DNA of 64,000 nucleotides from a virus (lineage: Duplodnaviria > Caudoviricetes). Below are positions 1 through 64,000 of this stretch, one piece after another (position 1 is the stretch's first letter; the number at the start of each line of letters is the position of its first letter). Both the position numbers and the translations under genes were made by a program. The DNA lies in IMG/VR virus record IMGVR_UViG_3300028888_000061, positions 1-64,000 of that record. One strand, given 5' to 3'. The notes beneath the pieces were generated by a model. The model saw nothing but the letters and a program-made list of their open reading frames with translations, did no database searches and was not told the DNA's origin.

Positions 1-2
1 AC

Positions 3-704
3 GATGCAGAGGATGTCGATACGAACGGAAACATCACGTTTTCTCTTGCACCAGGACTTCTTACGGATGCGCTTGTACAAATAGTGTATGCCCTGTTAGG
101 TATTTACAATGTTGCGATTCCAGTCACTACATACACGTTGTCCTCTCTCATTAAGTACAGGGACATGTACGTGAAAGAGCACAAGGGCGAATCATGGGTT
201 TTGTCAGACACGCAAAGGGACAAGTATGTACACTATCTTGAGAATGGGTATCTTCCGATAGACAACTTCATGTTTGGACTCATAAACTGGAATGTCGGTT
301 CTGGCTTCCAAAAAGGTGTGTATGACATGAACGTGATGCACTTTGACAACAAACTTACAGAATACACTTTGGGCAACGGTAAAAAAATAAAAGTGTGTTC
401 AATGGAACCAGAAGCAAAAGAGGTGGAGTTCTATGACATATCGTCTGGAAAGGATATCAAGTACAGAGATTTAAACGATTCGGCAACAGGATACTTCACG
501 CAGCTAATGATGGATTTCATCAACCCAGTTACGGCCAGTGTGCTTGACCTTGAACAGATTCCAACAATCATTGCGAAATTCGACACACCTGAATTTGTGT
601 CTTCAGGCAACCCTGCAAACCAGGTACATATTCATTTGAAATACGGTGCTCATCCCTTATATCAGAACATCGGATGTCCGCTTAAAGGCGTAGCGTGGTG
701 CTGA
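3..704 (+). CDS. Hypothetical protein, 5'-truncated by the window edge
   Basis: The frame of ORF 84..704 is open back to position 3. No family recognised; an HxH (HIHL) motif lies near the C-terminus. Confidence 0.6.
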   Translation, partial: DAEDVDTNGNITFSLAPGLLTDALVQIVYALLGIYNVAIPVTTYTLSSLIKYRDMYVKEHKGESWVLSDTQRDKYVHYLENGYLPIDNFMFGLINWNVGSGFQKGVYDMNVMHFDNKLTEYTLGNGKKIKVCSMEPEAKEVEFYDISSGKDIKYRDLNDSATGYFTQLMMDFINPVTASVLDLEQIPTIIAKFDTPEFVSSGNPANQVHIHLKYGAHPLYQNIGCPLKGVAWC

Positions 705-735
705 ATGTAGTCACTGTCGAAATACGTGGTAAACT
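695..735 (+). promoter_or_regulatory. Phage promoter motif copy 1 (GTGGTGCTG-N26-TAAACT)
   Basis: Box 695-703, extended -10 TGG-TAAACT ending 735, upstream of the FEN gene. Confidence 0.75.
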
Positions 736-785
736 TAAAACTTCGCAACGTGCTTCTATAAGGACAAATCTCGGAGAGACACACA

Positions 786-2048
786 ATGAAAGACCTGACA
801 ACGTTACTTCAAAACTTCAACAACTCGTTAAAGGACGGCTCAATGCCGTCACCAAACAGGCCATTGTTCAGTTTTCGTGAAAATACAAGAAATGCGAAGG
901 TTTCAAGTGAACATGATGAACAGTGTAAGACACAAGACACCAATGACCGGGAAGGCAAATTCATCACCTGCTTTACGGATTACATCAAAGACAGACGTTC
1001 GTTCATCCTTGATTTGTCGTATCTGTTGTACTACGGATATTTCCGAAGTGGTTCACAGGTGTGGAAAGATACGCAGTTCGTTGTCGAGTTGATTACTGGA
1101 ATCTTGTCACATGGACATGAGGTTTACATTGCTGTTGATGGCAAACCTGTACGTAAGCAGATTAACAAGCATTACAAGGAGAACAGAAAGCACACTTACA
1201 ATATACGTGAAAACATGCCACCGCTTCTGGCAGAACTTTCGATGTATAACCGTGTGCATATTCACTACAACCCAGAACTTGAAGCAGACGACATTATCTT
1301 TACGCTTAATCGATTACTTCCGGGTAAGAAGGTTATTGTGACCTCTGACAATGACATGTTCCAGTGTCTTGGAAGCGACACGATTATTGATACAGGCAAA
1401 CAAATCGTCGATTGCCTGTCGTATATGGAACAGTTTGCAGAAAAGTTCCACAAAGTTCCCATTGACAGACTTCCGATGTATCGTGCAATCGTTGGCGACA
1501 GCAGCGATAATATTAAGGCGGCGATTGCACGATTCCCTCACAAACTGGCAGCACAGTTCATCACCTCTCTCGATATGGACACTTCGGTTTTCCCATCACA
1601 TGAATCCTTGGTTGTTGCCAGTGATGCTTTCAAGAAAAGAAACAGGCTGAAAGTGACCGAATGTCGATGGATAGACCGTTTACTGTCAACCGATGTCGTT
1701 GTACCTGACAAGGCACCAAAACAAAGTAAAGAAGTACAAGAGGTCTTAACAGAAGATGATTTGGAATTGCTGCCAAAAGAGCTACGACCCTTAAAGTTGT
1801 CAGAAATCGGAACTTGTGAAGATAAGTCCATTGTGACTGACGACACTGTTCAGGATGACGAAGACGTAGAACCAAAATCGTCTTTTGAAAAGTGGCAGGA
1901 AAACTTTTCACTGATGAAACTGAGAGCTTACACATGGAAGGAAATTAACCAAACTCCAAGGATGGAGTTTGGAGAGATGCCGTATGAAATCACGCAGCAA
2001 ATCTCCAAACTGTCACGGGCGAATGCGTCATTCTCATCGCTCGTATAA
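786..2048 (+). CDS. 5'-3' exonuclease / flap endonuclease (T4 RNase H / PolI N-terminal family)
   Basis: Motifs ILDLS, AVDG, YKENRK, LEADDII, TSDNDMFQ, IVGDSSDNI. Confidence 0.9.
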   Translation: MKDLTTLLQNFNNSLKDGSMPSPNRPLFSFRENTRNAKVSSEHDEQCKTQDTNDREGKFITCFTDYIKDRRSFILDLSYLLYYGYFRSGSQVWKDTQFVVELITGILSHGHEVYIAVDGKPVRKQINKHYKENRKHTYNIRENMPPLLAELSMYNRVHIHYNPELEADDIIFTLNRLLPGKKVIVTSDNDMFQCLGSDTIIDTGKQIVDCLSYMEQFAEKFHKVPIDRLPMYRAIVGDSSDNIKAAIARFPHKLAAQFITSLDMDTSVFPSHESLVVASDAFKKRNRLKVTECRWIDRLLSTDVVVPDKAPKQSKEVQEVLTEDDLELLPKELRPLKLSEIGTCEDKSIVTDDTVQDDEDVEPKSSFEKWQENFSLMKLRAYTWKEINQTPRMEFGEMPYEITQQISKLSRANASFSSLV

Positions 2049-2879
2049 GCGTTCGTCAATAAGACGGTTTGCACTCTGTTCATCGTATCCGAACTGTACG
2101 AGCAAACTGACCATTAGAGGAATTAACGATTCCTTGTCTATTTCACCATTTTCAAGGTACGATGGGATTATAGGTAACATGGCGTGCGGACCGTTCTTGG
2201 CGCAGTAGATAAGAAACTTGGCATGAAGTTCAGCCCACTGGATGATCTCATGTGCATCCAGTGTTCCATGGTGCAGACGTACTTCTAACGTACCGTGAAT
2301 GCCTCGTGAAGTTAATGCAAGATATTTGTTCTTTTCATACATTCCGTCAATGTACCGCCCGCAAAACGGATTCCACCCACGGTCTTTCTTAACAAGGTTG
2401 TTGAACAGGAACGGTTGGAGTTTGGAATACAACCACACGACAGAATCCATGAACGATGATACCGTGTTACCATTACGGAGAGGGTCTTTGTGTGTAAGAC
2501 CGACGAGATTACCAAAATGGACATGCGTGCCACACGTCTCATCCACGTGACCGCAGAGAATATCACGGATGCCTGACAGTACTATTTCAATCTGAGCGAA
2601 CTCATCTGTGTGCAGTATAGGACTTACCATCTCGTACCCGAACAGTCCGTTATCTGAGAGCTTACCTGTCTTATCGCCGCCGACTGAACTGTCAGCTCCG
2701 AGCGTCCAGGCATTTGTTTCATTGTCACCGTATTTACCGGTGAATACGTATGGAATACCTTGGTCTTCCATGTATGCTTTGAACCGTTTACGTGCCGACA
2801 GTTTTGCATTACCAATGAACTCGAACTCGAATCCATAGGTGAGACTCTCAGGTTTAAGGTCTAAAGATTTAGCGAACAT
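2034..2879 (-). CDS. Putative amidoligase (COOH-NH2 ligase type 2)
   Basis: TYGFEFEF, YEMVSPIL, TCGTHVHFG, GTLEVRLHHGTLD. Confidence 0.85.
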   Translation of the reverse strand: MFAKSLDLKPESLTYGFEFEFIGNAKLSARKRFKAYMEDQGIPYVFTGKYGDNETNAWTLGADSSVGGDKTGKLSDNGLFGYEMVSPILHTDEFAQIEIVLSGIRDILCGHVDETCGTHVHFGNLVGLTHKDPLRNGNTVSSFMDSVVWLYSKLQPFLFNNLVKKDRGWNPFCGRYIDGMYEKNKYLALTSRGIHGTLEVRLHHGTLDAHEIIQWAELHAKFLIYCAKNGPHAMLPIIPSYLENGEIDKESLIPLMVSLLVQFGYDEQSANRLIDERLYER

Positions 2880-2949
2880 GAAATTTTTGTCCTTTCATTT
2901 AAGAAACTTCGTGTGTCGGTCAAAAGAGACACGACAATTTGAACATCAC

Positions 2950-2990
2950 TCTATAACATACGGACATGAAACATGTAGAAACAGCACCAC
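2950..2990 (-). promoter_or_regulatory. Phage promoter motif copy 2
   Basis: GTGGTGCTG (2990-2982), N26, TGT-TATAGA; upstream of the amidoligase. Confidence 0.7.
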
Positions 2991-3051
2991 ACTCGAACTA
3001 TCAATACTCTTCGAGAAATCTTGATGTTTTCTTTTCGTTTTGGAGTGGACA

Positions 3052-4596
3052 ATGGCAGCACAAGGAATCATTACGGCAGCACAACTCACGAAAACCGGGC
3101 GCATGGCTATGGCCGCCTCTTTCGGATACGACATGGTAAATAAAAAAGCCGTTTACCGAGGAATTACCTTTACAGGTGGTGGCGTGTCGGAACTTCCGAT
3201 AGACGACATTGATAATGCAGGTGTGGAATCTTTTTCTGCAAGCGAGGGAAAGATTCGGAACATAGTCTCTGTCGGAAACACACTTCGAGTTTACGTATCG
3301 TTCCAAGGAAATGGAATCGTAGCCCGCATCTTTTCTCTTCACTGCATGTACAAGAGTAAAAATGTCGTGTTCGCAGTATGTGACACTGGGGATGATGGGA
3401 TAACTTTGAGTACGCAAATGACAATTTGCTTCTCTATGATGATTGCTCAAAAAGCCGAGGATGACACGGTCTCGGAAATGTCCTTCGTCAACGGTGTCAA
3501 TGCAACTGTTGAAGACGTAAGTGCCGTAAGTTCTTATGTTGAAGAACAGATTACAGAAATCATCGAAAAAGTTGAGAACCTCGAAACAGGGTATTCAAAT
3601 CTCGGAACTTCACTAACGACATCTGCGGTAAATGCAGACACAGCAAACTTGAATAAAATGACAGTGACGGACACAGCCACCTGTAATATAGTGAAGTTCA
3701 CAGAACTGATGCCTGTAAAGGAATCCAACACAGACGGTAACATCGGCAAACTCGACCTGCCTGTAAACTCTATTACATCTGCTTCCTATGTGGGTCGTAC
3801 AGCCTTAAATGAGAATTTTGGAATCTTGTATGACCCTTATGTGAACTACCCGATAGGAGACTCATACAAGAGCATTAAAGCTGAAAGCACCCCTGATGCC
3901 GTTTTGTGTTCTGTTTCAAGCACCCTGAACATGGAAGAAGCATCTCACGCTGAACTTGTCCTTACTGGCCATTCAACCACAAAGGACACGGTGTCTCCGA
4001 AAGTCGTGTTACGTGCAACCCAGGACAGCGTAACAACAGAACTGTCCGTTACACATGAACGAATATCCGCGAACGGTGATTTCTGTGTGAATGGTTCGAC
4101 AGAACTTAAAGATACCTCAATCACGACTTTGGATATCGGGCATCTGCATATCACCGGTAATTACATTTCAGTTCCTTACTTTAACGGGTCGTCAGTATCT
4201 GCAATCTCAGATACGACAGGGGTAAACCCTCTAAATGTACAGGCACGAGTGCTTCCCTCCGGGAACAAAGCGTGTATTGGTTCATCTGAAAAACGATGGA
4301 AGCTGTATGCAGAGCAAGCCAGTGTTACAGGACTTTCGTTTGAGAAGCTGCCTGAAAAAACAGGTGTGGGTAACACACAGAAGGTTTCATTTCCGAAAGG
4401 GTGCATTACAATGCTTTGCACGCCGACGAGGGAAGTTGGTGTGTGCGATATGCTCAATGGTGAAACCGAGCCGTTACGAATATGGCATGATGCAGGCGGC
4501 TCTGCATCAGGTACACTGGTTCAGACAAAGAACAAATTTATTGCAATGTCCGGAGCTGTTGCTGGAAGACCTTTCCTTGCTTTATGTATCGAATGA
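3052..4596 (+). CDS. Tail fibre / collar-like protein
   Basis: N-terminal LTKTGR baseplate-anchor-like motif, coiled segment, beta-rich body with IGSSEKRW; C-terminal module resembles those of the 28656 and 38161 proteins. Confidence 0.55.
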   Translation: MAAQGIITAAQLTKTGRMAMAASFGYDMVNKKAVYRGITFTGGGVSELPIDDIDNAGVESFSASEGKIRNIVSVGNTLRVYVSFQGNGIVARIFSLHCMYKSKNVVFAVCDTGDDGITLSTQMTICFSMMIAQKAEDDTVSEMSFVNGVNATVEDVSAVSSYVEEQITEIIEKVENLETGYSNLGTSLTTSAVNADTANLNKMTVTDTATCNIVKFTELMPVKESNTDGNIGKLDLPVNSITSASYVGRTALNENFGILYDPYVNYPIGDSYKSIKAESTPDAVLCSVSSTLNMEEASHAELVLTGHSTTKDTVSPKVVLRATQDSVTTELSVTHERISANGDFCVNGSTELKDTSITTLDIGHLHITGNYISVPYFNGSSVSAISDTTGVNPLNVQARVLPSGNKACIGSSEKRWKLYAEQASVTGLSFEKLPEKTGVGNTQKVSFPKGCITMLCTPTREVGVCDMLNGETEPLRIWHDAGGSASGTLVQTKNKFIAMSGAVAGRPFLALCIE

Positions 4597-4730
4597 GCTT
4601 CTTAAACAGGTTCGTTTTCATACTGGTCTTTATATCTAAACAAATGCAACGTATGCGCGGCACGTTAAAACTGCAAAAGACGTTGTCGCAAATCTTCGTT
4701 CGTTTCGCGAAATGTAGAAGGAGAAAAATT

Positions 4731-5477
4731 ATGCTTTTTAACGGACTTAATCTTACCCCCAAAGGTCGTCAACTGGCTGAACTCAAAGATATGGAGAACA
4801 TCCATGTTGGCCGCATTATCATTAACACAGCTACGGAACTTGCTGATTTGTCAGACCCGGCTGCTCTCGCTGAGAAAACAAACATTGCCGGTCTGTCCGT
4901 GATGTTTGCCGGTTGGCACAGCATTCGTGGTGGCGTACAACTCAATGTTCGCTTCCAGGTGAATGGCGAGAAAGCAAACGATGGTACAGGTGAAGCCGCA
5001 ATGAGCGTTCTGGACACAAAAACCACGCCTCTCCGTCTCGCCGTCCTCGCCGATGATGAAATCATCGCTTCTGAGAACGTCGAAACCGGTGAAGTGTCGT
5101 ATCGTGTCATTCGTAAGAAAGACGCTACGGTTCTTGGTTGGGCAGACGTTGTTGAAAAAGCTGAATGGACAACGAAATCTCCAAGCGGGATTGTCTTTGA
5201 TGCCGTGATTACTGCCAAAGGTGAACTTCCTTCACGCTGCAATGTGAAAGATGTTCTTCGTTGCCCGTATCTGTCCAATACCCAGATTAGCAACAATGAC
5301 ATTTGCAATCACGACCTTGCACCTTCGTCCATCAGTCCTCGTAACCCTGATAAAGAAAACGATGTTCCTGTTGCCGAAGCTAAACAGCAGCCTCGTGTCG
5401 AACCCGAAAGTGGTGAAGAAGAAGGCGCTGGTGAAGGCGGTGAAGGTGGAGAAGGTGGTGAAGGCGGAACTCCGTAA
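4731..5477 (+). CDS. Tail-associated hypothetical protein with (EGG)n C-terminus
   Basis: AAGGAG RBS before ATG 4731; LNLTPKGRQ N-terminal motif; low-complexity tail. Confidence 0.55.
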   Translation: MLFNGLNLTPKGRQLAELKDMENIHVGRIIINTATELADLSDPAALAEKTNIAGLSVMFAGWHSIRGGVQLNVRFQVNGEKANDGTGEAAMSVLDTKTTPLRLAVLADDEIIASENVETGEVSYRVIRKKDATVLGWADVVEKAEWTTKSPSGIVFDAVITAKGELPSRCNVKDVLRCPYLSNTQISNNDICNHDLAPSSISPRNPDKENDVPVAEAKQQPRVEPESGEEEGAGEGGEGGEGGEGGTP

Positions 5478-5497
5478 TAGCAACGCTGGTTATCTGT

Positions 5498-5545
5498 AAA
5501 ATAAAAACTCCCTAACGGATTGATTCTGTTAGGGAGTTTTTATTT
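5498..5545. terminator. Bidirectional intrinsic terminator
   Basis: AAATAAAAACTCCCTAAC...GTTAGGGAGTTTTTATTT between convergent genes; further hairpins to about 5635. Confidence 0.8.
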
Positions 5546-5643
5546 ATGTGACTATCAAATAATACGCACGTTGGGGCAAGATTATGCCCCTGCTTGCCCC
5601 AACCGAAAGCACGGAATCTCTTTCCGTGCTTTTCCTTTATCAG

Positions 5644-6387
5644 TTAGTCTCTACGAATTTCAAAGATACCGTCATCAGTCTGAACAAATTCAAAGTCCAT
5701 TTTAAGGTCACTGCCAAATGACTCATAGTCGAAGTAACGTTTAATGTTTTCCTCTCCGACGCCTTCCCATCCAATAGAATCTACAGCAGCTTCACCAATT
5801 TCTTCATCTGATGCATCCTCGTCACCACACCAGTATTCACCGGCTGTCTCAGGGTCGTCATTGTCCATTGGGTAATATTCCAAACGAATATCACGTCCAA
5901 ATGATTCATAATCGAAGTAGTTCGATGCGTTTGACAAGTTCTCAAACCCGAGAGAGTCAACAAAATACCATCCGATTTCTTCATCCATTTTGTGCGAGTA
6001 CTTCTCGTCACTGATTTTGCTGATGGAGTCTGATTCAACGAGGTCTAAAGCATCATTAAAGTCACTCGTATATTCCATTGCGGCTTTGAACTCTTCTTCT
6101 TTGTCATCATCAACGACACGTTCAAGGGCTTCTGCGTATTCATTTACGTCATCAAGACTCATATACTCACCGAGATTCTTGAGTTCAACCCAATCATAGT
6201 CCGTATCCCAGTCCGTGAAAAACCATTCCTCGTACACGGAACCGTCACCTCTATCTTCACCGATACCCACCTGTTTCAGGTAATCCTGGAAGTCATCCTC
6301 ATCACAAGGAAAAGGTACCCATACGTATTCAAGGTCACCTTCGTTGTACTTCCCAAGATTTGTCAATGCACCGCGTAATACGTCCAT
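5644..6387 (-). CDS. ardA: Antirestriction protein ArdA (type I RM DNA mimic), extended
   Basis: LTNLGKYNEG-L...W...P, YEEWFFTDWD, LGEY, YFDYESFGRD (twice); extremely acidic. Confidence 0.9.
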   Translation of the reverse strand: MDVLRGALTNLGKYNEGDLEYVWVPFPCDEDDFQDYLKQVGIGEDRGDGSVYEEWFFTDWDTDYDWVELKNLGEYMSLDDVNEYAEALERVVDDDKEEEFKAAMEYTSDFNDALDLVESDSISKISDEKYSHKMDEEIGWYFVDSLGFENLSNASNYFDYESFGRDIRLEYYPMDNDDPETAGEYWCGDEDASDEEIGEAAVDSIGWEGVGEENIKRYFDYESFGSDLKMDFEFVQTDDGIFEIRRD

Positions 6388-6506
6388 AGTCTTATCTCCT
6401 GTATTGTATTGGACTGCTTTATATGCAAGAAAGCACTTTACAGTACACGGATTTGATAGGCTGAACAGACACACAAACAGGTATGTCTGTTCAGTTAGTG
6501 TGTTAT

Positions 6507-7439
6507 CTACATCTTAACTTCGTAACTGTCGGAGCATTTGCTTAAATCGCCGTCAAATTTACACAAGTTCATATAAGGGCATTTGCCGTACTTCGAGCAT
6601 TCACAGGTGTTCGGGTAAAAAACCTTGCAGGACATGATATCCGAAGCAATGGCTAAGATATTCGACGCCGCTGTGTTGAGCTGTGCATCACTAAACGTAA
6701 TGAAAAATTTCCGCAAGGACTCTTTTGGGTATTCATCTACCATACGTTGGATGTACTCTTCACGAGTTTCACCAACTTTACGTTTCAGGTCAGCTTTTCC
6801 TTTACGTGCCGCATTACGTTCGGCATACTCAGCATCCGTTTCACCGACACGGATTTTGTGTTGCGGTCTTGTCATTGTGTTGATGATGACGCCTGTAATT
6901 TCGACACCGAGTAGCTGCTGTGCCGCCATCACCTGCATACGGATGTCATTGTCGATAAAGAACTTGGTTAAAAAGTCATCCGTTATCGCCGTAGATGAAG
7001 ACTTGTTGACGACAAGGAAATATTTACCTTGGTCTTTGTACGCTACGTAATCAATATACGTGCGATAAATGACGTTAGGTGACAAGGGGACTTCTACACA
7101 AGCATTAACAGAGGAATCCACGACCTGCCATTTGTCGTTATCGACGTTGTAATATCGTGCAGCATACGCTCTGAAAGCCGCCTCAACCTGAGCACTTCCT
7201 GCTTCGTCAAGCCCATAGGTAGATATGATTTCAACACCTCGTACAAGTGCGTCATCTAAAGGCAATCCGTCATTGAAACTTTTAGCTAATGACGTTACGG
7301 CTTTCGACAGTGCAACGGCATTATCATAGCTTTTTGACATCTCTACGGGAGAAATGTGCTTGTTGATTTTGTAGTCATACTGACGACGACAGGAACAAAA
7401 AGAATTGAGTGAACTGCTTGTAAGAGTGATTTTACACAT
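6507..7439 (-). CDS. PD-(D/E)XK / Cas4-RecB-like nuclease-fold protein, possibly inactive
   Basis: S-S-LN-F--C-R-Y N-terminus, QVMAA, C-terminal C...CPYMNLC cluster; catalytic motif III reads VNK. Confidence 0.7.
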   Translation of the reverse strand: MCKITLTSSSLNSFCSCRRQYDYKINKHISPVEMSKSYDNAVALSKAVTSLAKSFNDGLPLDDALVRGVEIISTYGLDEAGSAQVEAAFRAYAARYYNVDNDKWQVVDSSVNACVEVPLSPNVIYRTYIDYVAYKDQGKYFLVVNKSSSTAITDDFLTKFFIDNDIRMQVMAAQQLLGVEITGVIINTMTRPQHKIRVGETDAEYAERNAARKGKADLKRKVGETREEYIQRMVDEYPKESLRKFFITFSDAQLNTAASNILAIASDIMSCKVFYPNTCECSKYGKCPYMNLCKFDGDLSKCSDSYEVKM

Positions 7440-7529
7440 ACCTCGAATCTCCTTATGATTCATGTGGAGGTTACGTCACGAGAGCCGAACTCGTAATGAG
7501 TCCGTGCCCTAACCCTCGTGACAAAAGTG

Positions 7530-7570
7530 CTTATACCACACACAAGTTTTCAAAGAATCAACAGCACCAT
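7530..7570 (-). promoter_or_regulatory. Phage promoter motif copy 3
   Basis: ATGGTGCTG (7570-7562), N26, TGTGG-TATAAG. Confidence 0.75.
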
Positions 7571-7577
7571 GATTTTT

Positions 7578-8090
7578 TCATAAGTAAGGATGCAGTTCAC
7601 ACATACGTAAAAACCCACTCACGGCTTCTTTGTTGAGCTGACAGAGTTCCGTGCCTGTCATGTCGAACATTCGTCTTGAAGCAACGTAAGCATCATCGTC
7701 ATGGTGTTTGTCCAGAAGATACACGACACGTTTTATCCCTGCCTGAATAATTGCTTTTGCACATTCGTTACAAGGGAACAGTGTGCAGTACAGCGTACAT
7801 CCTTTCACAGACACAATGGAATTGAGGATGCAGTTAAGCTCTGCGTGTACGACGTATGGGTATTTCGTGTCAAGCCACACACCGTCTCTTCCTGCAGGTA
7901 GTTGTTCGTCGTCCACACCTTTTGGAAATCCATTGTACCCGGTTCCGACAATGTGGTTGTCTCCATCGACAAGCACAGCACCGACTTTCGTGTTAAGGTC
8001 TTTGCTTTTCAAAGAAGTAACAAGTGCGATGGACATGAAGAACGCATCCCATCGTTCCTGACTATTACGTTGTTTATTGTCTTCTGACAT
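7578..8090 (-). CDS. dCMP deaminase
   Basis: SKD..TKVGA, GTGYNG, HAELN, LFPCNEC. Confidence 0.95.
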   Translation of the reverse strand: MSEDNKQRNSQERWDAFFMSIALVTSLKSKDLNTKVGAVLVDGDNHIVGTGYNGFPKGVDDEQLPAGRDGVWLDTKYPYVVHAELNCILNSIVSVKGCTLYCTLFPCNECAKAIIQAGIKRVVYLLDKHHDDDAYVASRRMFDMTGTELCQLNKEAVSGFLRMCELHPYL

Positions 8091-8110
8091 CAGCTATCAA
8101 CCTTCAAGAA

Positions 8111-8509
8111 TCAGTCTTCATCATAAGGAATAAAAATAAACTCAGCACATTCTTCACAATTTCCGTTGAAATCGTTGAAAGTCAGCATGAACTGATTACC
8201 GGGTTCGCCGTCAATGAACGTAACTTCGAGGAATGTGTCGTCATCAAGAAAGAAGTTCTCAGCTTTTACCAAAAACTGCTCAACGGTTTGTTTCGCATAC
8301 CGTGCACCGTTGTCAGTTATTTGTAGGTACATTGCACATCCGAGTTCGTTCGCACCACGTTCGATGGCTTTTAGACTTTTACGAAGCATACTAACGCTGT
8401 CCATTCCGAACTCTGCTTGCTTCCTACACACATCATCAAGTGCATAAGCAAGTTCAAGGTCATCGGAATAAACACGCTCATTCTTTTTGGTGTAAGTTTT
8501 GATTGCCAT
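8111..8509 (-). CDS. Hypothetical protein, paralog of 54420..54854
   Basis: Shared IER...LQ...Y....V..FL...F.DGEPG...ML.F...EECA.F..P pattern. Confidence 0.75.
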   Translation of the reverse strand: MAIKTYTKKNERVYSDDLELAYALDDVCRKQAEFGMDSVSMLRKSLKAIERGANELGCAMYLQITDNGARYAKQTVEQFLVKAENFFLDDDTFLEVTFIDGEPGNQFMLTFNDFNGNCEECAEFIFIPYDED

Positions 8510-8530
8510 AACAACTCTCCTTTAAACATG

Positions 8531-9706
8531 TCAGTGGTATTTCAGCAAATACGAAGGCGAAACACACTTGTAATTGATAAGTCCGTCCTGAGAATAAAGA
8601 ACATACCCCTCTATCATCCCATCATCAATGGCAGAATGTTCACTGTCAATCTTACGGATAAGCTCCTCAACAGTAGAGGGTACATGCAATTCCCAATCGA
8701 AAACATGCACCATTTGAAGTCCAAGTTCGGCACATAAAGATTGAGTCTCTTTCATGTTGAGACGTGTTCCGTTAATCCAGATGTGGAATACAGCCAAGTC
8801 CTGTTTGTTCCTAAGACCGTAAGTTCTCTTTTGAACCCGGTCACCGTAGATTTCTCCCTGGATGGCAACTGTTTTTGCGTTGAACTTAGATTTTAAGATT
8901 TCGAGTTTGTGTCTCATGTCGTACTTCTCGGACATGAGCAGCCAGACGTTCTGCTTTATGTAAGCATTACCGTTGGCAATATTTTCAGAACCTTTCACTT
9001 TGCTGGAAAACACAACGACATTATGGGAACACACCAGGTATGTTCCTTTTTCGTCAAGCACATAGCTTGAACTCATTCCGTCAACTTTTTCACTGGCAAC
9101 CCATTTCACGTCAGGACTTTTAAACAAGACCGGAATGTTCTGAACACGTTCGCTCCCTGTACGAGGCAACCACTCAGGCCATTTTATTTTGTCTTTTTTC
9201 TTTACGAAGAGCTTTTTCAAAACCCAACGCACCGCACTGTAACGCATCAGGTATTTAATGATTGGATTCCGGAAAAACTTTTTATGCCTGTCCTGTGCTT
9301 TCGACCATCCATCCGCTTTTGTCTTCTGCTGTTGTTCCTGTACTGATTCCTCAAACAAAGTAACCCGCAGCTGTTTCGTCACAAAGTCACCTTCTTTACA
9401 GTGCTTTAATTCTGGAAAAGACGTAAGCGGCAGAGCAAGACCTTGAGAAACAGTCTTACACATTTTCTGTGTGCGTACACGGTAATTTCGTTTGTCCATG
9501 AAAGCAAAACGATTGTCGTCACGTGGAAGTACAGAATCAATCTCGAAATAGACTGCCAGGTCTCCTGTCTGCATGGATTTTTGTGCGACACACCACCATC
9601 CATTGACATGCACATAATGAACATTGTCATATCCAGGCAACTCTCTTGTTTCAGAAATTCGGACTACGTATGCGAGTTCACGTTCATTCGTTTTGTGGTT
9701 TAGCAT
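8531..9706 (-). CDS. RNA ligase, DRB0094/Rnl2-like with N-terminal OB-like domain
   Basis: GDLAVYFEIDS, SQGL, motif I EKVDG, QGEIYG, IEGYV, YKCVSPSYL. Confidence 0.9.
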   Translation of the reverse strand: MLNHKTNERELAYVVRISETRELPGYDNVHYVHVNGWWCVAQKSMQTGDLAVYFEIDSVLPRDDNRFAFMDKRNYRVRTQKMCKTVSQGLALPLTSFPELKHCKEGDFVTKQLRVTLFEESVQEQQQKTKADGWSKAQDRHKKFFRNPIIKYLMRYSAVRWVLKKLFVKKKDKIKWPEWLPRTGSERVQNIPVLFKSPDVKWVASEKVDGMSSSYVLDEKGTYLVCSHNVVVFSSKVKGSENIANGNAYIKQNVWLLMSEKYDMRHKLEILKSKFNAKTVAIQGEIYGDRVQKRTYGLRNKQDLAVFHIWINGTRLNMKETQSLCAELGLQMVHVFDWELHVPSTVEELIRKIDSEHSAIDDGMIEGYVLYSQDGLINYKCVSPSYLLKYH

Positions 9707-9768
9707 TAAGACCTCCGTGGTATCAAAAATCATGTTAAGTTTCTAGGGGCAAAATAGTGAGGTACTTT

Positions 9769-11247
9769 ATGAGTTACAGAACAGCAATTTTGATTGACAG
9801 GTATGAAAAATCCTTTAGTGATTCAGAGCTTCAAGCTCAGGTAACAACGACAGTTGAGTATGACGCTGACTTACAGGATGGTGTGAGTGACTTACAGGAA
9901 GTCACCTCAGCGTCTATCGGAAGATACCCAGGTCATAAAATTTCAAATGCTGTGTCTACGCCTTTTAGTGTTACCGTCGTAACAGCACAAGGCGAGCAGC
10001 AGAGCGTGAGTATGGACAAGCAACAGAATCTGACATCCACGCATAAAAGAGTCGTAAACGGTGTGACCTACGTTCGTGTTCCGTACCGTTACGGTAAAGT
10101 GATTGAACAGAATGGAAAGAAAGTCCTTATCGCGATGTCTCCAAATGATGCAGCTCCATACGTTTGGCATTGCAATCTCGAAGAAGATGGAGTTGCTTCG
10201 TTTGATTGGGACGATTACTTTGAATCGCATGACGGACAACGACTGGATGAAGTACCGGAGTTCTTGAGAGGTGTCTTTATCTTCACTGAAAATCAAGAAC
10301 AACAAGACCCTAACGGAGGAGCACCAGAGACAGACAAAGTTTGGCCTGCATTAAAAATCTTAACTGATGAAGACTTTAAAGCTGTTTATATATCAGATGA
10401 CTCTCATTACTACTTCCTTGTTGAGGTTGACGGAACAGACATTCTCCTTGGAAGTGTCGGTGAACAGGAAGAACCCCCTTACATCTATTTTGACGGCGGT
10501 CCTGGGGAGTTCTTAAAAGGCGTACTGTTGCAAGAACCGAGTGATGCCGCAATTATCAGCAATGGTGAAGAAGAAGTCGTCACCTTGGATATGAAATTCG
10601 GTGAGGACTATTATCGTATTATAAACACTGATGAAGTTGTACGTGTGACCGATGACCCGAGTAGCGTTGTAACTGAACCTGATGAATACACTTTAATCTT
10701 GGCAAATGCCTTATATGGTGCTTCAAAGTCGATGTACGCAGTAGCACAACACAGAGGCGATGCATACGGAGAAATGACTCAAACGGAAATTACAGATTAT
10801 ATACGTCAGAACAGTAAAACAATTCCTAACGGTTTACTACGTGTAGATTACCCAGAAGCAATTCACGAAGAAGAGTTTGAAGGTATTGAAGAGGTTTTAC
10901 GTAATGTAAACGAAACTCTTCAAGAAAACGTAACACCTACGACATGGAAATTTGTTAAAAATACCGAGCTTGATGAAAATAAACCACCTTACAGAATAGT
11001 GCTGCTTGAAGAAAGCAAGATGAACGCTGCAAACGATATCAGGACAATATCCGGTTTCTTTGACGGACCTTATAACGACCTTCCGAGTGCCGTGACTTTT
11101 GTAAATGAAGCTCTTGATACGGTAACCGGAGAAGTTGTCTATCCAGCCGATTTCACGATGGAAGAAATCAATTCATTTACAAATGCGGTCGAGTCCAACC
11201 CTGACATAACATTAAACGGTGAACTTCGCATCATCAATGCCGAGTGA
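9769..11247 (+). CDS. Acidic hypothetical protein (possibly virion)
   Basis: Long ORF with GAGG RBS; no family recognised. Confidence 0.6.
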   Translation: MSYRTAILIDRYEKSFSDSELQAQVTTTVEYDADLQDGVSDLQEVTSASIGRYPGHKISNAVSTPFSVTVVTAQGEQQSVSMDKQQNLTSTHKRVVNGVTYVRVPYRYGKVIEQNGKKVLIAMSPNDAAPYVWHCNLEEDGVASFDWDDYFESHDGQRLDEVPEFLRGVFIFTENQEQQDPNGGAPETDKVWPALKILTDEDFKAVYISDDSHYYFLVEVDGTDILLGSVGEQEEPPYIYFDGGPGEFLKGVLLQEPSDAAIISNGEEEVVTLDMKFGEDYYRIINTDEVVRVTDDPSSVVTEPDEYTLILANALYGASKSMYAVAQHRGDAYGEMTQTEITDYIRQNSKTIPNGLLRVDYPEAIHEEEFEGIEEVLRNVNETLQENVTPTTWKFVKNTELDENKPPYRIVLLEESKMNAANDIRTISGFFDGPYNDLPSAVTFVNEALDTVTGEVVYPADFTMEEINSFTNAVESNPDITLNGELRIINAE

Positions 11248-11290
11248 AGTACAACAGTTTAACATAGAAAACGAAAATCGCGTACAGAGC

Positions 11291-11375
11291 GTCTAATTTG
11301 CTTTGTACGCGATTTTTTGTCTCAGACGTGTATTCACTAGGGTAAGGTCGTAACTTTTTAGTACAGGGCAAATTT
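11291..11375 (+). repeat. 85-bp dispersed inverted-repeat element, copy A (hairpin extension from about 11274)
   Basis: 76/85 identical to 42881..42965; ends CTAATTTGCTTTGTAC / GTACAGGGCAAATTT are near-complementary. Confidence 0.85.
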
Positions 11376-11403
11376 GACCACTTACGCAACGGCCTCGTAC
11401 CGA

Positions 11404-11886
11404 CTACTCGAACTCAATCTCACCCGGATTAAAGAATTGTGATTTGTGTCTGGATTTATCTCTTGGTCTGTCTTCTTCCATCATAAACGGAACAACATGA
11501 CAGACGTACCAAAGTCCAGTGAAGTATGTGCAGTTTACGGCTTTTATGACCCAGTTGTCTTCTCCGATAACGAGAACCTGGTCTTTAACAATGTCGAGAT
11601 GTACGCCGCCAAACTGGAACGGAATGAACACGATGACTGCGGGTTCGTTTCGTTCAATATGGTTGAACTGCAAGTTAGCCAATAAGCGACGGTTTGGGTG
11701 ATCCTGAAACAAGAGATGAATATGCTTCTCACGTCCAGACAGCTGATGGTTGTCTGAGTAGAACGACACAGAATCCACGTCAATGAGAACAGCTTCGATT
11801 CCGTAAAGACGCATCCCTTCATCAATGAAACCAATTTGGAGATTGCGTTCTGATTCAGTTGGTAAAAGCGATGTAAAAAGTCCCAT
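11404..11886 (-). CDS. Head closure / neck protein (T4 gp14-like)
   Basis: Size and DEGMRLYGIEAVLI N-terminus resemble gp14-type head-closure proteins; beta-rich body. Confidence 0.45.
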   Translation of the reverse strand: MGLFTSLLPTESERNLQIGFIDEGMRLYGIEAVLIDVDSVSFYSDNHQLSGREKHIHLLFQDHPNRRLLANLQFNHIERNEPAVIVFIPFQFGGVHLDIVKDQVLVIGEDNWVIKAVNCTYFTGLWYVCHVVPFMMEEDRPRDKSRHKSQFFNPGEIEFE

Positions 11887-12012
11887 TTGTCATTCACGGT
11901 GTATACAAAGTCGAAAACAGAAAGATAAAGAGGTTAGTCACAATAACCAACCACTTTCATCACGGTGTACACAAAATTGATAACTGAAAACAGAGAACCC
12001 AAAGTTGAATCA

Positions 12013-12609
12013 TCAATCATCAGGGAAAACAGAGCGAGTATAGGTAAAAATATCATCAGAACTTATACAGGACACAACACTCACGACGTTATCAGAAAAC
12101 AGCTGACACACCTCTTTCTGATGCTCCAAAGACATATTTAGTGGTTGTTGTGGATTTTCGTTTTCATGTCTGAATTTTACACGACATGTCTTGAAAACAA
12201 TATCTGCCTCATCCATGTCTGCATCTGTTATCATTGCTTCGTAAGTCATGTTCATTCTGTGCTTCGGCTTCTCAAGGCTTAATGAATTGAGATAGCCTAG
12301 CTGAGTTTCCAGTTCACTTCGCCAGTGGATGTATGTGGTTTTCAAGTCCGGTCGGTGAAGTTTGCAATACATACACAAGCACCAATTCTGTGCAATCTGT
12401 GGGTATCTGGCATGAACAAATCCTTTATATTGCTTCTTTGAGTAAGCCATTTCATTGATTCGCTCTCTTGTGAAATCACTATGTTCGTGGTCAACATGCT
12501 TTACTCTAAACTTGCGTAATTTGTGTTCAAGAAATCGAACACGATGTTCCAGATATTCCACGTACTCTCTATGGCTTTCAAAACATTCACGTCTCCTCAT
12601 TGCCACCAC
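12013..12609 (-). CDS. Hypothetical protein (candidate internal head protein)
   Basis: Basic leader, INE-MAY, QIAQNWCLC...HWRSEL. Confidence 0.6.
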   Translation of the reverse strand: MVAMRRRECFESHREYVEYLEHRVRFLEHKLRKFRVKHVDHEHSDFTRERINEMAYSKKQYKGFVHARYPQIAQNWCLCMYCKLHRPDLKTTYIHWRSELETQLGYLNSLSLEKPKHRMNMTYEAMITDADMDEADIVFKTCRVKFRHENENPQQPLNMSLEHQKEVCQLFSDNVVSVVSCISSDDIFTYTRSVFPDD

Positions 12610-12735
12610 CTCTCGAAATTCAAATTATTTCTCTTTGATAGCAACAACGGTAATCATTATCGCCATCACCCACGGTGTACGCAAAGTCATAGAACTTTGA
12701 CGTAACAGTGGTACTGCCAAGTAGTTCAAGTCTTC

Positions 12736-13719
12736 TCAGAGCGTAAACAGAATAGGTTTCAATTCCGTAACATTTGAAATCCAATGCTCATACAATTCCT
12801 TAGCCTCTGTGTAATCATGTGAAGTTCCAAGTTCACTAATAACTTTGAGTGCAAAAGAGGCCTGTTCAAAAGTTTCTAAAGGAAACTCGTTGTACTGATA
12901 CTCATCATGTAAACTAACTAGGTTGATAAGGAATGCTTCTGCTGTGTCGAGTACGTCATGCAGCTCAAAACGTCGTTTCTCACAGAAGCCTTTATGGTTA
13001 AAAGATTCTTTTATCCCTGAAATAAGTGCGTTTGTTTTGGCGCGAAAGTCCTCATAGTCAGAATAATCAGCAAATGTGTCGGTGTCCTCCAAAATCTTCT
13101 TATTGAACTTCTCAAAGTTCTCAACAGACTTGAAGCCAAATAACACCTTTTTGAGAGAGGTTCCATCTGGATAAGTGTGTACATACTCAAATAAGTTATC
13201 TTCTATTGGTTCGATTCCTCGGCGTTGTTTCAGAATCTTGGAAGCAAAAACGTTTGGTACGATATACCCATTGCTCTTTGCATACATGTGTTCCACAGCC
13301 CCACTGACTTCTGCAAAACAACAATACCCATTTGTTTTTATCTCGTACTCAATTAAAGCGTAAACGCCTTTTGACCTGTACTCTCCACGTCCTGCAATGT
13401 AACGCAAGCGAGGAACACCGAAATTGATCTTATACACTTGAACGGCACAAATGGCATTGGTTTCTTCTAAATTACCCGACATCGAAAAGACACGGTACAG
13501 AGAATCTTTATTGCTTAAAACGGAATCCAAATTTGCGCGAGTTCCGCCTAACCGGGAATACCCTGCTTCCAAAATTTCTTTTATGGTAGATTGCACCAAT
13601 TCCAAGTCCTCACGGCCCAATTCAAAAATGTACCCACTGACTGAATTGTCAGAGCCATCAAATGGAACACCATTAAGAGATTCACAGTATAAAGGTCTTT
13701 GTTTTCTACGCAGTACCAT
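12736..13719 (-). CDS. Hypothetical protein (candidate internal head protein)
   Basis: MVLRRKQRPLYCES leader; GAGG RBS; AEVSGAVEH motif. Confidence 0.6.
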   Translation of the reverse strand: MVLRRKQRPLYCESLNGVPFDGSDNSVSGYIFELGREDLELVQSTIKEILEAGYSRLGGTRANLDSVLSNKDSLYRVFSMSGNLEETNAICAVQVYKINFGVPRLRYIAGRGEYRSKGVYALIEYEIKTNGYCCFAEVSGAVEHMYAKSNGYIVPNVFASKILKQRRGIEPIEDNLFEYVHTYPDGTSLKKVLFGFKSVENFEKFNKKILEDTDTFADYSDYEDFRAKTNALISGIKESFNHKGFCEKRRFELHDVLDTAEAFLINLVSLHDEYQYNEFPLETFEQASFALKVISELGTSHDYTEAKELYEHWISNVTELKPILFTL

Positions 13720-13794
13720 CTCACACCTCACACGGTTAAAGTCTTTTCAGTTCGATAACGATACACAGTGAGGCCGTCATTATCGACACACGCT

Positions 13795-13836
13795 CTTATA
13801 CCACGAAAAGACACAAGCTCACTCAGTCAGCACCAC
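13795..13836 (-). promoter_or_regulatory. Phage promoter motif copy 4
   Basis: GTGGTGCTG (13836-13828), N27, CGTGG-TATAAG. Confidence 0.75.
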
Positions 13837-13973
13837 ACCAAAATGAAAGTCGCATGAAGTCGAATAGTAATGTCTTCAACGAATTAGCATCTTATCGAAC
13901 TAAACGCACAAACAATCTGTGCGTTTAGTTCTGTAATAGCGGTGGTTGACCGCACAACACATGGAGACAACAC

Positions 13974-15788
13974 ATGGGAATTTTCACGGATTATGGTCGT
14001 TACGTCAAAGCACGTGAGTTCAAGAAGTTCTGTAACAGCGGTGGCGGTTTGTGGTTTGCATTTGGTACAGGTGGAAAAGCATGGACAACCATTGAAATGC
14101 CGAAAGCACCACCATGCAATGACCGTCAAAACAGTAAACAGAATCAGGATGACGCTCCAACAGATGAAGACAGCACTGTTCCTTCCGGTTCTGTGCAGCC
14201 AAAGTACAGACCGTGTCCATGTGGATGTGGCTGTATGGTAGAGGTTCCTGTTACATCGTGGGGAACTGAAGATGGCGATTGGATTGAGATTCCGAAGTTC
14301 ACATACACACTGCCTGTAATGATGATTTTAACGACAAACAGAACGGAAGAGTCCTCAACTTACCTTTCCGAACATCCCATGTGTATGCAGCTAAACCCTG
14401 ACGGAAAAGCTGAGATTTACTTTGCTTACGATAATACACGTGACCCATTGTACGTAAGTGAGGATACACGTGTTTCAGCACGTGCCATACTGAAAGCATA
14501 CCATGACAATTATGATGCAGGTGCTTATGCAATCGTATTTCGAGATTACTACCTGACTAATGGCAAAGAAGATGGCAGTACGGACGAGATACCGGCAACA
14601 CGTTCTGCTTCTTTGACAGAGGATGACGATACCGAGAAAGGTTTCTGTATGGACTTGTCTGGGTTGCGTCATGGTTTGATTCAGTGGACAACCGTGTCAT
14701 CACAGGAAGACCCAAGACTTAATGAAAAACCCGGCAGCAAACGTGTTGTTTTAAACGAAGACGGAACACCGAAAACCGTTGCCAGACTGGACGCACTTGG
14801 TAACATCGTTCTTGATGCGGATGGGTTACCTGTATACGATACCGTGTATGAAGACTGGACTCCTGCGGAACTCTATGACAGGAAACAGGCTAGATATAAT
14901 GCACAGAAAGCACAGCCATTCCTTGTCCTGACGGATTTGGTTCGGGCACGTTCAAATGACAAGAGAAACAAGCCTACGACAATTACAGAATCATCAGGCA
15001 GTACAGGTGGTACAACATCGAAGACGACCGAATACGGTTCTGAGTATGAAGACCTTGATGCTTCAAGATACCTCAATGGATTTGACCTTAGCGGTGCACC
15101 ATACCCGATGCCTCTTACGGACATGGAACGTGACCGCAACTATCCGATTTTCCCGGTAAGTTACCTGGACGATTTGAACGACACGTCGGACGGAAATGCA
15201 AAACCTTTGTATGAAATCGACGGAACATTTTACGAAAAACGAACAGTAACCTCGACAGGTATTGAGTACAGTGAAGAAGTTATAGTTCCTGAAATGTCAG
15301 ACGTTGAAGAATTTAAAGCATTCCAGAGACGCAGACATCGCTGGTGTTTAAGCCGTTGGTACAACGCATTTGGCTTCCTTACAATGGTTAAGGGGAGTGC
15401 GGAACTCGTATGTGAAGCTGAAAAAGAAGAAGCTGACACATTCTTGTATGGTGGACGTTACTGGCGTCTTGCATCAGATGATATGTTTCCGACATACGTT
15501 ATTGTTCGTGCGAACCTGAATCCTTTCAGCGTGTCTAAATTCCCAGAAGTTGACCGTGCTTTTATCATTAAGCAAATTTGTGTGTATCACATGAAAGACA
15601 AAGCGTTCAATGCAGAGGTCTTGCGTTCAGAAGACTATGTCTTTGACGTTGGTCAAGCGGCTCCATCAGATGCTTCTGCAAACGTCATTAGACAAGACAA
15701 TCTTGAGTTCATAATGAACGATTATCTTGTGTCTGCTGAGAGAGTTCCTAATCAGATTGACCGTTATGGGTATATCATTGGGTTCTAA
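13974..15788 (+). CDS. Baseplate protein with large central insertion
   Basis: N-terminal FTDYGR...LWFAFGTG...W and C-terminal IKQICVY...R...YGYIIGF resemble small myovirus baseplate proteins. Confidence 0.5.
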   Translation: MGIFTDYGRYVKAREFKKFCNSGGGLWFAFGTGGKAWTTIEMPKAPPCNDRQNSKQNQDDAPTDEDSTVPSGSVQPKYRPCPCGCGCMVEVPVTSWGTEDGDWIEIPKFTYTLPVMMILTTNRTEESSTYLSEHPMCMQLNPDGKAEIYFAYDNTRDPLYVSEDTRVSARAILKAYHDNYDAGAYAIVFRDYYLTNGKEDGSTDEIPATRSASLTEDDDTEKGFCMDLSGLRHGLIQWTTVSSQEDPRLNEKPGSKRVVLNEDGTPKTVARLDALGNIVLDADGLPVYDTVYEDWTPAELYDRKQARYNAQKAQPFLVLTDLVRARSNDKRNKPTTITESSGSTGGTTSKTTEYGSEYEDLDASRYLNGFDLSGAPYPMPLTDMERDRNYPIFPVSYLDDLNDTSDGNAKPLYEIDGTFYEKRTVTSTGIEYSEEVIVPEMSDVEEFKAFQRRRHRWCLSRWYNAFGFLTMVKGSAELVCEAEKEEADTFLYGGRYWRLASDDMFPTYVIVRANLNPFSVSKFPEVDRAFIIKQICVYHMKDKAFNAEVLRSEDYVFDVGQAAPSDASANVIRQDNLEFIMNDYLVSAERVPNQIDRYGYIIGF

Positions 15789-15803
15789 AGGAGGGATTGA
15801 CCG

Positions 15804-17900
15804 ATGGCTAAGAAGATCACCCTCGAAGAATTGATGATGCCGCTCATTGACGATGCGGCAAACGTATTTTACTCAAAACTTGTATCTTTACTGGATGCTG
15901 TATGGGGACAGGTGTTTGTCCTGAAATCATGGTGTGGATGGCATCGACACAGACAGGTAGGATTCAAATGGAAATACGGTGCATTCTCATCGTATGCGAC
16001 GGACAGAAAATGCGTCATTGACCTGAACACAATTCCAAGAGAAATCGTCAAAGGGATTTCTGAGACGAACAAGAAATCGTACTTACGTGCCGTGTATCAG
16101 ATGGACATGTCTAAAATCCAGATTGATACGACTGAGAGTATTAGCAATACAGGCGGAGCTCCTGTGCCAACGTATCGCATAGATACAGATGCTCCGCTGA
16201 CTCTTATAGGGTACACAATAAGTACTGAAAATCGTGACCTCGTTTATGGTGCAGGAACGGGTGACCTTGTTGTTCGTACAAACGGAACGGATGGCGAAGT
16301 TAAAGACGTAATCGACTATCGAGATTTGCCGCGTCCATACATAACGATTCTCGTAGGTACTGTTACGTCTTTTGCAGATGTGTCAATACAGTTCGACCCT
16401 GTGTACAGAAACGGTATTCTTGATGATGACGCATTTAAGCTGAATCGTAAAACGACGATTTACCCGCAAGACTCAAAAGATCTGCAAAGCATCGCAACGA
16501 AAGACGTTACGCAGGGAACGAAATACGAATGGGATTGCGGTCGTGTGTTTGAATATGCATACAACGACACAAATTCAAACACGGTGTGGTGGAAATATTA
16601 CTCCATTGATTCAGATGGAATGGAATGGCTGCTTGAATCATCCGAAAGACCTTCCAGACAGACTAACGACATTATGCTGCCCTTCTTGAACAGTCTTTAT
16701 GACATGGATTATTTCTTTGGTGGTGCAGGCTTTCGACGTGAGTGCTTGTCAGCTGACAAGCAACATTTCAAGCTGATGGTATGGAAATTAAAAAGCCATG
16801 TTATGACGCCAAAAGAAGGTGTAGAAGAAGTCTATATGCGATTCACGCCTCATAAAATGCACAAGCGAGAACCTTACACATCTGTCTCAGGAAAACATTT
16901 AACGAAAGGTATTAAGAAGTACAAGATAAGCAAGCTCATCAGTCTGACGAGAAACTTCTTGTATGTGCACCATACGTTTCATCCAAACCTTAAATACTCA
17001 AATGAGAACATCATCTTCACTGAACTGTTCAACAACTGTGTGTTCTTCAAAGACCGTTTGCTGTGCAGACGTTCTGCGTATGACATCGCAAAACGGTACA
17101 CAAACAAAATAGAGCCATCGCTGAATGCAGACGTTTACTTACTCCTTATCGCCGCATTCTCAAATGTCTCTCTCCATTATCTGTTTAACGGACATCCAGT
17201 TAATTCGCTCACGCACGCATTATGCACAACGAAAGAAACCATAAGCGGTTCCCTGACAGCGAATGACATGAAACAGATAACGAAACTGGTATCCGTTGCG
17301 ATGGACATGACTGTAGACGCATCAACGGGTATTTACGAACACTGTGGGTGGGATAAAATCTGGACTCCGTACATATTTGTTAAAAACGCCACAATGACAG
17401 AATACAAAACAAAAGGCGGAACGCTTGTGAAATTCGTGAATGTTGGCACAGACACAAATCCGATTTATTATCGCATTGAACGGACATCAACGGAAGCCAA
17501 CGACTTCGGAATCGACAATCTGACCAAACACACCTTTGTTATTGAGGCTTGGTCAGAAAACGACCTTAACAAGTATTACCCTGCGTCCAGCGGTATGAAC
17601 GTCTCTATCCCAGGAATGTACACACCTGGATTCCAGTCTCATCCGGCAGGTCGTTTGACAGCCCTGAGTGAGCCAACTGAAATTGTTTACAGACCTTGGT
17701 CTGTATTCATGGACAACATGGCTGCATTGTTTAACGACACGTATATGGGTGACGATACGTACATGCCGAGGAAAAAACAAGCGGTTGTTTCCGATAACAG
17801 CATGACGATGTTTATGGATAACGCACAAAGCAACAGACCTTTAAGGTTGACGGTAGTGACTGATACAGACACAGGTCATAAGTATCTGAAAGCAATTTAG
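15804..17900 (+). CDS. Hypothetical protein (probable virion/baseplate)
   Basis: 698-aa ORF with strong RBS, co-oriented with the baseplate gene. Confidence 0.55.
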   Translation: MAKKITLEELMMPLIDDAANVFYSKLVSLLDAVWGQVFVLKSWCGWHRHRQVGFKWKYGAFSSYATDRKCVIDLNTIPREIVKGISETNKKSYLRAVYQMDMSKIQIDTTESISNTGGAPVPTYRIDTDAPLTLIGYTISTENRDLVYGAGTGDLVVRTNGTDGEVKDVIDYRDLPRPYITILVGTVTSFADVSIQFDPVYRNGILDDDAFKLNRKTTIYPQDSKDLQSIATKDVTQGTKYEWDCGRVFEYAYNDTNSNTVWWKYYSIDSDGMEWLLESSERPSRQTNDIMLPFLNSLYDMDYFFGGAGFRRECLSADKQHFKLMVWKLKSHVMTPKEGVEEVYMRFTPHKMHKREPYTSVSGKHLTKGIKKYKISKLISLTRNFLYVHHTFHPNLKYSNENIIFTELFNNCVFFKDRLLCRRSAYDIAKRYTNKIEPSLNADVYLLLIAAFSNVSLHYLFNGHPVNSLTHALCTTKETISGSLTANDMKQITKLVSVAMDMTVDASTGIYEHCGWDKIWTPYIFVKNATMTEYKTKGGTLVKFVNVGTDTNPIYYRIERTSTEANDFGIDNLTKHTFVIEAWSENDLNKYYPASSGMNVSIPGMYTPGFQSHPAGRLTALSEPTEIVYRPWSVFMDNMAALFNDTYMGDDTYMPRKKQAVVSDNSMTMFMDNAQSNRPLRLTVVTDTDTGHKYLKAI

Positions 17901-17919
17901 TTCAACAGGAGAAGACGTT

Positions 17920-18843
17920 ATGAAAACCTTACCTTTTATGTACGGCATCATCTTCCGTAGTGAAAAAGATGGACAAGGTAATGAGACATTTCGTACTTTT
18001 CGTGTTGGAACTCACGGAAAATACGAAATGCAGGGGGTCGATGCTTTGAAATCGTTTATCAACGAAACACCAATAGACCGTCTAATGCACAAAATGACGA
18101 TATCTGACGGAATGATTTTCATTTCTGATGAGGTGTATCAGCCGGATGAACGTATCGTGTTCCGTTATTCAGGGTATGCAAATGCACTTCTCGGATGGAA
18201 ACGAATCATTGAATGGGCACATCGTTCAGGAATCCTAAACGAGCTTAACATAAAGTACCCACTAGGTACGCTTGTCTTCATGCACGACAACCTGCTTGAT
18301 TCCTTATACGATGTAGATACGTTTAACGAAATTGCACAAGACAAAGCATTTTATGACTCTGTGAACTGTCAGCAGGAAACCACATATATCGTAACGGATG
18401 TGTCTCTTAACCGTCTGGATAACGATGGTTATCCATCATGGAGAAATAACAGCGACACTGGGAAACGCAAAAACATAACGTACAGTATGGTGGTGTGTTA
18501 CACTGGTTTGGAACCAAACATCCCATCCTTTGTAAACAACGAAAAAGACAGTTTTGAATACGTTTATTTTCATGCTGTTGAAAAGACACATGACCCGGAT
18601 AATCTGTTTGGTGCTCTCGCTTATCTGTCGTTTTATAATGTAACGCCTGGGAACATCAGCTCTATAATGTATATGTCATTTGCGTGTGCGACATTGCTTC
18701 AAACTCCATTACAGACTTATGGACTGAACGGACAGATTGAAACTGTATGGCTTGACCCAGAGATTGGCACACCAGTAAGAGTTGTTCGTCAGCCTGTTAC
18801 GGAGCAATTCATAACATCTCTTCATCAAAAGACGCTGAAATAG
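17920..18843 (+). CDS. Hypothetical protein
   Basis: 307-aa ORF with AGGAG RBS. Confidence 0.6.
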   Translation: MKTLPFMYGIIFRSEKDGQGNETFRTFRVGTHGKYEMQGVDALKSFINETPIDRLMHKMTISDGMIFISDEVYQPDERIVFRYSGYANALLGWKRIIEWAHRSGILNELNIKYPLGTLVFMHDNLLDSLYDVDTFNEIAQDKAFYDSVNCQQETTYIVTDVSLNRLDNDGYPSWRNNSDTGKRKNITYSMVVCYTGLEPNIPSFVNNEKDSFEYVYFHAVEKTHDPDNLFGALAYLSFYNVTPGNISSIMYMSFACATLLQTPLQTYGLNGQIETVWLDPEIGTPVRVVRQPVTEQFITSLHQKTLK

Positions 18844-18855
18844 GAGAAAACACTT

Positions 18856-19587
18856 ATGGCTATGTGTTATAGAGGTAACAAGGAATCGACATCTTACCAC
18901 ATTGTGCGTTTCATTGAAAACCTGATGACCGACAAGAAACAGATAGTTGATTTGTTCTGTGGTGGATGTTCGGTAGCATGTGCACTTCCAAAACGATTTC
19001 ATGTTGTTGCAAATGACTCAAACCCTTATCTGATGTCGATGTTTCACGTCTTGAAAAACGATATGTGGCAAGACCCGCCTGTACCAGTAGATGCTGAATT
19101 CTACGACATTATGAAAAATGAACTGGATAAAGATTATCGTAAATTCACGCCTAATGGAAATGCACTTAAATCTGATGACGCTACACTGATTCTGCGTGCT
19201 AAAATAGGGTGGGCTGGGTTTGCCGGGTCATCAGGAGACTTCATGGCTTCTTTTTGTGGACGTTCAAGTGGAAGTGCGACTGATAAGACGTTTTACCGTG
19301 CAAAGAAAATTAAAGAAACTGTCTCTATACTGAAAGAGAACGATGTGCAGCTTACCTGTATTGACTACAAAGAATTTCAACCAAATGTCCCTACTGTCTT
19401 TTACTGTGACCCTCCGTTTTCAGGGAAAATCAAGTACCCATTAACGTCATTCAAATCGGAAGAATTTTTTGACTGGTGTCGAAACATCGTAAAGAAAGGA
19501 CATGTCGTTTTGGTAAGTGAGATTTCCGCACCGGAAGATTTCAAACGTGTTTGGGACAGGGAAGGCAATCTGTTTATTTTGTCGTGA
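18856..19587 (+). CDS. DNA adenine methyltransferase (Dam/D12 class), orphan
   Basis: YRGNK, VDLFCGGCS (motif I), AND, YCDPPF (motif IV), VLVSE. Confidence 0.85.
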   Translation: MAMCYRGNKESTSYHIVRFIENLMTDKKQIVDLFCGGCSVACALPKRFHVVANDSNPYLMSMFHVLKNDMWQDPPVPVDAEFYDIMKNELDKDYRKFTPNGNALKSDDATLILRAKIGWAGFAGSSGDFMASFCGRSSGSATDKTFYRAKKIKETVSILKENDVQLTCIDYKEFQPNVPTVFYCDPPFSGKIKYPLTSFKSEEFFDWCRNIVKKGHVVLVSEISAPEDFKRVWDREGNLFILS

Positions 19588-19698
19588 ACTACCGGTATCT
19601 AAACCAGAGTGCTCTAAAACAGCACATCGGTTTAATAGGGGGCATTCGTTCAAGATTGGAGACCTCAGGTTTCCAACTCACTTTGAGAGGATTTACCT

Positions 19699-20100
19699 AT
19701 GAGAAAAATAGCTTTTATTTCAACACTATGTGCTTGCATGATGTTCACGGTTTCCTGTGCTTCAAAACAGTCTCCGAAAGACGAAGTTCAGAATGCACAG
19801 CAAGAAAATGCCAAAGCACAGAATGATAATGCAGCCGATGCCGCTGATGCAGATGCTGCGAAACCTGCTGATGAAGCAAAGGACGCCGCAAAGGATGCAG
19901 ATGCTAAACCTGCTGAGGAAGCAAAGGATGCCGAAGCGAAACCTGCTGAAGACGCCAAAGCTGCTCCTGAGGCTGACAAGAAAGCAGACGAAAAACCTGC
20001 TGACGATGCCGCAAATGGCAATGCTGATAAGAAAGAAGAACAGAAACCTGCGGATGATAAGAAAGAAGACCAAGACAAGCCCACCGATGGTAACAAATAA
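19699..20100 (+). CDS. Lipoprotein with Ala/Asp/Lys-rich repeats
   Basis: Signal II with lipobox TVSC; repeated KPA(D/E)(D/E) units. Confidence 0.8.
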   Translation: MRKIAFISTLCACMMFTVSCASKQSPKDEVQNAQQENAKAQNDNAADAADADAAKPADEAKDAAKDADAKPAEEAKDAEAKPAEDAKAAPEADKKADEKPADDAANGNADKKEEQKPADDKKEDQDKPTDGNK

Positions 20101-20150
20101 ACTTGAACTTAACAGGTAAAGACATACGCCGTGAACAGGCGATGAATGGG

Positions 20151-20197
20151 GCGCATAGATGATGGATGGTTTGTGAGACTGTCATCTATGCGCTTTT
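20151..20197 (+). terminator. Intrinsic terminator
   Basis: GCGCATAGATGA...TCATCTATGCGC followed by TTTT. Confidence 0.7.
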
Positions 20198-20312
20198 GTG
20201 TAACCGTGATTTGTGAACCACAATAATTTGCCAAAAGATTCTTTATGGCTTATGGACATTTCCGTGCTTGAGGTGTCCGAAGTGGTCACACGCATTTCTT
20301 ACGGAGATTCTT

Positions 20313-20933
20313 ATGTTTAAACACTTACAGATAATAGCTGGTTTAGTTTTTACGTTTTTCGTTTTATGCTGCCCCAAAGAGGTTATCGCAGATTCATTTG
20401 ACACATACATGGAACGCTGTGCACCTTATAGAGAAACCGTTGAGAACATATTGGTTGAAGAGGGCGTGCCAAAGGAATATTTCGCACTGCTTCTCGCCGA
20501 GAGTGGGTGTGACTTGGACAACCTTTCAAACCGTGGAGCTAAAGGTGCTTGGCAGTTAATGGATGCAACAGCACGTACTTATGGCGTGAAAGACCCAAAC
20601 GATTTGGAACAGTCAACACGAGGTGCTGCCAAGTATCTCAAATCATTGATTGACCGATTTCACACGATGGAATGGGTCGTTGCGGCGTACAACACAGGTG
20701 GAACAAATTTAAAACGTGTGACAGGCTACCCTAATGCAGACTTTCGCAAGGTTCGTAAGGTTCGTCCAGAAGCCTACGGACTTGCAATGAAAGTTACGGA
20801 CTTCGTAAAACGAATCAAAGCATACGACAAAATTCGTTCTTTAGAAATACAAGACACAGAAATATCTATGACGAACGAGAAAGAAGCACCTGAAATAGAA
20901 AACCTTTCCGTAAGGACACAGATGGATGGCTAG
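20313..20933 (+). CDS. Lytic transglycosylase (SLT) with N-terminal signal/SAR segment; endolysin candidate
   Basis: LAES catalytic Glu, GAKGAWQLM, AAYNTG. Confidence 0.9.
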   Translation: MFKHLQIIAGLVFTFFVLCCPKEVIADSFDTYMERCAPYRETVENILVEEGVPKEYFALLLAESGCDLDNLSNRGAKGAWQLMDATARTYGVKDPNDLEQSTRGAAKYLKSLIDRFHTMEWVVAAYNTGGTNLKRVTGYPNADFRKVRKVRPEAYGLAMKVTDFVKRIKAYDKIRSLEIQDTEISMTNEKEAPEIENLSVRTQMDG

Positions 20934-20939
20934 TAGTCA

Positions 20940-20981
20940 GTGGTGCTGAAATCAGCATATCACAAAGTCGTGTAGTACAAT
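20940..20981 (+). promoter_or_regulatory. Phage promoter motif copy 5
   Basis: GTGGTGCTG (20940-20948), N27, TACAAT; overlaps the palindrome TGCTGAAATCAGCA. Confidence 0.75.
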
Positions 20982-21026
20982 AAAAGTTTGCGTACTGATG
21001 TATCACATGACATAAAGGTGTCGTCC

Positions 21027-22127
21027 ATGAAGACGTTCAATATTCTGAATGTAAGCTCAAAGTTCGCAATATGCGGACTGCCTTTGAGAGCTGACACGTA
21101 CAAGACATGTTCATTTGGATGTGCCTACTGCTTCTCAAACAACAGAAAAATAATGGAGTTTGAGAAAACCTTGCAGATAGGAAATCTAAAACAACTGGAA
21201 AAAACTCTGGATAGGGTTCTTGACCAGCAGGACATCAATCAAAAAAACTTCATCGATGTCCTGCTGTCGAATAGACTCACATGGCATTTAGGTGGTATGA
21301 GCGACCCTTTCCAACCATGTGAAGATACGTATCATGTCACAGAAGAACTTTACCGTATGACGGCAAAGTACGGTATCAGCATCCTTGCAAGTACGAAATC
21401 ATGCAATCTTTATGGTGCATGGAAACACCTCAACCCTGAGTTGCATACGTTTCAGATGTCCGTGTCTAACGTGTTCAACCATCCAATCGAACCGAACATC
21501 CCAAAGATAGAGCAAAGATTAAGACTTTACAAACAGCTAAAACAAAGCGGTTTTCGTGTTGGAATCCGGATACAGCCTTTTATTCCAGGAATAACGACGG
21601 TAGACATTATTGACATGTTCAACGATGCAGACCACTTTGTGATTGAAGGGATAAAACTCGTACCGCAGAACGCATCACATGTCTGTCAAGTATTGGAGAT
21701 GACAGGACTGGACAAATCCATATTCACACAAATGGGACTTCTGAACATGAAGCCTGAGATACGTTTGTCGCTGTACAGTGATTTCATTGACAAGTTTGAG
21801 CGTGAGCATTTGTCATACTCAATAGCTGACAATGACATGCATTACATGGGAACATCCATGTGCTGTTGTGGAGATGCACTAATCACGAAAAGTGCTGGGT
21901 TCGACACAACGGCCATGACACATAAATTCGGAACGAATTACACACTTGAACAAGTCAAGACAGAACTGTGTTCAAATCAATGTGCTGACTGCAAATGTTC
22001 GCATCTCTTTACATCAAACAGGACGAATGGATGCAGCACAGTGTCTGAATTCTATGAGGAGCGTTTCAACAAACCGTCCTCACCATTCTCGCCAAAGTTC
22101 CTTTATCGTCAACTACCCACCAGATAA
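21027..22127 (+). CDS. Radical SAM protein (spore-photoproduct-lyase-like clade)
   Basis: DTYKTCSFGCAYC (CxxxCxxC), GGMSDPFQP, RIQPFIP, C-terminal CCCG. Confidence 0.85.
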   Translation: MKTFNILNVSSKFAICGLPLRADTYKTCSFGCAYCFSNNRKIMEFEKTLQIGNLKQLEKTLDRVLDQQDINQKNFIDVLLSNRLTWHLGGMSDPFQPCEDTYHVTEELYRMTAKYGISILASTKSCNLYGAWKHLNPELHTFQMSVSNVFNHPIEPNIPKIEQRLRLYKQLKQSGFRVGIRIQPFIPGITTVDIIDMFNDADHFVIEGIKLVPQNASHVCQVLEMTGLDKSIFTQMGLLNMKPEIRLSLYSDFIDKFEREHLSYSIADNDMHYMGTSMCCCGDALITKSAGFDTTAMTHKFGTNYTLEQVKTELCSNQCADCKCSHLFTSNRTNGCSTVSEFYEERFNKPSSPFSPKFLYRQLPTR

Positions 22128-22151
22128 AGCGGGTAGGCTTCCGCTCGCCTT
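22108..22151 (-). mobile_element. 44-bp PATE-like miniature IS200/IS605 element (fused left and right ends)
   Basis: TCAT|AAGGCGAGCGGAAGCCTACCCGCTTTATCTGGTGGGTAGTTGAC matches both ends of the tnpB element at 52843..54291. Confidence 0.75.
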
Positions 22152-22166
22152 ATGATGAACTCAGCT

Positions 22167-22213
22167 AAAAAGAAAAGGCACATGGAAATTAACTTCCATG
22201 TGCCTTTTCTTTT
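22167..22213. terminator. Bidirectional intrinsic terminator
   Basis: AAAAGAAAAGGCACATGGAA-loop-TTCCATGTGCCTTTTCTTTT between convergent genes. Confidence 0.9.
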
Positions 22214-22801
22214 CTACCGCCGTCTTCGCCGCACACGCATTCGTTTTTCGTTTCTTGACATTTGCCATTTGTAGTCGTCAAGGGCTTCGTCGATTTTCAT
22301 AAAACCTGTCTGGATTTGAAGCACGAGGTTTTTAATGTCCAGTATCATACGGGTCACGTCACGTTCAGTTCTCAAGTCGTAACCGTTTGACATGATTTCA
22401 TGTGAGAGATTGTCTTCAATCCAATTCACGATAGACGGCACATTCTGACATCCATCATCTATGGCATCATAAAGAGCATCGTACTCCAAGACCAGTTCTG
22501 CGTAGTCGTAATAGAGGACATCAACATGACAATTCTGCATGTCAAACGTACTCAGGCATCTTCTGTTGATAAGAATGTCCGCTATCGCTTTACCATTGAA
22601 CGTAACCGGTATCGTGACATGGTTTTCATCTATCTCGTAAACATCCAAACCTTTTGTGATAAGGTTGTAAACGACAGACAGAAAAAGGTCGCTTGCAGAC
22701 TCTCCTGAGATGCGTTCCAATCTTATACGACGTGGGATCATCCGTTTGACGGGTTTCGTGACGGATTCATGTTTTCGGGGTTTATTTCGTTTTATCAGCA
22801 T
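22214..22801 (-). CDS. Hypothetical protein (candidate internal head protein)
   Basis: MLIKRNKPRKHES leader, acidic body, poly-Arg C-terminus. Confidence 0.65.
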   Translation of the reverse strand: MLIKRNKPRKHESVTKPVKRMIPRRIRLERISGESASDLFLSVVYNLITKGLDVYEIDENHVTIPVTFNGKAIADILINRRCLSTFDMQNCHVDVLYYDYAELVLEYDALYDAIDDGCQNVPSIVNWIEDNLSHEIMSNGYDLRTERDVTRMILDIKNLVLQIQTGFMKIDEALDDYKWQMSRNEKRMRVRRRRR

Positions 22802-22844
22802 TGTGAAACCTCATGGATACGTTATGCTATGCAATGCGTTAAAG

Positions 22845-22880
22845 AAGAATGGTACCGCCTTTCGACGGTGGGTAGTTGAC
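22845..22880 (+). mobile_element. IS200/IS605 right-end remnant
   Basis: AAGAATGGTACCGCCTTTCGACGGTGGGTAGTTGAC resembles the tnpB right end ...ACCGCCTTTAGGCTGTTGGTAGTTGAC. Confidence 0.6.
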
Positions 22881-22894
22881 ACATCATCCGTATC

Positions 22895-25036
22895 TTATGC
22901 GAAGCCCTCATAATCAACAACGTAACCAACACTTCCGTTATCACGTCCTGTATAAGGTAAGTGTGCTTCCATGAAACGGATGCAAGCAATATCCCACTGT
23001 CTGTCGATGAGAGGTTGTAAAACGGAATCGAATACGACCGTTGGACTGTTTGTTGCTGTAAGATTGAATACAGAATGACATTCAATCACACGGTCACCCT
23101 TGGTTATCTCGTACTCAATGCACAGTGCAAGCGGCATGTTCTTTAACTGAACATTCTTGCTTCCAACCCGAAGTATTCCGAATGGGTACGTCAGCTTGAG
23201 TTTTACGCCCGCACCTGAAACTTGAGCATTCTCGAAGTCAACACGTGGAGTAAACTCAGTTGAAATCGTCCGCTTACCGTTCGTGTAAACCCAGTTATGC
23301 GATACGCTTCCATCATTTTCCTTTGCACAGAGTAAGACCGCAAATGTGTTCGTCCCCCACAAAGTGGTCTCATCATAACTTGCCTGCAAATCTACAAGGT
23401 CATTCTGTACAGTTCGCAGACTATTTTGGATATTACGTATTATCTGCTGGTCTGGATTCACTCCACCTTGCCCGCTTGACGGGTCAATAATGATACTATC
23501 CTGTAACTGAGTTACTCTGTCACTGAGTTCGTTTAATCTAGCAACATTAGTGTCTATACGAGCATTGATGTCTCGAATCACAGTATCAGGTGTACCGCTT
23601 CCACCATTGCGTTCCAATGCAGTGATACGCTCTGTGTTAGACTGAATACGTTCCTGAGTGTCAGGCCATTCTGTTTCAACAGTAACGAAACGGTCATGCA
23701 GACGTGTTAAACGCAGCGTATTATTATCTATGTCGGTGCGTAATGGAGCAATGATATTCTCGATGGCTTCTTCGTCAGCTCCGTTACCATCACCTGCAAT
23801 ACAGTTCGTGACAGAAACTTCATACTCAGCTGACGAGTTCGGCATCACATTTCCTAAAGGAATAAGCGACAAACAAGCACATCTCGCACCCTGGGAGAAA
23901 CACGGCAATGCATCAGGTGTCGAGAGGTTTTCAAGTAATGCCTGTTTGTTATCATACCATGCAAATTTAGCGTCCACCGATTTTCTCAAAGATGTTCCAT
24001 CGGCATTCTCGCCATGCTGTACAAAGTTTACACGGAATGTAGGTCTTCCGAAAGTTCTAGCACGTTGTGTGCATTCTGAAACATCGGCGGTTCCGATACA
24101 CACTATGCCGTACAGATAACTGCCAACACGAAGGAAACAAGTTCCATCCATCGACATATCGCCACAGAACTCTGTCTGGCTTACGAGATGGAGTGTCTGA
24201 TAAGCGGTTCCTACGGTTTCATCTTGAATATCGACAAGATGATAAATGGCATGACGTAAAGAACCGACTGATTCTCGGTTAGAATCCTGGATACCATTTA
24301 ACACAGTTTGAAGTGAGCGTTTTTGTCCATTCAACGAAATTAAAACCTGCTCACCATCAAGGTCAATAGTCTCAGGGTCAAGTGTTATTTTGGACTGCAT
24401 ACCGAAGCAGGCATCCTGTCCGCTTGACAGAATCGTTTGTCTTCCATTAAATCCAATACCTTGCTCTGCATCATTGATAGCTTTCAGTTCATGGACTTTA
24501 ACAGTAGAGGTAAAAGTCTTCTGCCCATTGACAATCTGCTGTCCGTTTGTTGTCACAACCAAGTCACCGCCACTCATTGCGGTATCACGGAATAACTGAT
24601 TGATGTATGCAATCATTTCACCGCGAGACATAGGTTCGTCATCGTCTGTTTCAATTTCTCCATTAGAAGAGAAGCTCAACGTAAACGTAACGGTAGATTC
24701 TGTTCCGGAAAGTCCTAACGGATAATCTGACGTGTATACCGTAATAGGAACCACAACGTCTTCATCCTGTGTCTGTAAGCGACCGCACAAAATAACAGAC
24801 CTTGCTGTTTGACTTGGGTTGTCAAAGATTACAGTGACTATATATTTGTCATTGACAAAGTTCGCAGACACACGTTCAGTTGACTGTTCCCCTGATGCCA
24901 CCGTCATAGCGTAGATTTGTTCTTCTGTAAATGTTTCTTCTGACAGATACGCCCGTGAGAAGATGATGACATCTTCACCTGTTGCCTCGCCGAGCATCTG
25001 CAACCCTTTGTTTGTAACAAGACGTAACTGCGCCAT
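22895..25036 (-). CDS. Tail fibre-like protein with coiled-coil stalk
   Basis: LVTNKGLQ anchor motif, QQIVNGQKTF fibre motif, heptad-rich segment. Confidence 0.6.
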   Translation of the reverse strand: MAQLRLVTNKGLQMLGEATGEDVIIFSRAYLSEETFTEEQIYAMTVASGEQSTERVSANFVNDKYIVTVIFDNPSQTARSVILCGRLQTQDEDVVVPITVYTSDYPLGLSGTESTVTFTLSFSSNGEIETDDDEPMSRGEMIAYINQLFRDTAMSGGDLVVTTNGQQIVNGQKTFTSTVKVHELKAINDAEQGIGFNGRQTILSSGQDACFGMQSKITLDPETIDLDGEQVLISLNGQKRSLQTVLNGIQDSNRESVGSLRHAIYHLVDIQDETVGTAYQTLHLVSQTEFCGDMSMDGTCFLRVGSYLYGIVCIGTADVSECTQRARTFGRPTFRVNFVQHGENADGTSLRKSVDAKFAWYDNKQALLENLSTPDALPCFSQGARCACLSLIPLGNVMPNSSAEYEVSVTNCIAGDGNGADEEAIENIIAPLRTDIDNNTLRLTRLHDRFVTVETEWPDTQERIQSNTERITALERNGGSGTPDTVIRDINARIDTNVARLNELSDRVTQLQDSIIIDPSSGQGGVNPDQQIIRNIQNSLRTVQNDLVDLQASYDETTLWGTNTFAVLLCAKENDGSVSHNWVYTNGKRTISTEFTPRVDFENAQVSGAGVKLKLTYPFGILRVGSKNVQLKNMPLALCIEYEITKGDRVIECHSVFNLTATNSPTVVFDSVLQPLIDRQWDIACIRFMEAHLPYTGRDNGSVGYVVDYEGFA

Positions 25037-25072
25037 AATAAACCTCATATTATGTAAACGGGTAAAATTTAA

Positions 25073-25124
25073 GGCTTAACGAAATCCCCTAACACAGTTC
25101 GATAGTTGTTGATTTCGTTAAGCC
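25073..25124 (-). terminator. Hairpin (terminator-like)
   Basis: GGCTTAACGAAATC...GATTTCGTTAAGCC downstream of the 918-aa ORF. Confidence 0.55.
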
Positions 25125-25157
25125 GAAAATAATCAGTGTTCAAACAGTGGTGTCATG

Positions 25158-27878
25158 TTAGTTGTACTTTCGGTCGATATGCAGCAAAGGATTTCTGCCT
25201 TCTGCAATAGCAGGGTATGCCTGTGCAATCAAAGAAACAAGAGCGTCCTGGTCACTCTGAACCAAGTCCGAGAATGATGGAACGTTGCGCATCATATCAC
25301 GTGCAGCTTCAGGAGTTCTCAAATTGTTTGTCTTGATAAATTCAGCAAAAGCATCACGAGAAGATTTACCGCCAAGCAGCTCTTTCATACCTTTAGTACC
25401 CAGCATAGATGCAATCTGGTCATAGTACAGACCTGTCGCTGTAGACGCTGAATAATTTGTCTTACCTTTAGGGGATTGGAATCGCTGATACGGAGTCTGC
25501 TCTTTACCGGCTGCGTAATCCTTTAGACGGTCATTAGGACTTGGAGTGTGCATTGTTTTGTCGAACTCAGTAAAGCGAACGAAACGACGAATTTCACCTT
25601 TGCTTGAAATCTTTAAGTACTCTGCAAGTCCAGACAGATTTTCATAGCATACTTTAATCGCATCGTTAATAAAGTCACTCCACAAAGACAACGCTGCTTT
25701 AACAGAATTCAGAGCAGACAAAATGGACTCTTTGTCGTCGATGTCAATCACGTATTCTGTTCTTTCGAGCGAAGCATTGAGTTCATTACGTTTTTGAAGC
25801 ACTAAGGTTTTCAAGTCTGGAGGAAGTTCATTTTCACCGTCTTCTACATTCTTGACAGCTCCTGCCATTAAGCAACGAAGAACGGTACTTCCTTTTGCAG
25901 ACACAACCTCAGACTGCTTGTTCTCTTTTCGGTTTCCACCATACCAGGCAACATGAAGGTCGTAGTCGGCTTCATACTCAACCGTTTTTCCTTCCTCATC
26001 CTCTGCTTTACATTTCGTGTGACAAGGAACGATTGCTTTCTCCCAAACACCGCGTGTGTTTCCTGACGGCGTAGCAATGACCATTTTCACTTCGCCACTT
26101 TTCTTGTTTTCGGTTGAGAAATCAATGACAAATCCTGTATCTTGATTGCTTCTCGTTACCGTATCGTTAATATCTGACATGATAACGTATGCAGACGTAA
26201 CGTCATTTTCACGCTTATACGATGCAGTGAACTCAGTAACATCAAGAGCTTCGTGCATAATACCGAGAACTTTCTCTTTTGCTTCCTGAGCAAATCCGGA
26301 AAAATGTTTAAGCTCTTTCTGGATTCGTTCATCTTCAAGGTTAATCCCTTCGGTAGAATTTCCATAAAGACGAATATTAGCGACAATCAGCTCATTGAAA
26401 TCGTCAAGTGTTTCTGTGTATCTGAACTGCTCAGGAAACTGTGTGCTTAAAGCACTGGTCATCTTTTTTGCCATCCGCAAGAACGACTTAGAACTTCCGC
26501 CTTTTGGAATGACAAAGCTAACAGGATGGTAATCAGTCGAATCCACTTCCTGTTCAGGCTTTCCGTCTGCTTTCGTTTTAGGAATCATGGGTCTGCCGCA
26601 ATAACGAATCTCCAACGTGTCTCCGTTATCTACGATGCATCCAACAGCTTTCGGAGCATCTTTTTCTGAACGCTTTTCGTCTGCCAGGATTGCATTCTTT
26701 ACGTTGTTGTATGCAACATAAAACGCTTCAAGGGCCTGTGACACTGCATCCATAGCCTGTTTACTGGAGAAAATAACATCACCGCTTTGCTCACCCTCAA
26801 ATCCGGCGAAATGGTCTGCATCCGTAATAAGGGAACCAATGCATTCACGCCCAACAACGAACATGTCATTTGCATCAGTAATCCTGTCAACCTCATCGTA
26901 TTTTGAATCGTTATGACCGACAGCCTGGATGACATACGCAAGAGCATGAGTGTCTTCAGTACAGTTGTTGCATTGGAACTCCTGTGCAATGAAACGATTG
27001 ATTGCATTGATGACTTTTCTTTGCAACGTGCTGTCCAAATCAACAGACGTGATAAGCATATCTGCGATATTATTTATCGTCCCTTTCATGTGTTCCAGGA
27101 CGATGCCGCCGGGTAAAGCACAGATGATTCTGTAACGTCGATTTTTAAACCCTTCGAGCTGTTCCACGTTGGTTCCATCAGGATATCGTTTGTCGTTTGC
27201 AGAAAACGCAGACCAGAACAGTTTAAGGTCGTCATTTAACTGTGGTTCACGAAGAGTTGCCATGTCATTCTGTAAAGTATTTGTTAATGCAGAACCACTG
27301 GAATCAACCATCCCTTTCATCTTACCGATGATACCGATTTCATTTCCTTGTGCATCCTTTTGACTTTCTTTGTCGTTGTACAGGTCATCAAGAAGTTTCG
27401 GCAGAGGAAGCTCTGCACTGAAAGACTCAAGGTTTTGAAGAATGTCAGTCAAACCCTCGACATTAGGCGACAGAGCTGCACTGAGGGATTGCCAGTCATT
27501 ACTGCTGATTCCATCAGGTGCAGGGTTGCCATCTCGAATATCGTTCAGGATATAGATGATTTCGTCCCATGCACGTGAACCAGAAAATTTCGACATGTAG
27601 GCGAGAAATGCCTTAAAAGTGTTTGCTGGAACCGTCTTCAAAAAAGACTTGAGCTTTGGAAGAGCCCCTATACCTTTTGTCTTCTTTCCATGACTGTAAT
27701 CAATCTGTAATGCTGTGTCAGCAACATTTGCGGAACCGGCTAACGATATGAAGTTTGGCAATTTGTCGGTCGGAAACAACAGGTGTGCTTTCTTTTTCAA
27801 AAGTTTTGCTGACCTTTTGGCTTCAAGAGTCTTACGCACATGTTTATGCTTGCCGTTTACGATGCTGTGTATGATCAT
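25158..27878 (-). CDS. Large hypothetical protein (candidate internal/ejection protein)
   Basis: About 900-aa ORF, AGGAG RBS, basic leader ending KTLE-A. Confidence 0.6.
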   Translation of the reverse strand: MIIHSIVNGKHKHVRKTLEAKRSAKLLKKKAHLLFPTDKLPNFISLAGSANVADTALQIDYSHGKKTKGIGALPKLKSFLKTVPANTFKAFLAYMSKFSGSRAWDEIIYILNDIRDGNPAPDGISSNDWQSLSAALSPNVEGLTDILQNLESFSAELPLPKLLDDLYNDKESQKDAQGNEIGIIGKMKGMVDSSGSALTNTLQNDMATLREPQLNDDLKLFWSAFSANDKRYPDGTNVEQLEGFKNRRYRIICALPGGIVLEHMKGTINNIADMLITSVDLDSTLQRKVINAINRFIAQEFQCNNCTEDTHALAYVIQAVGHNDSKYDEVDRITDANDMFVVGRECIGSLITDADHFAGFEGEQSGDVIFSSKQAMDAVSQALEAFYVAYNNVKNAILADEKRSEKDAPKAVGCIVDNGDTLEIRYCGRPMIPKTKADGKPEQEVDSTDYHPVSFVIPKGGSSKSFLRMAKKMTSALSTQFPEQFRYTETLDDFNELIVANIRLYGNSTEGINLEDERIQKELKHFSGFAQEAKEKVLGIMHEALDVTEFTASYKRENDVTSAYVIMSDINDTVTRSNQDTGFVIDFSTENKKSGEVKMVIATPSGNTRGVWEKAIVPCHTKCKAEDEEGKTVEYEADYDLHVAWYGGNRKENKQSEVVSAKGSTVLRCLMAGAVKNVEDGENELPPDLKTLVLQKRNELNASLERTEYVIDIDDKESILSALNSVKAALSLWSDFINDAIKVCYENLSGLAEYLKISSKGEIRRFVRFTEFDKTMHTPSPNDRLKDYAAGKEQTPYQRFQSPKGKTNYSASTATGLYYDQIASMLGTKGMKELLGGKSSRDAFAEFIKTNNLRTPEAARDMMRNVPSFSDLVQSDQDALVSLIAQAYPAIAEGRNPLLHIDRKYN

Positions 27879-27935
27879 ACGAATACTCCTATATGTTAGA
27901 GACAGGGTGTGCACTCTCCTGCCTATGTCTTGACG

Positions 27936-28490
27936 TTAATCGTCTTTAACCTCATTGTCATCTTCGTCGTTGGAAATTTCTTCGTCAACTTGAAGTTCTT
28001 CGTCAGATAAAGAGGTTTCATCCATTACGTCTTCATCTGTTTGTTCTTCATCTGCTTGTTCTTCCGCCTGTTCATCATTTTTCTTCTTGTGTGATTTTCC
28101 TTTAAACCACCCTTTAATTCCAGATTCTTTTTTAAGCGTTTCATCTGAATCAGAACCCATTCCGGCATGAACTTTTGTTTTTCCGTGCTGCAAGGTGACA
28201 CCAAACTTCCCAATCCATTTGTTTGAGAACCATTTTTCAAGAGAAATGAACACGACATAAAGAATGGAAATGACGAAACATCCAAGCAGAACAAAGTGTC
28301 TCGTATCCTCAGACAGACCCTCAAAATCGACCACGCATCCAATACCCAATGCCATATAAATGACAACGATACTCCATCTTGTCGATATTGAGTTGTTGAA
28401 TGATTTAATGGAATCGAGCATAGGGAGAACAAATGCGAAAAGCAAAATAACCGAGATAAGGATGATTGTTGTCATGTAAGGGTCAAGCAT
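27936..28490 (-). CDS. Three-TM membrane protein with acidic C-tail; holin candidate
   Basis: Three hydrophobic segments followed by a charged tail. Confidence 0.45.
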   Translation of the reverse strand: MLDPYMTTIILISVILLFAFVLPMLDSIKSFNNSISTRWSIVVIYMALGIGCVVDFEGLSEDTRHFVLLGCFVISILYVVFISLEKWFSNKWIGKFGVTLQHGKTKVHAGMGSDSDETLKKESGIKGWFKGKSHKKKNDEQAEEQADEEQTDEDVMDETSLSDEELQVDEEISNDEDDNEVKDD

Positions 28491-28655
28491 AAAAATCTCC
28501 TGCAAAATACAGTCGTCATTGTGAATACCGTTCACATTGCAAACGGCTTAAGTGCTTCGTATTTGATACTTGACAGTCTATCAATCATATAGCCGAAACC
28601 TTTGTGGAATAGGCGACTTAAAGGACTTAGCGAACCGTAAACAGGAGAAGACACA

Positions 28656-31600
28656 ATGGCTAAGAGAGGTAAGCACTTTTTTGCAAAACGCATCCGCTAC
28701 AGAGAGAACAGCTTAATCCGACCTAAACAAAACGGAGACAGGACACAGGGGTTCGACACAAACCCAATAGACCTTGAGTTGGAACGTCGGATAACGACTC
28801 ACGCAAAAGACGATGAGAACGTTGGCGACAACCAGCTTGTTCGTGGTCACAAACGCTTTAACGACACCGTGCAGATGGTTGACAGAGACCCATTTTACTC
28901 TGGGTATCTGAGAACACAACAGGCAACAGACAATGACAGTAATGTGTACACGGACAGCGGAAGATTTCCTGTGATGAGTCTGTTTACCAAAAATCGTCTT
29001 GTAACAGAAGACCCTGAACAGATTGAAGGTCGTGAGTCTTACTCAGGACTTGGCGTTGCAACACAAACCTTTAGTGGTCTTGGTGAAAAGGTTATGATGC
29101 GCAAGGCCAATGCAGGTCTTTTATTCTCTTCTTTGTGTGGTACGAACGGATGGGAAACTTCTGCATCCCTGGGTAATAAGAACTTTTACATTAACATGGG
29201 TGCTTCAAAAACGGATGGGATGCAGTTGAATGCACGAGACATCACACGTTCTCCGTACCGATTGCCAGTACGGTCACTTCCTTTCGGAAGCAGGTTGCTT
29301 GTGATGATGTTACTTGAAAACAGGACTGTAAGTGGGAATGACGAACATAACCAGGCGATAACTGACGGTACGACATACGCAAGCCGTATTTACAACCTTA
29401 TGCGTGAAAGTTCGATTCCTGACAGCCTGTTAAACATTGTTCCTGATGTCATGCCGGTTTACGAAGTCATTCGCAATACAGGTGATAAGAACATTACAGA
29501 ACTGTACGATTGGTGCACGTCAAAATATGCAAGTCAGACACTCGACAATCTTATTGTCCGTCTAAACAAACTTACGTTCTCAACTACTGCATTAGACAGT
29601 TCCAAAAAGCGAACCTGTGTTTATGAATACCTAAAAGTCATTGTGTTTTCTGTAATCTCTCGTTTGGGGACGGGGATGGACAGAACACTGTCTGAGCTGC
29701 TACCTTTCGATGTGTACGCTGCAAAAAACCTCAATGTGTCTAAGTACAGACGTGACTATTTGATGGAGTATATTAACGGATACGGGGACTATTCAAATTG
29801 CCTCTATCGCACATATCCGTGGGAAGGTGTTTTCACTCCAACAGTGAACCAACAATTATTTGACATCATTGAAGGATGGTTTGCAGGTTCAGATGGAACG
29901 TCGTTACAGAAACTCTATGAGATTATCGCACCGTTGGGTGGCGAGCTTCTTAATGTGTATCTTGACGACCTTCTTAAACGTCACGGTCATGTGTCAGGAC
30001 TGGACACTTCTGTTTACGATGCAATGGTTATCGGTCAAGGTTACGAAGAAACTGTTACCGCATTCGGAGAGTATGACCCTACAGGAAAAATGGCATCTCT
30101 GTTACAGGATGGTAGGTACATTGAAGCCGTTCGCAGTGCGTTTGAAATTCTTAAACAGCTCTCAGGCGGTTCAGCTTTACTGTACATCGTACTTTTAATT
30201 TTTGTCGGACTTCCTTTGATTGGTATGATTAGCATGTACGTTCAGACATCGCCAAGAAATCTTGACCTTCAACTTTCAGGTCTCGATGCTTTGATTTTCC
30301 CATACGCAAATACATCTCCAAACGTACAGCTGTCAGGTAACAACGTAACCACCAACCAGTTCAGATTTTCTGTAATGGCGAACTCTCTCAACTGGATAGG
30401 TATGGGGGCTACGAACGAAATACTTGGTCTTATACGAGTAATCAGTACCGGACTGTGTTATGTCCAAGATGCTCTGGATGACGGTGGCTTGAAACTTGTC
30501 GGTTCACAGGGAGTGGTTACTGTAAGTCCGTCGAATCCCTTGTCAACCGTTGTGAACTTCAAGGGTCTCGGAGAAATCCAGACAAATCATTTGGTGGCGA
30601 AAACAATAAACTGTCCTGACCACTTATGTGGAATTTCAGCACTGTTTAAAAACGAGGTTTCAAATATCGTAGAAGTTCCTGTCGGCGGTGTAGTTCTGGC
30701 GATTCCGCACATTCAGTTCTCAAACATTGTAATAAACACCGTTGATGGGCTTATCCATACACAGACTCCTATGACTGTCGAAGTCAATGAAGAAACAGAC
30801 TACAGAAAGTGGGAGTGGGCTGGATGTCTTCCGTTCAAAATGGCGCAATACAATGTTACAGATAACAACTGGAATTATGCTTTCAACAACATGTATTTGC
30901 AAGGTGGCACATACCGGTTGATGTCCCTGCTTCCGAACGATGTCGGTACAAGTGATGAAGACAAATTCTCACAGGGTGCAGTTCTGATGCAGAAGATTTC
31001 CGATGCAACAAGAGTTGTGTCTGGAAATGAGGGTTCTATCATGTGCTTTATCCCAAGCGACAAAATAAACAAGATTGGGGAACGAATACCTCTTTACCCA
31101 TCGTCCTTGTATCGAAAACTGCTCGAACTTAATGACGGTTCATTGGTAATATCTTTGAAAGATTCTAATTCAAATGTGTACGATGGCTACGTGTACACGA
31201 TTTCCATTAAAGACAAAAGTGACTTCATCTCTGAGGAAGCAAACCTGTATATTACGCCATCAGGATACCTCGTTATTGGTGAATTTGCATATAGCGCATT
31301 GCACATCAAGAAGAAAAACGATTCAAACACCATTGAAAATTTCTTCGCCGATAAAGAGTATCAGATGAACCCATTCAAAAAGAACGGAAACTGGATAGTG
31401 GACGCTCTTGAGTTCGGAGTTTATAACCCCGTGAACGGTAAATTTTTGAGCGTTAAAAACCTTCTTGTAAACAACGATATCAGTTTGTGGACATCACTTG
31501 AAAAGACTGACGTTATACGGGATTCAAACGACCATTATATGATGGCAACTTTTGAAGACTTTGTATTACGTCATGGAGAGGGATACATCTACAAAACAAC

Positions 31601-32057
31601 CAGTGAACGCAAAGTCATACGAAGAAGAGAGCCAATAACGCTATATAATAAAAACAGTTCTGGAATAATCGTGTTAAGAGAACTCAGCGGTGTCTTGAAC
31701 GCTTATGTGTCCATCGACTCAGGCACAACTGGGGTGTACGATGGACAAGAAATATCCCTGTCCAGTATGGATGCTTATCTGAACGGTTCGATTGCTCTTC
31801 CCGCTGGACTTAGACATGAAATCTTTGCTCGTGCTTGTTACTACATGAAGACCTATGCACAGCCTTATGTGGACAAAACAAAAGTTGTTGTCGTAAATGT
31901 AGCTTACTGCACATTCGAGTCAGACCTTATACTTCCAGAGGCATCTGTCTCTGAATATCGTGCAAGTGCAGAAAGGGTTATGTTTAAACCTTACAAGACA
32001 GTTCCAAACATTGCCTTTCCTGAAAAGATAAACCCGACCACGATGACCATAATCTAG
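28656..32057 (+). CDS. Large tail-associated protein
   Basis: NQLVRGHKRF fibre-like motif, one strongly hydrophobic segment, VPVGG...GTYRL module shared with the 38161 protein. Confidence 0.55.
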   Translation: MAKRGKHFFAKRIRYRENSLIRPKQNGDRTQGFDTNPIDLELERRITTHAKDDENVGDNQLVRGHKRFNDTVQMVDRDPFYSGYLRTQQATDNDSNVYTDSGRFPVMSLFTKNRLVTEDPEQIEGRESYSGLGVATQTFSGLGEKVMMRKANAGLLFSSLCGTNGWETSASLGNKNFYINMGASKTDGMQLNARDITRSPYRLPVRSLPFGSRLLVMMLLENRTVSGNDEHNQAITDGTTYASRIYNLMRESSIPDSLLNIVPDVMPVYEVIRNTGDKNITELYDWCTSKYASQTLDNLIVRLNKLTFSTTALDSSKKRTCVYEYLKVIVFSVISRLGTGMDRTLSELLPFDVYAAKNLNVSKYRRDYLMEYINGYGDYSNCLYRTYPWEGVFTPTVNQQLFDIIEGWFAGSDGTSLQKLYEIIAPLGGELLNVYLDDLLKRHGHVSGLDTSVYDAMVIGQGYEETVTAFGEYDPTGKMASLLQDGRYIEAVRSAFEILKQLSGGSALLYIVLLIFVGLPLIGMISMYVQTSPRNLDLQLSGLDALIFPYANTSPNVQLSGNNVTTNQFRFSVMANSLNWIGMGATNEILGLIRVISTGLCYVQDALDDGGLKLVGSQGVVTVSPSNPLSTVVNFKGLGEIQTNHLVAKTINCPDHLCGISALFKNEVSNIVEVPVGGVVLAIPHIQFSNIVINTVDGLIHTQTPMTVEVNEETDYRKWEWAGCLPFKMAQYNVTDNNWNYAFNNMYLQGGTYRLMSLLPNDVGTSDEDKFSQGAVLMQKISDATRVVSGNEGSIMCFIPSDKINKIGERIPLYPSSLYRKLLELNDGSLVISLKDSNSNVYDGYVYTISIKDKSDFISEEANLYITPSGYLVIGEFAYSALHIKKKNDSNTIENFFADKEYQMNPFKKNGNWIVDALEFGVYNPVNGKFLSVKNLLVNNDISLWTSLEKTDVIRDSNDHYMMATFEDFVLRHGEGYIYKTTSERKVIRRREPITLYNKNSSGIIVLRELSGVLNAYVSIDSGTTGVYDGQEISLSSMDAYLNGSIALPAGLRHEIFARACYYMKTYAQPYVDKTKVVVVNVAYCTFESDLILPEASVSEYRASAERVMFKPYKTVPNIAFPEKINPTTMTII

Positions 32058-32073
32058 TATGAGGAGAAACATC

Positions 32074-35000
32074 ATGGCAGGTACCTCAAACAAATCGTAC
32101 ACAACGTCTTTGTACAAGAATCAAAACACCGCTCTTCAAGGTGTTTATCAGATAGACCTTAACTCCATCCAGTACAAGAAATTTGCAGGAGAAATAGAGA
32201 ATATCGTCAAAGATTCCGTGTCTTACACGAACCGAGACAAAGCACTCGACATTTTCAGACAGTTGCTTACGGATTACACGTTCAAGTCAGAGTCGTATGA
32301 AGCATGGACTTTATCCGTAAACCAATTTGTGGATGAGTGTGCCCATGCCATAAAGAACGGTTACAAGACAATACCCGGTACGACAGAAGATGCGAATCTT
32401 GAAGGACTGAACGAAAAAATAATCATCAAGCTGTCACCTGGATTCAAAAGTCAGACAACCACGATGCGTGAGTCTAAATATGATGACACTACAATACGTT
32501 CTGTTCAGAACTTTTACGACCCATCAGGTGATTCGCAGGAACAGGTGTCAACAATCGTTGCATCACAGGTGGCGGTCGGAATGACATCTGTTGAAGGTGC
32601 GAGCAAGACTGTAACAGTTTTAAACTCAGCAAACGGAAATTATGACATGATGTCATCTGTTTCATCCTCTGTGAAAGCATCCGGTGTATCTGTTCAAAAC
32701 AGAACTTCACCGGATGCTTACGTCTGTATTTCAGATGAGATTTATGATGCAAGCGGCGCAAAGAATGATGATGCAACAGAGGCATTACAGTCTGCACGAG
32801 ATTCTTATGCTGAAATGCAACAGTCTCTTGGCGGAATGGATTTGTATGCAACAATGAACACACCCACAGAGGTGGAAGAAGCTGGCGGGTATTATGATGC
32901 GGTAAATAACGTATGCACATCAATGGTTCCACTAACGAAGGATGCCTTGAAAAACGATGTATTGCTGCCTGTTTCAAACGAATGCTTTGTGTCTTCTTCT
33001 GATATGTGTCGTGCAGAAGAACCAAACGACTTAAAAGACATTAAAGAACACACGGATGACACACTAAACCATGATGATGGTGTTGGAATAGATACCATGA
33101 ACATGGATTCCGTTGAGGGCGAATGGGCATTAGACCGTGGACGTTTTGACGAGCTTCTTTCGGACAAAAAGACAGAAATTGAACGTACATGGCGTGTGTC
33201 ATTGGACAGAGAACCCATAAGATTAGCCAACTACGGCCAGACACCTTCCGACCCTTTGGACAATACGAAAAATGCAACGTACTACGAATACGGTCTGAAG
33301 ATTGTGGAGCTTCCGCCTGTCGGTGTTGATATGGCGACGTTTGGAGAAGCACAGGAATTTCGTGTTTATTCACGCATTGAAACCGTAGGGTCTTTTGCAA
33401 GCAATGCAAACATTCAGAACCCAGTTCCGCCTGCCGGTCAGAATGCAATGGGTTTTTATTACACAAACCACAATGCACGTTCGTTGAGTTTGTCGTTCAC
33501 ACTTCATCAGCAGGAATATCCTGATACCCCTTTAATGCACATTGCAAATATCTTGCAAAATTTCTCAAGACCTTATCAGTACCCAGACCTTCATGTCGAA
33601 CCGAAGCGCTGCCAGATATACCTTCCAGGTATGACATTTGAGGGATACATCAGCACAGTGCAGTGTTCTTTCAAAGGCGACCTTTACACGACATGGAACG
33701 ATGAATTACCGCAACCAGCATCAGGAAGTCTTCAGAACACCACAAGTGAACAATACTCTTACGGACAACTCGAATGCAGCATTTCATTTCTGATTGACGA
33801 AAACATAACCCTGAAACAGGTGAAGTCCGATGAGAAATATGCAATAAAGTATGAGGAACTTCCAGCCGGGGAACAAGCCGAAGTTGTTTTGTTGTCTGAC
33901 GCAGTTGAACAAATGGAACTGCCAGGTAATCCTGACAAAAACCTTGTTAAGAGTTTGTTTGCGTCTGCTTCTGATTTCCGTATTTCTGATATTCAGGAAG
34001 TGCGTGAGTGGATTAAGAAAATCAAGAAAATGGTTTCAGACAATGTAGACAAACTGGATTCATTGGATGCCGACTTATCCACGATGACGGACTCTGAAAT
34101 GAACGACCTGCAACGATATTACCTTGCAGACAAACGAAGTGAAGGCACACTGTCGTTTCTTATTATGTTTGAAGCGGCTCTGGAGTATGCCTATACATGG
34201 CGTAATGGGTATAAAACAATCGCAGGTGCAGTGTTCGGAGAAAGCGGTGGAGAAAAGAACTTCTGGGACGAACGGCTGCTTACAGACCCAGGTATTTGGG
34301 ATTCAAACTACAAGTTCTCAGAAGTGTTTTCGAGTGATTACGAGAAGTTCAAAAACGTGTACCCTTTACGGAATGACTACGTTGACACGACAGATTCTTC
34401 ATGGTTCTCATTTGGAAGTGTCGTTCAGATGGCAACCCTTACAACGATGGCTGCAATATGCCCTGTGGCTTTTATTTTGTCCGCAGCGATTGTTGGAACT
34501 GGCACTATCATTGTAGCTGCTGTAAACGCAATTAAGGAAGGAATAAACGAAATTGGATTTTTCTTCTATCGGTTATTCGGACTCTCAGACCGAGAAGGAC
34601 AGTTCCCCTACGAATATTTTTCAAAGGCACTTACGATACTTCAAGGTACAGACACGTTATGGGGATTTCTTAATGAGCTAAAAGACATTCGACCATACTT
34701 CCAAAAAATAAAGCTGGATTTTTTCAAAACAAACAAGTTAGAGCGGTTGCTCAATGAGACAAAAGTAACGCTTGCTGAGAAGACGCCACTCTTTGAGAAC
34801 GGATGTCTTGTGACAAAGTTTAATGACAAGCCGTTACTGATTTACCCGCACTTACAATTCTTGACCTTGGCATACAAAGCAATAGGCAGAGGCTTGTGTG
34901 AAGCACTGAACAACTCAGGTACAGATTTGGCAGGAAAGGCAATAAACTCGGCAATTACGTCGGTTCAAAACGCAGCAACGTATGGAACTGACGGAGACCA

Positions 35001-36492
35001 TGTGAAAGAAATCCATGAAAAAACGACAAACAACGGTGAGGATGCCTACTTTGCAAATTTGGTTTACCTGTTCCGTCTTATGCAGTGTGCTTATCTGACT
35101 ATCGTCGATAATGGAAATTCTGGTGCTGCAATCAGCTTTGATTTCAATGCCATGGATATTCCAAACGCAACAGAGATGGATACAATGTACCGCGATTTGA
35201 AAAGTCGTTTAAGTCGATGGCATGACCTTGTATTTGGTCGGCACTTTGAGTTCAACCTTGGAACATTTGTCACATTCTATAACTACGAAAACAAAGACAT
35301 TGATGGTGCAGACTTTTGGTCGAAACTTGAAAAGTCCTTGGATTGGGTTATGGTGGCAGAAGGTTCAAAGAAGACAGATTACGACATGAAATTCAAAAAC
35401 CTCCTGACTAAAACAGATAAAGGATGGTACGAACCCGGTGAACTAAAACTGGTCACGGAAGGTCCTGTTGACGGTGAACTGGACGACTTCATAATGATTG
35501 TGAAATTCGATTGGTGGCTCGAAAGCACAGTAACCAATCTGCACCATAATGGCAATTTAGGCTCTTACACAGACGGAGCTATAAAGGCAGACAGAGTCAG
35601 TGCATCGCCAAAAAACAATCCAGGAAAGAGTCGTTGGTCAAACACACGCATCGTCAATGGAAAAAACTCAAGTTTCGAGGCGGACAAGAATGTTGTCGAT
35701 AAAGAACTGTCCATGAAAAACAATGTGGACGAAAAACACATAAACGATGTCATGGAATCCGATTACGCAGTGGCTGTTTGTCTGTCTGATGGATGGTATG
35801 AACAAGGAAGAACAGGAGCGGACAGGCACTGGCTGGATGATTACTGGGAAAATCCAGAAGCAGACAATTATGCCTCAAGGGATTATGTCCATGAAACACT
35901 TGCACTCTATAATGACTTTATGGACAAACTGAAGAATCTCAAAGCTGTATCAAGGGACACACAAGCAGCAAATGAACTCCACAAACAGATGTTATTGCTT
36001 GAAGTTATCACGACTGATACGTCAGGCAACGAAATGTGTTGGTCAGCAAAAGCAATTCAAGAAACCATTTATGGAAATGCGGCAAAAGCCATAACATTAT
36101 TACGAAATATTGGAATGACAACTGCGGTATACGATGTAATGCGAACACAACGTGTCGGTCTTTTAAACACAGACAAAATCATCAGCACACTGATGTCGCC
36201 GACAGATGAAATGAAAGCGTTATGGGGAGAACTTACATGGGGCGACTTTTACGAAGTTGTAAACAACACACCGCCTGCAGACCGTGAAAAGGGATGGATT
36301 AACAAGATTCTGCTAAAAAACGGTGAAACAGGATTTTATCCTGCACAAGGATTGCCGCGTAACGGAAGTACGTATCTTGAAACAGATGATTTGGTTGTGC
36401 GTGTAATAGGTTGGTTTTACGGAGACAACAAACAAAAGACAGCTGTTGCTGAGTTGTTTGAGAAAAACGGTTGGGCATATCCGTCACTTTAA
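32074..36492 (+). CDS. Large baseplate/tail protein with tube-initiator-like domain and hydrophobic hairpin
   Basis: YYTNHNARSLSLSFTLH...P.RCQIY.PG...GYISTVQ resembles contractile-tail tube-initiator folds; adjacent to the LysM wedge gene. Confidence 0.6.
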   Translation: MAGTSNKSYTTSLYKNQNTALQGVYQIDLNSIQYKKFAGEIENIVKDSVSYTNRDKALDIFRQLLTDYTFKSESYEAWTLSVNQFVDECAHAIKNGYKTIPGTTEDANLEGLNEKIIIKLSPGFKSQTTTMRESKYDDTTIRSVQNFYDPSGDSQEQVSTIVASQVAVGMTSVEGASKTVTVLNSANGNYDMMSSVSSSVKASGVSVQNRTSPDAYVCISDEIYDASGAKNDDATEALQSARDSYAEMQQSLGGMDLYATMNTPTEVEEAGGYYDAVNNVCTSMVPLTKDALKNDVLLPVSNECFVSSSDMCRAEEPNDLKDIKEHTDDTLNHDDGVGIDTMNMDSVEGEWALDRGRFDELLSDKKTEIERTWRVSLDREPIRLANYGQTPSDPLDNTKNATYYEYGLKIVELPPVGVDMATFGEAQEFRVYSRIETVGSFASNANIQNPVPPAGQNAMGFYYTNHNARSLSLSFTLHQQEYPDTPLMHIANILQNFSRPYQYPDLHVEPKRCQIYLPGMTFEGYISTVQCSFKGDLYTTWNDELPQPASGSLQNTTSEQYSYGQLECSISFLIDENITLKQVKSDEKYAIKYEELPAGEQAEVVLLSDAVEQMELPGNPDKNLVKSLFASASDFRISDIQEVREWIKKIKKMVSDNVDKLDSLDADLSTMTDSEMNDLQRYYLADKRSEGTLSFLIMFEAALEYAYTWRNGYKTIAGAVFGESGGEKNFWDERLLTDPGIWDSNYKFSEVFSSDYEKFKNVYPLRNDYVDTTDSSWFSFGSVVQMATLTTMAAICPVAFILSAAIVGTGTIIVAAVNAIKEGINEIGFFFYRLFGLSDREGQFPYEYFSKALTILQGTDTLWGFLNELKDIRPYFQKIKLDFFKTNKLERLLNETKVTLAEKTPLFENGCLVTKFNDKPLLIYPHLQFLTLAYKAIGRGLCEALNNSGTDLAGKAINSAITSVQNAATYGTDGDHVKEIHEKTTNNGEDAYFANLVYLFRLMQCAYLTIVDNGNSGAAISFDFNAMDIPNATEMDTMYRDLKSRLSRWHDLVFGRHFEFNLGTFVTFYNYENKDIDGADFWSKLEKSLDWVMVAEGSKKTDYDMKFKNLLTKTDKGWYEPGELKLVTEGPVDGELDDFIMIVKFDWWLESTVTNLHHNGNLGSYTDGAIKADRVSASPKNNPGKSRWSNTRIVNGKNSSFEADKNVVDKELSMKNNVDEKHINDVMESDYAVAVCLSDGWYEQGRTGADRHWLDDYWENPEADNYASRDYVHETLALYNDFMDKLKNLKAVSRDTQAANELHKQMLLLEVITTDTSGNEMCWSAKAIQETIYGNAAKAITLLRNIGMTTAVYDVMRTQRVGLLNTDKIISTLMSPTDEMKALWGELTWGDFYEVVNNTPPADREKGWINKILLKNGETGFYPAQGLPRNGSTYLETDDLVVRVIGWFYGDNKQKTAVAELFEKNGWAYPSL

Positions 36493-36537
36493 CAAAGGCG
36501 AGCGGGTAATTCACCATACGGATAGCGGAGATACGTT

Positions 36538-36825
36538 ATGACTACTATACAAACACCAGAAGTGCTTTACACAAAACTGTCACGGTACAACACTTCTGGC
36601 AACGAGAACGGATTTATCATGGAAGATTTCAAGAAAATGAACGTTCCGTTTACAGAGACCTTTGTTCGCAATGAAGAAGAAAACCATCCTGAGATTCTCG
36701 CACAGAGGATATTTGGAGATGCACGTATGTGGTGGGTTCTGTGTCGATTTAACGGATTTTCAGACCCTGACAATCTGCCAGCAGGTACACGTGTCAGGAT
36801 TCCGGAACTCAACGGAATCTCTTAG
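36538..36825 (+). CDS. LysM-like baseplate wedge protein (T4 gp53 / P2 gpX-like)
   Basis: HPEILAQRIFGDARMWWVLCRFNG...LPAGTRVRIP. Confidence 0.85.
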   Translation: MTTIQTPEVLYTKLSRYNTSGNENGFIMEDFKKMNVPFTETFVRNEEENHPEILAQRIFGDARMWWVLCRFNGFSDPDNLPAGTRVRIPELNGIS

Positions 36826-36875
36826 CCTGTCTGTCAACTATCGAATTAACATTAAGAAATCATAACTGATTTCTC

Positions 36876-38144
36876 ATGCAAAAGACTTTTCAAACGGAGC
36901 GTGGAGATATGTTGAAGGTAACTCACAGTGGTGCGTATGAAGCACGTGAACAGGCAAAGACTTTACAGGAATGGTTCGCCACAGGCGCTGCGACTAAAAA
37001 AATCCGTGAGGGTTTGAGTGTGTTTTCTCTCAGCAGAAAACGTAATGGTCCGGTGATGCTTGAAGCTACGTTACAGGCACAGTTCAAAAACGATGATGCA
37101 CTGTTCGATTCTGTCCTTGATGGTACGATTTCCGTGTGGTGTACAGATGTAGGGTTGAACGTCAAATGTTCCATTCCTGATTTCAAAGTCGGAAACAAAG
37201 AAGATATCACCGGCGTGATTGATGGTTGGACAACACGTTCGATTAAGGTTCAGGGTGAGACTGCTTATATGCTCGTTGTGGAAGACACTTCTTATGCGGC
37301 AAAACCTTATGAAGAAATGAAATCCATTCAGAACATGGAAAAGATGTCTGCATCAGAAGTTGTAAATGCAATTAACAACGCTGTTTCAGAAGCGACTCAG
37401 AAGATTGAAACTCAAATCAATGAAGACCTTAAAGAATACCGTGATGGTACCTTCAAATATTTTCCACCTGACCCTGAGCGTGGACGTGGAAGAAACATTA
37501 ACCCAATGGTTGTCATAACGACCATGGACAATGCGGTAGATGAACTGGGTTCAATCATGGTAGGTCTCGAATCGTTATCTGATGATGCACACAAGATGTA
37601 CAACGGAAAAGACCTGTTCGGTGGAGATTACGAACTGGATTTCGACAAAGCACTTTCATTCGCACGAAAAGCCTCAGACATTTTAAGCAACATAAAGTCA
37701 GGAGAACTTGACGCAAGCGACCCTGCACAGCGTAAGACGTTAGAGCAAATCATGTCAGACTCTACAAGGTTAAGCGAACATTTAAGTGGTTTGTGGAACG
37801 AACTGGTTTCAGGCGAGCAACGTTGTCAGTCTTTCTTTGGTTCTGGTAAAAACCTCAAACCTGTAAATCTTGCATTCTCACCTTCTGATTTTGAACCTGA
37901 TTCATGTGAAGATACGGCATACGATATTGACGAAGAAGGTCTCAAATCATTCGACATGTTGAAACCGTGTGTAAAGTCGTTCGTCAACGTACTTAATGCA
38001 CTAGGGAGTGATTATGAGCCGCTTATCGGTGAAATTGATGAAACTCTTGATAAAACACCTGCAATTTCATCAGATGGTACAATGGAAGCCGTAATCTATC
38101 AGGTCAAATACCAAAAACTGGCATACATAAACATTACGGAATAA
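36876..38144 (+). CDS. Hypothetical protein
   Basis: 422-aa ORF in the tail operon; the start may be 36909. Confidence 0.55.
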   Translation: MQKTFQTERGDMLKVTHSGAYEAREQAKTLQEWFATGAATKKIREGLSVFSLSRKRNGPVMLEATLQAQFKNDDALFDSVLDGTISVWCTDVGLNVKCSIPDFKVGNKEDITGVIDGWTTRSIKVQGETAYMLVVEDTSYAAKPYEEMKSIQNMEKMSASEVVNAINNAVSEATQKIETQINEDLKEYRDGTFKYFPPDPERGRGRNINPMVVITTMDNAVDELGSIMVGLESLSDDAHKMYNGKDLFGGDYELDFDKALSFARKASDILSNIKSGELDASDPAQRKTLEQIMSDSTRLSEHLSGLWNELVSGEQRCQSFFGSGKNLKPVNLAFSPSDFEPDSCEDTAYDIDEEGLKSFDMLKPCVKSFVNVLNALGSDYEPLIGEIDETLDKTPAISSDGTMEAVIYQVKYQKLAYINITE

Positions 38145-38160
38145 TTTGGAGGAAAGCATT

Positions 38161-40119
38161 ATGAAAGCGGCAAAAATTGTTTTCTGGAACGAGAACGACG
38201 AACGTTACGAGATGCAACTCGGTCAGCTGACATGCGACAGTCTTATTCTGAATGGACAGGACACCGCAAATGTTGCAATGTTCGACATCAGCCATCCATA
38301 TCCTGGATCTTCAAGATACACACTCAGACTTGTGTCTGGTCCGCTTGAAACGACAGGCATGAGCGATGTGATTGTCCCTCAAAAGATAGCGTTTATTGGT
38401 GAAACAACTCTTGGCGGTAGTGTTATGCTAAATAGCAGAACACAGGTTACGGGTTCTTTTGAGGTTTATTCATCCGCTACGTTTAATGGGGATACAACCT
38501 TTAAGAAACTTACCGTCGGTAGCCACGAAACTGACGAGGAAACAGGAAATATTGTTCCTTCAAATTCAACAACAGAAATGAATGGCGATGTGCGTGTGTA
38601 CGGCAACCTTACGTTATTTGAAACACTTGACGAATCAAGTGAAAATGGCGAAGGCGGTAAAGCATGGCTTCCATGGATTCTCGGCGTAAGAAAATTGGAA
38701 GCAGACCCTGAGACTCGTCAAGGAAATGAAGGACCTGGAAACATTATCTTTTACGGCAACCTCGAACCTGAAACCTCTGAGACAATGTCTATTGGCTCTC
38801 AGGATAAAGTGATTAAAGAAATTCACACCGACGTATTGCACGCAAACACGATTGTTTGTGATTCGTTCGACGGCGGCAGTGGCGGCAGTACAGAAATACC
38901 AACAACCTTACAATCTACCTCAAACCTTATCGTAGGCAGTCATACAGAGAGCAATGATGGAATTCAACCTTCAACAGGTGTTTCTGAGCTGAACGGACGT
39001 GTCGATATCTATGGCGGGGTTCGTGTACTCAATACAGCATATAATTCTATCGGAGGAGGTGGATATCTTTCGGTTTCGACCATTAGAGATGTGGAAAAAA
39101 TCGAACGAATTACAGGAGCAGGAGGTCAGGCAGCCATTTATGGTACAGTGGCTCTTGCGGGTAATTTTGAACCAGCATATCCTGATAAAGTTTCCCTTGG
39201 GACGGCAGACAAACCATTCAAAGACTTTCACACAGATGCCCTGAATGTTTATAAATCTGCCACGATCAAGAACCTTACGGTTGCACCAAACGCAGGTGAC
39301 ACGTTCAAACTCGGAAGCCATACAGTCAATTCATCAGACAATTCCATAACGCCATCAAACAGCATCTACGAATGCAATGGCCGTTTTGATGTGTATGGCG
39401 GAATCAGTGTGAAAAAGACAAACGGGGTTCAAGCGTTTTCTACTGGCGGTGGTTTCATCTCTGCATCAGAACTAAAAGGGATTGAAGTTATCAGCGGCGT
39501 ACAGTATGGTGGCAACTACAGACAGATTACAGTTATGGGAAGCCCTATTTTAAAAGAAACCAGCAACCAGAAGAGTACAATCAGTCTCGCAAATGAATCT
39601 TACACCAAAACCAAGTTAGTGCAGGACCTTACATTTATCCATGAGGCTGAAGGAGACTTTGAGGGTAATAGATATTCATGGACTGAAAAAGCATCTATAA
39701 ATGGGTGTAAGATTACTGTCAGTTCTTTACGTGATGACTACACCGACATAAATGCAGACCCCAGCTTTTATTCTTTAGACTTGAGAACACTATCGAGAGC
39801 TCAGACAAAAGAATCAACCCACACGATATCTGTACCGGTCGGTGGTCTTGTAATGGCGCAAATGTCGTCTGATTTTGCACAAGCACATAAAGACGAAGAG
39901 TTTTACGCAGGAGCTGTCATTGAAATTAACGACTCAAGCACTACGTGGTGGACAGATTCGGTTTACGGATATGATGCTTCAAGTGGTTCGGAATACATCT
40001 ATGGTTCTCACAGACTGGAAAGTGGTACGTACAGGGTTATTACTGGGTTTAGTATTGTAGAAACGTACCAAGGTGAAATACGTTGTCCCAACCAGATACT
40101 TCTACAGAGATTACACTAA
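38161..40119 (+). CDS. Tail fibre/spike with three internal repeats
   Basis: Three GSH...PS...E.NG...YG repeats; C-terminal VPVGG...GTYRV module. Confidence 0.65.
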   Translation: MKAAKIVFWNENDERYEMQLGQLTCDSLILNGQDTANVAMFDISHPYPGSSRYTLRLVSGPLETTGMSDVIVPQKIAFIGETTLGGSVMLNSRTQVTGSFEVYSSATFNGDTTFKKLTVGSHETDEETGNIVPSNSTTEMNGDVRVYGNLTLFETLDESSENGEGGKAWLPWILGVRKLEADPETRQGNEGPGNIIFYGNLEPETSETMSIGSQDKVIKEIHTDVLHANTIVCDSFDGGSGGSTEIPTTLQSTSNLIVGSHTESNDGIQPSTGVSELNGRVDIYGGVRVLNTAYNSIGGGGYLSVSTIRDVEKIERITGAGGQAAIYGTVALAGNFEPAYPDKVSLGTADKPFKDFHTDALNVYKSATIKNLTVAPNAGDTFKLGSHTVNSSDNSITPSNSIYECNGRFDVYGGISVKKTNGVQAFSTGGGFISASELKGIEVISGVQYGGNYRQITVMGSPILKETSNQKSTISLANESYTKTKLVQDLTFIHEAEGDFEGNRYSWTEKASINGCKITVSSLRDDYTDINADPSFYSLDLRTLSRAQTKESTHTISVPVGGLVMAQMSSDFAQAHKDEEFYAGAVIEINDSSTTWWTDSVYGYDASSGSEYIYGSHRLESGTYRVITGFSIVETYQGEIRCPNQILLQRLH

Positions 40120-40198
40120 CATCTTATGTTTTGTGAGAATATGATCTTAAAGTATGGTTGTATTCTCACAAAGCACAACAGTGAAATCGGAGTGACTT

Positions 40199-40675
40199 AT
40201 GTTCGACCTCAGCGGAATTTCATCTACATCATGGAAATTGCTTTGTGGTGTTCTTTTACTGGCCACAGTTCTGTCCTTTGTGCTAACAGGTGTGCGTTCC
40301 TGCAATGCAACACGGCGCGACAATGAACGTCTTGAAACCATCCAACAGTTACAAAACACGCTGCATGAAGTCGAAAATGAAAAAGCACAAATGCAGATAT
40401 GCATGGACGGAATGCAGTCGGAAATCAACATGCTCGCCGATAAGGTTGCACAAAGAGATGCTGAAATATCCACATTAAGTGAACTGCACAAGACTGAAAC
40501 ACAGGCCATTGAGAATGAAACGAAGATCGTGGAGGGAGTGTATGAAGCAGTACGAAAGGATGAAAAGGCATACAACTGGTTTGACGAAAAAGTTCCCGAC
40601 TCAATTCTGGATGTGTTCAACAGTTGCGTTTCTCTTGACGATGAATCTGTCTGCTTGCCAGACCACCAAAACTAA
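40199..40675 (+). CDS. Inner-membrane spanin (Rz-like)
   Basis: N-terminal TM, coiled coil, W.DEKVPD motif; overlaps a lipoprotein gene. Confidence 0.8.
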   Translation: MFDLSGISSTSWKLLCGVLLLATVLSFVLTGVRSCNATRRDNERLETIQQLQNTLHEVENEKAQMQICMDGMQSEINMLADKVAQRDAEISTLSELHKTETQAIENETKIVEGVYEAVRKDEKAYNWFDEKVPDSILDVFNSCVSLDDESVCLPDHQN

Positions 40676-40910
40676 AACAGAGTACGTAAATGTTTACAGG
40701 ACAGAATACATCTATCCATCAGATGCTTTACTCACGCCATGTCCTGCACAAGAAGATTTGAGCTTTACGACGAACGGCGAGATGTTGATGTCCCTCATTG
40801 ACCTGTCAACGAAATACGCTGTGTGTTCAGCACGCATGTCGGCAGTTATTCAATATGTTGAAACGATGAAAACCGTAAACATGGAAAGTGAGTCTCAAAT
40901 GTCACACTGA
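40560..40910 (+). CDS. Outer-membrane spanin lipoprotein (Rz1-like)
   Basis: Lipobox LSAC, P..LLTPCP...TNG...C motif; overlapped architecture; start approximate. Confidence 0.8.
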   Translation: MKRHTTGLTKKFPTQFWMCSTVAFLLTMNLSACQTTKTKTEYVNVYRTEYIYPSDALLTPCPAQEDLSFTTNGEMLMSLIDLSTKYAVCSARMSAVIQYVETMKTVNMESESQMSH

Positions 40911-41075
40911 TGAGAACAGACTCAGCTTCTTAGAAGCTATGCATCAACTTTAAAAAAGAAACGTTCTGATACCGCCTCAGTCAGTTCAATTCGGTTGGTG
41001 CTTTGTCGAGAGGAAGTCGTTACGCCCTACGGGCGGGACGCACTACATCGGCTCTCATGCTGATGGCTTACAGCA
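40892..41075 (+). ncRNA. Orphan IscB-type omega RNA / HEARO-like RNA
   Basis: GTCTCA...TGAGAAC-AGACTCAG, hairpin AGCTTCT/AGAAGCT, CTGA-TACCGCCTCAG-TCAG with loop CCTC complementary to TGTCGAGAGGAAG, GCCC-TACG-GGC hairpin; no IscB ORF follows. Confidence 0.6.
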
Positions 41076-41118
41076 ACACTTTTTCATTTGGAATGCAAAA
41101 CATCCTCACAAATGAGTC

Positions 41119-41202
41119 AAATTTGGTCTGTACGAAAAAGTTACGTGCTTACCTTAGAAGTACATGCCAAAAACAAAAAATCGCGTAGAACGAAAATTAG
41201 AC
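41119..41202 (-). repeat. 85-bp dispersed element, copy C (hairpin extension to about 41228)
   Basis: Reverse complement aligns with copies A and B. Confidence 0.75.
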
Positions 41203-41246
41203 CCGTTCTATGCGATTTTTTGTTTTTGCCTTACAGGTGGTGGTTA

Positions 41247-41741
41247 TTATCGAGTGAGTAAAGGAAACTTGTCGTAATCAAGCATTGCGTACACAACGTC
41301 TTTCAGACTGAGTTCACCATTTCTGTACCCATCGTGCAGAACAGAGAAATCGTGACGTTCAAAGTTCTTAGCTTGTATCCCGGCTTTGCTTATAAGGCCA
41401 TCACGGTCAGTGACATTAAGAGATTTCCATATAAGTGAGAACAATGCATTAGGGTCAATTTCGACAAGACCGTGCGTAAGTAAGTCATGTGGTCTGTACA
41501 TGCGATTCTCGGCGAAGCAGAAAATGCGTTCTCCGTCATCATCCTGATACAGTTTGGCTGCACGTGTGTCCGTATTGTCATGGAACGGACAGAAGCAAGA
41601 TCCACTTCCAGTCACACCAAGTCCTGATGAAACGATACTGTACTTTGACTGAAGCAGGTCTTCAAACGGAATGAGTCTGTCTATGACCTGATGAATAAAC
41701 TCATTGGAAAAGGTTTCCTGCTTTACTTGTGTGTCGTTCAT
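41247..41741 (-). CDS. Stand-alone primase CHC2 zinc-finger protein
   Basis: CPFHDNT...AAKLY...IFCF; no TOPRIM domain. Confidence 0.75.
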   Translation of the reverse strand: MNDTQVKQETFSNEFIHQVIDRLIPFEDLLQSKYSIVSSGLGVTGSGSCFCPFHDNTDTRAAKLYQDDDGERIFCFAENRMYRPHDLLTHGLVEIDPNALFSLIWKSLNVTDRDGLISKAGIQAKNFERHDFSVLHDGYRNGELSLKDVVYAMLDYDKFPLLTR

Positions 41742-41780
41742 AGCAAATTCAGAAGCTCCGGGAATCTTTCTTTAAGTCTC

Positions 41781-41842
41781 TGCCATACTCAGGACTCGAA
41801 CCTGAATCCGAGAGTTGTTTTACCATATTAAACTACACGCCC
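41781..41842 (-). pseudogene. tRNA-like element lacking the anticodon arm
   Basis: TAGTTTAATATGGTAAAAC D-arm and TCAGG-TTCGAGT-CCTGA T-arm; only about 10 nt between them; acceptor mispaired. Confidence 0.6.
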
Positions 41843-41848
41843 ATAAGA

Positions 41849-41919
41849 TGTGCCCACAAGGACTTGAACCTTGATAGACTGATTAAAAGCCCGCTATTCT
41901 ACCTTTGAATTATAGGCAC
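41849..41919 (-). tRNA. tRNA-Lys(UUU)-like with mispaired anticodon stem
   Basis: Acceptor GTGCCTA/TGGGCAC, D-arm, loop CTTTTAA, T-arm CAAGG-TTCAAGT-CCTTG; anticodon stem GCGGG/TCAGT; no encoded CCA. Confidence 0.7.
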
Positions 41920-41925
41920 ATAAAA

Positions 41926-41995
41926 TGCTCCAATAGAGAAGCGAATAAAGCTCTATGTTTAAAAACCTTTACTCTATCCGTTTAGCTATGGAGCA
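41926..41995 (-). pseudogene. Degenerate tRNA-like element
   Basis: TGCTCCA/TGGAGCA acceptor, TAGCTAAACGGATAGAG D-arm, expanded T-loop, no anticodon stem. Confidence 0.5.
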
Positions 41996-42122
41996 AATAG
42001 GTATTATCATAATCTCACGATTACTAACACCTGAGTAATCCACTTAGAAAAACACTAAGTATACTCACTTTCATTGTCACCAACTTCAGTGAGTTCTATA
42101 TAGGTAACCAGTCTATATAGAA

Positions 42123-42241
42123 TGCCGTGTCTGGGAATCGAACCCAAAGTCTGCATCACATCTCCGTGTCTTTAGGTATGACTTCCCTAAATGGTTTTAC
42201 CGAAGAATCTTGACCCGTTACGACCACTGAACTTTCACGGC
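42123..42241 (-). pseudogene. tRNA-like element with about 45 nt extra in the anticodon region
   Basis: GCCGTG/CACGGC acceptor, AGTTCAGTGG, TGGG-TTCGATT-CCCA T-arm; internal hairpin TTTAGG...CCTAAA. Confidence 0.55.
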
Positions 42242-42289
42242 TTGATGCATGTTTTGATACAGACTATCTGCCAAACAGCTTAAACACCA

Positions 42290-42562
42290 CTAAGCGTCTT
42301 TATAAGACGAACAAAATTCTTCAATACACTCCATCAGAATTTCCTCTGAGACTGCTTCAGGTCTTAGTACAAAGATACCTGACCAGTCATCGACCGTACC
42401 GAGTTCATCAGATTCAAAAACCATGAACTCATAAGGTGTTTCGTAAAGGTCACGTCCGCATTGAAGGTCAATAAGGTCTGCAAAATACCAGTGACCATTA
42501 AACTGGAACACACCGCTGATTTGGTTTCTGTGTTCAGAACGAGTTATTCTAACATCAATCAT
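42290..42562 (-). CDS. Hypothetical protein
   Basis: 90-aa ORF with AAGGAG RBS. Confidence 0.65.
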   Translation of the reverse strand: MIDVRITRSEHRNQISGVFQFNGHWYFADLIDLQCGRDLYETPYEFMVFESDELGTVDDWSGIFVLRPEAVSEEILMECIEEFCSSYKDA

Positions 42563-42756
42563 AAACTGCTCCTTCTAGCGTCATGTTGAATCATGCATGT
42601 GTAGTCATATCTCGAATAATTTCCAAGATTCTTTTCCAAGAGATTGCACGCATCGTTCAAAGCCTCACGTTCCTCGAACGAAAGATGACCGTACACTTTA
42701 TCCTTTATCCTGATAAGAGTCTCAATGACTTCGCCAACCATTTTTGTCTGCTCCAT
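42559..42756 (-). CDS. Hypothetical protein
   Basis: TAGGAG RBS; ATGA overlap with the next gene. Confidence 0.6.
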   Translation of the reverse strand: MEQTKMVGEVIETLIRIKDKVYGHLSFEEREALNDACNLLEKNLGNYSRYDYTCMIQHDARRSSL

Positions 42757-42815
42757 GTCCGTTCTCCTTACTTACAGGGTAGCATTTATGCATGTGTGCT
42801 TCACATGACATGGAA

Positions 42816-42856
42816 ACAATACCACAGAAAAGAAAAAGCAAGCAGAACAGCACCAC
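42816..42856 (-). promoter_or_regulatory. Phage promoter motif copy 6
   Basis: GTGGTGCTG (42856-42848), N26, TGTGG-TATTGT. Confidence 0.75.
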
Positions 42857-42880
42857 GAAAATGAACATACCTATAAATGG

Positions 42881-42965
42881 GTCTAATTTGCTCTGTACAC
42901 GATTTTTCGTTTTAGACGTGTACTTACTAGGGTAGGGGCGTAACTTTTTAGTACAGGGCAAATTT
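42881..42965 (+). repeat. 85-bp dispersed element, copy B
   Basis: 76/85 identical to 11291..11375. Confidence 0.85.
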
Positions 42966-42987
42966 AGCTGGTATATGAACGAAAAAG

Positions 42988-43018
42988 AAAAGGGAGCATG
43001 AAACCATGCTCCCTTCTC
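42988..43018 (-). terminator. Intrinsic terminator
   Basis: AAGGGAGCATG-AAAC-CATGCTCCCTT followed by a T-run on the minus strand. Confidence 0.75.
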
Positions 43019-43042
43019 AAAACACACAAAAACGTACCAACG

Positions 43043-43717
43043 TCAATAAGGTCTGTAATCATCGTACTCATCAGGTTCGTTGTTGTAACTCTCATCGACC
43101 CAGAATTTCATAGTAGGTGCGTTTCCATGAAGAAATGCTTCAAAGGCTTTTTCAATTCGTTCTTCTGTAAGGTCTGACCGGTCAATGTGGTCATAAAGCA
43201 TCATAGAAATGCTGATTTCAACATAGCCTGTAAACTCAACATCACCGCCAAGGTTGAAGTCCATGGTCTGCTCCAAGTCATAATCCTCATCACGGAACTG
43301 TATGAGAGTCTGGTCTTGTGCATTGTTGAACTCAACCCATATAGCGAAATACCCATCATCAAAAATGTTTTCAATCAGGTGTTCTCCAGATGGTTCCATC
43401 CACACATCGCTTTCGCCATCACCCAGATACGCACTGCGAATCTCAAAGTCGTTCAGTTGGTCGTGTAAATCAATGACATAATCTGACAGGTCTCCCTTAT
43501 CTCCATTCAAGCTGTCATGCACTTCTTTGAGAAACACATTAAAGTCTTTGTCCTTACGTTCAATACGTACAGACTTGGCGTCGTTAATCTTAATTACAGC
43601 AGACGTAATCTCATTGACGAAATCATGTGATGATTCAAATCGTCGTAATCGTCGATTGGCGTTACGTCTTATGCTGTTATTCTCAGACAAGGTTCTTTTT
43701 GATTTTCGTATAAGCAT
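43043..43717 (-). CDS. Acidic hypothetical protein (candidate internal head protein)
   Basis: MLIRKSKRTLSE...RRLRRFES leader, then a very acidic body. Confidence 0.65.
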   Translation of the reverse strand: MLIRKSKRTLSENNSIRRNANRRLRRFESSHDFVNEITSAVIKINDAKSVRIERKDKDFNVFLKEVHDSLNGDKGDLSDYVIDLHDQLNDFEIRSAYLGDGESDVWMEPSGEHLIENIFDDGYFAIWVEFNNAQDQTLIQFRDEDYDLEQTMDFNLGGDVEFTGYVEISISMMLYDHIDRSDLTEERIEKAFEAFLHGNAPTMKFWVDESYNNEPDEYDDYRPY

Positions 43718-43755
43718 GTTATCTCCTAAAACAGGTACACAACTTTGATAAGCTC

Positions 43756-44637
43756 TCACGCCTGAACAAACTCAAGCACAAGTTCATCCTGAGTAGCGTC
43801 TCCGTCTCGAACACTAGCCATACGTAAAGACTTACAGCCAAAAATACCGTCCACTACGTTATAATTCCAAGAACCGTCATCAGCAAACTGCGTGACAACG
43901 ATACGATGGTCTTTGACCGTCTCGAAAGATTGGCAGAAGTCAACAACCTCATCGGAAGCAAAAAACCGAGCCGTCAGTTTGAGCTTGTTATTGTCTTGAA
44001 GACTCATACGTACAGATTTGTTAGACAGGCGAAGGCACTCAACGTCATCAATACGAATCTCATAATGTCTGCGTGACATCACATCAGAATCATAGCTGTA
44101 CTCAACACTGTCGTTGCATTCTTTCCACTGTTCAACAAGGTAAACAACTTTACCGTGTTCTAAACGAAGAATGTTCTGATTGTCTGAACCTCTCCAATGA
44201 AGACCTGGTCGCTTCCTGGACAGAACGAACGGACCGTCAACAAGCACATCAACGCAATCAATAATACGCCGAAGCGATGCATCTCCGTCATCCATTTGTT
44301 TTTTCAGCTCTCCATACGTGTAACCTGTATACAGCCAGATTGTCTTTGAACGTCCGAACTCACCTTTGACGGTTTCAACAATACGCATAACTTCATCACG
44401 ATTGTCAGGATATAAGGGGTCGCCGCCAGACAGTGTAAGTCCTGCACAGAATTCAAGACTTAGTGAATCCATAATATCCTGCATTGTTCCGATGGTAAAC
44501 TGATGTCCGTAACATGGGTCATGCGTTTGAGGATTGTGACATGACGGACACTTATGCGAGCATCCACTTACAAACAGTACTGTGCGAAGACCTTCGCCGT
44601 TCATCATGTCACAGTATTTTATTCCTGCGTAATTCAT
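43756..44637 (-). CDS. nrdG: Anaerobic RNR activase with about 125-aa C-terminal extension
   Basis: NGEGLRTVLFVSGCSHKCPSCHN, LSGGDPL, LVDGPF, WRGSDNQ. Confidence 0.92.
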   Translation of the reverse strand: MNYAGIKYCDMMNGEGLRTVLFVSGCSHKCPSCHNPQTHDPCYGHQFTIGTMQDIMDSLSLEFCAGLTLSGGDPLYPDNRDEVMRIVETVKGEFGRSKTIWLYTGYTYGELKKQMDDGDASLRRIIDCVDVLVDGPFVLSRKRPGLHWRGSDNQNILRLEHGKVVYLVEQWKECNDSVEYSYDSDVMSRRHYEIRIDDVECLRLSNKSVRMSLQDNNKLKLTARFFASDEVVDFCQSFETVKDHRIVVTQFADDGSWNYNVVDGIFGCKSLRMASVRDGDATQDELVLEFVQA

Positions 44638-44694
44638 ATTCTATCTCCGTGAACAGAGCAAGACACAAACCATGTCTTGCTCACAGTTACAAGT

Positions 44695-47364
44695 TTACAT
44701 ACACTTTCTGTCGTCGATTTCAGCACGTTTACCTTCGTTCATTCTGGTGTCGCCGTGCACACGTTCAAGACCAAGGTATCCGCACACCCTTGAAATACGA
44801 ACCAAATCATCGCTTCCACATGACGAACATTTGTCTTCATCCAGGAACTCTGCCCCGCATGTGCAGCAGTAATTCTTGCTGATGTTGCATCCGTAATAAT
44901 ACCCTCGTTTCATGGCCTCTCGGATAAGCGTCACGTATGCTTCTGTGTTATAATCAGACCCGAATCTGTTGTAGATGATGTTGCCACCGTTGCACAAATG
45001 GAAGCATTTGTACTCGGTATCCATCTTCTCTATCGGCGTGATGTCTTCTGAGACGTGAACATGGAATGAATTGGACATATACTTACGGTCTGACACGCCT
45101 TTGATGATTCCGTATTTCTTGCGGAATTGCTCTACCTGCAAGGAACACAGGCTTTCTGCAGGTGTACCGTACACAGCATACAAGATTCCATCCTCTTTTT
45201 TGTATTTTGTAGCATAATCGTTAATGAAACGCAAAATCTCTTCGGCAAATTGAGATTTATCTTCATACAACGATTTACCTTTGTACATCATCGTTGCCTC
45301 ATTGAGTGCTGCGATGCCGAAAGACACGGTGCAAGGCTTTAAGGTGTCGCGCCCAATATCCTCAGTCTCTTTAAGATGACCACCATATCCACCACCCTCA
45401 CAGAAAATCAATGGATTGATTCCTGCTTTCTTGTGAGAGAAATACTCCAATGTTCTGATGTGAATCTTTCGGCAGAGGTCTAGGTAATAAGTCAGCTCGT
45501 CCCAAAAGTCTGTGTGTTCAACTTGTGATTTACGAACAATCATTGGGAAGTTGAGTGAAATTGCACCCATATTCCATCTGCCTTCGTAAACGGGACGGTC
45601 GTCTTCATCAGCAGGCTCAATACCACCACGTTCATACCATGGCGAGAGGTTTGCACGACAGTTGTGTGAGCGAACACCGGAGCAGAAGAAATGTTCCGAT
45701 TCCGTGGTGACATCATAACTCACATCTACCTTGTCAACGATTTCTATGGATGAGATTTCAACGAACTGAACTGATACACTTTCCTTAACCACATCATTCT
45801 GTTCGGTGTAGGAAGGAAGCCCAAAGAAGACCTCAACGACATCACCAGGGACAAGGTCTTTTGTCTGCGTAACATGTGAAACATTAGAGAACCATGTTGT
45901 CCACGGATGGTCGGCTGTGCAGACAAGTTTTTTACCGTCAGTCAGCGTAACACGATACCAACGAGGGTTCTGAGTGTTCTTAATGATTCGTGAACAATTT
46001 ACAAACCCATCTTTGTCAAAAATACGCACCCCATGCAGGTCTATATAGACGCCGGAAGAATACCCCAAAGATTCCTGCGACAGCACTGGAAAACATTTGG
46101 ACAGATGTTCCCACATTTCCTCAATGTAGCACTCGTGAATGTCACCATAAACATCGCGATAAATAACCTGGGAGTTGCCATCGACGCAGCCCATGCGGCT
46201 TATAGTAACGCCATATTTCTTGTAAATTGAAGGTGCATAACCGTCACCGGTCATAGACAGAAAGTCAGGGTACTGTGCTCGCTTGGTACACTCAACGGCT
46301 TCAAGAAACAGCCATTCCTGTTCCTTTCCTGCACCATGTTTATTCTCATCGTACATGAAGGTCAGTTTAGGAAACAGAACAGGGATATGGTCAGCGGTTC
46401 CAGCACCAGTTCGACGTACTTTCAGGAATGCAGACGAAACCATTTGACCAAATCTGTCATCTGACAAACCGAAAGACAATGATGAAAACACGAAGTCACC
46501 ACGGGCTGTAGTAGCACTGTTAAGACGCATCTCACATTCAATCGCACCATCCTCAAGTTCCTTGTTCAGTTTCTTTGTGGCGTACAGAGTGGCACCCATT
46601 TGGTCTTTGCGTCCAAGAATATCTTCATACTCAGCATAGTACCTGTCGTAAGAATTCTTTGCATAAGGTGCAAGCAGTTTGTCGATTTCACTCACGGTAA
46701 ATCCACCATACTGACAAGCACCTGCATTCAGAATAATATCAACCATAAGAGAAATGGCAGTACCTACGGTTTTTGGTTCTCTGTACTGCACATTACCCAT
46801 GCGAAAACCGCCTTTGAAAATCGCTTTGACATCGCAAAGCATACAGTTTGACGTATCCAGTCTTGCGCCTTTGTCATGGATGTAAATGTACCCATCTTCC
46901 TGTGCTTTGTTTTCTTCGTCAGTAAGAAAGAACCTCTTGTAAAGCTCACCATTCAACTCTGCGTATGCAATAGCTTTCTGAGTCGTTACCAATTCAGAAT
47001 CCGCATTTGCGTTCGATGCGTCACGCACACTGTTCAATTCCAATTTTTTCCGATACACCTGATCAAGCATCTTCACGAACTGAGTCTTGTAGTTGCGATA
47101 CTCACGATAAGAGCGTGCGACTTCGGTATTCACTGAATCAAGGGCGCACTCGACATAATTATGCAAAGTCTTCACCTGTACTGGTTCATTCACAGGACAC
47201 ATATTTTCAACGTAAGAGACCACGAAGTCTTCCTGTTCTGTGGTCATCGTAATATTTACACGTTCAGCAGATTTACGTATTGCAGATTTTATTTTATCTC
47301 CGTCAAACGGTACAACGGCATTATTCTTTTTCAGGACTGAAATGCTTGGGCAATCTTTACTCAT
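44695..47364 (-). CDS. nrdD: Class III ribonucleotide reductase with ATP cone and intein
   Basis: ATP cone, YIHD, FPKL, MG|CR catalytic site, YGTPAESL, Zn-binding cysteines, RVCGYLG glycyl-radical motif. Confidence 0.95.
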   Translation of the reverse strand: MSKDCPSISVLKKNNAVVPFDGDKIKSAIRKSAERVNITMTTEQEDFVVSYVENMCPVNEPVQVKTLHNYVECALDSVNTEVARSYREYRNYKTQFVKMLDQVYRKKLELNSVRDASNANADSELVTTQKAIAYAELNGELYKRFFLTDEENKAQEDGYIYIHDKGARLDTSNCMLCDVKAIFKGGFRMGNVQYREPKTVGTAISLMVDIILNAGACQYGGFTVSEIDKLLAPYAKNSYDRYYAEYEDILGRKDQMGATLYATKKLNKELEDGAIECEMRLNSATTARGDFVFSSLSFGLSDDRFGQMVSSAFLKVRRTGAGTADHIPVLFPKLTFMYDENKHGAGKEQEWLFLEAVECTKRAQYPDFLSMTGDGYAPSIYKKYGVTISRMGCVDGNSQVIYRDVYGDIHECYIEEMWEHLSKCFPVLSQESLGYSSGVYIDLHGVRIFDKDGFVNCSRIIKNTQNPRWYRVTLTDGKKLVCTADHPWTTWFSNVSHVTQTKDLVPGDVVEVFFGLPSYTEQNDVVKESVSVQFVEISSIEIVDKVDVSYDVTTESEHFFCSGVRSHNCRANLSPWYERGGIEPADEDDRPVYEGRWNMGAISLNFPMIVRKSQVEHTDFWDELTYYLDLCRKIHIRTLEYFSHKKAGINPLIFCEGGGYGGHLKETEDIGRDTLKPCTVSFGIAALNEATMMYKGKSLYEDKSQFAEEILRFINDYATKYKKEDGILYAVYGTPAESLCSLQVEQFRKKYGIIKGVSDRKYMSNSFHVHVSEDITPIEKMDTEYKCFHLCNGGNIIYNRFGSDYNTEAYVTLIREAMKRGYYYGCNISKNYCCTCGAEFLDEDKCSSCGSDDLVRISRVCGYLGLERVHGDTRMNEGKRAEIDDRKCM
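45661..46188 (-). mobile_element. Mini-intein in NrdD (176 aa)
   Basis: CVDGNS...CTADHPW...YDVTTESEHF...SHN|C; no LAGLIDADG motifs. Confidence 0.9.
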
Positions 47365-47403
47365 AGAGTACCTCATCAATGAATGGTTTGTGGTGATACA
47401 TAA

Positions 47404-47439
47404 TGAAAAAGAGCCGTGGGGTTTTTCGGCTCTTTTTCA
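47404..47439 (-). terminator. Intrinsic terminator
   Basis: GAAAAAGAGCCG...CGGCTCTTTTTC. Confidence 0.75.
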
Positions 47440-47472
47440 GAAACAAAACACACAGGTTGTTAAGATGTACGA

Positions 47473-48216
47473 TTAGAGTTCAAGCTCTTCGGGGTAGTCA
47501 AGATCATCGAAAACGACGGGAATCTGCTTCTTAACATAGCTAAGCAGTGGCAGCATAATCATACGCATCTGTGGATGTGCTGCCTTATCACATCGTAGCT
47601 TGAACACGTTGCGCCATTGTCGTAAGTTCGCCGACATAACCATTTCCGTTTTTAAAGCCAGTGGAAGCACGCTTCGTGCGATTTCTGGTGTAGTTGTTTG
47701 CAATAACTCAAAGTAGGTGTCGGAACTTTTTTGCATTGATGCAACCCACATATCGTACTCAACAGTACCATATTTGATTTGTGGTGGACAGATTACACGT
47801 ATCACGCCGCCGTTCTTCTCCAACGAATAATTGACATACCTGGATGACTCAACCGCGAAAGAACTCAACCGATGCCTGACGAGTTCATTCTGAACCGCAC
47901 GGTCAACAACAAATCGAACCGAAAAGGAAAAGTGCTCAAGCATAGATTCATGGCCACGTTTGATGAGCATCCGAACAAAATCATAACATGAATCATCTTT
48001 GGTATTTCGGTAAGACTGATAACAAGTCCTGCCGATTTCTTCAATGTACTTCAAAATATACAGACCATCTAACTGGGTGATGACTTCAAAAGACGGACAG
48101 GTTATAACGACTTTCGGGTAACCCGTACAAATTTCCGTTATAGGTTGTAACTGTTCTTTAGTGTATTCTGGTGCGGACAAATCCATGTCAATCCGGTTGA
48201 ACTTACTGTCTGTCAT
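47473..48216 (-). CDS. thyX: Flavin-dependent thymidylate synthase
   Basis: GHESMLEH, ELVRHR-x7-SSRY, ARSVLP, NLRQW, AHPQM. Confidence 0.95.
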   Translation of the reverse strand: MTDSKFNRIDMDLSAPEYTKEQLQPITEICTGYPKVVITCPSFEVITQLDGLYILKYIEEIGRTCYQSYRNTKDDSCYDFVRMLIKRGHESMLEHFSFSVRFVVDRAVQNELVRHRLSSFAVESSRYVNYSLEKNGGVIRVICPPQIKYGTVEYDMWVASMQKSSDTYFELLQTTTPEIARSVLPLALKTEMVMSANLRQWRNVFKLRCDKAAHPQMRMIMLPLLSYVKKQIPVVFDDLDYPEELEL

Positions 48217-48418
48217 TTGAACTTCTCCCATCTGTATTCGTTTCGTAGGTTGCATATCCGAGAGCTTTTACTTTTTGGTCGATTAAGTCCGTGACATGTG
48301 ACACACGGTCAACAAGACGGTCGAACTCTTCACGACATTTCGTCTGCTCGATATACCATAGCTGTTTTGTACGTGAGTAATCGAAAACCTGTGCATTCTG
48401 TGCATTGTCGTTTTTCAA
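48203..48418 (-). CDS. Small hypothetical protein (TTG start)
   Basis: AGGAG before TTG 48418; fills the gap in the operon. Confidence 0.4.
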   Translation of the reverse strand: MKNDNAQNAQVFDYSRTKQLWYIEQTKCREEFDRLVDRVSHVTDLIDQKVKALGYATYETNTDGRSSNDRQ

Positions 48419-48432
48419 GGTCGTGCTCCTGC

Positions 48433-48861
48433 TTAGAAGTTGTATGCGGCAAAACGTTGATTGTAAAGATAACACTCACTATTTAGACCACGTGCAATGG
48501 TCTTGAGAGTTTCAAGATGACCACTGTATGCTTCAACGTAATTGTCTATGGTAGCGAGCAGCCGGTCAATGCTTGACTTCATTCTGTACAGCTCATACTG
48601 TGCTTCATTCCCCTGGGCGGCAGCGATATTCATCTGACCCCTAAGACCTGCTGATATTTTACGAAGTTCAAGAACGGAGCGAGAAAAATCCTGCATTTGC
48701 TGCATGACAGACGTGTACAGATTTGAAATTTCATCCGGGGATGTCTTTTCGGTTATAGCGATAATCTCTATCGGTTCTAAAGTGTCAGGCAGAAGCCACC
48801 GACGGATTCCCTCTTCCACCTTTTTTATGAACGTATACTGTGCTGGGTCAAGTGTTGCCAT
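48433..48861 (-). CDS. Coiled-coil protein next to the helicase
   Basis: GGAGG RBS; helical 142 aa (UvsY-like size, unverified). Confidence 0.55.
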   Translation of the reverse strand: MATLDPAQYTFIKKVEEGIRRWLLPDTLEPIEIIAITEKTSPDEISNLYTSVMQQMQDFSRSVLELRKISAGLRGQMNIAAAQGNEAQYELYRMKSSIDRLLATIDNYVEAYSGHLETLKTIARGLNSECYLYNQRFAAYNF

Positions 48862-48881
48862 TGATTACCTCCGATGCATCT

Positions 48882-50426
48882 TTAAATTTTAAACAAGTCT
48901 TCTTCCGACTCAAATATATTGCTCCACTCTAATGAGTTTGCGTTCAAATCATCAGAAGGTGTCTCCTGTGACTTTTTCTTTGAGCGAACCTCACGCCTGA
49001 AATCTTCATTTGACACGGTTATGGTGTCTCCGAAGACTCCATACTGTAATTGTGTTGTCGCAGTCACGCCATCTTCACAGGTATCACCGTTACGGTTTTT
49101 CAGCAGTTGAATCAATGCAGTGTCTGAACTTGCATTTCTGAAAATCGACAGGACATATCCAGAAGAACGGTCAAGCTCATTTGCTTCCGCAAGAGCCGTC
49201 ATGGTGTACTTACCTTGAATGTTCTTGCTGTCAGTATCCATGCTTTTTAGGGCTGCTTCATACCCTTTTCGGTTAATCTGGCTAAGCAGGATTACGCCTA
49301 TTTTCTGAGGCTTGCCTTCCTTTATTCTGAATGTAGTTGCGAGCTTTCTGAAAAATGCAACGTAGTTGTTCAATTTTCCATACTCATCCTTGGACGATGG
49401 ATTGCGTCCATGACCGTTGTAAAACTTTAAGAATGTAATATGGTCGATGATGAGCAAATCAATCGGATGTTTGTCGTCTATACGATACAGAAGCTGTCGT
49501 ACAGACTCTTCTTCCATATCAGTCTCCGCAATGTCAGATTCGTCAAGTAACGTTAGATTTGGCTGAATTTTCTGTTTCCACGATTCGTCAAGGATATCAA
49601 GATTTTTACGTTGTTCTGGAGTAAGGTCGTCAGAAAGAATATCCTGAAAAGGTATTGCATTACGTGTACCGATAGGGCTTTCGTTTATGAAAGAGTACAC
49701 AGACATCAGCTTCGCCCACATCTGGTCAGACGCTACTTCAAACGACATATAAACGACATGCAGACCTTCAAGTGCATTGTGTAATGCGGCGTTCAATGCC
49801 CATGTGGTCTTACAACCTCCTGCGTAAGCGGCAATCGTCGTTATGTAACCTTTATGGAAACCTCTGGTTAGACGGTCAACGGGATCGACATACAGCCGGT
49901 AGAACCCCTCTTTGGCATTTTCCTGAACTTCCTTTTTATAATCTCTGTCTTTAGAAGCATGACCCTTGTGTGTTTCCTCATACATATCTTGTACAAGGGT
50001 TAGTGTTTCCGTAGTGATACCGTTAAGACGCACATCACTTGCGACAGAGAACAGCTTTCGTGCAAAATTTGAATGCTGCGTAAAACGCTCTATTCTTGAA
50101 ATATCTTCTTCAAGTTCCTTAGGAAGTCTACCTTGAAGTGGAGTAATGCCTTTGTAATCAGGATACTTTGAAGCGAAAGACGCCGCAGATGGAAACGTGT
50201 CCATCTGCTCAAAAGATGCTTTCAGAAAGCAGAGGATATCATAAGCGTTGTAAGCAATTTCAGAGTTCAGGGTGTCCTGAAAGTCTTCTCTGCAAAGTCG
50301 TTTAACCTGTAAAAAGAGCTGTTCAGATTTCTCTCCGAAACATGAACGTAAGACATTCAGGAAGCACGTTTTAACTTCGGTCTGAATGTCTTGTAATGCT
50401 TCCTTGCTTGATTGAGTCTCATGCAT
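48882..50426 (-). CDS. dnaB: DnaB-like replicative helicase
   Basis: Walker A AYAGGCKT, SFE, IIDHI, LSQINR, LKNRNG. Confidence 0.9.
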   Translation of the reverse strand: MHETQSSKEALQDIQTEVKTCFLNVLRSCFGEKSEQLFLQVKRLCREDFQDTLNSEIAYNAYDILCFLKASFEQMDTFPSAASFASKYPDYKGITPLQGRLPKELEEDISRIERFTQHSNFARKLFSVASDVRLNGITTETLTLVQDMYEETHKGHASKDRDYKKEVQENAKEGFYRLYVDPVDRLTRGFHKGYITTIAAYAGGCKTTWALNAALHNALEGLHVVYMSFEVASDQMWAKLMSVYSFINESPIGTRNAIPFQDILSDDLTPEQRKNLDILDESWKQKIQPNLTLLDESDIAETDMEEESVRQLLYRIDDKHPIDLLIIDHITFLKFYNGHGRNPSSKDEYGKLNNYVAFFRKLATTFRIKEGKPQKIGVILLSQINRKGYEAALKSMDTDSKNIQGKYTMTALAEANELDRSSGYVLSIFRNASSDTALIQLLKNRNGDTCEDGVTATTQLQYGVFGDTITVSNEDFRREVRSKKKSQETPSDDLNANSLEWSNIFESEEDLFKI

Positions 50427-50471
50427 TTCAACAACCTGTCTGTTTAAGTTTCATAAGGTCAGTATCCACGT

Positions 50472-50513
50472 ACTATACACTGTGACGTTATGCGTGTAAC
50501 GTCACAGCACCAT
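50472..50513 (-). promoter_or_regulatory. Phage promoter motif copy 7 with palindromic operator
   Basis: ATGGTGCTG, N27, TATAGT; contains CTGTGACGTTA-N6-TAACGTCACAG. Confidence 0.75.
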
Positions 50514-50525
50514 CACAAACAGGCA

Positions 50526-51593
50526 TCAGACATCCTTAGGTAAATGCTCGCAAGTACGACATCCAAAACGAAACCATGAAACCATATATCCAAGACACTT
50601 ACCGACATTCTTCATCAACGAATCACTTGTTTTCCATTCCGACCACGCAGCCTTGAGTTCAGTACTCAGCTCTTCAAAGGTGCATAGGTCACTTTCACCT
50701 CTTATTACCGTATTTTGTTGTACGTACTGAAGAAACTCAAAAACCTTCCCAGAACACTTGTCCCAGTCAATCGTGCTGTTCAATGCATCAGACCAGTTGG
50801 CTTTACTGTCAGGAGACAGCTGCTTTCGGTAATTCGTTAGCACATCGAAACGCTCATTGTGCGTGATAGACTCATATTTACCTTTTACGAAATTCGATGT
50901 AAAAGTGAGGTCAAACGGGAAAGAAGGTCGGCAAAGATATCCGGTAAGACTCTGTGGAACTGAAGAAGAAACAGGCATTTTCAGAGTAAAACATCTTGAC
51001 CAGTTATCATCATTGTCAGGGTCATCGACTGAAAAATCCATCTCGAATTTGTCATCAGAACAGTTGTAATACGTAACGTTGACATCGGACGGAACGAATT
51101 TAAGTGCATTCTCATCGTCTTTTGGTGCAAACAATCCCGTAATATACGGCAATGGTGTGTACTGCTCATAGTTTGACTGCAAGTCAGTGAAATCCTCACC
51201 CATAGGCGACAAGTCTTTATTGAACATGGGGAGAACGTCAACAGCTTCAACAGAATTTGCCGGAATGTAAAAAATGAAATGATTGATGTTAAACAGAATG
51301 CTTTCAATCACGACACTCTGTATAGAATCTGCGTAAGTGCCGATATTGTCATTGAGATAGTCTTTCAGAAGAAGCCCGGTCAAACCAATGACAGGTAGAA
51401 TTTTCTTACGAACGATGCTACCCGGTATGATGAATCCGTCACATGTCCCATCATGGATTTTTTCGACCAGCGTTACTTCAAGCGCTTCATTGACGAATGA
51501 AATCTTTTTTATGCCGCTGCGTAAAAACCCGAAAGGGATAGGTAATGACCTTTTGACAAATTCCATGTTGCTTTTAAGCGAGAACCCCTGCAT
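50526..51593 (-). CDS. Hypothetical protein
   Basis: 355-aa ORF with AGGAG RBS. Confidence 0.6.
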   Translation of the reverse strand: MQGFSLKSNMEFVKRSLPIPFGFLRSGIKKISFVNEALEVTLVEKIHDGTCDGFIIPGSIVRKKILPVIGLTGLLLKDYLNDNIGTYADSIQSVVIESILFNINHFIFYIPANSVEAVDVLPMFNKDLSPMGEDFTDLQSNYEQYTPLPYITGLFAPKDDENALKFVPSDVNVTYYNCSDDKFEMDFSVDDPDNDDNWSRCFTLKMPVSSSVPQSLTGYLCRPSFPFDLTFTSNFVKGKYESITHNERFDVLTNYRKQLSPDSKANWSDALNSTIDWDKCSGKVFEFLQYVQQNTVIRGESDLCTFEELSTELKAAWSEWKTSDSLMKNVGKCLGYMVSWFRFGCRTCEHLPKDV

Positions 51594-51614
51594 TTCAAAC
51601 TCCTGTGTTCTGTG

Positions 51615-52481
51615 TTAAAAAATTGTGGATGTCTTTGACTTTCGCTCAGGAACCTCAGATTCCTGCGGTTTGTAATCCTCAAGTTCAATCCGAGACGAGG
51701 TGTCTTTTTTGGTACGTCCTTTAGATTTCGTGTTCCCAGATTTACGTGACGGTTTCTTCGTTGTTGTATCAGAACGTAAATGAATCTCAGAACACTCACT
51801 ACATTCTTTTGACGCAACAGAAACGGATTTCTCTGTAAACGACCTTTGACCTTCTTCTATATGACGTGCCGAGTTACTGTTTTCAGAAGCATGTTCGTTC
51901 CAGTCAATGATATAAGAATCTCGGTTTAGTTCAAAAGACGAAACCTCACCATAAAGACGTGCAAAGTCATTCCGTGTACCCTCAAACAAGAAAATCGTTC
52001 GTTGCTTTTTAACAACCATTCTTCTGCGAACAAACGAATTGATTATCTCTGTCAGATAACTATTGCGTTTCGCAACGCCTAACATAACAACACACAAACA
52101 CTCTGACGGAAACCAGAAGTCTCCGGACGAAAACGAATGGTCAAGTATTTGTGCATCATCGACATAAGAGAATCCATCCATAGCCGGAGGGAAGCAATCA
52201 CCTTCATTGTCCGTGTACATCATAAGAAGAGCATAAATAAGTCCTCTCAGTACCGGCTTCTTATAGAGCCATACCGTAACCGTGTCCCTTGAAAGCATGG
52301 ATAAAAACCGCTCTCTCTCAATGACAAGCATTCGATTCAGTTCGTCATGTGTAGGTCTGTTGTGTTCAGGGATACCACCCATACTTTGAAGAGCGGTCTT
52401 TCGGAACTTTATCCATGTAACTTGGTCGATTTTTTCAAGAACATCCCGATTGGATTCCGTTGACTTTGTGCTTTTTGCCAT
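51615..52481 (-). CDS. Hypothetical protein with disordered C-tail
   Basis: 288-aa ORF downstream of promoter copy 8. Confidence 0.6.
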   Translation of the reverse strand: MAKSTKSTESNRDVLEKIDQVTWIKFRKTALQSMGGIPEHNRPTHDELNRMLVIERERFLSMLSRDTVTVWLYKKPVLRGLIYALLMMYTDNEGDCFPPAMDGFSYVDDAQILDHSFSSGDFWFPSECLCVVMLGVAKRNSYLTEIINSFVRRRMVVKKQRTIFLFEGTRNDFARLYGEVSSFELNRDSYIIDWNEHASENSNSARHIEEGQRSFTEKSVSVASKECSECSEIHLRSDTTTKKPSRKSGNTKSKGRTKKDTSSRIELEDYKPQESEVPERKSKTSTIF

Positions 52482-52517
52482 AACGCCCCACCAAACAAAA
52501 AGAAAAACGCAAGTAGG

Positions 52518-52559
52518 ACTCTACCACAAATTTATGTAGAGCTTGAGTATCAGCACCAC
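52518..52559 (-). promoter_or_regulatory. Phage promoter motif copy 8
   Basis: GTGGTGCTG, N27, TGTGG-TAGAGT. Confidence 0.75.
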
Positions 52560-52566
52560 ACTGTCA

Positions 52567-52827
52567 TTATTCACTGATACCGAGAAGTTCCTTCCACTCG
52601 TTAATGTGTTCTGCATCTTTGTCCAACAAAAACTGCTCAAGAGACTTATCACGGTATTCAGGGTAATTCGATTCCATCCATTCTCCCAATGCAGTGATGT
52701 CAAGGACAAACATACCGAAAAGGAAAAGACGAGGGTCGATCATCCGTTTACGTTCCTGATAACCAAGACCAATGTTGGGTGCTAGTTCATTCAATTTCTG
52801 TGCAACAGCTGCCGGCGAGTTCAACAT
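52567..52827 (-). CDS. Hypothetical 86-aa protein displaced from its promoter by the tnpB element
   Basis: AGAAGGA RBS then ATG 52827, just outside the element's right end. Confidence 0.65.
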   Translation of the reverse strand: MLNSPAAVAQKLNELAPNIGLGYQERKRMIDPRLFLFGMFVLDITALGEWMESNYPEYRDKSLEQFLLDKDAEHINEWKELLGISE

Positions 52828-52842
52828 GTTTAACGTCCTTCT

Positions 52843-54291
52843 GTCAACTACCAACAGCCTAAAGGCGGTTGGCTTGTAACTGACCCGTAGCTCTTGAGCG
52901 AGTCTTTGAAACTCTACTACGTTTTTTACCAATCTTCTTTTCAGAAGATTGGCTGTCGTTACATCGTTGGGTGATTGACTGCACCCCAACATTGAGGGAC
53001 ATACCCTCAATGTTTTCTGTTTGTTCTTTAATCCATTGAAGACCAAGATTAAACAGATTCATTGCTCCAATACGGTCATCATTTGAACGATAACCACAAT
53101 TACGACAACAGAAACAATGGAGCTTCTTGTCTCTGTTAGACTTTTCAATGTGCCCGCATTTCGGACAACATTGGGACGTGTAACGTGGGTCAACATTGAT
53201 TACTAAACAAGAATTTCGTTGCGCCTTATACTTCAACTTTTGCTCAAGGTCATAGTATGACCAGCTCACTTGAACATAACGATCTTTTCTTTTGACCTTT
53301 TCAGCTGCACCACGAATCCCCTTTAAGTTCTCAAGCACAAAAAGCGTTTTTGAAGGATTACTGGTAACGAGTGCCTTCGATACACAATGATTTACATCGT
53401 TCATCCAACGGTTTTCTCGTTGTCCGATTTTCTTCAAACGTCTTCTACTTGATGATGTACCCCGTTTTTGAAGTTCTGTTCTTAATTCTTTGTACTGCGC
53501 CCTTTTATGCTTTACTTTTCCTCCGTTAAAGAATGTAGATTTGCCTTTAGAGTCATAGCTTACTGCAAGAAAATTTATGCCACGGTCAATACCAACCACG
53601 TTGCATATCTCAGAAACCTCACAATCCTCAACTTCTGATGTGACAGGGATGTGTAGGTAGTATTTACGTTTTGAACAGACAAGCCGGGCTGTTCCGAACT
53701 TGAACTTGTCTTTGTCGAAATACTGCTCCATTCCTTTTATGTCGAAGGGTGCTTTAATCCGTCCATCTAAAGTGTTGACGCTAAACACACCTTGAACAAG
53801 CGAATAATCACGATTCCATACAAGGTCTAGTTGAGGCTTTTGGAACTTTGGTTGAATCCACTGATGCTCTTCGGCAAGAATAGTCTTATATTTGGCTATC
53901 ACCGTGATAATGGCAGAACAAGCCATCTGTGATTTCAGACCAAATTTATCACGCAATTCTTCATAAATATCGTTATGGATTATTTCTCGTTTAAGGCATT
54001 TGTTTTCAAAGCAGTAAGCCGCAATTCTGTCACAGGCAAGGGAATACTGCACCATTGAACGGTCAAGTATTTTACGAACTGACCGTTCTGGGTGTATCTG
54101 AACCTTAGCTGTGACAACGATTTTCGACATTATTCTACCTCAAAAAGAAAGTCACACTAATTGACTTTCATTAGAATAGATGATATAAGCAAATTTGTTG
54201 AAAATCAAATATTGAGAGATAAAAATCAAGAATATTCGGGTTGCTTTCATCCAACGAGCTTTAGCCTGTGGGTTTCCTGCTCGCGGTTCTT
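52843..54291 (-). mobile_element. Non-autonomous IS200/IS605 (IS1341-like) element, tnpB only
   Basis: Left end TCAT|AAGAACCGCGAGCAGGAAACCCACAGGCTAAAGC; right end CAAGCCAACCGCCTTTAGGCTGTTGGTAGTTGAC; no tnpA. Confidence 0.85.
52859..54130 (-). CDS. tnpB: RNA-guided endonuclease TnpB
   Basis: RuvC-I GIDRG, RuvC-II VLENL, TSQ-CPKC...CRNC zinc finger, RuvC-III NDDRIGAMN. Confidence 0.95.
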   Translation of the reverse strand: MSKIVVTAKVQIHPERSVRKILDRSMVQYSLACDRIAAYCFENKCLKREIIHNDIYEELRDKFGLKSQMACSAIITVIAKYKTILAEEHQWIQPKFQKPQLDLVWNRDYSLVQGVFSVNTLDGRIKAPFDIKGMEQYFDKDKFKFGTARLVCSKRKYYLHIPVTSEVEDCEVSEICNVVGIDRGINFLAVSYDSKGKSTFFNGGKVKHKRAQYKELRTELQKRGTSSSRRRLKKIGQRENRWMNDVNHCVSKALVTSNPSKTLFVLENLKGIRGAAEKVKRKDRYVQVSWSYYDLEQKLKYKAQRNSCLVINVDPRYTSQCCPKCGHIEKSNRDKKLHCFCCRNCGYRSNDDRIGAMNLFNLGLQWIKEQTENIEGMSLNVGVQSITQRCNDSQSSEKKIGKKRSRVSKTRSRATGQLQANRL

Positions 54292-54297
54292 ATGAAG

Positions 54298-54338
54298 ACT
54301 CTACCACAAAATAAACGATGCCCTCACCACAGCACCAC
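54298..54338 (-). promoter_or_regulatory. Phage promoter motif copy 9 (now reads into the tnpB element)
   Basis: GTGGTGCTG, N26, TGTGG-TAGAGT. Confidence 0.75.
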
Positions 54339-54346
54339 TAAAACAA

Positions 54347-54380
54347 AAGTGGCAGCAGTTCGTGAAAACTGCTGCCACTT
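54347..54380 (-). terminator. Intrinsic terminator
   Basis: AAGTGGCAGCAGTT...AACTGCTGCCACTT. Confidence 0.75.
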
Positions 54381-54419
54381 CTTGTACGCACAAATACTCT
54401 TATAATACGTAAAGAGATT

Positions 54420-54854
54420 TTACATGGGCTTTACCAAAAATTGAGCACATTCTTCCATATCGTCTTGGTCTTCGCCATGGAAACAAAGCATGTAAGAATC
54501 TCCAGGCTCTCCGTCAACAAAGTCAACCGATATGTTAGCTCCATCAAACCATGACGGAGACATAACACGATTTAAAAAGTCATCAACAGAGTACGTCGCA
54601 TAATGTCCGGGCATACCGTTCAAAACCTGTAACGAGAATGAAAGACCCATACGATTAAAGTCTCTTTCAATACTGTGGAGTAACGATGCCAAATCACGCT
54701 CTGTTTCAGCCTCTACATGAGAATGCTTGTAAAACACATCGTCAATGTCCCTTGCGGAACTCTCATTTCTACGACGGAAGACAGACGCTTTATGTGACAC
54801 GAACTTCCGAGCTTCATTACCACGTTGCAGACCAAAATTGTTGAGGTGAATCAT
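54420..54854 (-). CDS. Hypothetical protein, paralog of 8111..8509
   Basis: FVDGEPG...EECAQF; basic leader RRRNES. Confidence 0.75.
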   Translation of the reverse strand: MIHLNNFGLQRGNEARKFVSHKASVFRRRNESSARDIDDVFYKHSHVEAETERDLASLLHSIERDFNRMGLSFSLQVLNGMPGHYATYSVDDFLNRVMSPSWFDGANISVDFVDGEPGDSYMLCFHGEDQDDMEECAQFLVKPM

Positions 54855-54866
54855 AAGTCATTTCTC

Positions 54867-55937
54867 CTACATGTAGCGTTTACGAATGGCTTTCGGAATA
54901 CGGTGTTCAACATTTTTAACGACATCATCAACACCAGAGCCAAGTGTTTTCTTTACTTGGTTCGGAACATCGGCAGGAGCACCCTTTCCACCATCCGTCT
55001 GAGGCATATACTCACGGTCAGGTGCACCATTGACAGCATTGTTCCCTGATTTAAGCGCAAGGCAGTTGTTCACTGCATAAGTGAGAACTTTTGCTCCGCT
55101 TGAGTTGTCATCAAACTTAGCGTCAATACGTGAAATACGGCTTGACGCACCTTCTCCAGTTTCGAGTACTTCATCGCAAAGTTTGTTAAACGCATCGTGA
55201 GCTGGTGAAGACTCCAAACAAACCTGTGCGGCTTTTAACATTGTGGTATCGCTGTCTTTCAGAACGTTCGATGCAGTCACATTTTCCTTTCCATCAACCT
55301 TGCTTGTTGCAATAGGAACTTTCCCGGTAACAGAAGCAATCACGCCTTGAACAGCAGCCAGTGCCTGTTTAGGTTCAAGTTTCTCTGAACACTTGAAATT
55401 GATTGCAACGACCTTTGCGTTTGGATTGAAAGCATAAACCTGAGACCAACGATGATGTCCATCAATGATGTACTTACCTTCAAAAATCCAAATGGCCGAA
55501 CCTGCCTTAATCTCAGGACTTTTTTCCATGAGCATCTTACGGAAGCTGTCTTTAGCTTTGTCAGGATTGTTTACAGTAAAACCAATGGAGTTTTCAAGAC
55601 CGATGAAATTCTGTGTCGGATACAATGAATGAACGTCATAACCTTTTTCAGCTTCTGCGGTAAATGTTATATCACCATTATTTCCACCAAAAGCATAATC
55701 AATCCATGCTTTTGCTTTGTCGTCATTTACACCATCCAACAGATGCTTAACGAAATCAGTGTAAGACTGCTTGTTTGAGAACTCAGACGGAGTCTCAACA
55801 GGTTTATTGTTATCATCGTCCGCTTCATAACGGCGAGTCCGACGATTGCGACCATAAGAACTTTCTTTGTGAAGACGTGCAATGTCTTCACCTGTCCACG
55901 AACGACGAGTTTCTTGCTTTTTTTTCTTAATCAACAT
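54867..55937 (-). CDS. ParB/Srx-fold protein with basic leader
   Basis: LYPTQ, YIIDGHHRW; MLIKKKK...RRYEA leader. Confidence 0.75.
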   Translation of the reverse strand: MLIKKKKQETRRSWTGEDIARLHKESSYGRNRRTRRYEADDDNNKPVETPSEFSNKQSYTDFVKHLLDGVNDDKAKAWIDYAFGGNNGDITFTAEAEKGYDVHSLYPTQNFIGLENSIGFTVNNPDKAKDSFRKMLMEKSPEIKAGSAIWIFEGKYIIDGHHRWSQVYAFNPNAKVVAINFKCSEKLEPKQALAAVQGVIASVTGKVPIATSKVDGKENVTASNVLKDSDTTMLKAAQVCLESSPAHDAFNKLCDEVLETGEGASSRISRIDAKFDDNSSGAKVLTYAVNNCLALKSGNNAVNGAPDREYMPQTDGGKGAPADVPNQVKKTLGSGVDDVVKNVEHRIPKAIRKRYM

Positions 55938-56036
55938 GGCAAACTCTCCAAACAGGTTTTCTTTTAACTGTAATGCACCACAGGCATAACGCAGACGCAA
56001 TACACTTTTTAGATACTGCGTCTGCACACTAAAGGA

Positions 56037-59000
56037 TTAAAAGTCGATTTCATCTAAAGATACGCCACACACACAATCGTCAGAAGGGCTTTCGTCTTCT
56101 GTAGCAACGACCTTAGCTTCGACAGTATGCGTGACTTTCGGCTTCACTTCAAGCGTATCCCATTCAGGTTCATACGTGTCCGTGTCGGCATCATACGTAA
56201 ATGGAACAAGACTGCCTAAATCGGTACGACTTATGGAAAGAGAACACTTGAGAGGTACTGGCCAGTCTTCACGTTCGATGGTCATACACTTAATACACAC
56301 AGGGATAACTTCCCTAGCCAACTCAATCGGGATAGAGAAATTGACCTCATCGTGAATGGTTGACATGAATTTCACTTGCGGATATGGTTTGAAAACTTTC
56401 TCCCACAATCGACAGAATATGATTTTCAAGACATCTGCGGCGGTCCCTTGAACTGCAGTATTTTTAGTAGTTCTCTCACCAAATGCCTGTTTTGCACGGT
56501 CAGGACTTGAAAGCCAAAACTTCACACGGCGATGACGACCGAACCCTGTGTTAATATCACCATACTGTCGAGCATACGCTATATTCTCTGCCTGACCTTG
56601 ACTGATTGCAGGAAGAGCATCTTTGAACTTCTTCATAAATTCACGACACTCGTCCAAAGTCATATCAGGGAATGACTGGTTGAACCCCTGTGCCCCAGAA
56701 CCGTAGAGTATGCCAAATGATGCTGCTTTCGCTTTCTTTCGTGCATCTTTCGTATAATTTTCTTCTCCGAACAGTTTGACTGCTGTGTTCCCATTCACTG
56801 TAATCCTGCCATCATAACGTGTGACAAGAAGTCCACCAGGAACCTCAAAACAGGAATACACAGGTCCCTCTGTGAGCGAGTGCTCATGCACTGAATGAAA
56901 AGTCATTCCGACATCTTTATTCGGACGGGATTCCATGTGAAGAGCATACCTGTCAGAGCGAATATTGTGACACACAACGCATGAATAACCACTGCATGTC
57001 AAATGCCATTGAATCCAGTCTGCAAGTCCTTTGTCTTGAATATAAGACCTGCCGTGAACATCATCACCATTTCCAAGACCAAGAGTGCTGTCTTTGCGGC
57101 ATGAAAGACCGTACAGCAAACCACATACAAAACCATTATGCTGGGCATCGGAGGTAAAGAGGAGTGCATCATCTTTCACGTGTCCTGATGTAACATCGAA
57201 ATCATGCTCAAGTAAGTAAGCAACACCTTTATCGGTAACAACAAGTGCGTTACAACCAACAAGACAGTATTTGTCAATGAATGCTTGTGCGTGATAATTG
57301 AACGCAAAACACGGTCTGTACGAAACGAACAATGTCTTATCAACGACCTTAATATCGGATGCGGAAAGAAATCCGAGAATAAACGATTCACAAGTATCTT
57401 CGTTTAAAGCAGTCTTGAAATCAACACGGTTGCCTACAGCTGTTTTCATTTGAAAACGCTGTTTTGCATTGCCGCAGTTGCGTAAGTTGTCAGCACGTTC
57501 GATATGGTATCCACGTTCATCGAAGCTCACATACATACGATGGTTGCCTGTGACGTTGAACACACCACTACGAACGAACACATCTTTTCCTTTATGCGTT
57601 GCTCGTTTGTCTGCACGTGTAAATTTAAAGGAATCTGACTTCTCGTCATAATAAGCAATCTCCATGTCAGAGGTGATTTGCTCCGCTTTCATCCACCCCT
57701 GTGATTTGACATAGAACTCAGTGTCCGGTGAATAACATGCCTTGTGCACGTCTGCACCGCTGTTGAACGCTTTTATCCATGTATCCTCGTGGTAAAGGTT
57801 AGCTACTATCCTCAATTCTTCAGCACACTGATGGACATTCATACCCTGTACGTACAGCTGGTGTTCTTGCGTCTGTACGGTGCAATTCCACACAGGTACT
57901 TCCCATTCACCAAAGTTCTCCATGTACCATGTATCGAACACATCACGTTTTTGCTGAACCCAAAGCGTGGCATCCTTGTAAAGGTAATCATAGATAAACT
58001 TCTCCTGCTCATCAGTTCCTTGAAGCCTGAGGTAAGTTCTGAATTTTTGGATATACTTCCATTGACCCTCAAGACGCTTCTGAACTTCGGTCATGTATGA
58101 AGCATCACCTGCAAGCTCAGTGGTAAACCCTTCATCGGTTTTGACGCTGCCAATCGCATCAAACATCCCTCGAACGAAATGTCTGAAGTTATCGCCCAAC
58201 CATTCAAAGTTCACTCGGTCTGAGGATGTAGTGAGTCCACATAGTATTCCCAAAGAAAGCAATCTTTCACAAACATCGTTTCGAGACAAATGCAGCACCC
58301 ACCATGCACTCTGCTCTGTGACTTTGTGCCTAATTTCATAACTCCCACCAAGAACTTTACCGATAAGTCGAAGGTGTTGTTCATCTTCTGACCAAACAAC
58401 CAACAAAAGAGAAGTGTTCTCGTCTTTCACGTAACGTAGAATATTACCAGAACAGAGTATGAACCCTAGAAGGTATGCTGACGTTGGTGTGCTATCACCG
58501 TCAAACACATTCATGTCATCCGAATACTCAATAAGTTCTGTACGTGGAACTTTTCCTTTAATGTCTTTTGCTTTGACTTGTTCTCCGTCAAGGATGAACG
58601 GATGGTTTTCAGTGCAGTAAATAGCCTGACCGCCGTTATCCGGGTACACCTTTATCATGGGTTTTACACCTGTACGCATAATGCGCTCAACAGTAACCCA
58701 TCCTTGCGGCGACCATACTTCATCTCCGGGCTTCATTTCGCAGATTCCCATATATCCACGTTTCGTTTGAACGGGCGAACCACCCTCAAGGCACATGTCT
58801 ATGGACACCACATAGCATTGGTCATTCTCAGGAAGAAACGCACGTCGGATATTAAGATTGTCAGGGTCCATTCCCTCGACCAGACCTTTTGCATCATCGT
58901 CAGGAATATCGTTCGAGAAATACCATCCGAGAATGTCACGTTTCTCTGCGATTTCCTGCTCAGTAGCCTTACGCCCTTTTAGCATGACGGCATGTGGTTT

Positions 59001-62000
59001 TGGCGTGCTCTGTACGTTATTATTCGTGAAGAATCGGTTCTTTGCAGAGGTGCCACAGTTGTGGTTAATCACACCTTCTGCAATATAACGATGCAATGGA
59101 TGATCAACAGTGAGCGTGTATGCCTCTTTTTTTCCACAAGATTCAATAGAAATAACTTCCTCATAATCAAACACTTCAACAGGAAGACACGAGTCCTCAC
59201 ACAAACGCATTACAGAGTACAGTGAGTATCGCTTGTTGTGATACATCGCCTTAAATTTATTTCGTTCACCGACTTTCCAAACCTCTTTTGCGAGACTGTT
59301 TAGAGCAGTAGTCAGAAATGTCGGAACAGATTTTTTTGTGTTAATTCTAAACGGTATTGAGTCATCAAGGTACTTCCTAAAAGACTTAACACAAAATTGC
59401 AGTCTCCATTGTTGACTGTACGTTGGGTTCTTTTCAGTATCAATCTTTAACCTGTGTATCTTAGTACGGATTCCAACGTAATCGGCCAACTTTTGAAGTG
59501 AACACACTAAAGAATAAGACGTTATATTGAGACTACTATTCATCTTACCATCAGACTTACGTATATGTTTCTCTCCCTCTGCCTGATAAAATCCACAAAG
59601 AACCGAAAAAGCATCTGCCTTTGAGTGTATCACAGAAAAATCAATCTCACGTTCTTTCTGTGGAACGTTCGCAACTGGAAACCATTTCGACACAATCCTA
59701 CAAGCAGTTGCAGACATCTCAATAACATAAAGAGTGTCTTTGAGTTCACGCATACTATGACGCACACCTCTTTCAACAAGGTTGTTGTGGATATACATCA
59801 TGGCATCGTAGTCACCATGGTTAAAAAACAAGCGCAATGATTCTTTACGTCTTCTCTGAATTTTGCCACTATGTCCTACATAATATGACCCATCTCCCAA
59901 AAAGAATCCATAAAGAAACATCTCGAAATTTATTTGAAGTCCTTTAAAACTTACAGCAGTACGGCATAGGGAATCCCCACATTGAATCTCAGATGCAAAT
60001 CTCCACACATACCCAGTATCAGACGGACACAGAAACCTATGATCTGAGGTACATTCGATTGACTTTCCAGAAGAAAGAACGAAGCGCAGAAATTCCTGTT
60101 CGCCTGTTCTGACTAAAGAAGCCTTGGAATATACATCCTTTGCAATTTCAACATCATGTTCCTCTGTAATGTCTGCAATACGAACTAAACCTTGCCGTGT
60201 ATGAACCAAAGCATCAGGAGAAAAACAGCTCAATCTGCCTGTATTATGCGTAACGATACCATTTGCAACATACTCATGGACATCTTCAACCTCGATGTCA
60301 TAGACCTTTGTTTCTCCGCCAACCACTTCGACATTGGCCACTTTTGATTCGAGATAAAGGCGCATTTGCTTCGGAAAACGAATCGACGAAAACCGTTCAG
60401 TCAGCGGATCAAAGTCACTCCACAAATCTTTAAGATTAGACAATGCGTAAGGTTCGTGAATGTCGATGCGAGTCAGCTTGCACTCTCCGAACCACGCTTG
60501 AAATGAATGCTCAGTAACATCACAGCCAACAGATGCCGCCCACAGCATGGGAACAATAAGGTCACGTTCCTTTGACGGAATAATAAACACAACACGGTCT
60601 TTGTGAATACCGTCAACCCAATTCTCAGGTATGTCTTTCACGTTATAAGCCGCAACCGACGTTCCCTTAGAATCCAAATAACCACACAGGAAATGTCTAA
60701 ATGTGTCGTGTAGTACGGAACGAGCATGTGCAACACGAACATAAACACTCACGTTATCGACTTTCTTGTTTCCTTGCGAATCTGACTGTATCTCAGAAAT
60801 AAGTCCGAATTGCTCAAGTAACTGTGACAGCACGTGCCTGGTCACGCTATACTCAACGCATTTACTATCCACATCGTAACGAGAAACATTCTTCTCACCG
60901 AATAATGAAACAAGTAGCTCTCTGTAATACGATGATGTTTTCCCACGAGCAAACCTTAACGTAAACAAACATCCGTCGATATTTCGACCTTTGCCGTAGA
61001 AGTAGCCCATAATTCTAGCGAGAATACAAATCTTTCCATTATCGCATGATGAAGCAGCACATGTATGGTTGATGATTACAGGCTCGCCCGTTTTGAGGTC
61101 ACAAAGCCCGGCCCATTCGACATCATCCTTTGTCATTCCATGAGGGTTGATTGATTCCAAAGGTGATTTGCGAACAAGAACAGGATGCCTATCAGTTCCT
61201 TCAATGGTCATTCCATTCTGCAACGTAACACGAAACACCTTATCGACATCGTGAGCTTTGTTCCATAGTACTCGACGATACCCCCATGCTGTCCAAATCA
61301 TATCGTCCTGGGTCACATCTTTTATGGAAATGAAACCTTTGTCCTTCACAAGAACCGTATTGTTTTCTGTCAGACATGGGACACTGTTAGTCTTGTAAGA
61401 AAAACGAACAGGGTAAATGTCCTGCTCACTTGCAGTCTTGATGTACTTGTCAAGGTACGATGACTTGAACTTGACTGTCTTCTTGTATTCCTTGTAAGCC
61501 TTAATGAAATCCTTAATGTCCTGTCCAATTACTGAATTGTGTTTCACCATCCATGCATCAATGGTTTTCAGGTCGGCTTTCATGGCACCGGTTGCTGTAC
61601 GTGCACCTGTATCAACACCAAAGCGTTCAACAAGAATTTTTCCGAACTGCTGCGGAGCATTCAGATTGAATTGTGTTCCTGCTAAACGGTAAACTTCTTC
61701 ACGTGTGCGTTCGATTATGGCTTCTACTTGAGGAACAAGACTTTTTAAATATTCCGTATCAAGACGCTGAGGTGTATTCTCAAGACGCATCAATGGGTAA
61801 AGCATGTTGTTATCGAACCGACTTGCCGGGAGATTTTCACGGTAGAATTTATTCGACACAATAGCCAACTGATATGTTGATACGGCGTCAGTACAAGCAT
61901 AACGATAAGCGTCCTCGGCGGGAACGTGTTGGAACGTAACAGCGTCACCCAACGTCTCATCAAAGGTCTTTGGTTTCCATCCCAAAAAGTGACGTTCAGA

Positions 62001-62474
62001 TGCTTTCAGAGAAGGCATGACGACGTTCGTATCAGCAAGCCAGATTGCATTTTGAACGTCATAGTACGGCATTCCATCAAGCGTCCATCCTTTATGCTTC
62101 AGTGCCGCCTCAAGGAATCGTTGGTCAAATCGACAGTTAAAAAGGAACTGTGTTTTACGTGTCTTTTTCAGAATGGAATAAAAAATTTCAACGGCTTCCG
62201 TTCCAAGAGCCATATCATCATGGGCGACTGGTACATAGTATCCAGTTTCCCCGTCAAAGGAAAACGAGAACCCAACAAGGTAATCCATGTCAGGGTCAAG
62301 ACCGCTAGTCTCAGTATCCCATGCCGTATAATCATGTTCGACATCATGCACACGAAGTTCGTCAAGAGAACGAATAAGCACAAATGTCAAATCCTTGTCC
62401 CAATCATCCCGCTCTTCCACAGCCGGGATGTAATGAACGTAACCTTTATGCAAACTCTTTTTGTCATCAGCCAT
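56037..62474 (-). CDS. polA: Family A DNA polymerase (3'-5' exo plus pol) with four inteins; about 738 aa mature
   Basis: WDTETSG, FNCRFD, YACTD; TGRLS, IDM|CAEELR (motif A), RKKAKAASFGILYG (B), IHDE (C). Confidence 0.95.
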   Translation of the reverse strand: MADDKKSLHKGYVHYIPAVEERDDWDKDLTFVLIRSLDELRVHDVEHDYTAWDTETSGLDPDMDYLVGFSFSFDGETGYYVPVAHDDMALGTEAVEIFYSILKKTRKTQFLFNCRFDQRFLEAALKHKGWTLDGMPYYDVQNAIWLADTNVVMPSLKASERHFLGWKPKTFDETLGDAVTFQHVPAEDAYRYACTDAVSTYQLAIVSNKFYRENLPASRFDNNMLYPLMRLENTPQRLDTEYLKSLVPQVEAIIERTREEVYRLAGTQFNLNAPQQFGKILVERFGVDTGARTATGAMKADLKTIDAWMVKHNSVIGQDIKDFIKAYKEYKKTVKFKSSYLDKYIKTASEQDIYPVRFSYKTNSVPCLTENNTVLVKDKGFISIKDVTQDDMIWTAWGYRRVLWNKAHDVDKVFRVTLQNGMTIEGTDRHPVLVRKSPLESINPHGMTKDDVEWAGLCDLKTGEPVIINHTCAASSCDNGKICILARIMGYFYGKGRNIDGCLFTLRFARGKTSSYYRELLVSLFGEKNVSRYDVDSKCVEYSVTRHVLSQLLEQFGLISEIQSDSQGNKKVDNVSVYVRVAHARSVLHDTFRHFLCGYLDSKGTSVAAYNVKDIPENWVDGIHKDRVVFIIPSKERDLIVPMLWAASVGCDVTEHSFQAWFGECKLTRIDIHEPYALSNLKDLWSDFDPLTERFSSIRFPKQMRLYLESKVANVEVVGGETKVYDIEVEDVHEYVANGIVTHNTGRLSCFSPDALVHTRQGLVRIADITEEHDVEIAKDVYSKASLVRTGEQEFLRFVLSSGKSIECTSDHRFLCPSDTGYVWRFASEIQCGDSLCRTAVSFKGLQINFEMFLYGFFLGDGSYYVGHSGKIQRRRKESLRLFFNHGDYDAMMYIHNNLVERGVRHSMRELKDTLYVIEMSATACRIVSKWFPVANVPQKEREIDFSVIHSKADAFSVLCGFYQAEGEKHIRKSDGKMNSSLNITSYSLVCSLQKLADYVGIRTKIHRLKIDTEKNPTYSQQWRLQFCVKSFRKYLDDSIPFRINTKKSVPTFLTTALNSLAKEVWKVGERNKFKAMYHNKRYSLYSVMRLCEDSCLPVEVFDYEEVISIESCGKKEAYTLTVDHPLHRYIAEGVINHNCGTSAKNRFFTNNNVQSTPKPHAVMLKGRKATEQEIAEKRDILGWYFSNDIPDDDAKGLVEGMDPDNLNIRRAFLPENDQCYVVSIDMCLEGGSPVQTKRGYMGICEMKPGDEVWSPQGWVTVERIMRTGVKPMIKVYPDNGGQAIYCTENHPFILDGEQVKAKDIKGKVPRTELIEYSDDMNVFDGDSTPTSAYLLGFILCSGNILRYVKDENTSLLLVVWSEDEQHLRLIGKVLGGSYEIRHKVTEQSAWWVLHLSRNDVCERLLSLGILCGLTTSSDRVNFEWLGDNFRHFVRGMFDAIGSVKTDEGFTTELAGDASYMTEVQKRLEGQWKYIQKFRTYLRLQGTDEQEKFIYDYLYKDATLWVQQKRDVFDTWYMENFGEWEVPVWNCTVQTQEHQLYVQGMNVHQCAEELRIVANLYHEDTWIKAFNSGADVHKACYSPDTEFYVKSQGWMKAEQITSDMEIAYYDEKSDSFKFTRADKRATHKGKDVFVRSGVFNVTGNHRMYVSFDERGYHIERADNLRNCGNAKQRFQMKTAVGNRVDFKTALNEDTCESFILGFLSASDIKVVDKTLFVSYRPCFAFNYHAQAFIDKYCLVGCNALVVTDKGVAYLLEHDFDVTSGHVKDDALLFTSDAQHNGFVCGLLYGLSCRKDSTLGLGNGDDVHGRSYIQDKGLADWIQWHLTCSGYSCVVCHNIRSDRYALHMESRPNKDVGMTFHSVHEHSLTEGPVYSCFEVPGGLLVTRYDGRITVNGNTAVKLFGEENYTKDARKKAKAASFGILYGSGAQGFNQSFPDMTLDECREFMKKFKDALPAISQGQAENIAYARQYGDINTGFGRHRRVKFWLSSPDRAKQAFGERTTKNTAVQGTAADVLKIIFCRLWEKVFKPYPQVKFMSTIHDEVNFSIPIELAREVIPVCIKCMTIEREDWPVPLKCSLSISRTDLGSLVPFTYDADTDTYEPEWDTLEVKPKVTHTVEAKVVATEDESPSDDCVCGVSLDEIDF
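56787..57737 (-). mobile_element. PolA intein 4 (317 aa, ends GN|T)
   Basis: CYSPD...VTGNHR...CFEVPGG...NGN|T. Confidence 0.85.
57828..58793 (-). mobile_element. PolA intein 3 (322 aa, ends HQ|C)
   Basis: CLEGG...CTENHPF...VWNCTV...VHQ|C within motif A. Confidence 0.85.
59058..60227 (-). mobile_element. PolA intein 2 (390 aa, LAGLIDADG intact-looking)
   Basis: CFSPD...CTSDHRF...GFFLGDG...GFYQAEG...NHN|C. Confidence 0.9.
60243..61376 (-). mobile_element. PolA intein 1 (378 aa)
   Basis: CLTEN...GTDRHP...VYDIEV...THN|T. Confidence 0.9.
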
Positions 62475-62526
62475 TGTGATTCTCCTATGGTCAATATGGC
62501 GTTAAACGAAAATTGCCATGTTACGT

Positions 62527-62567
62527 AGAATACCACACAATACCTAATAGGAATGTGACAGCACCAC
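62527..62567 (-). promoter_or_regulatory. Phage promoter motif copy 10
   Basis: GTGGTGCTG, N26, TGTGG-TATTCT; upstream of polA. Confidence 0.75.
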
Positions 62568-62597
62568 TGACGAAACATGGCGACAAAGAATTTTTAA

Positions 62598-63149
62598 TTA
62601 CTTGTAGAAATGGTAGGCACAGACAGGTATGAAGGCTCCCCAAGACACGTTTATGTCTTCGTCTGTCTCTTCCAAGGCTTTTGAGAAAACAGCCTTTTCG
62701 TGACAGTAAGCACACACCGTGGACACTTCAATCAGCTCATCAGCTTCAGCCATCAGCACTATGATGCTGTCCCACAGACGCCCATCAGAAACCGTCCTTA
62801 AACCGAAACATTGAACGTCAACGGGAAGTACACCGTCACACAACAACCCGACAGACAGCAATCGAAGTTCATGTACTTGTGATGAAGTAAGAAACTGAAC
62901 CTCATCAACAAGCACAAGGTCAAAGTTTCGCAGCATGGAAGAATAAAAAGCCAGAGAATCATCTGCATTGAGCGTTATGTCTGCATGTTCGGAGATTCCA
63001 ATTCGTGATTGTACGCCATCACATCGTGTATCAACAGAAGGTTTTATAATGCACACACGCTTTCCAGTCTTTTTCCATGCGTGAGCACGTGCCAAAAGAG
63101 TCATTGACTTGGCGCTGTTTACAGTGCCGTAAAAGAATTTCAATGCCAT
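62598..63149 (-). CDS. tdk: Thymidine kinase
   Basis: GTVNSAKS, KPSVDTR, VDEVQFL, FGLR, CAYC...C..H. Confidence 0.9.
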   Translation of the reverse strand: MALKFFYGTVNSAKSMTLLARAHAWKKTGKRVCIIKPSVDTRCDGVQSRIGISEHADITLNADDSLAFYSSMLRNFDLVLVDEVQFLTSSQVHELRLLSVGLLCDGVLPVDVQCFGLRTVSDGRLWDSIIVLMAEADELIEVSTVCAYCHEKAVFSKALEETDEDINVSWGAFIPVCAYHFYK

Positions 63150-63772
63150 TACAAATTCTCCGGTCTTGGTTTACGAACTGGTCTTGGTGGAAGATTGCGA
63201 GGCTTCCATCTCGGTGAATGTGGAGGATTTCTGAAATCGATTTCAACCTTATCCTCAGACTGAACGTGCTGCACGAGGTTAATTAGTGTCGATGGCTGTA
63301 CAGAAGATTGCTGATTTGGAAGCTCCTTTACGTCTTCATCTGTTACATGATTCGCTTTTGACTTATGCTCTGGAACAGGTGAAGACGTAATAAATTCCTT
63401 TCGACCGTCTGGGAAGACAACCGTACTGTCATCAAACTGAATACCAAACACATCAGCATCGTTATGTGCGACTTTGTCAGTCTTCTTTGGTTTCGTCTTT
63501 TTATGCCCAACACGTTTGGTTTCAGCTTTACGTTGTTCAGAACGACACGGAATAACCGTTGAAGTTGGTCTCAATAAAGGCTTAATTTCGTTTGTGTGTT
63601 CATCTCTGTCTGGTTCAAGTTTTGGAAACATCAGCGAAGTACAACACAAATCCAATCCAAAAAAGAAAGCCTTTAACCACATAAAGAAAGAGACTTCCAT
63701 CACAACCGTGTCGGTATGATGAAGTCCAGAACCAATACACATCTGGTTGTCGATATGAAGTCTGATTTTCAC
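63149..63772 (-). CDS. Hypothetical protein with Pro/Arg-rich tail
   Basis: 207-aa ORF translationally coupled to tdk. Confidence 0.55.
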   Translation of the reverse strand: MKIRLHIDNQMCIGSGLHHTDTVVMEVSFFMWLKAFFFGLDLCCTSLMFPKLEPDRDEHTNEIKPLLRPTSTVIPCRSEQRKAETKRVGHKKTKPKKTDKVAHNDADVFGIQFDDSTVVFPDGRKEFITSSPVPEHKSKANHVTDEDVKELPNQQSSVQPSTLINLVQHVQSEDKVEIDFRNPPHSPRWKPRNLPPRPVRKPRPENL

Positions 63773-63969
63773 GGCAGGAAATCCATCAAGTCACCGTCAG
63801 AGACATCTCGTGTGGTAGAGACCACACCATCGGCTGTCTTCTGAACTTCTTTAGCCTGTTTACGAAGTTCCTTGTAATACTCGTCAAGGACTTCCGTAGC
63901 ACTGTTTATTTCAAATATTGTCATGTTGTCAGTCACATCGAACCCGATGTTCGCATGTTTACTCAGCAT
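63769..63969 (-). CDS. Small hypothetical protein
   Basis: GTGA overlap with the next gene. Confidence 0.5.
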   Translation of the reverse strand: MLSKHANIGFDVTDNMTIFEINSATEVLDEYYKELRKQAKEVQKTADGVVSTTRDVSDGDLMDFLP

Positions 63970-64000
63970 TACTTGGAGTCGGAATACCCCCTTCCAGAGT

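Follow-up and report, generated by a model that had tools for sequence, protein, structure and literature searches.

In a large uncultured phage we found a 1,449-bp insertion of the IS200/IS605 family, at 52843..54291 of the window, that lacks the transposase gene tnpA and keeps an intact tnpB gene together with its omega RNA (reRNA). The window is the whole 64,000-nucleotide stretch that was analysed, taken from the start of a 138-kb IMG/VR virus record whose completeness is estimated at 72%, and every window feature given coordinates below lies on the minus strand. Our preferred account, to which we assign a probability of about 0.68, is that this is a stranded tnpA-less element whose retained TnpB and omega RNA would enable it to home into empty alleles. 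The history of the element is drawn from comparison with other copies, and we infer the mechanism from established TnpB biology.

The junctions of the element were set by three independent insertions and one empty site. For comparison we used copies from two unrelated phage contigs, L003 (42 kb) and L004 (252 kb), which came out of a scan of viral contigs; in both, the element is 88% identical to the window copy in DNA and its TnpB is 94-95% identical. On the right, BLAST homology to both contigs ends exactly at window position 52843; all three copies read ...GGTAGTTGAC at this end, and the sequences beyond diverge completely. On the left, BLAST homology to both begins at TTCAT|AAGAACCGCGAGC, at window position 54291. 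The empty site comes from a sister phage about 92% identical to the window (L010; contigs L055, L059 and L063 are the same phage), which has the neighbouring 386-aa, 86-aa and 288-aa genes without the element. Its homology to the window resumes exactly at 52842, and the empty site has no target-site duplication. A sequence-only reading of this DNA had proposed a length of 1,449 bp and two junctions, and the homology and the empty site arrive at the same bases. Distant copies of the family likewise end in ...(G)GTAGTTGAC or a one-base variant of it. Against GenBank phages, megablast of the region returned no match and blastn a single unannotated match at 65%.

On its sequence features, the element is a non-autonomous IS200/IS605 insertion sequence whose ancestor was an IS605-type element carrying tnpA and tnpB in divergent orientation. 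By the same comparison, no defining feature of IS200/IS605 is missing from the window and sibling copies taken together, and the window itself is without only the transposase and the left-end hairpin. As in ISDra2 of Deinococcus radiodurans and the ISGst elements of Geobacillus stearothermophilus, TnpB has the RuvC D-E-D residues and a zinc finger, subterminal hairpins take the place of inverted repeats (in the window the right one has a mismatch and the left one is degenerate), insertion is 3' of a fixed pentanucleotide without target duplication, and the omega RNA overlaps the 3' end of tnpB and the right end. Unlike these reference elements, the window element resides in a large uncultured phage instead of a bacterial chromosome, its tnpA has been deleted and its left-end hairpin has been lost. 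In keeping tnpB and missing tnpA, it resembles the tnpB-only (IS1341-like) derivatives of IS605-type elements. Relatives in Geobacillus and Anoxybacillus (49-54% protein identity) share both the TTCAT motif at the left end and the ...GGTAGTTGAC right end.

The absence of tnpA, claimed in the sequence-only reading, is borne out by the sibling copies. Both L003 and L004 have about 390 additional bases between the left end and tnpB, and this stretch encodes, on the opposite strand to tnpB, a 134-aa Y1 transposase (Pfam Y1_Tnp, 115 bits; NCBIfam IS200/IS605 transposase, 114 bits). No Y1 transposase gene was found in the window element or anywhere in the 138-kb record, which is itself 72% complete. 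Since tnpA is missing from the window copy and present in both siblings, the window copy is a non-autonomous derivative. The scar of the deletion of about 390 bp lies at 54224..54226, where the window aligns to L003 positions 4437-4513 and then to 4905-6288; in L003, the bases that the window lacks have TTGAT on either side, suggestive of a deletion by microhomology.

The left end itself (54225..54291) includes a degenerate transposase-binding hairpin at 54272..54251. In L003 and L004 this hairpin has a perfect 9-bp stem (single-stranded DNA fold of -13.6 kcal/mol, z about -3). Three substitutions fall within the 22 nt of the window hairpin, each in a different base pair and none compensated, and it folds no better than shuffled sequence (-4.8 kcal/mol, z = +0.18); among the three copies, only that of the window has lost the hairpin. 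The terminal hairpin of the right end (52850..52873), which is also the last helix of the omega RNA, covaries across the family and has one mismatch in the window, where its DNA fold is -7.1 kcal/mol compared with -12.1 in L003. The earlier description of hairpins at both ends therefore stands for the right end and fails for the left. In studied IS200/IS605 members, the left-end hairpin is needed for TnpA binding. Because the hairpin required by the transposase has been destroyed, the element was probably stranded in place once its left end had decayed, an argument built on three substitutions.

The same observations bear on whether the element is still mobile, with the host or another element providing TnpA in trans and TnpB serving 'restorative' retention after excision. 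Most Geobacillus tnpB elements are without tnpA and are thought to be mobilised in trans (10.1101/2023.03.14.532601), closely similar right-end hairpins occur in elements 2 and 3 of this phage, and the family is abundant in the same metagenomes. Yet the left-end hairpin that would have to be bound no longer forms, and the record, at an estimated 72% of the genome, offers no Y1 transposase of its own, so that we consider continued mobility in trans improbable.

The tnpB gene (52859..54130) is intact, an uninterrupted open reading frame of 423 aa. Its product matches the Pfam families OrfB_IS605 (PF01385) and Cas12f1-like TNB (PF07282), and scores 183.6 bits against NCBIfam NF040570 (RNA-guided endonuclease TnpB family protein), for which the cut-off is 100. 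In an alignment of 12 members at 59-94% identity, the RuvC residues D182 (in GIDRG), E267 (in LENL) and D352 (in SNDDRIG) are invariant, with the motifs LExL around E267 and D351/D352 within SNDDRIGAMN, and so are the four zinc-finger CxxC...CxxC cysteines C322, C325, C342 and C345. The RuvC and zinc-finger residues also line up with those of a solved Cas12f. The three RuvC acidic motifs and the zinc finger noted from the sequence at the outset are thus upheld by both the family models and the alignment. Among solved structures, Cas12f and TnpB proteins come closest in sequence (E about 1e-21 to 4e-21), and ISDra2 TnpB is a distant match (E 5e-4).

Substitution rates indicate that this protein has been under strong purifying selection. 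The dN/dS of the window tnpB is 0.065 against L003 and 0.073 against L004, at a dS of about 0.6, values no higher than the 0.12 between L003 and L004; as each ratio covers both lineages, a function lost recently would be compatible with the data. The ratio is uneven along the gene, at 0.04 over codons 1-360 versus 0.34-0.39 over codons 360-423. The high ratio in the tail fits shaping of this region by RNA rather than by protein. The reading frame runs on for about 50 codons through the omega RNA region, and shorter relatives stop in the loop of its first hairpin.

The tnpB stop codon lies just 16 nt from the right end. Any omega RNA would accordingly have to overlap the reading frame, and the omega RNA does lie almost wholly within the 3' end of the tnpB frame, an overlap that the sequence-only reading missed. 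The final 208 nt of the element fold with a z of -6.3 relative to shuffled sequences. We aligned the 185 nt upstream of the right end in 22 family members, and covariation over these right ends defines a scaffold of 169 nt with five helices at 52843..53011. The consensus contains 29 pairs, 22 of which show compensatory changes. Paired cells make up 93.4% of the alignment at these positions, compared with 70.8% in shuffles (0 of 500 reached the observed value) and 35-46% when the partners are slid by 1-3 columns, and the covariation score is 0.614 against a control of 0.187. The window RNA retains 27 of the 29 consensus pairs, as many as the tnpA-bearing copies. In the first hairpin (53011..52991), the stem sequence is wholly different in L003 and L004 and the pairing is kept, even though this has altered amino acids in the tail of TnpB. 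On this evidence, the TnpB gene and the 169-nt scaffold appear functional. When the genome was searched with a right-end profile, a 45-nt remnant was the sole match besides the complete omega RNA of this element. In Rfam, nothing over 52000-55000 was matched credibly, int-alpA included, and no family fitted the omega RNA.

These results weigh on the view that the element is an inert relic, a decaying insertion whose TnpB and omega RNA are idle and in which the apparent selection predates the loss of tnpA. Such a relic would be expected to look as the transposon parts of this element do, with tnpA gone, the left-end hairpin destroyed and the right-end hairpin weakened by its mismatch, and no perfect target allele was found among the close relatives read. 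The nuclease and its RNA do not share this pattern: all 423 codons are open, every catalytic residue is kept, the dN/dS is no higher than between two copies that still bear tnpA, and the omega RNA pairs as fully as in active-looking copies, in a period that brought three disruptive changes to 22 nt of the left end. We therefore regard an inert relic as unlikely. Our reading, drawn from few substitutions, is that the parts dependent on the transposase decayed while the nuclease and its RNA would have stayed constrained, as the preferred account of a stranded element with a retained nuclease has it. This uneven decay is the chief point absent from the sequence-only reading.

The guide of a TnpB is the DNA flanking the right end of its element. 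Here the predicted guide, which starts AGAAGGACGTTAAAC, lies at 52823..52842, directly past the right-end cut site common to the family members. Taken at 16-20 nt, it reads AGAAGGACGTTAAACATGTT and spans the ribosome-binding site and start codon of the 86-aa gene. The target motif (TAM) would be TTCAT, at 54292..54296 just 5' of the left end. The same motif adjoins the left end in L003 and L004 and indeed in every insertion examined, including at least five further independent insertions in Geobacillus, Anoxybacillus, Brevibacillus, Bacillus methanolicus and rumen Oscillospiraceae; left ends of these distant members were identified from copies with different flanks. TTCAT has been reported as the TAM of the G. 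stearothermophilus IscB element ISGst5, and TTTAT as that of ISGst2 TnpB2, and related nucleases are reported to be highly sensitive to changes in the TAM (Meers et al., 10.1101/2023.03.14.532601). Of the guide and TAM first proposed from the sequence, the guide as right flank holds, and the TAM, given then as TCAT, requires extension: those four bases are the 3' part of a pentanucleotide conserved across the family, and the TAM is best read as TTCAT.

With these parts, the preferred account runs as follows. Comparison of the copies shows that an IS605-type element inserted 3' of TTCAT, in the short leader that joins a phage promoter to the 86-aa gene; a later deletion of about 390 bp removed tnpA, after which the left-end hairpin decayed. 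TnpB would bind the omega RNA, whose 3' extension is the flanking sequence AGAAGGACGTTAAAC..., and the complex would cut DNA wherever the guide sequence comes after TTCAT. The element's own copy would be spared, since its right end (...GTTGAC) occupies the position of the TAM. An empty allele, once cut, would be repaired from an occupied copy, and the element would thereby be copied across in a form of homing that is independent of TnpA. No other TAM-flanked match to the guide was found in the phage genome; with the right end standing in place of the TAM in the occupied copy, the only natural target would be an empty allele in a co-replicating sister. TnpB-driven homing has been demonstrated in bacteria and on plasmids. 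TnpB and IscB cut the TAM plus flank and drive element retention (10.1101/2023.03.14.532601), and homing into co-infecting phages is described as theoretically possible in a 2026 review (PMC13565253). Homing of the window element against co-infecting phages is plausible.

The empty site of the sister phage L010 is a real counterpart of the allele that the sequence-only reading had reconstructed by removing the element. It reads ...GTCAT|AGAAGGACG..., or at greater length ...CTCTTGTCAT|AGAAGGACGTTAAAATATG. The junction at 52842 is the predicted one, but the reconstruction does not hold further upstream, where L010 has 28 more bases than the window between the -10 hexamer and the CAT. Compared with the predicted guide, the first 14 nt of the L010 site are identical and are followed by a 1-nt insertion, and GTCAT takes the place of TTCAT. 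It may be that the L010 allele is a poor target, that it has escaped by mutation, or that it has just diverged. The search for empty alleles, which that reading had suggested as a check, thus yielded one with the same junction and an imperfect target. Scans of viral and metagenome contigs with 86-aa protein patterns, and a scan for the exact DNA of the empty junction, recovered only this one independent close relative. Identity of the window to L010 stays level at about 92% to the left and right of the insertion, so no gradient of co-conversion and no conversion tract is seen.

Closer relatives occur in a protein collection, in which 86-aa proteins 98% identical to that of the window lie on contigs of 41,585, 41,861 and 19,864 nt that also carry the 144-aa gene located upstream of the element in the window. 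The three relatives that we compared each have different content between the 386-aa and 288-aa genes, which marks this interval as a hotspot for accessory DNA. On a more specific proposal, which we find doubtful and put forward tentatively, TnpB and its omega RNA would be under selection as a homing or marker-exclusion nuclease between co-infecting rumen jumbo phages; the GTCAT and the guide-distal indel of L010 would represent escape, and tnpA-less tnpB genes and solo right-end hairpins would be traces of an arms race.

The insertion lies immediately downstream of a phage promoter (54298..54337), which consists of a box, TGGTGCTG, at 54337..54330 and an extended -10, TGGTAGAGT, at 54306..54298. 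This bipartite motif, TGGTGCTG followed after 18-26 nt by TGGTA, occurs 13 times in the 138-kb genome compared with a mean of about 0.85 in 20 shuffles, and several of its copies come after T-runs. A promoter upstream of the element had been called from the sequence, and the count identifies it as one of a recurring class. Its assignment to the replication phase is left unsupported by the distribution of the motif, which precedes the polymerase gene and is also found far from that block, at about 0.7, 7.6, 13.8, 107 and 126 kb. A Bacteroidota-type -7 promoter was considered and rejected in favour of the TGGTGCTG box and extended -10 after the motif count. The DNA polymerase of the same phage contains four inteins.

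In the window, the promoter directly follows the intrinsic terminator of the upstream 144-aa gene (54345..54382; a 17-bp stem and then a T-run). The -10 hexamer TAGAGT ends 6 nt ahead of the element, which in the present geometry would therefore start at about +1. The element also has a candidate sigma-70-like promoter of its own for tnpB at 54180..54208 (TTGATT, 17 nt, TATCAT), a consensus match; L003 and L004 have TTGACT, 17 nt and a TA-rich hexamer at the same position. Just before the tnpB ribosome-binding site, the 5' leader contains a terminator-like hairpin and T-run (54147..54169), whose stem is conserved in L003 and L004, with the differences mostly in the loop. With a promoter and a T-run hairpin inside the element, read-through from the phage promoter would be possible, unneeded and perhaps attenuated.

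Downstream, the 86-aa gene (52567..52827) is conserved in eight relatives and has no Pfam or PHROG match. Its position raises the alternative of a domesticated regulator, in which TnpB and the omega RNA would bind near this gene and control it, in the manner of TldR, the TnpB-derived regulators that have lost the RuvC catalytic residues. The guide spans the ribosome-binding site and start codon of the gene, and the element separates the gene from its promoter, both of which favour such a role. We rejected a TldR-like regulator because the window TnpB, unlike TldR, retains all three RuvC acidic residues, and the matching site in the phage's own genome is without a TAM; regulation of the 86-aa gene is, in our judgement, very improbable.

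The element of the preferred account, with its nuclease retained, belongs to an already known family, and the logic of its homing has already been published. TnpB genes have been reported in phage genomes before, and the record analysed here has three, near 53, 65 and 101 kb; two other large phages that we examined have three and four. The clade of the window TnpB is abundant: at E below 1e-100, its database proteins number more than 4,700, with about 60 clusters at 82-94% identity, some of them on contigs of 100-244 kb. Among species-representative bacterial genomes, TnpB identity is 61% at most; the nearest genomes are mostly of Bacillota, and many come from ruminant guts.

Compared with the published homing and retention systems (Meers et al., 10.1101/2023.03.14.532601) and 'non-restorative homing' (PMC13565253), the arrangement is the same: the right flank supplies the guide and the left-flank motif the TAM, the target is a donor joint or empty allele, and self-cutting is likewise avoided by replacement of the TAM with the right end. 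The difference is that the window element has no transposase, so that only a TnpA-independent spread between co-infecting genomes would be possible. In placing a nuclease gene between conserved phage genes, from which it would cut sister genomes that lack it, the element also resembles the free-standing homing endonuclease genes of T4-type phages (Seg, Mob). Unlike these, its target recognition would be RNA-based, and it has defined transposon ends.

The value of this case is that it brings together junctions exact to the base, an actual empty site, an omega RNA that is conserved and signs of a nuclease outliving its transposon. As a natural instance, it has single-base definition of the junctions, the TAM and the guide, together with a sister phage in which the site is empty. 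The clade to which this TnpB belongs (420-423 aa, TTCAT TAM, closer to Cas12f than to ISDra2) abounds in metagenomes and could be of interest as a source of compact nucleases. For the family, the element suggests an order of decay after the loss of tnpA, in which the left-end hairpin goes while the nuclease and its RNA are still constrained. An element that can no longer rely on a transposase would need TnpB alone for its spread or retention.

The interval around the 144-aa gene (window positions 54420-54854, minus strand) is a variable hotspot. The sister phage, which is 92% identical, carries neither the 144-aa gene nor its terminator and has a different terminator at the same spot. L012, a more distant relative, has a homologue of the 144-aa gene (34% identity) with 4.3 kb of other genes after it; the 86-aa gene, which in the window is separated from its phage promoter by the tnpB element, is missing there. 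A second copy of that promoter lies on the minus strand between the 86-aa and 288-aa genes (52551-52558 and 52518-52523). Its TTGTGGTAGAGTC core is identical to that of the promoter upstream of the element, and the exact core is confined to these two promoter sites genome-wide.

The tail of the tnpB ORF (codons about 370-423; 52862-53020, minus strand) is basic and shows raised dN/dS. In the subclade to which the window TnpB belongs, the ORF continues for ~50 codons across the omega RNA, the guide-RNA scaffold; shorter relatives have a stop codon in the loop of the first omega RNA hairpin.

Two additional tnpB genes of the same phage lie beyond the window, at 65220-66760 (minus strand) and about 100000-101377 (plus strand) in the coordinates of the whole record, G000. 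They show ~25% identity to the tnpB of the 1,449-bp element, and the right ends of both terminate in a similar hairpin and GGTAGTTCAC. No tnpA was found in the whole record. Also beyond the window, a 45-nt remnant (G000 130946-130993, plus strand) appears to consist of the outermost left-end bases joined to a decayed right-end hairpin and GGTAGTTGAC; it is flanked by a terminator on one side and a TGGTGCTG promoter box on the other. Solitary right-end-like hairpins ending in GGTAGTTGAC occur within the window at 22108-22117 (minus strand) and 22871-22880 (plus strand), facing outward on either side of a 195-aa ORF (22214..22801).

The family A DNA polymerase (2,145 aa; window 56037-62474, minus strand) contains several intein, Hint and LAGLIDADG matches. 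Its inteins are a further set of selfish elements, sharing the replication block with the tnpB element.
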